NCBI GenBank assembly: GCA_964480775.1
Contig: CAYZRF010000008.1
Span: forward strand, 30,001-62,000
Source of the DNA: an uncultured Nitrososphaerota archaeon
GTDB lineage: Archaea > Korarchaeota > Korarchaeia > Korarchaeales > Korarchaeaceae
Reading direction: 5' to 3'
DNA length: 32,000 nt
The notes beneath the pieces are model-generated. The model was not told where the DNA came from. It made no database searches and saw nothing but the letters and a program-made list of their open reading frames with translations. The position numbers and the translations under genes are program-made. This document shows, in pieces, positions 1 through 32,000 of the stretch (position 1 is its first letter; each line of letters begins with the position of its first letter).

Positions 1-51
1 AGATCCATCCCCAGATTGTTTTGTCAGTTTCCTTTTTGGTAAGATCTGAGT

Positions 52-852
52 CTAAAAAGGTTGATATTTCCCAAGTCTGCGCAGTATCACTCTTTCTGGA
101 TCTATTTCTTTTCTAATCAATCTAATTTCCTCTTTAGTTGGTTCTGGAGTCTTTTTCGCCCTTGAAAAATCTAAAGGGAATCCTGTCTCCTCTTGAATTA
201 GCTCTCGGCTTACTCCAGGATGTATTTCCGCCACATACGCGTGTCTATCCTTATTGTCAAATTTTATTACGCAAAGGTCTGTTACCACAGTTACTGGGCC
301 GCCCCTGTTCAATCCAACCTCATTTCTACTATCTGAGCCCTCCAACCAGCCCACGCTTGTAAGATAATCTACTTTGGGTGGAAATCTTCTTTTTTCGTGT
401 TTCATAATTATTACAGTTCTCTTTGCTAACGCTGCAATGTCTCCAGCACCCCCGCTTCCAGGTAAACGCACTCTAGGCTTCCAGTAATCTCCTATGGCTG
501 TTGAATTTAGATTTCCATACATGTCGCATTGGGCACCTCCAAGAAAACCAACATCAACGCGTCCTCGTTGTAAGATGGTTCCAAAAACGTCAAATAGCCC
601 GCTACATATGGTTGAGCCGTGAACGCATCGCGGATCCCCCACGCTACCTGGAAGGTGTAACAGCTTGCTATCGATCGTTCCTGCCTCGAAAATAACTATA
701 AGATCAGAGGCATGCGTTTTTTTAGCGAGCATTGCGGCGATCATCGGAAGACCAGTTCCGATGAATGCTATTTCTCCGTTCTTGAGTTCTTTTGCGGCTC
801 TGCTGATCATGAGTTCTACCGTGGTATATTTGGTTAGATCATCCTCGTCCAT
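52..852 (-). CDS. CoA-transferase beta subunit (GctB/AtoA-type, class I CoA-transferase family)
   Basis: 266-aa ORF. It has B-subunit-like segments: IAFIGTGLPMIAA, VIFEAGTID (candidate catalytic Glu) and GGAQCDMYGNLNST. Its ATG lies 6 nt after the TGA of the upstream A-subunit ORF, so the two are probably co-transcribed. Confidence 0.8.
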   Translation of the reverse strand: MDEDDLTKYTTVELMISRAAKELKNGEIAFIGTGLPMIAAMLAKKTHASDLIVIFEAGTIDSKLLHLPGSVGDPRCVHGSTICSGLFDVFGTILQRGRVDVGFLGGAQCDMYGNLNSTAIGDYWKPRVRLPGSGGAGDIAALAKRTVIIMKHEKRRFPPKVDYLTSVGWLEGSDSRNEVGLNRGGPVTVVTDLCVIKFDNKDRHAYVAEIHPGVSRELIQEETGFPLDFSRAKKTPEPTKEEIRLIRKEIDPERVILRRLGKYQPF

Positions 853-858
853 TCTTTA

Positions 859-1863
859 TCACCTAAATGGCTCTCCTCTATGTATCTGGGTACTATAACC
901 CAGAATTGAATCTGCTTTTAGTCTATAAAGCCTCTTCTCTCCTCCAATCTTTTTCAGGTATTCTGAAATTCCGTCAACGCTATAAACGTATTCTTCTAGG
1001 TACTTCTCGAAAGATTCACGGTCTGATTTGGCTGATCTTATGTATGTTGCATAGTGCTCTGGATCATAGTCGTAGTACTTGTAAACAGCTGTTGGATGGG
1101 CTCCATATGGGACTTGAATGATGGCGTCTACTAGGTAGAAGGGAATTTGGTTTCTTTCAGGTTCCACGCGTATTATTTCCTCAGATATAATTTCTTCGCA
1201 GGTTACAATAACTCTTTCGGCTGCTCTGGCCAAAAATTCGTCAACAAACGTTTGTCCAAGTATTCTTACTGTACCTTTTCCTCCACACATCTGAGCGTGA
1301 ATTATCGCAACTTCTGGCCTACATGCTGGTACTAAAGCTACTTTCTCACCCGTAAACGGACACTCTACTACTGCTATTTTTTTCTTAGGGAGTTTTGGGT
1401 CCTTTCTTCTTTTCCTTTTTCTCGAAGAAATTCCCCATTTAGTAATCATGTCAGAACCTAACATGCTCTTTGTAGGCATGAACGGCAAACCCAAGGCTCC
1501 AGCCACAAATCTAAGCGTTGCACCAAAGTTAGAATAATCCTCCCATTCGATCCGTCCCTCTTCTATGGCTCTCCTGAAGTTTGGACTCGGACTCACAAAG
1601 GGCTCATCTCCAACATAAGCCATTTCTATTCTTTTCACGCATCCAGCACCAATAAGCATGTCCGCATCTATTCCTTGGGAGCACCCGTATAGCACGAGGT
1701 TTCGCCTACGCTGTCTGATAATTTCTCTGATTAGCTCCATCGGATGCCTTTGTACAGTGAATCCTCCGAGGCCTAAGTGGCATCCGTTCGGTATAAACTT
1801 CTTAACGGCCTCTTCAACTCCCATAATCTTATCTTCAACGTTTTTTTCAATCTTTTTTGTCAT
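859..1863 (-). CDS. CoA-transferase alpha subunit (GctA/AtoD-type)
   Basis: 334-aa ORF with A-subunit-like N-terminus (GCHLGLGGFTVQRHPMELIREI, LVLYG). It is immediately followed by the beta subunit on the same strand. Confidence 0.8.
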   Translation of the reverse strand: MTKKIEKNVEDKIMGVEEAVKKFIPNGCHLGLGGFTVQRHPMELIREIIRQRRRNLVLYGCSQGIDADMLIGAGCVKRIEMAYVGDEPFVSPSPNFRRAIEEGRIEWEDYSNFGATLRFVAGALGLPFMPTKSMLGSDMITKWGISSRKRKRRKDPKLPKKKIAVVECPFTGEKVALVPACRPEVAIIHAQMCGGKGTVRILGQTFVDEFLARAAERVIVTCEEIISEEIIRVEPERNQIPFYLVDAIIQVPYGAHPTAVYKYYDYDPEHYATYIRSAKSDRESFEKYLEEYVYSVDGISEYLKKIGGEKRLYRLKADSILGYSTQIHRGEPFR

Positions 1864-1880
1864 CTAAAATCTCCCATCTA

Positions 1881-1918
1881 ATTCTAAATCTTCTTGATTA
1901 GAATCATTTAAAGATAAA
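1881..1918 (-). promoter_or_regulatory. Putative promoter/operator of the CoA-transferase operon
   Basis: On the minus strand, TTTATCTTTAAAT (plus coordinates 1906-1918) is a TATA-like element. A perfect 7-bp inverted repeat, ATTCTAA-N10-TTAGAAT, spans 1881-1904 and lies between that element and the ATG at 1863, where a transcription start would be expected. Confidence 0.3.
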
Positions 1919-2036
1919 GGGTGAGGAAGAGTTGACCCTTTTAATCTCAATGAAACTAACCTTATAATAAGAATTCAAATTTTAGGCCACGCGACACCTA
2001 ACGGTGACATTAAAGATCGTTTAAAGCGTTAGTCTG

Positions 2037-2855
2037 TTATCTTATCTCCCTAGTTCCAATGTGCTCGTGATCCTTCATTAAACTTTCAGAGAAGTAGAAA
2101 ATCAGCGTCTTATATCGACCAGCTTCAATGAATCCCAAGCTTTTGTAAAGAGAGATGGCTGGTTTATTTCTAACATGAACACGTAGTCTTGCTCGTTGAC
2201 ATCCAGAATCTTTTAGTTGCTTTAAAACAAAGCACATAATCTTTCTTCCGTAACCTTTTCCTCTATGTGTTTTGTCGATGCCTATGTTGCTAATTTGACC
2301 GGTCTTGGGATTAAAGTTGACTATTCCTATGATTTCTTCGTTTTTTCTTACCAAGTAAAATTTCTCCATAGCATGATAGAAATCAAGAAACTCTTTCGGC
2401 AACCCATGAAGGTGCTCCAAAGCTATCGATAACGTCGCGTCAGGAGAGGCTTGAAGAAAAATCTTAGCTAGCTTAATGAAATCTAACATCTCTTGCCTTG
2501 AAATTTGTTGAAACAGAAGACCATCAGCAAATTCAAATTCTTTTTCCTTGAGGTCACAGATCATTACATAGGCATCATCGATTTCTCTGAAACCCATAGT
2601 TTCAAGGAGAGCAATTGTACCCCCTTCTGCTGAGGGTAAGACTACCGAAGCGTAAGCAACATTGGATTTTGAAGCTAGATCTAATGCTTCTTTGATGAAA
2701 GCTTTGATCCTGTCTTCTGGTTGACGTGTGTCCACCACGTACATCATTGCTAAAGGGGTTCCAACTTGAGCTAGTAACTGTACAGGTTCTTTTCCAATTG
2801 CAATTATTCCTATTGGTCTCGTATCATCAGCAAAAACCCAATAAGGCATGTTCAT
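2037..2855 (-). CDS. GNAT-family N-acetyltransferase (two-lobed, C-terminal lobe canonical)
   Basis: 272-aa ORF. The C-terminal half carries an acetyl-CoA-binding GNAT signature (IGIDKTHRGKGYGRKIM ... ISLYKSLGFIEAG). Confidence 0.75.
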   Translation of the reverse strand: MNMPYWVFADDTRPIGIIAIGKEPVQLLAQVGTPLAMMYVVDTRQPEDRIKAFIKEALDLASKSNVAYASVVLPSAEGGTIALLETMGFREIDDAYVMICDLKEKEFEFADGLLFQQISRQEMLDFIKLAKIFLQASPDATLSIALEHLHGLPKEFLDFYHAMEKFYLVRKNEEIIGIVNFNPKTGQISNIGIDKTHRGKGYGRKIMCFVLKQLKDSGCQRARLRVHVRNKPAISLYKSLGFIEAGRYKTLIFYFSESLMKDHEHIGTREIR

Positions 2856-3212
2856 AAGTTCTGCTTGCTTTGTATATTTTGCAACTTTATCTAAAAGGGG
2901 TTTTGCATCCGGATCCGTATGTGAATAAAATCTCGTAAGATCACCCTTTAGTTGTTGAATTATTTTTCAGAGAAAATTTAAACACCAACGCTAAGAACGT
3001 TATTGTCATAGGATAGCCTCGATAACATGGAGGAAAGGATTTCATTGCTATATTAAAGAACAGCATCTCTACAAGCAGTTTGTCCCTTGGTTGGCATCGA
3101 TTTGTTAAGTAAATTTCATTGATAATTTAAAGAATATAGACTGTGAATCCCTTCAGCTGAATTATTTAATTGAAAATGGTTTATTCAACCACGGAAGAGG
3201 AGGAAGTTTGTT

Positions 3213-5066
3213 ATGGCTAAAACCACAGAAGATGACGCTTTCTTAGATGCTCTGTTATCTATCCCAGCCATACTCAATTATCGAATATCAAAGGACTCAA
3301 AATACGTCGTTTATACATGGAAAAACATACATCCAAATCTTGATGTCTTTTTAGTCCCTACCGACGGATCATCTAAACCCATTGCTCTAACGGAGACCCC
3401 AGAGGCTACATTTGTCGTCAACTTTGCTCCAGACTCCCGGTCTGTCATAGTTGGAGAAGACAAGAACAGAAACGAACGAGTAAGGTTGTTCGAGGTCAAA
3501 TTGGATGAGCCAAAGAAGATGATTCCTCTGACTCAAGAAAATCCGCCCTTCTTCTTGAGAGGAGGAGCAATGCACCCTAACAGGAAGTGGCTTGTTTATG
3601 GAGCTAACTACGATTTTGAGAGTGGAAAGGAAATTGAGCCTACCTGGGTTTACAGGCAAGATCTACGAACTGGAGAGATTGTAGCTTTGGCAAAACCAAA
3701 GAAACCAACGTGGCTTTATCCTCAGCTTAACAACCAAGGAACATATGTGCTATATAATCGAAAGGAGCTTCATCCCAAGGGAGATCAGTACTGGTTGGTT
3801 GATATCGAAGGAAGAGAGGATAGGGAGATACTAAATTTTGGCCCAAAGGCTAGGATTCAAGCGACTTGGCTGCCTGATGGAAGGCGAGTTGCGTTCATCA
3901 CTGAGACTAAGAACAATAATGTCCAGAAATACTACTCCCTGGGCATCTATGATATAGAACATGAAGAGATAGAGTGGGTGATCGACGACCCAAATAGAAA
4001 TATCGAAAGAATACACAGCCCAATAAACAGCAACCATCTCGTGGTGCTAGAGTACCAAAAAGCAAGGGTAAGACCATCAATAATAGACCTGTCAACCATG
4101 GAGGAATTGATCCTACCAAGAGTTAGAGGTTCTCTTTTACCTATAGGTCCTGTCTCAAATGAAGCATGGGTGGGCTTATATTATTCATCTACTCAGCCAG
4201 ATGAGATCGTCAGGTTTGACGTTAACAACGTCGATGTCTCAAATTTCCAAACATTAACTCACGTTTGGGAGAGAACTGATGTCAAACCAGAACAGCTTAC
4301 TCCAGCAGAGGATTTCGAATGGAAAGCTAAAGATGGTCTTAATATTCACGGATGGCTCTATCGTCCAAAGAAACCCAGTAAGAAAGCTGTAATTTACGTC
4401 CACGGAGGACCGACCGCACACTCTAGAGACGCAATATACCCACAAATTCAGTATCTTGTCTTTAGAGGATTTAATGTCTTAGCTCCAAATTACAGGGGTT
4501 CAACGGGTTACGGGGTGGAATTTGAAGATCTTATCAGGGTTAACGGGTGGGGGAGCGATGAGCAGGAGGACATTTGGGCTGGAATTAGGGCATTGATTGA
4601 GAGAGGAATAGCAGAAGAAGGGAAGATAGGGATTACTGGGACAAGTTATGGTGGTTACTCAAGTTGGTACGCCATTACTAAGGCTCCAGACCTGGTGTCT
4701 GCGGCGGTTCCCATCTGCGGGATGACGGACTTGGTGGTTGATTATGAGACAACTCGTCCTGACTTGCGCCCCTATTCCGAGCAGATGCTTGGAGGTAGCC
4801 CCGAAGAGGTTCCTGAGAGATATTATGAAAGGTCTCCAATAAACTTCATACATCAGATTAGAGGCAAGCTTTTGATCGTCCAAGGAGCTCAGGATCCGAA
4901 TGTAACACCTAAGAACGTGGAGGAAGTAATAAAGAGATTAGATGCAGAGGGAATTGGGTATGAACTGCTGATCTTTGAAGATGAGGGTCATGGTATACTG
5001 AAAACAAAAAATCAAAAGGTACTCTTTAAGAAGATGGCAGATTTCTTCTCTAAAGCCTTGATTTAA
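3213..5066 (+). CDS. S9-family serine peptidase (prolyl oligopeptidase / acylaminoacyl-peptidase type)
   Basis: 617-aa ORF with an N-terminal propeller-like region. The C-terminal alpha/beta hydrolase has GTSYGGYSS (GxSxGG nucleophile), QGAQDPNV (Asp) and EDEGHGI (His). GAGGAGG lies 10-16 nt upstream of the ATG. Confidence 0.9.
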   Translation: MAKTTEDDAFLDALLSIPAILNYRISKDSKYVVYTWKNIHPNLDVFLVPTDGSSKPIALTETPEATFVVNFAPDSRSVIVGEDKNRNERVRLFEVKLDEPKKMIPLTQENPPFFLRGGAMHPNRKWLVYGANYDFESGKEIEPTWVYRQDLRTGEIVALAKPKKPTWLYPQLNNQGTYVLYNRKELHPKGDQYWLVDIEGREDREILNFGPKARIQATWLPDGRRVAFITETKNNNVQKYYSLGIYDIEHEEIEWVIDDPNRNIERIHSPINSNHLVVLEYQKARVRPSIIDLSTMEELILPRVRGSLLPIGPVSNEAWVGLYYSSTQPDEIVRFDVNNVDVSNFQTLTHVWERTDVKPEQLTPAEDFEWKAKDGLNIHGWLYRPKKPSKKAVIYVHGGPTAHSRDAIYPQIQYLVFRGFNVLAPNYRGSTGYGVEFEDLIRVNGWGSDEQEDIWAGIRALIERGIAEEGKIGITGTSYGGYSSWYAITKAPDLVSAAVPICGMTDLVVDYETTRPDLRPYSEQMLGGSPEEVPERYYERSPINFIHQIRGKLLIVQGAQDPNVTPKNVEEVIKRLDAEGIGYELLIFEDEGHGILKTKNQKVLFKKMADFFSKALI

Positions 5067-5126
5067 GCTTTTGAATGTTTTTGGCGCTTTTTACAGGTTA
5101 ATTGGGGGGTCTAAGGGGCGAAGTCA

Positions 5127-6368
5127 ATGGCTCTTTATTCGAAAATTAGACTTCCGAGAGGGTTTGATAGAGACTTAAAACTCATCCTCCTATCGCTCGC
5201 ATGCAGAAGGGTTGTTATGGGTTTCCTTGAAGTAGTAAGAGCGATCTATTTTGCTCTTTTGGGTTTTGGTCCAGCTCAGATAGGTGTATTGTTCACAATC
5301 CCTATAGCCCTCGGAGCGTTTCGATCCATTCTCTTTGGGCTACTGTCAGACAGATATGGTAGAAAAGTCTTCATAGTCATAGGAAACATATTTTCTACTC
5401 TGAGACTAATCATTTACGTTTTTTCCAAGGAGTATTGGATGTTAGCCCTTAGTCAGGCTATTGGTGCGTTTGGTGAGGGCGGAGGACCTGGACAACCATC
5501 CGTCTCAGCCCTTATCACAGATAAGACGCATCCAAAAGCTCGAACGAGGATATTCAGCACCTTGGCCTTTTCAAATGCGGCCGCTGCAACTTTAGGCTCT
5601 ATGATGGCAGGTCTCCCAGCAATCTTCGAAAAAACGCTTGATGTTGCAACGATTGAATCATATGAACTACTATTCATGATAGGAGTTCTTTTCTCCATTT
5701 TTGCAACGTTTTTAGCCATTCCAATAGTCGAGAAAAAGCCGATTGTGAAGTTTAAAGATAAAACTCGCAGTCTGTTTCCTAAGAAGTCGTTAGGTGCTAT
5801 AGGGAAGTTTTCCCTAGTTAGATGCATCGGAGGCCTTGGATTTGGGATGATCAGCCCATTACTCCCCCTTTATTTTTACATGAAATTTTCTATAGGACCA
5901 GAAGTGCTTGGCCCATTTTATGCAATTTCAAGGTTCCTTTCCATGTTTTCTTATCTTTTCGTTGAGAAAGTTGTCTCAACCGTGGGTGAGATTGGTTGCA
6001 TAGTTCTCTCTCGTCTTATTTCGCTTATTGGTATATTTCTTCTTCCAATAGCGCCTAATTACCTCGTAGGCGGAGTATTGATCGTTCTGTTTCGAACAGT
6101 TCTTTTGTTTACCATGCCAGTAAGGCAGTCGTTCATCACATTAATAGTAGATCCATCCGAGAGCGCATCTGCCGTTGGAATAAGTAATACAGCGAGAATG
6201 GCGGTTAGATCTGTGGCTCCAGCTGTTGCAGGATATATGTTTGAGAGCATCAGCTTGAATCTACCGTTTTTACTTGGTGGTCTTTTGGTAGGTCTGAATG
6301 CCGCTTTGTATCAGATCTTTTTTGGAGGAAAAAATAATGACAGTGAAGCAAAAGATCCACATATTTGA
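5127..6368 (+). CDS. MFS transporter
   Basis: 413-aa polytopic ORF with about 12 hydrophobic segments and MFS motif A (GLLSDRYGRKV). Confidence 0.85.
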   Translation: MALYSKIRLPRGFDRDLKLILLSLACRRVVMGFLEVVRAIYFALLGFGPAQIGVLFTIPIALGAFRSILFGLLSDRYGRKVFIVIGNIFSTLRLIIYVFSKEYWMLALSQAIGAFGEGGGPGQPSVSALITDKTHPKARTRIFSTLAFSNAAAATLGSMMAGLPAIFEKTLDVATIESYELLFMIGVLFSIFATFLAIPIVEKKPIVKFKDKTRSLFPKKSLGAIGKFSLVRCIGGLGFGMISPLLPLYFYMKFSIGPEVLGPFYAISRFLSMFSYLFVEKVVSTVGEIGCIVLSRLISLIGIFLLPIAPNYLVGGVLIVLFRTVLLFTMPVRQSFITLIVDPSESASAVGISNTARMAVRSVAPAVAGYMFESISLNLPFLLGGLLVGLNAALYQIFFGGKNNDSEAKDPHI

Positions 6369-7606
6369 TCTTTTAAGGCATGCAGGGCTATGAATTTAAT
6401 TGAATTTTTGCTCGTCTCTTTTGCGTTGGACTTTCTATATGCAACATAAATATCCGCCTCTATCATCTTCATTTCCTTGTTAAAATAGTGATGAACGAAG
6501 TATATGTTCCCTTGGCTGTCTAAAGTTGGTTCTCCAGCGAAATTTGAAACTATTTCTTCAGGTTGACTCCAGCTGCCATTTTTCAACTTTATGCAACGAA
6601 ATATTGCTGGACCCGGATATCCAAGCTTGCTTTCACCTGTAAACCACAGCTCTTTACCATCAGGAGTTATAAAAGGCTGATCCTCATTTTTATCACTGTT
6701 TACATTAGAACCAAGATTAATCGGCTTTCCCCATTCGTTGTTGTCTTTTTTACACATCCACAAATCTTTACCCCCATAACCGCCCTGTCTTGATGAGCTA
6801 AAGTACAAGGTCCCATCGGGACCTATGTGCATTTCTCCAACACCATATTGTAGGTTCAACTGTTCACCAGCGTTCTTCCAAGAAGTCCATCTTCCATTTA
6901 CATATTTTGCAGTATAAAGGTCCACCTCTCCGTAATTTCCTTTTCTTATAGAGCAGAACCAAAGCGTATCACCTTGCACAAAGGGACAACCGTCAAGGGA
7001 CACATCATCACTCAAGACAATTCTCTCAGGTTCAAGCCAAATTCCGTCAACCTTTCTAGTCCACCAAATTCCAGTAACACCATCAATCAGTTGTTTTTCA
7101 GGGGGTACATTCACATCTGGAGTGAAGAAAAAGAACAGAGTTCTTCCATCTGGCGTTATAAAAGGAGAATCCTCGGCACCTGCCGTATTTATAGGACTTC
7201 CAATTGGTATTGGATTTTCCCACTCATCATAATGGATGATTGGTGGGAAAAAGTCTGTTTCTGGCGACATTTTAATCGCATCCTTAGGTATAGCCTTCTC
7301 CCTATTTGAAGCCTTTTCCTGAGTTGTTGAATATTTTTTCTTTGTTCTCATTAAGATAAATCCAATAATTACTATTGTTAGTAAGATTATGGCATAAACA
7401 AGGGGTTTTTTACTATTTGTAGCATTGGTCAACTCTAACTCTTCAAGCCCGAGTATATTGGTTGAATATAATGCCTTGCAAATTGAGTTATAACAGTGGT
7501 TAGACCAATGATTCAGGGCTAATTCTGATAGATTTTGGATTTTAGAACTTAAAAAACAACAGTTATTGGAGGAGTCAACATATTTTACGTGTTGAGTCTT
7601 GGACAA
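6311..7606 (-). CDS. Membrane-anchored TolB-like (PD40 / WD40-like beta-propeller repeat) protein
   Basis: It has one TM helix (PLVYAIILLTIVIIGFILM) and repeated PD40-like units (PFITPDGRTLFF, GPDGTLYFSS..GGKDLW, PFITPDGKELWF, LDSQGNIYF). The start is uncertain because the annotated ATG sits inside the putative tldD TATA box. An internal alternative start before the TM helix is possible. Confidence 0.7.
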   Translation of the reverse strand: MSKTQHVKYVDSSNNCCFLSSKIQNLSELALNHWSNHCYNSICKALYSTNILGLEELELTNATNSKKPLVYAIILLTIVIIGFILMRTKKKYSTTQEKASNREKAIPKDAIKMSPETDFFPPIIHYDEWENPIPIGSPINTAGAEDSPFITPDGRTLFFFFTPDVNVPPEKQLIDGVTGIWWTRKVDGIWLEPERIVLSDDVSLDGCPFVQGDTLWFCSIRKGNYGEVDLYTAKYVNGRWTSWKNAGEQLNLQYGVGEMHIGPDGTLYFSSSRQGGYGGKDLWMCKKDNNEWGKPINLGSNVNSDKNEDQPFITPDGKELWFTGESKLGYPGPAIFRCIKLKNGSWSQPEEIVSNFAGEPTLDSQGNIYFVHHYFNKEMKMIEADIYVAYRKSNAKETSKNSIKFIALHALKDQICGSFASLSLFFPPKKI

Positions 7607-7617
7607 ACTTAAATCTC
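7605..7617 (+). promoter_or_regulatory. TATA/BRE-like promoter element upstream of tldD
   Basis: AAACTTAAATCTC lies 31-43 nt upstream of the tldD ATG. The identical 13-mer occurs upstream of guaB at 24753-24765. Confidence 0.4.
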
Positions 7618-7647
7618 ACAGGTTCAGTTTGATAAGGGCCATAAGTT

Positions 7648-9063
7648 ATGAGTATGCAGATTACTGAGTTAATCGATAAAGCTATCCAACATGCACTGGA
7701 AATAGGAGTCGATTTCGTTGAAGTGAGAGGAGAGGATACAATAACTGGAGAAATAAGGGCCGTGAATGAGGAAATACGTATAGTTTCGAAGATGCGCAAC
7801 ATAGGAATTGGTGTGAGGGTTTTTTGTGAGAAAGGGGTAGGTTTCTCCTTTTCAAACGTCTTGGATAAGGAAAACATCTTCCGTACAGTAACGACTGCTC
7901 TTAAGATAGCTAGGGCTTCTAAAAAGAGGACTTTGATCAAATTAGACATGGCTGAAGTTGAAACAACTGTGATGAACAAGCATACGTCAGTTTGTAAACA
8001 CCCAAAAGATATTTCGCTTGATGAAAAGAAAGATTTATGCTTGAGACTGTGCAAAACTGCTAGAAAACTGAGTAGTCGTGTAGCAAATGTTACCAGCTCA
8101 TTTATGGAATACCACGGCAGGCTCTATTATGCAAACAGCGAGGGAACTAAGGTCTCTTATGAGCCACTTTTAGTAGGATTAGGGATTACATGTACCGCTA
8201 AGGAAGGAGAAACCATTGTTGATGCTAGGGACAGACATGGTGGCTCTTTTGGACTCAGTGTGTTTGAGGAAGAGGCTTACATGCCTGAAAAAATGGCAGA
8301 AAATGCCGTAAAGTGGGCATTAGAGAAACTTAACGCAAAAACAGCCCCGGCTGGGCGATTTTCCGCCCTTATTGATCCAAGACTTGCCGGGGTTCTTGCA
8401 CATGAATCTTTTGGCCATTTGTCTGAGGCCGACATGGTGGTTGTGGGTACATCTCCCTTGACTGGTAAAATTGGCCAGCCGCTAGGTTCTGAGATAGTAA
8501 CTATAATTGATGAAGGCTTACCCGAGAAAGGAGGTTACAAGATATATTTTGACGATGAAGGGGTAACCTGTCGAAGGGTTGAAATTCTAAAGAGAGGGAT
8601 ACTGAATTATTACCTGCACAGCAGGGAAACCGCAAAAGCCTTGAAGATGAGGCCCACAGGAAATGCCAGAAGTCAAGATTACTCCTTCGAGCCAATTGTA
8701 AGAATGAGAAACACCTATTTTGATGCTGGAGAATGGAAACCTGAGGAGGCCCTTAGCGAGATCAAACGTGGAATATATGCAATAGACACTGCTGGCGGAC
8801 AGGTTGAGGCCACTGGTACTTTCCTATTCAAGGCTGTTAGAGGGTATTGGGTTGAAAAGGGAGAACTAAAATATCCTTTGCGAGATGTTGCTCTGACAGG
8901 AAACATCTTTGAACTACTCAAAAAAGTCGATGCGGTATGCAATGACTTAGAAATTTCTAGTACTCCCTTTGGGGGATGCGGAAAGATGGATCAAAGGGTC
9001 TTCGTGGGGACAGGGGGGCCTCACATTAGAGTGAGTGAAGTTCTCTTCGGGGGTGCTCGTTAG
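7648..9063 (+). CDS. tldD: TldD-family metalloprotease (peptidase U62)
   Basis: 471-aa ORF with the TldD-type HExxxH motif (HESFGHLSEAD) and a Gly-rich C-terminus. It is followed directly by a PmbA-like paralog. Confidence 0.9.
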   Translation: MSMQITELIDKAIQHALEIGVDFVEVRGEDTITGEIRAVNEEIRIVSKMRNIGIGVRVFCEKGVGFSFSNVLDKENIFRTVTTALKIARASKKRTLIKLDMAEVETTVMNKHTSVCKHPKDISLDEKKDLCLRLCKTARKLSSRVANVTSSFMEYHGRLYYANSEGTKVSYEPLLVGLGITCTAKEGETIVDARDRHGGSFGLSVFEEEAYMPEKMAENAVKWALEKLNAKTAPAGRFSALIDPRLAGVLAHESFGHLSEADMVVVGTSPLTGKIGQPLGSEIVTIIDEGLPEKGGYKIYFDDEGVTCRRVEILKRGILNYYLHSRETAKALKMRPTGNARSQDYSFEPIVRMRNTYFDAGEWKPEEALSEIKRGIYAIDTAGGQVEATGTFLFKAVRGYWVEKGELKYPLRDVALTGNIFELLKKVDAVCNDLEISSTPFGGCGKMDQRVFVGTGGPHIRVSEVLFGGAR

Positions 9064-10509
9064 ATGCAAAAATTATTAGAAATAGGCAACAGAGCTATAA
9101 ACTACGCTGAAAATCTTGGGGTCGATGAAATTGAGATTTTTCTTTATCTAGAAAAAGGTATCTCCTTAAAGTTCGTTAGTGGGATCTTTGTTTCAAGAGG
9201 AGGGAATATAAAAGGAATAAAGGGTTCTTTAGCCAAAATAGCGGAGCCGTGGATTAAGAAAAAAGGTATGCCATTTATTACAAGCGGAACAAGAGCGGGA
9301 GTTGGTATTAGAGCCATAATAAACAAGTCAATAGGATTTTCCAGTGTTTCAAGCTTGGAAGAGAAGAAAGTCTTTGATGCTATAGAAGAAGCGGTAAATA
9401 TAGCTAGAATACGGCCTTCTGATCCCAATTGGGTCTCTTTACCTGAGCCTAAGAAGGCGTTAGGTCAAAGCGGTACATTTGATAAGAGAATTACTGAATT
9501 AAAAGCCGACGAGCTGTTGAACTTGTGTGTTGACAGCTGTGTTACAGCGGGCGATGTTGATAAGAGGATTACGCAAGCGATGGCAATGATCTCTGCTAGA
9601 TCCGTTCACTTTGGTATTGTAAATTCTCATGGCATAGAGGCTAGCGATAAAGGTACGTTTTTCACTGCGTTTATTGGTACAAAAGCCAGGTCAGGAGAGG
9701 AAGAGGCATCAGGAAGCGATCAACTATTTTCAAGGAATCTTAGTATGAATTTACGAGAAATCGCAATTAGTGCTGCTGAAAGAGCTGTTGAGTCCCTATA
9801 TAAAAGAACCTTAAGCGAGAAATATGTCGGTCCAGTATTATTTGAGAACATAAGCTGGTATCAACTTTTCTCAGCTATCTTCACTCACGGAATTTCTGCC
9901 CTGAACGCTCAAGAGAACCGCTCGGTCTACAAAGGAAAAATAGGCGAAAAGGTTGCTAAGGAAGATCTGTCGGTTCTAGATGATGGAAGGCTTCCAAATG
10001 GCTTTGGAACAAGTGCCGTAGATGACGAGGGTTGCCCGAAGCAGAGAACCTTAATAATTGAGAAGGGAGAGCTTCGAAGCTTTCTATACGATAATTACTC
10101 TGCAAAAAGAGAAGATCGAGAGAGCACAGGAAATGCAAGCAGACAGAGGTTCTATGGGGCGCCTAGCTACGCTAACCAGCCAACAATAAAACCATCAAAC
10201 CTCATTTTAGTCCCAGGAAAGGGCAGTCTAGAAGATTTGATGGGAGAGATAAAGGAGGGTATACTAATCAAGGGTCCACTGATTGGCGCCTTACACTCAA
10301 ATGTTTTGACGGGAGATTTTTCCGTAACTTCCAATAATGCGTTTAAGATAGAAAATGGAGGGATAGCTTACCCTATTAAACCCTGTACTGTTGCTGGAAA
10401 TCTCTACAAAGCCTTAAATTCTATCATGACTATAGGGGGTGATCTTAGGTGTTTCGGAAACTTTATTTGTCCATCGATAATCGTAGAGGGAATCGTTGTT
10501 ACAGCATAA
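9064..10509 (+). CDS. pmbA: PmbA/TldE-family protein (non-catalytic partner of TldD)
   Basis: 481-aa ORF of the same fold family but lacking HExxxH. Its ATG abuts the tldD TAG stop (TAGATG), indicating translational coupling. Confidence 0.85.
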   Translation: MQKLLEIGNRAINYAENLGVDEIEIFLYLEKGISLKFVSGIFVSRGGNIKGIKGSLAKIAEPWIKKKGMPFITSGTRAGVGIRAIINKSIGFSSVSSLEEKKVFDAIEEAVNIARIRPSDPNWVSLPEPKKALGQSGTFDKRITELKADELLNLCVDSCVTAGDVDKRITQAMAMISARSVHFGIVNSHGIEASDKGTFFTAFIGTKARSGEEEASGSDQLFSRNLSMNLREIAISAAERAVESLYKRTLSEKYVGPVLFENISWYQLFSAIFTHGISALNAQENRSVYKGKIGEKVAKEDLSVLDDGRLPNGFGTSAVDDEGCPKQRTLIIEKGELRSFLYDNYSAKREDRESTGNASRQRFYGAPSYANQPTIKPSNLILVPGKGSLEDLMGEIKEGILIKGPLIGALHSNVLTGDFSVTSNNAFKIENGGIAYPIKPCTVAGNLYKALNSIMTIGGDLRCFGNFICPSIIVEGIVVTA

Positions 10510-10741
10510 ATTCCTCTACTTATGTTAAATGAAGTATCTTTACTTCTGCTACTATAGCGATTGAGAATATCTTGCCTTGCATGAGATCTCTAAAAGCATC
10601 CCATGAATAGACATTGAAAAATGGATTGAGTTTTCAACTGCCCTAGTAATCCAGAGAGGTACTTAGAGTTTGTTAAGTTCGATGTAATGAGTCCTAGGTA
10701 ATAATGTATTTAAAATATCCAGTGCTTATCTGGTTGTAGAC

Positions 10742-11185
10742 TTGAAAATGATTGAAGACATGTTAGAAGATTTACCTGATAACGTCGCCATTAAATTGGC
10801 CCAAAGGATCCTTAGAGACGAGTTGGACAGAATTAGAAGGGTGTTCCCCTACTATCTTATTATGATAATCATTCTTTATCTAGGAATCTTCTTCGTTCGC
10901 TCTGATATTTTGAAAGTCTTCTTAAGCCTTTATCTTATAATCATAGGCTTCTTCTATTTTGTAAGGTTGGATAGGGAGCTTAGAAAAGCAAACTATTGGA
11001 TAGAATATGTCTCCTTTATATCATCCGAGAAGGAGAGGAAGAAAAAGGTTCCTTTAAAGGCAGCTCTTAGGGAAACAGTTTCGTTGACTAGAGATCTTGA
11101 AAATCTTTGGAGAGTAAGTTCGCTATTTCTGTTCTTGTTCATGGCGCTTCTAGCTCTGTCTCAATACATGACCCTTCTCCGTTAG
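10742..11185 (+). CDS. Hypothetical small membrane protein (about 3 TM)
   Basis: 147-aa ORF with a TTG at 10742 and a first ATG at 10748. It has hydrophobic helices (YYLIMIIILYLGIFF, LSLYLIIIGFFYF, LFLFLFMALLAL). A TATA-like TTTAAAATA lies about 35 nt upstream. I recognised no family. Confidence 0.5.
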   Translation: MKMIEDMLEDLPDNVAIKLAQRILRDELDRIRRVFPYYLIMIIILYLGIFFVRSDILKVFLSLYLIIIGFFYFVRLDRELRKANYWIEYVSFISSEKERKKKVPLKAALRETVSLTRDLENLWRVSSLFLFLFMALLALSQYMTLLR

Positions 11186-11356
11186 TGATAGCCTTAACAT
11201 CATTCGCTAGGCAATCACACACCGAGAATGCTAAAACTTCATCTAGAGGTTTGTTTTTGTACTCTTTGATGGCACAATGCTCGTTGTATTACCAAGGACG
11301 ATGTTTGGCGTGTATCTTTTAAGATTCTGACCTCTTTATGACAAGGTGATTTCAAC

Positions 11357-12544
11357 ATGTCTTGGTTTTTGGAAGAGATAGCCGAAGGAGTTACGATGGT
11401 CAGAATCCTGAACACTCAATTTAAGAGGTTTGAAAACTTCTGGCCTATTCCAGACGGAACTTCTTACAATTTCTATGTGATACGAGGATCTGAAGGGGTA
11501 GCGCTCATTGACGGTACAGATGAAAGGGTATCTTCCTATTTTTGGGAGGCACTGAACAAGATCATAGATCCTAAGGAGATAAAGTACGTAGTTATACAAC
11601 ACACAGAGCCTGACCACTCGGGAACAATATCAGAAGTCATGGAAAGAGCTCCCAATGCTGTTTTGCTCGGAACGAAACAAGCATTGCAGATAGGAGAGAA
11701 GTTGGCTGGTTTCCCTTTAAACAGAGCTAGAGAGACCACTGATGGAATGGAGATTAGTTTAGGAGATAAGAAGCTCAAGTTCATCCTTACCCCCTTCGTT
11801 CACTGGCCAGACACAATGATGACGCTACTTGCAGATGAAAGCATCCTATTCACATGCGATATGTTCGGATCGCATGGAGCAAGCAAAGCAGTCTATTATG
11901 ATGAAGATCCAAACGGATTTGATCTTAGAGATTATTATGCCTCGATATTAATGGTCTACTCCAACATGGTGGCAAGAGCCCTTCGGATAGTAAAAGAGAT
12001 ACAACCAAAAGTTATAGCACCATCGCATGGTGCCGTTCACAGAGATGTATCCGTTCCAATTAAGGTTTATGATAGATGGACGTCGTGGAGACCCATGAAA
12101 AAGGCTTTAATCGTCGTTGGCAGCCAGTACGAAAGGGTTACGAGGTTAGCTGAAGCAGCTGCAGAAGGAATTGTCCAAAGCGGATTGGACCCCATTATAA
12201 TGGACGCTGCAGAGGCAGATCCTGATGATTTATTAGCAGAGACGCTAGAGGCCGCCGCATTGCTTGTTGCTACGAGCACACACAATGGGAGGCCTTTTCT
12301 TGGGATAACATTTTATCTAGATCTTCTTGAAGAATACAAACCTAGAAATAAGGTTGCAGCAATTATCGGAACCTACGGGTGGTCTAACGTTGTGCTTAAA
12401 ACTGTTAGACAGAGGCTTGAGGGAATAAAAATACCCGTTGTTAAGGAATTGCCTGTAAGAGGAACCCCGATTGATGAGGAAATTAGAATGGCAAAAGAGT
12501 TAGGAAAAAGCTTAGGTAAGGAAGCATCTAAGCTCTTAGAGTAA
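11357..12544 (+). CDS. fprA: Flavodiiron protein (metallo-beta-lactamase-like diiron domain plus flavodoxin-like domain)
   Basis: 395-aa ORF with diiron ligand motifs HTEPDH, HWPDTM, CDMFGSH and APSHG. The C-terminal flavodoxin-like domain carries GTYGWS. GGTGAT lies 7 nt upstream of the ATG. Confidence 0.85.
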   Translation: MSWFLEEIAEGVTMVRILNTQFKRFENFWPIPDGTSYNFYVIRGSEGVALIDGTDERVSSYFWEALNKIIDPKEIKYVVIQHTEPDHSGTISEVMERAPNAVLLGTKQALQIGEKLAGFPLNRARETTDGMEISLGDKKLKFILTPFVHWPDTMMTLLADESILFTCDMFGSHGASKAVYYDEDPNGFDLRDYYASILMVYSNMVARALRIVKEIQPKVIAPSHGAVHRDVSVPIKVYDRWTSWRPMKKALIVVGSQYERVTRLAEAAAEGIVQSGLDPIIMDAAEADPDDLLAETLEAAALLVATSTHNGRPFLGITFYLDLLEEYKPRNKVAAIIGTYGWSNVVLKTVRQRLEGIKIPVVKELPVRGTPIDEEIRMAKELGKSLGKEASKLLE

Positions 12545-12612
12545 AATATCAACGCAAATATTAGATCTTACGCTTGACTTTCTGATGGGCTGAATATACA
12601 AATACAAAGGTC

Positions 12613-14064
12613 TTACTTTCTCTTTTTCCTTTCGTACTTCTTTCTAAGTTCCTTATAGGTTTCTTTGCTTATTCTGCCTTCCTTTAACGCCATCTCAAGT
12701 TTTCTTATTTTCTCGTCCATTTCTTCTGCAGTAGTAGGCTTCATGCTTTTCTTCTGCATAATGAAAATGGCCGCAATTACAACGAGACCTATGATAATAC
12801 CAGCACCTATTATTAAGGGATAAATTCCCTGAGATGGTTGAGGTGTAGCAGGAGGAGTCGTTGGAGCTGTTGGAGCGGATGTAGGAGGCGGCGAAGCAGA
12901 GGGAGTTGCTGACGGGGTCGGTTGCTGAGTTGGCGGTGGTGATGGAGTTTCGCTTGAGCTACCTATGGACCTTCCCATTAGTTGTGGACATCCTCCATCT
13001 CCCTTCCAACAATGATAAGCTATGTTTAACAATTGAACGAATTCTCCAGTCGCTTTAATGTGACCTGCTGCAGATGGATGATTGTCTGGTTGCCCATCCC
13101 AATAGGTAGGATAAGCAAGGAAGTTATTTGGATAACCTATTATGTGTTGAACTTGCCCGTTCCAATATCTGTGGTGGTTTCCTGATTCTGCTCCAAGGTC
13201 ATTGGTGTTTGGATCTCCACCGTTTGAAGTTAAGACGTTATAATAGTCAAAGACGAATACGTTGTTATACGGATAATTGTCCAGCCAGTGGTAAACTAAC
13301 CAGCTGTTTATCGCTCTGAGTTTCGCTGCCATATCTGGATCTACAGCCTGATCATGGGATGGTGGCGTCGTTATCAAGACGAACATCTTGTCCTGTCTTG
13401 TTGCGAAGTAATCTAGAAGATCCCTGTAAAGGCCCTTAATGTTGCTAACTGTATAATAATTAGCTCCACTACACTGGGGATCATCGCAAAGGCCTTTTCC
13501 CCAAAGCGGATTTGGCTGACCTTTGGGGAGAGGTGGATCATCAGGGTTACCTAGTATGTACTGACCGCTAGAAAAGCAGGACTTAAACATTATTATGACG
13601 TTTTCTCCCCCAGGATCTGGAATGGAGTTCTCACCCGTGGTGTAGCTGGATGTGTAGAGAGCCTGGAGGTATGTATCCCTGTGTGGTCCCAAGAACCAGT
13701 TGTACCAGTGTCCTATATCCGTGTGATATCCTATCGGGTTCCCATCATTAACATCCAAGTCAGGTGGACCCCAGTCATAGTTTGTTTCGGTGACATAGTA
13801 GTTGTTCTGGTTTAGTGCCTCCCTAAGGCCGCCTATGTTCAACCAATCCTCGCCAGTTGAGTGGTGAATGAAGACCAATCTCACCGTAGTAGATGGAGGA
13901 TTTGGGTTTAGGGGCTTTATTGGGCTAGAAAAGAGTATCTCGGCTGATGATATAGAAGAAAATGCTAATAATACTATAACTGTGACTGAAAGAAGGCCTA
14001 TGCGCTTGGATCTTATAGTTTCCAAGGAACATACGCCTCTAAATTTCCTTAGAAAGAGTTCCAT
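12613..14064 (-). CDS. Surface-anchored putative SGNH-like hydrolase with Pro/Thr linker, C-terminal TM helix and cytoplasmic SHOCT-like tail
   Basis: 483-aa ORF with an N-terminal signal/anchor (IGLLSVTVIVLLAFSSISSA). The ectodomain has FIHHSTG, IMFKSCF and DNHPSAAGH, the last resembling SGNH block V. A PT-rich linker covers residues about 369-412, followed by the TM helix IYPLIIGAGIIIGLVVIAAIFIM. The tail KIRKLEMALKEGRISKETYKELRKKY resembles a SHOCT domain. Confidence 0.6.
   Translation of the reverse strand: MELFLRKFRGVCSLETIRSKRIGLLSVTVIVLLAFSSISSAEILFSSPIKPLNPNPPSTTVRLVFIHHSTGEDWLNIGGLREALNQNNYYVTETNYDWGPPDLDVNDGNPIGYHTDIGHWYNWFLGPHRDTYLQALYTSSYTTGENSIPDPGGENVIIMFKSCFSSGQYILGNPDDPPLPKGQPNPLWGKGLCDDPQCSGANYYTVSNIKGLYRDLLDYFATRQDKMFVLITTPPSHDQAVDPDMAAKLRAINSWLVYHWLDNYPYNNVFVFDYYNVLTSNGGDPNTNDLGAESGNHHRYWNGQVQHIIGYPNNFLAYPTYWDGQPDNHPSAAGHIKATGEFVQLLNIAYHCWKGDGGCPQLMGRSIGSSSETPSPPPTQQPTPSATPSASPPPTSAPTAPTTPPATPQPSQGIYPLIIGAGIIIGLVVIAAIFIMQKKSMKPTTAEEMDEKIRKLEMALKEGRISKETYKELRKKYERKKRK
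12829..12960 (-). repeat. Low-complexity Pro/Thr/Ser-linker coding repeat
   Basis: It encodes SSSETPSPPPTQQPTPSATPSASPPPTSAPTAPTTPPATPQPS. The DNA shows imperfect short tandem units such as gttggagc/tgttggagc. Confidence 0.7.
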
Positions 14065-14355
14065 CGGAACTTACTCTAAAAAGTTTAGGTGTGAATAGCC
14101 TGTTTGAAGAGTGACAAATTCAGACTCTCCATGATTAAATCCCTGCTTGTTTTTGCTAATGGTGCTATCTTACCAGCCACGTCAGGTCGTCTCCCAAAGC
14201 TTCTATTTCATTAAGATCCAAGATTTTTCTACTATGTCTTCAACCAGAAATTCTATTTGTAGATCAAATCCTTAGTCTTTCTGCTCAAACATTTTGATTA
14301 TGCCTCTTTACATCCAACATCTTTTTCTCATGCACTCAATCTGCCATCGGCTTTT

Positions 14356-14775
14356 TCATTCTTTAACTAGGAATCGAATAATTACATATGCTGGTAGCGC
14401 CCACGACATAAACCAACAAAGAGAACTAACTAGAACGGCGGCCAGTAACTCAAGGCGCGACATCTCGATTTCTCCCAATATTGCTTGAACCCAATTGGGT
14501 CTAATCCATGTGAACTCGAGCATATAGCCTAGAACCCATGAATATGCCCCAATTATCTTTGGATTATTTTCTTTTTTGAGGAAAATTCCTACACCGAGAA
14601 TACAATAGAGAACCCAGAAGAAGAGGGCTCCTGCCCACATGTAATTGGTGATGTAATCATAATACCTTACATCCAAGGCCATTGGTGCACATATAATTTC
14701 TATAGACATTGTAAAAAGAGACCCTACAAGCACGAAGATACCAACAACAGTCATAGTCTCTTTCTTCATATCCAA
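14356..14775 (-). CDS. Hypothetical membrane protein (about 4 TM)
   Basis: 139-aa ORF with four hydrophobic segments. I recognised no family. Confidence 0.5.
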   Translation of the reverse strand: MDMKKETMTVVGIFVLVGSLFTMSIEIICAPMALDVRYYDYITNYMWAGALFFWVLYCILGVGIFLKKENNPKIIGAYSWVLGYMLEFTWIRPNWVQAILGEIEMSRLELLAAVLVSSLCWFMSWALPAYVIIRFLVKE

Positions 14776-14989
14776 TGTTTATCATTATGGGTCTTTAAGA
14801 ACTATTACTAAAGAATTAGCCCGACAATGGTGAAAGAAGAGATCGTTGTGACTATTTTTCTTTGGCTTTGGGATTATAGCGTTCTTCGGAGGTTGAATTT
14901 TGATTTCAGAAAAGCTCTTCTAGCAACATTCTAGAGGGGAAACGGACAAATGGTCTCTTAACTCTCTTCTACAAGTAAAAAAGATAATT

Positions 14990-16333
14990 CTACATCAAAC
15001 CTATCTCTGATTGAATTTCTCTCAACTTTGACTTAACTTCTTTATCATCTACCATGCTAACTCTCCAAAAAACATCCGGAACAGAAATGCCCTCATATAA
15101 TACGCCCGATGGAATTGACCTTGCCCTGTCTGCTGGGTAAACAGGGACCTCGTATCCTATCCAATCTCTCATTTCCTCTTTGATCATCCTCAAGGAGAAC
15201 TTGTATATTGGATCCTTTTCAGTGCCTCCAAAAGACATTAAGATGTCAATTGCTGTCTCAACAGCCTCTCTGTTGATTTCTGGGGTTTCGGCTTCTCTAA
15301 CTTTTCTCTTGAGGTATGAGAGAGAAACATACTGCTCCGATGGAAGATGAGTTAAGTATACAGCCTTAACTCTTAATCCAAGGTCGGAGAGAGCTTCAGC
15401 TACGTAAGGAGCTTGAAACACAGAAGGATATGTATTGTGCTGTCTGAAAATCCCTCCCATCACAAAAAGCTCTACTTTCTGGCTTTCCAGCATTTTGAGA
15501 TTCGGCAACATGTCTTCTATAGGTAAAAATGACCCGTCCCTTGTCTCAGCTCCGTCACTCATGAAGATGTACGCTGTATCCTTGTGTTCAAGTGAAACTG
15601 ATATTGGAGGCTCCGGAGGGCTATGAGGTGCCTCTCCAAGGCACATGAATCTGAACTCTCCATCTCTTAACTCGACCTCTGAGAATTGCTCTCTAAGTTT
15701 CTCAGTGGATGGGTCAATCCATTGAACCCGCCTCCCCTTCTCTGGCGCCATGTACCTGATTAGATCCTTTACATCCCTTCCTATTCTTTGACTGTAGACG
15801 ATGGATCCTGCAACTGCAAGCAATAAGCTTTTTCTCGATGCAAAAATGTGCTTGAGCTTCCAGCCATTGGTCGAGTTGATCAGACCCGGTAGGCATCTTG
15901 GCGAATGATCTTCGTGGGGGTGGCTGTATATTGCGTACCATGAGCTGAGTTCTTCCATGTCGAAAATGCAGGAAAAGTTTGGAGGTAAGACAGTATCGTG
16001 CATGACAATGGTGGCACAGGGAGAAGGGATCAAAACTACAGCAGTAGTTGGAGGCGAAGCCCAACCGAATCGGTCAAGACTTTTGCCACAAGATCCGGGA
16101 ATTATGACCCTTGAAACACCTTCTGGATCTTTAATCCACTTCTTTAAGTAGTTAAATAACTTCAAGAGTTGAATTTGACTTATTCTGGCGAAGAGAAAGG
16201 GAGAATTTTCATAAATTATCGAACTAAGGGCCTTCCCACTCCCTGAGGTAACCACCAGATGCCTTATGGCCTTATCAAGCGGAAGGAACTTTCTAAGAAG
16301 GTCAATAGCTTTCTTTTCATCCACAATAGTCAA
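14990..16333 (-). CDS. Uncharacterised protein with metallo-beta-lactamase-like HxHxDH core
   Basis: 447-aa ORF that apparently starts at TTG, with GAGG just upstream. HPHEDH lies at residues 138-143 (15905-15922), preceded by a hydrophobic strand (WYAIYS). Later MBL-like positions are GEAPHSP, YIFMSDG and AVYLTHL. It has extra domains of about 90 aa at the N-terminus and about 110 aa at the C-terminus. Confidence 0.55.
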   Translation of the reverse strand: MTIVDEKKAIDLLRKFLPLDKAIRHLVVTSGSGKALSSIIYENSPFLFARISQIQLLKLFNYLKKWIKDPEGVSRVIIPGSCGKSLDRFGWASPPTTAVVLIPSPCATIVMHDTVLPPNFSCIFDMEELSSWYAIYSHPHEDHSPRCLPGLINSTNGWKLKHIFASRKSLLLAVAGSIVYSQRIGRDVKDLIRYMAPEKGRRVQWIDPSTEKLREQFSEVELRDGEFRFMCLGEAPHSPPEPPISVSLEHKDTAYIFMSDGAETRDGSFLPIEDMLPNLKMLESQKVELFVMGGIFRQHNTYPSVFQAPYVAEALSDLGLRVKAVYLTHLPSEQYVSLSYLKRKVREAETPEINREAVETAIDILMSFGGTEKDPIYKFSLRMIKEEMRDWIGYEVPVYPADRARSIPSGVLYEGISVPDVFWRVSMVDDKEVKSKLREIQSEIGLM

Positions 16334-16544
16334 AACCTCAAGAGGAACTTAATAACGATGTCGAATGGATGAACTTAAGGCTTAGTAAGGCCATTTTGGC
16401 TGAAGTTAAACCGAGGGGTTCTCCCTCGTCCATATAATGCGGGATGCATGGAGAGGGCCATGAAGCCTCTAACCTTGCTAGTATATCTGCTTTTGGCATT
16501 GCTAATTTACGTGCTAGTTGGCAAGGGTCTTAAGGAGATTTTTT

Positions 16545-16879
16545 AAGACTCCCTGACCGCATCAGGCCGCCTATTTAATAGAAAATCCCATACGAAGGGT
16601 GTTTTTTGGTCAAAAAAGATCTTGAAGAGGGCAGGGATACCTTCCCATAACAGGGCCAGAGAAGGGACAATTTTGGTTGACTTGATTCATGAAGTCAAAC
16701 CCAAGCGAATACTTGAGATCGGTACTTTTATCGAATATTCGACGATTATGATGGGAAAAGAGCTTGGAAGCGAGGCAGAAATAATCACTATAGAGATCGA
16801 TGAGGAAGAAGCAGAGATAGCAAGAAAGAACATAAAAATGGCAATTAATGCGTTAAATTATCGTGAAGAATCTCCTTAA
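16545..16879 (+). pseudogene. Fragment of a class I SAM-dependent O-methyltransferase (COMT/YrrM-like)
   Basis: The open frame encodes only the region around SAM motif I (EGTILVDLIHEVKPKRILEIGTFIEYSTIMM ... IITIEIDEEEAEIARKNI). The N-terminal region of about 25 aa and the C-terminal half are missing. There is no ATG, only TTG at 16622. The usual GxGYS glycine is replaced by Glu. Confidence 0.55.
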
Positions 16880-17135
16880 TCTCCTCTTTTAAGTCGTCTA
16901 ATCTTCTCTTGCAAGCTTCTTCCTGAAGAGGATAGTAAAGGGGGCTCGTCTCTATTTTGCTTATGATTCCCATCAGGTTTTTCTCTGTTAATCCTTTGTC
17001 CAAAAGAGACCTTATTTCTCTGAGAGTCAACTCAATCGTTCTGCCCTCTATGCCTCTAACGTACTCAACTATGATGTTCTCTGCCCTCCTCTTTGCCCAC
17101 TTTTCGTCCCACGTAAACATAATCATTTCAAACAT
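16845..17135 (-). CDS. Hypothetical small protein (96 aa, predicted helical)
   Basis: An ATG-initiated ORF with coding-like composition and no recognisable family. Its 3' end overlaps the methyltransferase fragment. Confidence 0.4.
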   Translation of the reverse strand: MFEMIMFTWDEKWAKRRAENIIVEYVRGIEGRTIELTLREIRSLLDKGLTEKNLMGIISKIETSPLYYPLQEEACKRRLDDLKEEIKEILHDNLTH

Positions 17136-17357
17136 AGTTAAACAAACTTGGATAAAAATGAATCTCCATTCTTTTAGCTTATGCCTCTTGAGTTAGTCAA
17201 TTGTTTTGGAAATTATATATCGCTTAACCCTGTTAATTATGTCAATATCATTTAACACTCTTTCTCGTCAACTGGGTATGTAAAAAGCTTGAAAATACCT
17301 AACACATTTGACTAAGCACCATTGAGATTTGCCAGCTTAAAGAGTAAGACCTAATTC

Positions 17358-17370
17358 ATCAAAAAGGTGC
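17358..17370 (-). terminator. Oligo-T tract downstream of the wHTH gene
   Basis: On the minus strand, CACCTTTTTGATG carries a T5 run about 35 nt after the stop at 17399. Archaeal terminators are typically oligo-T. Confidence 0.25.
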
Positions 17371-17398
17371 TTAAGTTTCCTTAATTCGTTTAAGACCT

Positions 17399-17608
17399 TC
17401 ATGCCTTCAGAGTTATTGTATAAGTGAGGTAGTCGCCACTCCTCTCCGAGCTAACAAGACCTTTCTCCGATAAGTGATTTAGGATCTCTTTCAATCTTTC
17501 ATAAGAGAGGTTAGCCTCACTCATGATCTTAGTAACTCCTGCTTTATTGCTTATCACTTCCAAGACATCGAGTACTATGGAAGCTTGAGAATGATATTTT
17601 CTCCTCAC
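17399..17608 (-). CDS. Small winged-helix DNA-binding protein (COG3432 / HTH_45-like)
   Basis: 69-aa ORF. VLDVLEVISNKAGVTKIMSEANLSYERLKEILNHLSEKGLV matches the pattern of small archaeal wHTH regulators. Its GTG start overlaps the stop of the upstream ORF (GTGA). Confidence 0.7.
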   Translation of the reverse strand: MRRKYHSQASIVLDVLEVISNKAGVTKIMSEANLSYERLKEILNHLSEKGLVSSERSGDYLTYTITLKA

Positions 17609-18255
17609 TCTTTCATCGACCTCTCTACTGCAATGAGCATGGGAATGAACGCAAGAGGTCTGGCGAATTCAGCTAAAAGGTAAAAAGAAAATAGGTTCAG
17701 GAAAAATGAGGCCGCCATAAGGACATGAGAAGTAGCCATGAGGAGAAAAGCAATGAAAAGTAGACAGAGGTGTCCTTTTCTCGATGACGTCTTCCAGATT
17801 ATGTAAGAAAGCGGAATCAGTGAGAAAACATCAGCTAGGATCTTAAATTTGAATTCAGTGAGAGGTATCCACTTCCAAGGAAAGCCTATCAGAGCCTGAA
17901 ACTTGAAGGACTCCATGTATGACAGAGAGATCAGAATGTAGGATATGGGAAAGAGCAATAAATAAAGGGCCCAAGTCCAAGAAGGCTCTTGAAACCAACT
18001 CCATCCAAAACCTCCTTTTGGACCAAGGCATCCCACATGTCTACTGCACCTGCCTACATATGTTGAGATCAGTGTGTAGGAGCCTAGAAGTAGAGCCAGC
18101 GTCAAACTTAGAAATCCTAGAGAGAAAAAGGAAAGGCGTTTAGAGCCCAGAGTGTAGGCTCTAAATGAGTTGAATGTTATCATCCCAGCTATTAGAGCTG
18201 CAAAGAGTTCCATCACACCTATGGCAAAGGCAATCTCTGAGGGGAACAGGATCAT
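17605..18255 (-). CDS. Hypothetical polytopic membrane protein (about 6-7 TM)
   Basis: 216-aa ORF, hydrophobic throughout, with one Cys/Gly/Trp-rich loop (GRCSRHVGCLGPKGGFGWSWF). Its ATG overlaps the stop of the upstream small ORF (ATGA). Confidence 0.6.
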   Translation of the reverse strand: MILFPSEIAFAIGVMELFAALIAGMITFNSFRAYTLGSKRLSFFSLGFLSLTLALLLGSYTLISTYVGRCSRHVGCLGPKGGFGWSWFQEPSWTWALYLLLFPISYILISLSYMESFKFQALIGFPWKWIPLTEFKFKILADVFSLIPLSYIIWKTSSRKGHLCLLFIAFLLMATSHVLMAASFFLNLFSFYLLAEFARPLAFIPMLIAVERSMKE

Positions 18256-18413
18256 CCCTCCGGGCAGTAAGACTTCAATAACGTGCCATCTTCCAGCCCT
18301 ATCTCTTCCACTTTGAGTTCTCTCTTACCCGCGTGCTTATAATGTCCAACAACTTTGATTCTCATCCCTCTTTCGATTGGGAGATCTTGCCATCTTATTA
18401 TCTGATCTCCCAT
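18252..18413 (-). CDS. Small beta-rich ORF (53 aa), not in the supplied ORF track; possibly the displaced C-terminal half of the upstream gene
   Basis: My own translation gives (V)MGDQIIRWQDLPIERGMRIKVVGHYKHAGKRELKVEEIGLEDGTLLKSYCPEG. GTG and ATG starts lie at 18416 and 18413, with GAGGGAAG upstream. The stop overlaps the next ATG. This frame stays open upstream into the 3' end of the 93-aa ORF. Confidence 0.45.
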   Translation of the reverse strand: MGDQIIRWQDLPIERGMRIKVVGHYKHAGKRELKVEEIGLEDGTLLKSYCPEG

Positions 18414-18427
18414 CACCCACTTCCCTC

Positions 18428-18709
18428 TTATAATGAGAGTGATATTGCTCCGTTGTCTAGCTTTAAGAAATACTCGTTTTCATCTACTATGAGCAAACCA
18501 GAGACCTCAACCTCATGACAGTGACTCTCTTCACACTCGCACTCTTGCTCATGCCCGTGGCTCTTTTCCTCATTCCTGCACCCGCATTCATGTTCGTGCT
18601 CTTCCTCATTCTCGCATTCATGATGAGCAGAGATTATTATGGAATTGACTAAGATCAAACTCATCATTGCTACTACAAACCCATAATGAGGTATCCCGTC
18701 TTCACACAT
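18428..18709 (-). CDS. Membrane-anchored His/Cys/Glu-rich putative metal-binding protein
   Basis: 93-aa ORF with an N-terminal hydrophobic anchor (YGFVVAMMSLILVNSIIISA). Residues 29-66 read HHECENEEEHEHECGCRNEEKSHGHEQECECEESHCHE, which contains 8 His and 6 Cys. A beta-like segment VEVSGLLIVDENEYFLKLDNGAISLSL follows. Its ATG lies 1 nt after the stop of the upstream ORF. Confidence 0.6.
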   Translation of the reverse strand: MCEDGIPHYGFVVAMMSLILVNSIIISAHHECENEEEHEHECGCRNEEKSHGHEQECECEESHCHEVEVSGLLIVDENEYFLKLDNGAISLSL

Positions 18710-18710
18710 C

Positions 18711-18977
18711 TTACCCTTTGAAAACTCTCTTCAAGTATGCTAGAAGCGGCCTTCTATTCAAGATCGCATGAATTAGCACTAGACCAACCATTATGTAACC
18801 CGAATAATCATGGATCGATATCCATTGCCATTTCGTAAGGCCCATTATGATAACCCCTCCAGACCCTTTACTAGTTGGAGCAAAGTACAAGATAACCCCA
18901 GATGCAGCCACTAGCACGCCCGTAAACAGCAAGGAAAGAGTGATGAATATTCTTAGCCAAATTGTATTGCTTGACAT
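18711..18977 (-). CDS. DUF4405-like two-TM protein with conserved His residues
   Basis: 88-aa ORF. LLFTGVLVAASGVILYFAP ... GLTKWQWISIHDYSGYIMVGLVLIHAILNRRPLLAYLK matches my recollection of the DUF4405 pattern (GLTKxQW..H ... H..LN..PL..YLK). Confidence 0.6.
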   Translation of the reverse strand: MSSNTIWLRIFITLSLLFTGVLVAASGVILYFAPTSKGSGGVIIMGLTKWQWISIHDYSGYIMVGLVLIHAILNRRPLLAYLKRVFKG

Positions 18978-19124
18978 TTCACATCTCTCATACCAAAAAG
19001 CTCGGCCTAATTAGAGTTATGGTCGAATTGTTCAGAAGAGATGTTAGCTTGATGGAGATCACAATCTCAATAGGTTTCGCTCTTTTGAAAAGTTTTATCT
19101 TTTTATGAAAAGGTCGTTTAGCAG

Positions 19125-20309
19125 GTGACCTTATTGATAGCTCTAAAAGGTGGGAGGATCATAACGATAACAAAGGGGGTTATTGAAGGAGGTACGATCC
19201 TTATAGAAAATGGAAAGATAAAGGCAGTGGGCAAGGAGGTTACGATCCCTTCTGGCACTGAAGTAATAGATGTTACAGGAAAGGTAGTCATGCCAGGAAT
19301 AGTGGATCCACACACCCATGCTGGTATAAGCATGGAGGAGGTTGGTTGGGAGGGTAGAGATCATAACGAGATTACGGATCCGGTGACACCACATCTTAGA
19401 GCATTAGACGCAATAAAACCAGAAGATCACGGTTTTCAAGAGGCAAGGGAGTACGGTATAACAACGGCGTGCGTTGTACCAGGAAGCGCGAATCCAATTG
19501 GTGGTTTGGGCGCAATTGTGAAGTGTTATGGAAACACCGTTGAAGAAATGCTTATAAAAGAGCCTTTCTGTCTGAAGATGGCTTTTGGAGAGAACCCAAG
19601 GAGTGTCTATGGTCAAGGGATGAAAAAAGCCCCTTACACAAGGATGGCCGTCGCAGGTCTCATTAGAGAGTGGCTAACTAAAGCTCAAAATTACATGAAA
19701 AAGAAGGAAGCAGCGAAAAAGAAACCTGAGGATTGGGAAAAATTCGAAAAGGACATAAAGCTAGAGGTCCTAGAGAAACTTCTGAGAAAAGAGTTGGTTG
19801 CTTACCCTCACGCACACACCTCTTACGATATCATGACGGCAATTAGACTTTCGGAGGAGTTTGGATACAAAATGATCCTACAGCATTCAACAGAAGCTCA
19901 TCTAGTGGCAAACGAATTGGCAAAAAGAGACATATGGGCCGTATGTGGTCCCCTTCTAACCGCTAGATATAAGGTTGAGTTAAGGCATAGGACTCCACAA
20001 ACTCCAGCTATACTATACAAAGCAGGGGTAAAAGTGGCTTTCACTGTAGATCACCCTGTTTTACCTCCGAAAATGCTTCCTATAAGTGCAGCCGTTGCAG
20101 TTAGAGAAGGTTTACCTGAAGAAGAGGCCCTAAAAGCTCTAACGATAAATCCTGCTCAATTCCTTGGATTAGATCATAGAATTGGAAGCATAGAGGAGGG
20201 TAAGGACGCAGACCTTGTTGTCATGACCGGACATCCGTTGGACGTGATGAGAAGCAAAGTTGAGATGACCTTCATCGATGGCAAAATAGTTTACGAGACG
20301 AAGAGTTAA
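19125..20309 (+). CDS. Amidohydrolase-superfamily metallohydrolase (COG1228-like)
   Basis: 394-aa ORF with a GTG start. It has VMPGIVDPHTHAG (HxH metal motif), later His residues and a VDHP Asp motif, and a C-terminal GSIEEGKDADLVV. A TATA-like TTTTATCTTTTTATG lies about 20-30 nt upstream, so the transcript may be leaderless. Confidence 0.85.
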   Translation: MTLLIALKGGRIITITKGVIEGGTILIENGKIKAVGKEVTIPSGTEVIDVTGKVVMPGIVDPHTHAGISMEEVGWEGRDHNEITDPVTPHLRALDAIKPEDHGFQEAREYGITTACVVPGSANPIGGLGAIVKCYGNTVEEMLIKEPFCLKMAFGENPRSVYGQGMKKAPYTRMAVAGLIREWLTKAQNYMKKKEAAKKKPEDWEKFEKDIKLEVLEKLLRKELVAYPHAHTSYDIMTAIRLSEEFGYKMILQHSTEAHLVANELAKRDIWAVCGPLLTARYKVELRHRTPQTPAILYKAGVKVAFTVDHPVLPPKMLPISAAVAVREGLPEEEALKALTINPAQFLGLDHRIGSIEEGKDADLVVMTGHPLDVMRSKVEMTFIDGKIVYETKS

Positions 20310-20355
20310 TCTACTACCTTTTTCCCTTTCTTTTTTCAAACCTACTTATCGAGAC

Positions 20356-21387
20356 CTAATTGATCTCTATTAGGTATTTGTCTCTATCGATAATCTTTTT
20401 ACCATCGACCCAGACGGTTGCTTCCTTTATTATACAGTCGATGTGGGTTTTCGACACCCAGTCAGCTCCAGTTTCTTTTGGATAGGGATTACCAAATGCT
20501 AGATGCACTCTAGCCTTCTCATCTTGGAGCAGGATACCTACTAGGGGCATTTCGATTAGTTCTAAGTTTGTAGGTAGGGCTATCTCGCCTGCTTTATTGC
20601 TATTTTCATCGGTCTTAAGATATTCCTTTAGATCTGCCTTTAACTCATTCAATTCGCACTCTATGCTCTCTACATTTGCTCTTGAATCAACTATATCAAT
20701 GTGAACTGGGGTATCTCTATCAGCCTCTGGCCTTGTTAATGTCCCATATTTCTTTGAGAACCAGTCTCCTAGTTCATCTGCAACAATATGGCCGTTTGCA
20801 TTGAATGGTGCTGTAAATATCTCTCCTTCGGGTAGATTTCCCCACTCTCCTTTCTTGTGGTATATCCCATCACATGGTTTCCATCTCCATTCAGGATTTA
20901 GCTCAATTTGAAGGTTTGTTCCTGCCGGGTTTCTTACTTCAAGCTTCTTTGCATTTTTTAAGATCTTTTCCAACTTTTTTGTAAAGGATGAAATCCTCTT
21001 GTAATCAGAACACATTCCCTGTTCCATTAAGAGCTTAGTAACTCCTGGCATGTGAGCATGCCTTGCATATTTAGTTGCAAGCAATCTGAAAGACCTTCTC
21101 ATAGGAAGTTCGCCTTTCTTGCTTTCTGCAGCCCAGAAAGTTACGTTGGCCCAAGGTACTGCCTTTTCGATTTTCTCAGGAAGCTCCGTCATGGGTCTTT
21201 CTCCGTAGTCTTCGAGAACATAGAGCTTGACATGTTGGGTTACTTCCAGCGCAGCTCTTCTTATGGCATCGCCAACTTCATATTGGAGCCTGTCTGTCAC
21301 TATTAGAACGTGTTCCCCTGGTTTAACCCCCATACAAACTTTTACAGCGTTTTTGGCCCCTTCATCCAATGTTCCCATTTTATTCAC
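20356..21387 (-). CDS. M29-type (AmpS/aminopeptidase T-like, COG2309) aminopeptidase
   Basis: 343-aa ORF. The N-terminus reads GAKNAVKVCMGVKPGEHVLIVTD and the C-terminus reads LLQDEKARVHLAFGNPY...SKTHIDCI, both typical of this family. Confidence 0.75.
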   Translation of the reverse strand: MNKMGTLDEGAKNAVKVCMGVKPGEHVLIVTDRLQYEVGDAIRRAALEVTQHVKLYVLEDYGERPMTELPEKIEKAVPWANVTFWAAESKKGELPMRRSFRLLATKYARHAHMPGVTKLLMEQGMCSDYKRISSFTKKLEKILKNAKKLEVRNPAGTNLQIELNPEWRWKPCDGIYHKKGEWGNLPEGEIFTAPFNANGHIVADELGDWFSKKYGTLTRPEADRDTPVHIDIVDSRANVESIECELNELKADLKEYLKTDENSNKAGEIALPTNLELIEMPLVGILLQDEKARVHLAFGNPYPKETGADWVSKTHIDCIIKEATVWVDGKKIIDRDKYLIEIN

Positions 21388-21477
21388 CTCAAAATAATTT
21401 CAGAGAGAATAAATTAATCATTACCGCCCATCAGTTCTGTTTATCTCTTTCCTCCGTTCCAATGCCCGGGTGGTAGC

Positions 21478-23118
21478 TTGTCCAGTAAGCCCAAGATTCT
21501 AATTGAGAATGGCATTATTATGGATGGAACGGGTAATCCATGGTTTAGAGGAGACATTGCTGTAGAAGACGGGAAAATTTCAAAAATAGGAAGAGCAAAG
21601 GACTTTCAAGCGGATATAAGGATAGATGCAACGAACTTCGTTGTCTGCCCTGGATTTATTGACATACACGGGCATAGCGACTTAGCTGTGATTGTAGATC
21701 CAAAAGCTGAGAGTAAGGTTATGCAAGGAGTTACAACCGAGCTTGGAGGGAACTGCGGTCATTCTCCAGCTCCATTGGAAGGATATGCTCTTGAAGAGGA
21801 GAAAAAATCTGCAGAAAGGTATGGAATAGAGATAGACTGGAGGACTTTTGGCGAGTATCTCGATAGGATAGATAGGCAAGGTTGCTCAATTAACTTCGCA
21901 TGTCTTCTCGGTCATGGAACCATTAGGTGGTGCGTGGTAGGTCCAGATGACAGAGATCCAACAGAGGAGGAGATGGAGAGGATGAAAGAACTAGTCGACA
22001 AGTCGATGAGAGAAGGGGCGTTTGGACTATCAACAGGGCTCATGTATGCACCAGGATGCTATGCAAGCACTGAAGAAATCATAGAACTCGCTAAAGTTGT
22101 GGCTAAACATGGAGGGATTTACGCATCTCACATAAGGAGAAGAGGTGAGGGTATAAGGCGCTGGGGACTAATAACTCCCAGAATCGACACCCTCGTAGAG
22201 GCGGTAAGAGAAACCATTGAAGTAGGGGAGAGAGCTGGTCTTCCTGCTCAGATAAGCCATCACAAAGCCATGGGTAGGGTAAACTGGGGTAAGGTAAAGA
22301 AAACACTTGCCATGGTTGAAGATGCCAGGCTGAGAGGCGTTGATGTTACTTGTGACCAATATCCATACACTGCAGCAAGCAGCAGCCTAGCTTCAGCATT
22401 TCCAGCGTGGGCTAGGGCAGGGGGAACGAAGAAGCTAATCGAGAGGCTGATGAATCCAGAAACGAGAGCAAAGATAAAAGAGGAGACTATTGAAAACTTG
22501 GAGGGCATAGGAGCTGAATATGGATGGGGAGATGCCTATATCTCTTACCTTAAATCAGAAAAGAACGCACATCTAATAGGTAAAAGCCTCAAAGAAGCTG
22601 CAGAGCTGCTTGGAAAAGATCCGTTTGAAGCTGCGGCCGATCTTCTGATAGAAGAGGAAGGCTCTGTTGGAATAGTCTATTTCGCAATGTGCGAAGAGGA
22701 TGTCGAAACCGTAATGAGGAACAGAAACGTTATGGTAGGATCCGATGGCTATGCTCTCTCACCAAAAGGAATTCTCGGAAGAGGAAGGCCCCACCCAAGG
22801 AGCTATGGAACCTACCCAAGGGTGTTGGGGGTCTATGTAAGGGAAAAGAGAATTATACCTTGGGAAGAAGCCATAAGAAAGATGACTTCCATGCCTGCTC
22901 AGAAACTAGGGCTCTTCGATAGGGGGATCATAAGGCCAGGGATGCGTGCTGACATAGTTGTATTTAATCCGAGGACAATCAAGGATAGAGCTACTTTTGA
23001 TAATCCACATCGATTCCCTCTAGGCATCGAATACGTTCTAGTGAACGGAGAGATCGTAGTCGAGAATGGAAATCATACGGGTTTGACTCCAGGAACAGTA
23101 TTGAGGCATAGAGCATGA
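21478..23118 (+). CDS. N-acyl-D-amino-acid deacylase (D-aminoacylase) family amidohydrolase
   Basis: 546-aa ORF with a TTG start. Family motifs are PGFIDIHGHSD, GGIYASHIR, ISHHKA, DQYPY, GSDG and HPRSYGTYPR. Confidence 0.85.
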   Translation: MSSKPKILIENGIIMDGTGNPWFRGDIAVEDGKISKIGRAKDFQADIRIDATNFVVCPGFIDIHGHSDLAVIVDPKAESKVMQGVTTELGGNCGHSPAPLEGYALEEEKKSAERYGIEIDWRTFGEYLDRIDRQGCSINFACLLGHGTIRWCVVGPDDRDPTEEEMERMKELVDKSMREGAFGLSTGLMYAPGCYASTEEIIELAKVVAKHGGIYASHIRRRGEGIRRWGLITPRIDTLVEAVRETIEVGERAGLPAQISHHKAMGRVNWGKVKKTLAMVEDARLRGVDVTCDQYPYTAASSSLASAFPAWARAGGTKKLIERLMNPETRAKIKEETIENLEGIGAEYGWGDAYISYLKSEKNAHLIGKSLKEAAELLGKDPFEAAADLLIEEEGSVGIVYFAMCEEDVETVMRNRNVMVGSDGYALSPKGILGRGRPHPRSYGTYPRVLGVYVREKRIIPWEEAIRKMTSMPAQKLGLFDRGIIRPGMRADIVVFNPRTIKDRATFDNPHRFPLGIEYVLVNGEIVVENGNHTGLTPGTVLRHRA

Positions 23119-23120
23119 CT

Positions 23121-23657
23121 TCAGCTTTCAATGCTCCTCCTTAACATGACAACGTCCTTCCCCAAGTATCCCTCCCTAACGAAGCCATAGATAGTAAATC
23201 CTAAATTCAGATAGAACGAGATGAAAAATCTCTCATCAGCAGGTACTGATGTTGTGAGATAAGTAGCAGAGGGTACCTTTTCTTTTATAACCTTGCTAAA
23301 ATGATCTAATAACATTTTTTCTACGCCAGCCATCGAAGCTTCCTTGCTAAGGACATGTATGAAAACTACGCTTGGTGGTAGAGAAGCAGTCCCAGTTATG
23401 ATGCCCACGATTTCGTTGTTTTTCTTAGCCACAACAGACACCTTGAGGGGCCCCCATATCATCCTAAGGACTCCTTCTTTTCCCTTTATGGGTGGAGGAA
23501 GGGTTCCTTTAAGGGAATTATACAGCACTTCAGCGCACTTATCCGCATCTTCGGGCTTCAACTCTTCGAGGACATATTCTGAGTTTTTCAAACTACTCAC
23601 CATGAAACCCCGTACGCTAACCTTAATTATGATTTCTGCGAAGGTCAAACTGACCAA
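23121..23657 (-). CDS. GNAT-like acetyltransferase (divergent)
   Basis: 178-aa ORF. NNEIVGIITG ... FIHVLSKEASMAGVEKMLLDHF ... FYLNLGFTIYGF follows the GNAT beta4-alpha3 and C-terminal pattern. The true start may be the internal Met (MVSSLKN). Confidence 0.55.
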   Translation of the reverse strand: MVSLTFAEIIIKVSVRGFMVSSLKNSEYVLEELKPEDADKCAEVLYNSLKGTLPPPIKGKEGVLRMIWGPLKVSVVAKKNNEIVGIITGTASLPPSVVFIHVLSKEASMAGVEKMLLDHFSKVIKEKVPSATYLTTSVPADERFFISFYLNLGFTIYGFVREGYLGKDVVMLRRSIES

Positions 23658-23709
23658 AGGATAGAAAATTTACACAACTTTGAAAAGCAACTACTATAGT
23701 TAATTCTTA

Positions 23710-24594
23710 ATGAAGGCCAGAAAGCTGAAAGGAGATCCTGTTAGGCTTTTCTGGGACGAAGCAAGCTGCTGGAGGAAGTTAACTCTTCTAAGGCTTTTAG
23801 GAGTTCTTGAAGAAGAACTATCTCAGAAATACCTAAAAGAAATATTACAGCTTCAGAATCTAGATGGAGGGTTTTCTAGAAACAAAGGAGAAACCTCCTC
23901 GGTTATAGCAACTGCTGAAGCTGTAATTAACCTAATTACATCTGGCAAAGAATCAAGTTCCCCGACAATACGACGTGCAATAGGTTTCTTGTGGAACTTA
24001 CAGAAGGAAAACGGGGGATGGCACGAGAATCCTGAGCTATCAAAGGACAAAACCCCCTTTTGGTCAAGTTCCGAAAAAGGAGTCCCAATTCTTACTTCTG
24101 ACTCGATAGAAGCTTTAGTAGAGGCGGGATACAGAAGAGATTTTCGTGTTCAAAAGGCCGTTGAGTGGCTACTTAGCATGCAGTCTTCTTCTGGAATGTG
24201 GTTAAGCATTGAAGGCGCGGATCCTACCGACATAGAGTCAGATTCAACACAAAGGGCAATATCTGCTATGATAAAGTTTGGAATGCAGGTTGATTCGCCC
24301 ACAATTAAGAAAGCCTGTCTAGCTTTGGAAGATTTTGTCGTGACTGAGGTAGAGGAATGGGCAAAGATATATCCGCCTGTGTGGCCATGGGTAGCCGCGT
24401 TAGATGGACTTATAGCAGCTGGTTATACCCTAGAAAACGAGATAGTTCAGTTATCCTTGAGTAAAATCTTAGAAAAACAAAAAGAAGATAGTGGGTGGCC
24501 AAATAAATATGAGCTTCGCGTTGTTCCTACTTTAGTAGCCTTAGAGTTCATTACAAAAGAGGAAGTTTTGAGATTCATTGAAACGATGTCGTAG
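23710..24594 (+). CDS. Prenyltransferase/squalene-oxidase-repeat (alpha/alpha toroid) protein
   Basis: 294-aa ORF with four repeat signatures: LQNLDGGFS, LQKENGGWHE, MQSSSGMWL and KQKEDSGWP. It has no DxDD motif. Confidence 0.65.
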   Translation: MKARKLKGDPVRLFWDEASCWRKLTLLRLLGVLEEELSQKYLKEILQLQNLDGGFSRNKGETSSVIATAEAVINLITSGKESSSPTIRRAIGFLWNLQKENGGWHENPELSKDKTPFWSSSEKGVPILTSDSIEALVEAGYRRDFRVQKAVEWLLSMQSSSGMWLSIEGADPTDIESDSTQRAISAMIKFGMQVDSPTIKKACLALEDFVVTEVEEWAKIYPPVWPWVAALDGLIAAGYTLENEIVQLSLSKILEKQKEDSGWPNKYELRVVPTLVALEFITKEEVLRFIETMS

Positions 24595-24752
24595 GAAAAT
24601 GATATATCTTGGGATCACTCAAGGAACAAATAAGGAGACTTGAAGGAACTCAATGTAAAAGCTTCTGATTCAGTAAGATAACAGAGTTAAAAAGGCAATT
24701 GGCACAATCTTAAGAATAGGCGGCCCACTCTCCAGCAGACGCACATCCCGAA

Positions 24753-24765
24753 AAACTTAAATCTC
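24753..24765 (+). promoter_or_regulatory. TATA/BRE-like promoter element upstream of guaB
   Basis: AAACTTAAATCTC lies 21-33 nt upstream of the ATG at 24786, spacing consistent with a leaderless or near-leaderless mRNA. The 13-mer is identical to the one at 7605-7617. Confidence 0.45.
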
Positions 24766-24785
24766 CTTTCAAAACCGAGATTTTA

Positions 24786-25946
24786 ATGGAGACTTTTAAG
24801 CCCTTCCTTTTGAAGCTTCTTGAAGCTCCTCTTGTGTTAACATTTAGAGATGTTATTCTTTTACCAGGCAAAGCCGTTGTTGAACCTTCAGAAGTAAAAC
24901 TGACCACAAATTTCACCAAGTCAATAAAACTAAAAGTTCCTTTAGTTTCAGCTCCTATGGATACGGTGACGTCCTCTAAGATGGCAACAGCTATCGCTAG
25001 ATGCGGTGGAATAGGAGTGATCCACAGAAATATGCCTAAAGATGAACAAATTAAAGAGGTCAGAGAGGTTAAGGCATCTAATCCTTTTGAAGGGATTGGA
25101 AATAAAGAATCCCTTAAGCCAGCAATGGATAAGGACGGAAATCTTCTTGTGGCCGCAGCAGTTAGCCCTTTTGATTTGGATAGAGCAAGGAAATTGAGCA
25201 GATGGGCTGACGCTCTAATAGTAGATGTAGCACACTTTCACAACGAAGCTGTGATTGTGGCAACTAAGAAGATGATCTCAGAGATAGGAATAGATATCGT
25301 TGTTGGAAATGTTGGTAGTTATGAAGCAGTCGAGGAGATAATCACTAGGATCGAGGCAGCTGCATTAAGAGTGGGTATGTCCTCTGGTAGCATCTGTATA
25401 ACTGGTGAAGTGACAGGAGCGGCCTCTCCCACATTGTGGGCAACTGCTCAAGCTTCACAGGCCTTAAAAGACTATGGAGTAAAGCTACCAGTCATCGCTG
25501 ATGGAGGGATAAAGGGTCCAGGGGATGCGGCTAAGGCCTTCGCTGTAGGAGCTTCTAGTGTGATGCTTGGTTTCGTGTTAGCTGGATCTGAAGAATCTCC
25601 GAATGAACCTATTATGATAAACGGCAAGATGTTCAAGTTGTATAGAGGCATGGGGAGCCTTTCGGCTAGAGCTAAAAGGTACGTTCTTGACAGATATTCA
25701 AAACCCTCTAAGGAAGTGGCAGAGGGAGTTGAGATGCTCGTTCCCTTCAAAGGAAAAGTGGTATCCATCATAAAAGAGTTTGTAGGTGGCCTGAAAGCAG
25801 CTTTCGGATATGCAGGAGCCTCAACCATTGAAGATATGTGGAAAAAGGCTAGATTAGGGAGAATAACTCCGCTAGGAATAAGAGAAATTTCAGCTCACGG
25901 TTATTCCCATTCAATGGTTGAAGGGGGTTTATGGGTAACATCATAA
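24786..25946 (+). CDS. guaB: IMP dehydrogenase family protein lacking the CBS (Bateman) subdomain
   Basis: 386-aa ORF with LTFRDVILLPG, SAPMDTV, GVIHRNM, the catalytic-Cys loop GSICIT, ADGGIKGPGDAAKA, YRGMGS, KRY and EGVE. Only about 23 aa lie where a CBS pair of about 115 aa normally sits. GMP reductase cannot be fully excluded. Confidence 0.7.
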   Translation: METFKPFLLKLLEAPLVLTFRDVILLPGKAVVEPSEVKLTTNFTKSIKLKVPLVSAPMDTVTSSKMATAIARCGGIGVIHRNMPKDEQIKEVREVKASNPFEGIGNKESLKPAMDKDGNLLVAAAVSPFDLDRARKLSRWADALIVDVAHFHNEAVIVATKKMISEIGIDIVVGNVGSYEAVEEIITRIEAAALRVGMSSGSICITGEVTGAASPTLWATAQASQALKDYGVKLPVIADGGIKGPGDAAKAFAVGASSVMLGFVLAGSEESPNEPIMINGKMFKLYRGMGSLSARAKRYVLDRYSKPSKEVAEGVEMLVPFKGKVVSIIKEFVGGLKAAFGYAGASTIEDMWKKARLGRITPLGIREISAHGYSHSMVEGGLWVTS

Positions 25947-27427
25947 ACGACCCTAGTAACCCCAGCCACCTCGTTTGTAATCCTAGTTGATATCCTCTCA
26001 AGGAGATCGTAGGGGAGCTTTGAGAATTTTGCTGTCATCGCATCAACGCTTTCAACGGCTCTTATTGCCACAATATGCCCGTACTCTCTGCTGTCGCCCT
26101 TAATCCCTGTACTTCTGTCATTTAATAGCACTGCGAAAAATTGCCAGATCTTAGAGGACAATCCCTCCTTCTCTATCTCCTCCCTAACTATCTTATCTGC
26201 CTTCCTAAGTAGCTCAACCCTTTCAGGAGTGACCTCTCCCAACACTCGCACTGCCAGTCCTGGACCTGGAAATGGTTGTCTTTCGATTATTTCCTCTGGT
26301 AGGCCAAGCCCTCTTGCAACAGTTCGAACTTCATCCTTGTAAAGATCCCTGAGCGGTTCAATAACCTTAAGGTTCATTTTTTCCGGTAATCCTGCAACAT
26401 TATGATGGGTTTTTATTCTGGCGGTAAGCCCTCTCCCAGATTCAACCCTGTCTGGGTAAATAGTTCCCTGAATAAGGAACTGAGCCTCTATATCCTTAGC
26501 AACCTCTTCAAATACTCTTACAAACTCATTTCCAATTAGTCTTCTCTTTTCTTCTGGATCTTTAACTCCTTTTAGCATATTGAAGAATCTTGAGCTAGCG
26601 TCAACGTAAATAACCTTCAATCCCTTTCCTTCAAAGAATTTCCTTACCTCTTCTGCTTCGCCTGCCCTCATTAGTCCGTGATCCACAAATACAGCGATTA
26701 CTCTATCTTTTAAGGCTTTGTAAGCTATCATGGCCGCTGTGCTTGAATCAACGCCTCCGCTCAGAGCTACTATGGCTCTGCCAGACCCCACTATCTCTCT
26801 AACCTCATCAATTGCTTTTTCCACAAAGCCTTCCATTTTCCATTCAGGAGAACACTTGCATATATCGAAAACAAAGTTCTTGAGAATTTGTATCCCATTT
26901 TCAGTATGGATTACCTCAGGATGCCACTGAATTCCATAAATTTTCAGTTTCTCATTCGAAAAGGCGGCTATAGGGCATGAGTCAGAAAATGCATCAACCG
27001 AGAAACCTTTAGGGACCTCTATCACTAGGTCTCTGTGACTCATCCAAACTCTTTCTTTTTCTTTAAGTCCCTTTAGAACACCCGTTCTCCTATTTAGGGA
27101 GACCAAACAAGTTCCAAATTCTCCCTTTGTTCCTTTGCTTACTTTTCCTCCAAGAATGTGAGCTATAAGTTGATGTCCATAGCAGATGCCTAGAACTGGA
27201 ATTGATCCATCTAAAAGTCTTCTATCTATAGTCGGGCCTCCTTCAAAGACACTAGCAGGCCCTCCAGATAGGATTAGACCTTTGACAGAAAAACCTACTG
27301 ATAGCACTTCTTCTTTAGAGATATCACCTGGAGCTATTTCAGAATAAACAGAAAGTTCTCTTATTCTTCTAGCAATTAGATGACAGTATTGTCCTCCATA
27401 ATCTAATACAAGTATCCCGTCAACCAT
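25901..27427 (-). CDS. guaA: GMP synthase (glutamine-hydrolysing), fused GATase and ATP-pyrophosphatase
   Basis: 508-aa ORF with the GATase Cys (GICYGHQL), the PP-loop SGGVDSS and the canonical C-terminus KPPSTIEWE. Confidence 0.95.
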   Translation of the reverse strand: MVDGILVLDYGGQYCHLIARRIRELSVYSEIAPGDISKEEVLSVGFSVKGLILSGGPASVFEGGPTIDRRLLDGSIPVLGICYGHQLIAHILGGKVSKGTKGEFGTCLVSLNRRTGVLKGLKEKERVWMSHRDLVIEVPKGFSVDAFSDSCPIAAFSNEKLKIYGIQWHPEVIHTENGIQILKNFVFDICKCSPEWKMEGFVEKAIDEVREIVGSGRAIVALSGGVDSSTAAMIAYKALKDRVIAVFVDHGLMRAGEAEEVRKFFEGKGLKVIYVDASSRFFNMLKGVKDPEEKRRLIGNEFVRVFEEVAKDIEAQFLIQGTIYPDRVESGRGLTARIKTHHNVAGLPEKMNLKVIEPLRDLYKDEVRTVARGLGLPEEIIERQPFPGPGLAVRVLGEVTPERVELLRKADKIVREEIEKEGLSSKIWQFFAVLLNDRSTGIKGDSREYGHIVAIRAVESVDAMTAKFSKLPYDLLERISTRITNEVAGVTRVVYDVTHKPPSTIEWE

Positions 27428-27562
27428 CTAGAAATAGAAGAAAGACTAACTAAAAACAATTCAAGGGCTGTTTCCCGTCGAGATGCTTTTATGCATCTTT
27501 TAGCATTAGAAATAGAAAAACAGCTTAGAAACTGATTATTTATGTCGGTGAATAATCAATAG

Positions 27563-28600
27563 TTAGGGTGTTATCGATACTTTCAAGACCTTTTTGGACT
27601 GTAAAATCGAATCAAATACCTCTTTTATCTCCTCTAAGGGTTTTTCCATAGATATTATTGGCTTAACGTTTATTTGACCTGAACTAATGAGATCAAAGGC
27701 CTTTGAAAACTCCTCTGGAGTTGCGTGGAAGGTCCCTAATAGCGTTACTTCGCTGTAGTGTAACAGCTCCGTATCTACTTCTATCTTTGTTCCAGAAGGA
27801 CATCCGCCGAACTCAAGGACAGTACCTCCTTTCGCAACAAGTTCTAAGGCCTTTTGCCAAGTTGTTGGTAAGCCGACAGCCTCTATGACAACATCAGCTC
27901 CAAGTCCCCTCGTCTCCTCCTTTACTCTGGATGCGATGTCCTCTTCAGAGACGTTTATTGTAACATCTGCTCCCAATTCTTCTGCTATCTTCAGCCTTTC
28001 CTCCACTAGATCCCCAATTATCACCTTTTTGGCTCCCATTCTCTTCGCCAGCTGAGTGTGAAGTATGCCTATAGGACCAGCTCCTATTACGACTACGGTA
28101 TCTCCTAGCTTAATCCCTGCCTTAAGAGCTCCGTGTAAAACGCATGCAAGCGGCTCTGTTATGGCTGCTTCCGCATAGGAAAGGTTAGGTGGTATTATAT
28201 GAAGGTTGTGCTTGACTATTGGGGCTGGAACCTTCACGTACTCTGCATATGAGCCCCATAGCCAGGTCCTGTTCTCACAAAGGTTGTATAATCCTTTTTG
28301 GCACATTGGACACTTGTAGCACGGTGTGCTGTTACCAGCCCTTATCCTCATGCCTTCTTCAATTCCCTGAACTCCCTCCCCTACTTTTACCACATCTCCA
28401 GCCCACTCATGGCCGAATGGTTGAGGGTACTTTATTATTCCCCCAACATAACCCCTCTTGTATATCTTCAGATCAGTTCCGCAGGTCGTAGCAGCCCTGA
28501 CCCTAACCAAGATCTCTCCTGGTCCTACTTCAGGTATATCAACCTCCTCAAGCCTCAGGTCTTTAACGCCATAAAGCAAGGCAGCCTTCATCTTACCCAT
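27563..28600 (-). CDS. Zn-dependent medium-chain dehydrogenase (alcohol/polyol/threonine dehydrogenase family)
   Basis: 345-aa ORF with catalytic Zn ligands (TCGTD, GHEWAGDV), the structural Zn motif CYKCPMCQKGLYNLC and the Rossmann motif VIGAGPIG. Confidence 0.85.
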   Translation of the reverse strand: MGKMKAALLYGVKDLRLEEVDIPEVGPGEILVRVRAATTCGTDLKIYKRGYVGGIIKYPQPFGHEWAGDVVKVGEGVQGIEEGMRIRAGNSTPCYKCPMCQKGLYNLCENRTWLWGSYAEYVKVPAPIVKHNLHIIPPNLSYAEAAITEPLACVLHGALKAGIKLGDTVVVIGAGPIGILHTQLAKRMGAKKVIIGDLVEERLKIAEELGADVTINVSEEDIASRVKEETRGLGADVVIEAVGLPTTWQKALELVAKGGTVLEFGGCPSGTKIEVDTELLHYSEVTLLGTFHATPEEFSKAFDLISSGQINVKPIISMEKPLEEIKEVFDSILQSKKVLKVSITP

Positions 28601-28632
28601 CTAACATCCCCTAAACCTTCATCTCAAATCAA

Positions 28633-29658
28633 TTAAGGTTTCTCTACAGTGATGAGAACCTTCAGACATTCCTTGGTCTTAGCTGCAAGCTCGAAGGCTT
28701 TTCCCACGTCATCAAGGCTGAACCTATGGGTTATGATCTTAGAGGCATCTATCCTTTTGGATGAGAGCAAGCTGAGGGCTTCTCTTGTCTCTACATGGCT
28801 GGTTGAGTAGGAAGGTATTATTGAAATCTCCTTGAAAAACAGCTCGTGAGGGCTTATCTCAACAAACTCCTTTGGGGAAGTGGGAGCAAAAAGAGATATT
28901 GTTCCTCCTTTTCTACAGGCATTAAGAGCGGTTTGAAATGCTTTAGGGCTTGATACTGTGAGGAAAACTACGTCAGCGCCCCTACCATTGCTCTCTTCCT
29001 TAACCTTTTCGACAAAATCTTCTTTCAGAGGGTTAATTGCTGGGCCAACTAGTTCAATAGCTTTTCTAACCCTATAATCTACAAGATCGCAGGTTATTAC
29101 CTTTGAGGCTCCTTTCAGCTTGGAGAGAAGGCCTAGCATTATGCCTGCTGGACCTGCCCCTATTACAGCAACGACATCTCCTAACTCCAAATCACACTTG
29201 TTTAAAGCCTTAATACAACATCCAAGGGGCTCTATTAGCGTGGCTTCCTCAAATGACATGTCCTTTGGAAGTTTTAGCGTGTCAAATTGGACATTGGGTG
29301 CTGGAACCCTGAAGAACTCTGCAAAACCTCCAGGATCCAAATGAGTTTTCCTAAACTGTTCGCACATGGTAAAATCCTGATGAGTACAGTAATAGCATGA
29401 CATGCATGGTACGTGATGATGAACGAAAACTCTGTCTCCAACGGAGAAGTTAGATCCCTCTTCTGCCTTAACGACAACTCCTGAAGGCTCATGGCCCAAG
29501 ACTAATGGTGCTCTATCTTTCAGATACCAGCTCATAAGGTCAGATCCACATATTCCACAAGCTCTCATTTCTACTAGTATTTCTGCTGAAGATATTGTAG
29601 GGACAGGTCGCTCTTCAATACGAAGATCTTCCAAAGAGTAGTAAACGGCTACTTTCAA
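28633..29658 (-). CDS. Zn-dependent medium-chain dehydrogenase, tandem paralog
   Basis: 341-aa ORF with CGICGSD, GHEPSGVV, CMSCYYCTHQDFTMC and VIGAGPAG. Confidence 0.85.
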   Translation of the reverse strand: MKVAVYYSLEDLRIEERPVPTISSAEILVEMRACGICGSDLMSWYLKDRAPLVLGHEPSGVVVKAEEGSNFSVGDRVFVHHHVPCMSCYYCTHQDFTMCEQFRKTHLDPGGFAEFFRVPAPNVQFDTLKLPKDMSFEEATLIEPLGCCIKALNKCDLELGDVVAVIGAGPAGIMLGLLSKLKGASKVITCDLVDYRVRKAIELVGPAINPLKEDFVEKVKEESNGRGADVVFLTVSSPKAFQTALNACRKGGTISLFAPTSPKEFVEISPHELFFKEISIIPSYSTSHVETREALSLLSSKRIDASKIITHRFSLDDVGKAFELAAKTKECLKVLITVEKP

Positions 29659-29747
29659 CTTAATCCCATAATCCTTACGAGGTTAAACTTATCATCTTGT
29701 CGAATGTCTAACGTACTGTATCCACTTCAATGACAATAGGTGAATTT

Positions 29748-30611
29748 CTAAGAGCGTTCTTTGATTTTACACAGAAGCATGACTACGCAGAATAGAGCGA
29801 TAATTGCCCTAACAACGAGAAATAACTTAAATGCGTTTCCAATGGAGTTCCCGAACACGGCGGAGATCATCCACCACATTGGATTTTCATTTAGAAGATA
29901 AGCTAAAATTACTCCAATGATATTTCTCGATTTATGATAGGCGTAAGAAAAGAGAAGACCAAAGAACAAAACATCAACTGGATCTAGTTTCCCTGTTATA
30001 AAAGGTGAATTGTACAGTCCCGACCAAAAAATAGCAATTATTGGAACCGCCAGTTTTCCTAAAAGAGGTGACAAAATCTCGTAAGGAACTGCTTGATAGA
30101 AAGCAAATGAAAGTATTCCGATTAATGTCCAAAACAAGATCGCTAAAAGTATAGTTCCCGAGGAGATTGGTGCTTCAACCCAACTAGGCTTTGCTGCAGA
30201 AAGCACGATGTCTATGCTCATGAGTTGTATGCTAACTATCCAGAGAACAGGTATAGGCAAGGAGAAGGCGTTGGCCCACAGAAAAGAATCAATTACTTTG
30301 CCTTCGGTACCAATAAGCGATTCAATGCTTTTCTGCAAGAAATTTGAGGAAAACCAGGTAAGGACAAACATTAGCACGAGCAAAGCTGCAGTATACACTA
30401 ACAGGGCGTATATCCTGTTGCTATGAATTCCTAAATTAGATTGAAGGAGAAAAAAGGATGCGACATAATTTAGCACGTACGCAACGACATAAAACATCAA
30501 TATGGCCTTTATTTCCCTATTACGAGATGGTTTCGCTTCAATCAAGCTACTCATATATTCACCTGTCCCTTGAATTCCTTGGATCATTTTGAAAAATCTG
30601 TGTAAGGACAA
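29748..30611 (-). CDS. Polytopic membrane protein, CPBP/Abi-like topology with degenerate catalytic motifs
   Basis: 287-aa ORF with about 7-8 TM. The C-terminal third (AVPYEILSPLLG ... FWSGLYNS ... FFGLLFSYAYHKSRNIIGVILAYLLNE) aligns by eye to CPBP motifs EExxxR, FxxxH and HxxxN, but most catalytic residues are replaced. Confidence 0.45.
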   Translation of the reverse strand: MSLHRFFKMIQGIQGTGEYMSSLIEAKPSRNREIKAILMFYVVAYVLNYVASFFLLQSNLGIHSNRIYALLVYTAALLVLMFVLTWFSSNFLQKSIESLIGTEGKVIDSFLWANAFSLPIPVLWIVSIQLMSIDIVLSAAKPSWVEAPISSGTILLAILFWTLIGILSFAFYQAVPYEILSPLLGKLAVPIIAIFWSGLYNSPFITGKLDPVDVLFFGLLFSYAYHKSRNIIGVILAYLLNENPMWWMISAVFGNSIGNAFKLFLVVRAIIALFCVVMLLCKIKERS

Positions 30612-30630
30612 ACTATAATTCTAATCTGGC

Positions 30631-32000
30631 CTATTTTTGATCTTTTTCAATTATTTCTAGAAATTTATCCCTTACTGGTTTATACACCTTTTCGAAAAAG
30701 CCTCTTTGATCTAGAAGCACCTCACTTGGAAAATTGGAGACATATCTTAACGCAGCGCTCCACGCTTGATCGTACGATATAACAGAGTTTATTCTTCCCG
30801 CTATCTGTCTATCATAGTCCTCTGGTCTCTGAATCTGATCGCCTATCGAGAAAAAGCCTTCTTTTGAGAGATAAGCGACCTCGTTTCCAACATGTTCTTC
30901 CAATCTCTCAGCCTCTTTGACCTCTACCTCTATTCGAGGTTTAGCTGCCTTTGCTTTAGCAGCCCTTCTTCCTACTCTCCCACCAGTTCTTTTGGCCCAA
31001 GCATAGAAGATTGCCCTGTTTAGTCCAAAGGATTTCGCCTTCTCTAGATCCCCTTTTAGAACATAATATCTCGCTGCCTGTAGGAGACCCATCACTTGAA
31101 ACCTTCCCAGTTTCTTGGCCTTCATTCTGGGTCTTTCCTTCCTTTTTTCCTTTGTAACAGGTGCTCCAGCTCTCGTCCTAACAGCTCCGACCACCCTTGC
31201 TTTAAAGTATCCTCCAATCTCACCAAGAGCTCTCTTCGCGAGATCATCTGCTTCTCCAACTTCATGTTCTCTCCATTCTGTGTTATGCCTTAGTTCACGT
31301 GGATCCAGCCAGCTTAGCGAGAATTCGTCAATTTCATTCGGTTTAAAGCAAACAGCTGCCAGATCAAGCGATCTATGTAGAGATAGCGGAACCGTAAAAA
31401 CTCGCTTGAGATCCATATCATTTTCAACAGCTAGTGGCCTTTCTGCTCTCTCAGAAGATTTAGCTATATCCTTTATTTTATCTTGAACCTTTCTAAGCAC
31501 GTATTCGACAACAGAGTAGGATATGTCAAGTGGGTTATGTTCCTTAAGTAGCTCAGACGAGAAGGCCTTCTCATGAATATGCACATGACAACCTCTACCC
31601 GACCATTTGAGATAGACGGACTTCACAACTCCGGCCTTTTCCAACTCTTCAATTATCGCCATAGCTGCTTCTGTTGTCTGTCTCCATCTGTCTAACTCGT
31701 TGTCGATATCCCAAATGGGAGAAGATAGAACTATGTTGTCTGGTTCTTCAAGATCCTCCTTAGAATCCAATTTTTCATAGAGATTAGCAGTCGCATAGTA
31801 GGTTCTTGGTTTAAAGAACTTAAATCTCTTGAGAACTGCTTCTACATCATTCGCTTCTTCAATTTTCAAAGGTTTTTTACCCAGATACCGGAAGAAAGTT
31901 CTTTTTTCTCCTGAAGGAGCCTCTACTGCCACCCATCTACTCTTACAATACTCTGAAATTTCTTTTTTTACTAACTCCTTTGAGTAATAACCAAGAACCT
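30631..32000 (-). CDS. Archaeo-eukaryotic primase catalytic subunit (PriS-like), 5'-partial at the window edge
   Basis: It has AEP motifs I (IWDIDNE), II (WSGRGCHVHI) and III (DMDLKRVFTVPLSLH), and a PriS-like N-terminus (RTFFRYLG...PRTYYATANLYE). The reading frame stays open upstream of the GTG at 31932 to position 32000 (..GYYSKELVKKEISEYCKSRW), so the true start is probably outside the window. Confidence 0.75.
   Translation of the reverse strand, partial: VLGYYSKELVKKEISEYCKSRWVAVEAPSGEKRTFFRYLGKKPLKIEEANDVEAVLKRFKFFKPRTYYATANLYEKLDSKEDLEEPDNIVLSSPIWDIDNELDRWRQTTEAAMAIIEELEKAGVVKSVYLKWSGRGCHVHIHEKAFSSELLKEHNPLDISYSVVEYVLRKVQDKIKDIAKSSERAERPLAVENDMDLKRVFTVPLSLHRSLDLAAVCFKPNEIDEFSLSWLDPRELRHNTEWREHEVGEADDLAKRALGEIGGYFKARVVGAVRTRAGAPVTKEKRKERPRMKAKKLGRFQVMGLLQAARYYVLKGDLEKAKSFGLNRAIFYAWAKRTGGRVGRRAAKAKAAKPRIEVEVKEAERLEEHVGNEVAYLSKEGFFSIGDQIQRPEDYDRQIAGRINSVISYDQAWSAALRYVSNFPSEVLLDQRGFFEKVYKPVRDKFLEIIEKDQK

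Follow-up and report, generated by a model that had tools for sequence, protein, structure and literature searches.

In the 32-kb window, the whole stretch of DNA that was analysed, five closely packed open reading frames (ORFs) are located on the minus strand next to an amidohydrolase gene (Table 1). Re-derivation of the ORF coordinates placed all five where the initial annotation had reported them, and the junctions described there, TAA-G-ATG, a 14-nt spacer with GAGGGAAG, an ATGA overlap and a GTGA overlap, were all found in the sequence. Homologues in the same order in other Korarchaeota, in combination with dN/dS ratios of 0.07–0.24, indicate that the ORFs are real genes and did not arise by chance. 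However, although all five frames of the proposed five-gene cassette are open, the number of genes is four, since ORF2 and ORF3 are parts of a single gene. The earlier domain calls were right: the products include a DUF4405 protein with two invariant histidines, a His-rich protein with a membrane anchor, a protein that spans the membrane several times and a winged-helix (wHTH) protein.

Table 1. Coordinates of ORFs, genes and flanking features at the locus.
Feature	Position	Strand	Description
ORF1	18711-18977	minus	88 aa
ORF2	18428-18709	minus	93 aa
ORF3	18252-18416	minus	53/54 aa
ORF4	17605-18255	minus	216 aa
ORF5	17399-17608	minus	69 aa
Gene 1	18711..18977	minus	Intact 88-aa two-TM DUF4405 protein, half cytochrome-b unit
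Gene 2	18252..18709	minus	Broken by 1-nt deletion near 18446-18449
Gene 3	17605..18255	minus	216-aa six-helix membrane protein, ORF intact
Gene 4	17337..17608	minus	HTH_45/Sso10a-like wHTH, broken by 1-nt deletion near 17408
Divergent intergenic region	18978..19124		147 nt, between gene 1 and amidohydrolase gene
Deletion scar	17136..17336		L021 has about 6.9 kb here (wHTH gene to g84 orthologue)

Products of the four genes

Gene 1 matches the Pfam profile DUF4405 (PF14358) over positions 1–65 of 66 (E=4e-13, 50.1 bits, gathering cut-off 26.7), and its orthologues reach scores similar to that of the window protein. The DUF4405 profile overlaps with the profile Ni_hydr_CYTB. Both His56 and His70 are situated in the second TM helix, 14 residues apart, and are invariant in four lineages. 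Comparison with the L008 orthologue yields a dN/dS of 0.16. The archaeal form of DUF4405 has been described by Makarova et al. as one half of cytochrome b561 (PMC5898192), while binding of haem b has been shown by experiment for an Oscillospiraceae DUF4405 and FezC only (PMC11334425). By analogy, gene 1 encodes a putative small haem-type cytochrome b.

The product of gene 2 has a membrane anchor at its N-terminus, then a low-complexity linker rich in His, Cys and Glu, and finally a C-terminal domain with a predicted OB-fold. Its orthologues are single proteins of 166–169 aa and 150 aa, and the alignment with them continues through the ORF2/ORF3 junction. The frame of ORF3 is open upstream to position 18479 and reads NITLIIRGKWVMGDQIIRW, matching VTLILKGLWEFEEELLEW of the single 166–169-aa orthologue, and DNA alignment to L001 reveals that one base is missing in the window. 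By itself, ORF3 encodes neither a signal nor an anchor. With two of the four window genes frameshifted, the ORF2/ORF3 junction, which had been interpreted as co-translated, is an artefact of the lesion. Moreover, since both pieces belong to one broken gene, the GAGGGAAG spacer is not an evolved ribosome-binding site but former coding sequence (R-G-K). The lesion is also present in other haplotypes, namely in L002 and in the ENA-derived P0005, which terminates at the same stop. Programmed frameshifting or readthrough at the junction was rejected, as a slippery heptamer is absent before the stop and the comparison with L001 displays a plain single-base deletion. The lesion is fixed in several haplotypes with both pieces open, an observation that fits a tolerated or functional fission as well.

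The stretch between anchor and C-terminal domain contains 8 His, 6 Cys and 15 Glu in 39 residues, confirming the unusual composition noted before; the Cys residues, however, are unconserved. By lineage, the linker is Cys-rich in the window, of a His/Met type in L001-type proteins, and of a His/acidic type without Cys in L003-type proteins. A weak, composition-driven profile match to the periplasmic zinc-binding protein PA4063 (E=0.065) is positioned on this low-complexity segment. In an AF2 model of the orthologue P0003, based on a 5-sequence alignment, the β-domain has a pLDDT of 85–90 and the linker is disordered. Nearly all of the top 50 Foldseek matches of this model are OB-folds, with probabilities of up to 1.0, TM-scores on the target of about 0.6 and E-values of only 0.01–0.1. 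Given these weak E-values, the C-terminal domain is best described as a predicted OB-fold. No Pfam family was matched by this domain. A TOBE/Mop identity (molybdate-binding OB), prompted by the Moco context described below, was discarded, since Pfam gave no such match at E-values up to 5.

Gene 3 encodes a rare membrane protein. Its AF2 model (pLDDT 72.9, pTM 0.72) contains six TM helices, in agreement with the six to seven predicted earlier. Homologues amount to 2 among 5.8 billion clusters, and an exhaustive HMMER search with the family yielded 4 matches among 1.84 billion representatives. Residues 14–60 resemble DUF7521 (PF24365) with 20.6 bits, under the gathering cut-off of 27, and all eight members of the gene 3 family match this profile sub-threshold, the best with E 1.6e-5. 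The similarity covers the first three helices, suggesting that the N-terminal half of the protein is DUF7521-like at a level below the Pfam threshold. Foldseek with the gene 3 model gave no PDB match under E=0.3; the matches beyond this value are generic helical bundles (GPCRs, ferritins, rhodopsins) and were dismissed as uninformative. An internal duplication of three plus three helices was likewise rejected (hhalign probability 1.5%). The Cys/Gly/Trp loop to which attention had been drawn is not conserved among homologues, and C76 is replaced by Tyr in the 97%-identical L002. Between the window and L002, gene 3 carries 6 nonsynonymous and 0 synonymous changes, L166P among them, which shows that constraint on this gene has recently been relaxed.

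The 69-aa product of ORF5 is a winged-helix protein as annotated, matching HTH_45 (PF14947) at E=4.5e-13 (49.5 bits, cut-off 25.5), but it represents the truncated form of a 90-aa gene. The profile is covered from position 3 to 59 of 77 by the window protein versus 1 to 75 by the 90-aa L001 orthologue; 21 C-terminal residues are lost and with them the C-terminal helix. DNA alignment reveals the causative 1-nt gap, seen in one assembly. Translated in the next frame, 17337–17408 preserves the ancestral tail as EGMKVLNELRKLKHLFDELGLTL, followed by its stop codon at 17337–17339. In line with this, tblastn returns two HSPs in different frames, and the out-of-frame tail is 87% identical to the orthologue. 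Intact orthologues are HTH_45 regulators of 90–93 aa with a C-terminal helix; in Sso10a, this helix is a dimerising coiled coil. Gene 4 scores 54.3 bits against Sso10a (NF053610), below the NCBIfam cut-off of 60, and 19.9 bits against ArsR/SmtB metalloregulators (NF033788, cut-off 55), the latter reflecting generic winged-helix similarity only. PDB entries 1r7j and 4hw0 are weak matches.

Genomic context, distribution and selection

The 147-nt stretch that separates gene 1 from the divergent amidohydrolase gene is, judged from its sequence, presumed to be a promoter/operator region. It contains the palindrome GAGATTGTGATCTC at 19055–19068, and alignment with L008 and L001 displays A/T-rich TATA-like blocks and partial conservation of the palindrome.

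In two other Korarchaeota lineages the operon is intact, with the order DUF4405 protein, anchored His/acid-rich OB-fold protein, six-TM protein and HTH_45 regulator. The gene order is common to L001/L021–23, L003/L004/L016 and the window, so that the linkage in other genomes expected by the initial annotation was indeed found, in three Korarchaeota lineages. All carriers are Korarchaeota MAGs and the operon is found only in this group. The adjoining amidohydrolase gene is shared by the window and L001. A scan of GTDB species representatives with the six-TM profile gave no relative, the patterns being narrow and the outcome not a measure of distribution; a scan of the same collection for the DUF4405 subfamily, also with narrow patterns, retrieved L015 and L016 only. 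Metagenome contigs searched with the six-TM alignment contained fragmentary P0008-type loci only.

In L021–L023 the cassette heads, and is co-directional with, a complete gene set for a molybdoenzyme of the xanthine dehydrogenase (XDH)/CODH family and for Moco maturation. The segment of L021 that corresponds to the deletion scar encodes ThiS, the large, FAD and 2Fe-2S subunits of XDH, XdhC, MoeA and MocA. None of the proteins of this cluster was detected by tblastn in the whole 32-kb window, and g84 matches the window at 16875–17120 with 71% identity (tblastn). L008 and L010 retain fragments of ThiS and MocA, joined at different points. These comparisons show that the XDH/Moco cluster was deleted in the window and its closest relatives. 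Methyltransferase genes have also been deleted in the cassette region. As had been supposed, conservation in comparison with relatives is lower in this region than anywhere else in the window. In the L003/L016 lineage, the 8 kb read to each side of the cassette contain no XDH cluster, and a redox link to XDH is therefore not general. The XDH-type subunits have no export signal; Tat export of the enzyme was considered and rejected, as twin-arginine N-termini are absent. A literature search on xanthine dehydrogenase of Korarchaeota found nothing.

Within the intact lineage, dN/dS values of 0.18 for the six-TM gene and 0.07 for the wHTH gene indicate purifying selection, and the long-term value between the window and L001 is 0.24. 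Compared to L002, all 9 recent nucleotide changes in the window cassette are nonsynonymous. For 8 of 8 codon changes to be nonsynonymous, the probability is 0.12 if evolution is neutral and 1.4e-3 if omega is 0.24; on the basis of only 8 codon changes, this shows that the window copy has recently evolved under relaxed constraint. Constraint in the window cassette looks to be still visible for the DUF4405 gene only. Close relatives have lost part or all of the operon: genes 2–4 are missing in L008/L009 and genes 1–4 in L010–12.

Status of the window copy

The frameshifts, the exclusively nonsynonymous changes and the deletions in the closest relatives make it more likely that the window copy is decaying than that it is working. 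The five ORFs are probably a degenerating copy of a Korarchaeota-specific four-gene membrane operon, and as a unit the copy has most likely ceased to function. The operon is best explained as encoding a putative cytochrome b of the haem type, a His-rich protein with a membrane anchor and a predicted OB-fold, a membrane protein of six helices and a regulator that binds DNA.

An unlikely alternative is a tolerated gene fission, in which the cassette works in a reduced form: the ORF2 product would act as a lone metal-binding peptide, the truncated wHTH protein would still bind DNA, and the DUF4405 and six-TM proteins would be unchanged. Such a scenario is favoured by the occurrence of the gene 2 lesion in at least two to three haplotypes that have since diverged without acquiring further stops, and by the purifying selection on DUF4405. 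The window linker, more Cys-rich than that of its relatives, could mean a changed role, and eight changes cannot separate neutrality from mild positive selection. However, each piece of gene 2 would, according to the model, hold half an OB-fold, and the helix-breaking L166P as well as the loss of the loop Cys arose within the lineage. Furthermore, sister lineages deleted the same genes outright, and the window no longer contains the XDH cluster found alongside the cassette in the sister clade.

The original proposal, a working five-gene envelope module that is translationally coupled, self-regulated and able to bind, buffer or sense a metal or redox signal via the His/Cys ectodomain and the Cys/Gly/Trp loop, is improbable. 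Linkage is kept in other genomes, DUF4405 and wHTH were confirmed, and the five frames are open and tightly packed; the 8 His and 6 Cys of the linker and the faint similarity to PA4063, which is driven by composition, also point in this direction. This is countered by ORF2 and ORF3 being pieces of one frameshifted gene, by an ORF3 product lacking signal and anchor, and by a wHTH protein devoid of its C-terminal helix. In addition, neither the linker Cys nor the loop Cys is conserved, with Tyr in place of C76 in L002, and the recent changes are all nonsynonymous.

Sequencing or assembly errors as the source of both frameshifts, with an intact four-gene operon encoded in the window, are very improbable. 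Such errors would suit the single-base nature of the two deletions, the high identity to the orthologue that the out-of-frame wHTH tail retains, and a wHTH lesion known from one assembly. Yet the gene 2 lesion recurs unchanged in L002, a JGI metagenome contig with 9 differences from the window in 919 positions, and P0005 shares it together with the stop. Flanking genes align to full-length orthologues without frameshifts, and the deletions of methyltransferase genes and the XDH cluster in this region are real. An accessory island, be it for anti-virus defence, a toxin-antitoxin pair (membrane toxin and wHTH antitoxin) or a mobile-element remnant, is extremely improbable: presence varies among genomes whose flanking amidohydrolases are at least 90% identical, the six-TM family is very rare and a small wHTH gene overlaps the membrane-protein gene, but PADLOC and PHROGs gave no match beyond generic winged-helix similarity, integrase, repeat and tRNA features were not found, the GC content is unremarkable, the position is syntenic across lineages (by the amidohydrolase in the window and L001), and the patchy presence results from deletions with remnants left in place, which argues against island origin.

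With regard to annotation, the window copy illustrates that an apparent five-gene cassette can consist of four genes, two of them frameshifted, next to a lost XDH/Moco cluster; it should be labelled as a decaying locus.

Intact copies and comparison with known systems

For the intact copies, our best guess is a metal/redox module of the envelope that brings its own regulator, and to this extent the earlier functional proposal is upheld; the part of its metal argument that was based on Cys residues falls, as these are unconserved. The intact operon may represent two joined modules. Module A would pair the DUF4405 protein with the His-rich OB protein. As a dimer, DUF4405 would coordinate two b haems and form a route for electrons through the membrane, to or from a metal ion or another redox substrate on the OB protein; where the operon is linked to XDH, a cytoplasmic molybdo-flavoenzyme could supply these electrons. 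The flexible His/acid-rich linker and the OB-fold of the latter would be located outside the cell, tethered by the membrane anchor. Module B, the DUF7521-like membrane protein and the wHTH protein, could form a membrane sensor and its partner regulator of the operon, as suggested by the tight DUF7521-wHTH pairing in haloarchaea. Combined, this would give an undescribed minimal electron-export or sensing system, in which a cytochrome b dimer links cytoplasmic redox enzymes, for example a molybdenum hydroxylase, to an external metal on the His-rich OB protein, and the DUF7521-type protein reports to the wHTH protein by direct contact; this full scheme is speculative and rather unlikely in all its parts. 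Should the intact operon function as suggested, it would join a minimal DUF4405 cytochrome to a new partner outside the cytoplasm. It would then also offer a first lead on what the DUF7521-wHTH pairs widespread in archaea do, in a phylum with almost no experimental genetics.

In agreement with the initial annotation, which could not name a pathway, profile and fold searches matched the cassette products to no characterised system. Among DUF4405/arCOG04002 proteins (PMC11334425, PMC5898192), gene 1 corresponds to the two-TM 'half cytochrome b561' form with both conserved His on one helix. For the haem sites of FezC in the ferrosome, homodimerisation has been proposed, and the two-TM unit of gene 1 would likewise need to dimerise. 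In contrast to flavinylation-associated DUF4405 and ferrosome loci, no ApbE, FMN-binding domain, ferritin-like or Fez gene is found nearby, and a His-rich OB protein and a DUF7521-like six-TM protein are not among the described partners of known DUF4405 systems. In Thermococci, the neighbours of arCOG04002 include an ArsR-type regulator as well as secreted proteins and an aldehyde oxidoreductase (PMC5898192), a loose parallel to the wHTH protein, the anchored OB protein and the XDH-family enzyme. Similarly, the Ni_hydr_CYTB subunits HyaC and FdoI are b-type cytochromes encoded beside a multi-subunit oxidoreductase, as in L021–23. However, these subunits possess four helices and gene 1 only two, and a comparable pairing with a dehydrogenase is missing in the L003/L016 lineage. 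Cytochrome b561 is an acceptor of CO dehydrogenase.

Like the anchored or periplasmic metal/haem carriers with an OB-fold (CusF, CcmE, the C-domain of NlpE), the membrane-anchored gene 2 protein would possess an extracytoplasmic OB barrel, which is predicted here, together with a flexible His-rich segment. Foldseek ranked IF1 and SSB-type proteins first among the OB matches of the gene 2 model, which also include CcmE and NlpE; Pfam and NCBIfam gave no CcmE or CusF match at E-values up to 5. The only PDB sequence match of the gene 2 protein is PA4063, a His-rich periplasmic metal binder. With respect to Sso10a/HTH_45 proteins, the intact gene 4 orthologues share the C-terminal helix, which the window copy lacks.

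The closest parallel in gene arrangement to genes 3 and 4 is provided by haloarchaea, where DUF7521 genes on four plasmids each touch a wHTH gene. The haloarchaeal regulator belongs to HTH_20 instead of HTH_45, gene 3 has three helices in addition to those of haloarchaeal DUF7521, and the gene order is reversed, the membrane protein coming first in the Korarchaeota operon. Nevertheless, the wHTH and DUF7521 genes HVO_B0192/B0193 of Haloferax volcanii (pHV3) are joined by stop/start overlap or direct adjacency, as are genes 3 and 4 with their GTGA overlap, and a haloarchaeal wHTH-DUF7521 pair is strongly up-regulated in a qarA mutant.

Composition and distribution of a four-gene operon

The five minus-strand ORFs described in the initial annotation were confirmed with their coordinates and junctions, as was the make-up of the exposed segment of ORF2, where 39 residues hold 8 His, 6 Cys and 15 Glu. 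In profile searches, ORF1 matched DUF4405 (50.1 bits, cut-off 26.7) and ORF5 the winged helix HTH_45 (49.5, cut-off 25.5), ORF4 gave only a sub-threshold match to DUF7521, and no family was matched by ORF2 or ORF3. The proposed five-gene architecture fails, since ORF2 and then ORF3 align to a single 169-aa protein of L001, a locus of another Korarchaeota MAG. Four genes are thus present, encoding a DUF4405 protein, an anchored His-rich putative OB protein (ORF2 and ORF3), a 216-aa six-TM protein and a winged helix-turn-helix (wHTH) protein.

Only 2 homologues of the 216-aa protein were found in 5.8 billion clusters, in L002 (97% identity, a 924-nt JGI contig) and L001 (52% identity). With the six-TM profile, an exhaustive HMMER search through 1.84 billion representatives retrieved 4 proteins, including a distant full-length match (P0007, E=5.5e-8) encoded in L003/L004 and, under the name P0010, in L016. 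L001 carries the order DUF4405, 169-aa protein, 202-aa membrane protein and 90-aa HTH_45 protein; L003/L004/L016 carry DUF4405, a 150-aa protein with anchor, His/acid linker and β-domain, the six-TM protein and a 93-aa HTH_45 protein. As predicted, the genes are therefore linked in other archaeal genomes. Every carrier with a name is a Candidatus Korarchaeota MAG, and the operon is conserved and restricted to this group. Between L003 and L016, dN/dS is 0.18 for the six-TM and 0.07 for the wHTH gene, and intact copies are thus functional genes. These two MAGs diverge in a mosaic fashion: their DUF4405 and OB genes hardly differ (0 synonymous, 7 nonsynonymous differences) next to six-TM and wHTH genes with dS of 0.3–0.8. 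Possible causes are a recent recombination event, diversifying selection or chimeric MAGs. A fourth lineage (P0008; L013, also L005-L007 and L014) has no cassette gene there but the six-TM gene, and this in fragments: a 110-aa N-terminal half and a 61-aa part of the C-terminal half, adjoining a gene for the RuBisCO large subunit.

Coordinates of features in the window and in compared loci
Feature	Locus	Position	Strand
ORF1 (DUF4405)	window	18711-18977	-
ORF2	window	18428-18709	-
ORF3	window	18252-18416	-
ORF4 (six-TM)	window	17605-18255	-
ORF5 (wHTH)	window	17399-17608	-
Gene 2 1-nt gap	window	near 18446-18449	
ORF3 frame, upstream limit	window	18479	
wHTH 1-nt deletion	window	near 17408	
Inverted repeat, 16 nt	window	17313-17328 / 17358-17373	
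Palindrome GAGATTGTGATCTC	window	19055-19068	
Non-coding interval	window	17136-17336	
84-aa gene orthologue	window	16845-17135	
O-methyltransferase remnant	window	16334-16900 (ORF 16622-16879)	+
M29/NicX-like gene between two amidohydrolase genes	window	19125-23118	
Flavodiiron-type protein	window	11357-12544	+
Mosaic cassette	L003	7252-8899	
Mosaic cassette	L016	3992-5639	
Fragmented six-TM gene	L013	4120-4716	
wHTH + DUF7521 pair	L017, Haloferax volcanii pHV3	23141-23825	

Frameshifts and probable degeneration of the window copy

The open upstream extension of the ORF3 frame encodes NITLIIRGKWVMGDQIIRW, matching VTLILKGLWEFEEELLEW in L001, and the DNA alignment with L001 needs one 1-nt gap, located in the window. 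The presumed GAGGGAAG spacer between ORF2 and ORF3 thus once belonged to the coding sequence. L002 has the identical gene 2 lesion despite 9 differences from the window over 919 positions, and the ENA-derived P0005 terminates at the same stop, so that the lesion is real and no artefact of assembly. A further 1-nt deletion, known from the window assembly alone, lies in the wHTH gene. The neighbouring frame still encodes EGMKVLNELRKLKHLFDELGLTL up to a stop (87% identity to the orthologue tail), and of the 77 positions in the HTH_45 profile the window protein reaches only from 3 to 59, compared with 1-75 in an intact orthologue. The inverted repeat (81% complementary, loop of 29 nt) overlaps this out-of-frame tail.

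All nine substitutions between window and L002 are nonsynonymous; the six-TM gene has six changed codons, among them L166P and C76Y, and the wHTH gene two. This pattern has a probability of 0.12 under neutrality and of 1.4e-3 if omega takes its long-term value of 0.24. Judged by substitution patterns, DUF4405 alone appears to be under continued constraint in the window lineage (dN/dS 0.16 against the relative L008). While the content had been described largely correctly, the locus in the window, with its two frameshifts, is most likely a degenerating copy.

Loss in the window's clade and the XDH/Moco cluster

In L021-L023, of the same lineage as L001, the four cassette genes precede, in the same orientation, genes for ThiS, the large, FAD and 2Fe-2S subunits of a xanthine dehydrogenase (XDH)/CODH-family enzyme, XdhC, MoeA and a MocA-like transferase, and lastly an 84-aa gene. 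The window keeps an orthologue of the last (71% identity); none of the genes from ThiS to MocA was found anywhere in its 32 kb, and about 200 nt of non-coding DNA stand where L021 has about 6.9 kb (ThiS, three-subunit XDH-family enzyme, XdhC, MoeA, MocA).

In the nearest relatives, L008/L009 and L010-L012, the amidohydrolase is at least 90% identical. L008/L009 keep DUF4405, followed by ThiS residues 1-29 fused to MocA residues 107-210; in L010-L012 the whole four-gene cassette is missing, with ThiS 1-65 and frameshifted MocA pieces left. Since the fragments of L008 and L010 are joined at different points, independent deletions are suggested. Homology between window and L008 resumes 19 nt past the DUF4405 stop, where the L008 ORF begins MCKG and ORF2 of the window MCEDG, so that the cassette was ancestral to the clade; as these genomes show, it was progressively lost there. 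Two methyltransferase genes in the window are partly deleted as well: the alignment with L008 runs to 2846 (first gene), then covers 3451-3659 (second) and continues at 4777, so that about 0.6 kb and 1.1 kb were lost, including a 114–120-aa Zn-ribbon-like gene. An O-methyltransferase ORF of 85 aa was left behind by deletion.

The XDH/molybdenum cofactor (Moco) cluster is thus co-located with the cassette in one clade and leaves traces in the window's clade, where both have been lost; the link is suggestive. It is not general, since in the L003/L016 lineage the 8 kb read to each side of the cassette contain no XDH genes. The M29/NicX-like gene and its flanking amidohydrolase genes are all conserved with relatives and, together with the lost cluster, hint at a locus that once served purine or N-heterocycle catabolism. 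The flavodiiron-type protein (ODP metallo-β-lactamase and flavodoxin domains) is unrelated to the cassette.

Predicted working of the cassette

TM2 of DUF4405 contains two invariant His residues spaced 14 residues apart, and the family profile overlaps with that of cytochrome-b subunits from hydrogenase and formate dehydrogenase. Family members bind haem b experimentally, homodimerisation has been proposed to form the haem sites of FezC (PMC11334425), and the archaeal two-TM form has been described as half a cytochrome b561 (PMC5898192). In the divergent region between DUF4405 and amidohydrolase lies a palindrome, with a related one (AGATATCT) at the aligned place in L008; it is a possible candidate operator.

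In the AF2 model of an intact gene 2 orthologue, a disordered linker connects an anchor helix to a confidently modelled β-domain (pLDDT 85-90), for which Foldseek returned nearly exclusively OB folds (IF1, SSB/RPA, CcmE, NlpE C-domain; probability up to 1.0, E-values only 0.01-0.1). Profile searches with gene 2 gave no sequence family match, and its sole PDB sequence match, to the zinc-binding protein PA4063, is weak and on the linker. The linker is rich in His/Cys/Glu in the window; L001-type proteins have His/Met/Cys there, and those of the L003 type have His/acid residues and lack Cys. Earlier arguments based on Cys fail on this account and because the loop Cys residues of gene 3 vary among homologues.

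Gene 3 is modelled as a six-helix bundle (pLDDT 72.9), for which a fold search gave no structural relative and no internal repeat was found. Sub-threshold DUF7521 matches cover the first helices in all eight family members. In four haloarchaeal plasmids (L017-L020), a genuine DUF7521 membrane-protein gene adjoins a wHTH gene with touching or overlapping stop and start codons, an arrangement suggestive of a two-gene module, conserved yet uncharacterised; co-regulation of the pair in Haloferax volcanii is strong. From the DUF7521 matches and this gene contact it follows that the membrane protein-wHTH pairing is a recurrent, uncharacterised archaeal module.

The DUF4405 dimer would serve as a two-haem transmembrane electron wire, with which the anchored His-rich OB protein may work as a metal or redox carrier, and the DUF7521-like and wHTH proteins may form a sensor-regulator pair. 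Searches gave no support for defence, phage or mobile-element readings. As initially stated, the cassette matches no characterised pathway or system. The specific locus in the window is of modest interest; the novelty rests with the families, as a new combination around known, poorly understood parts.
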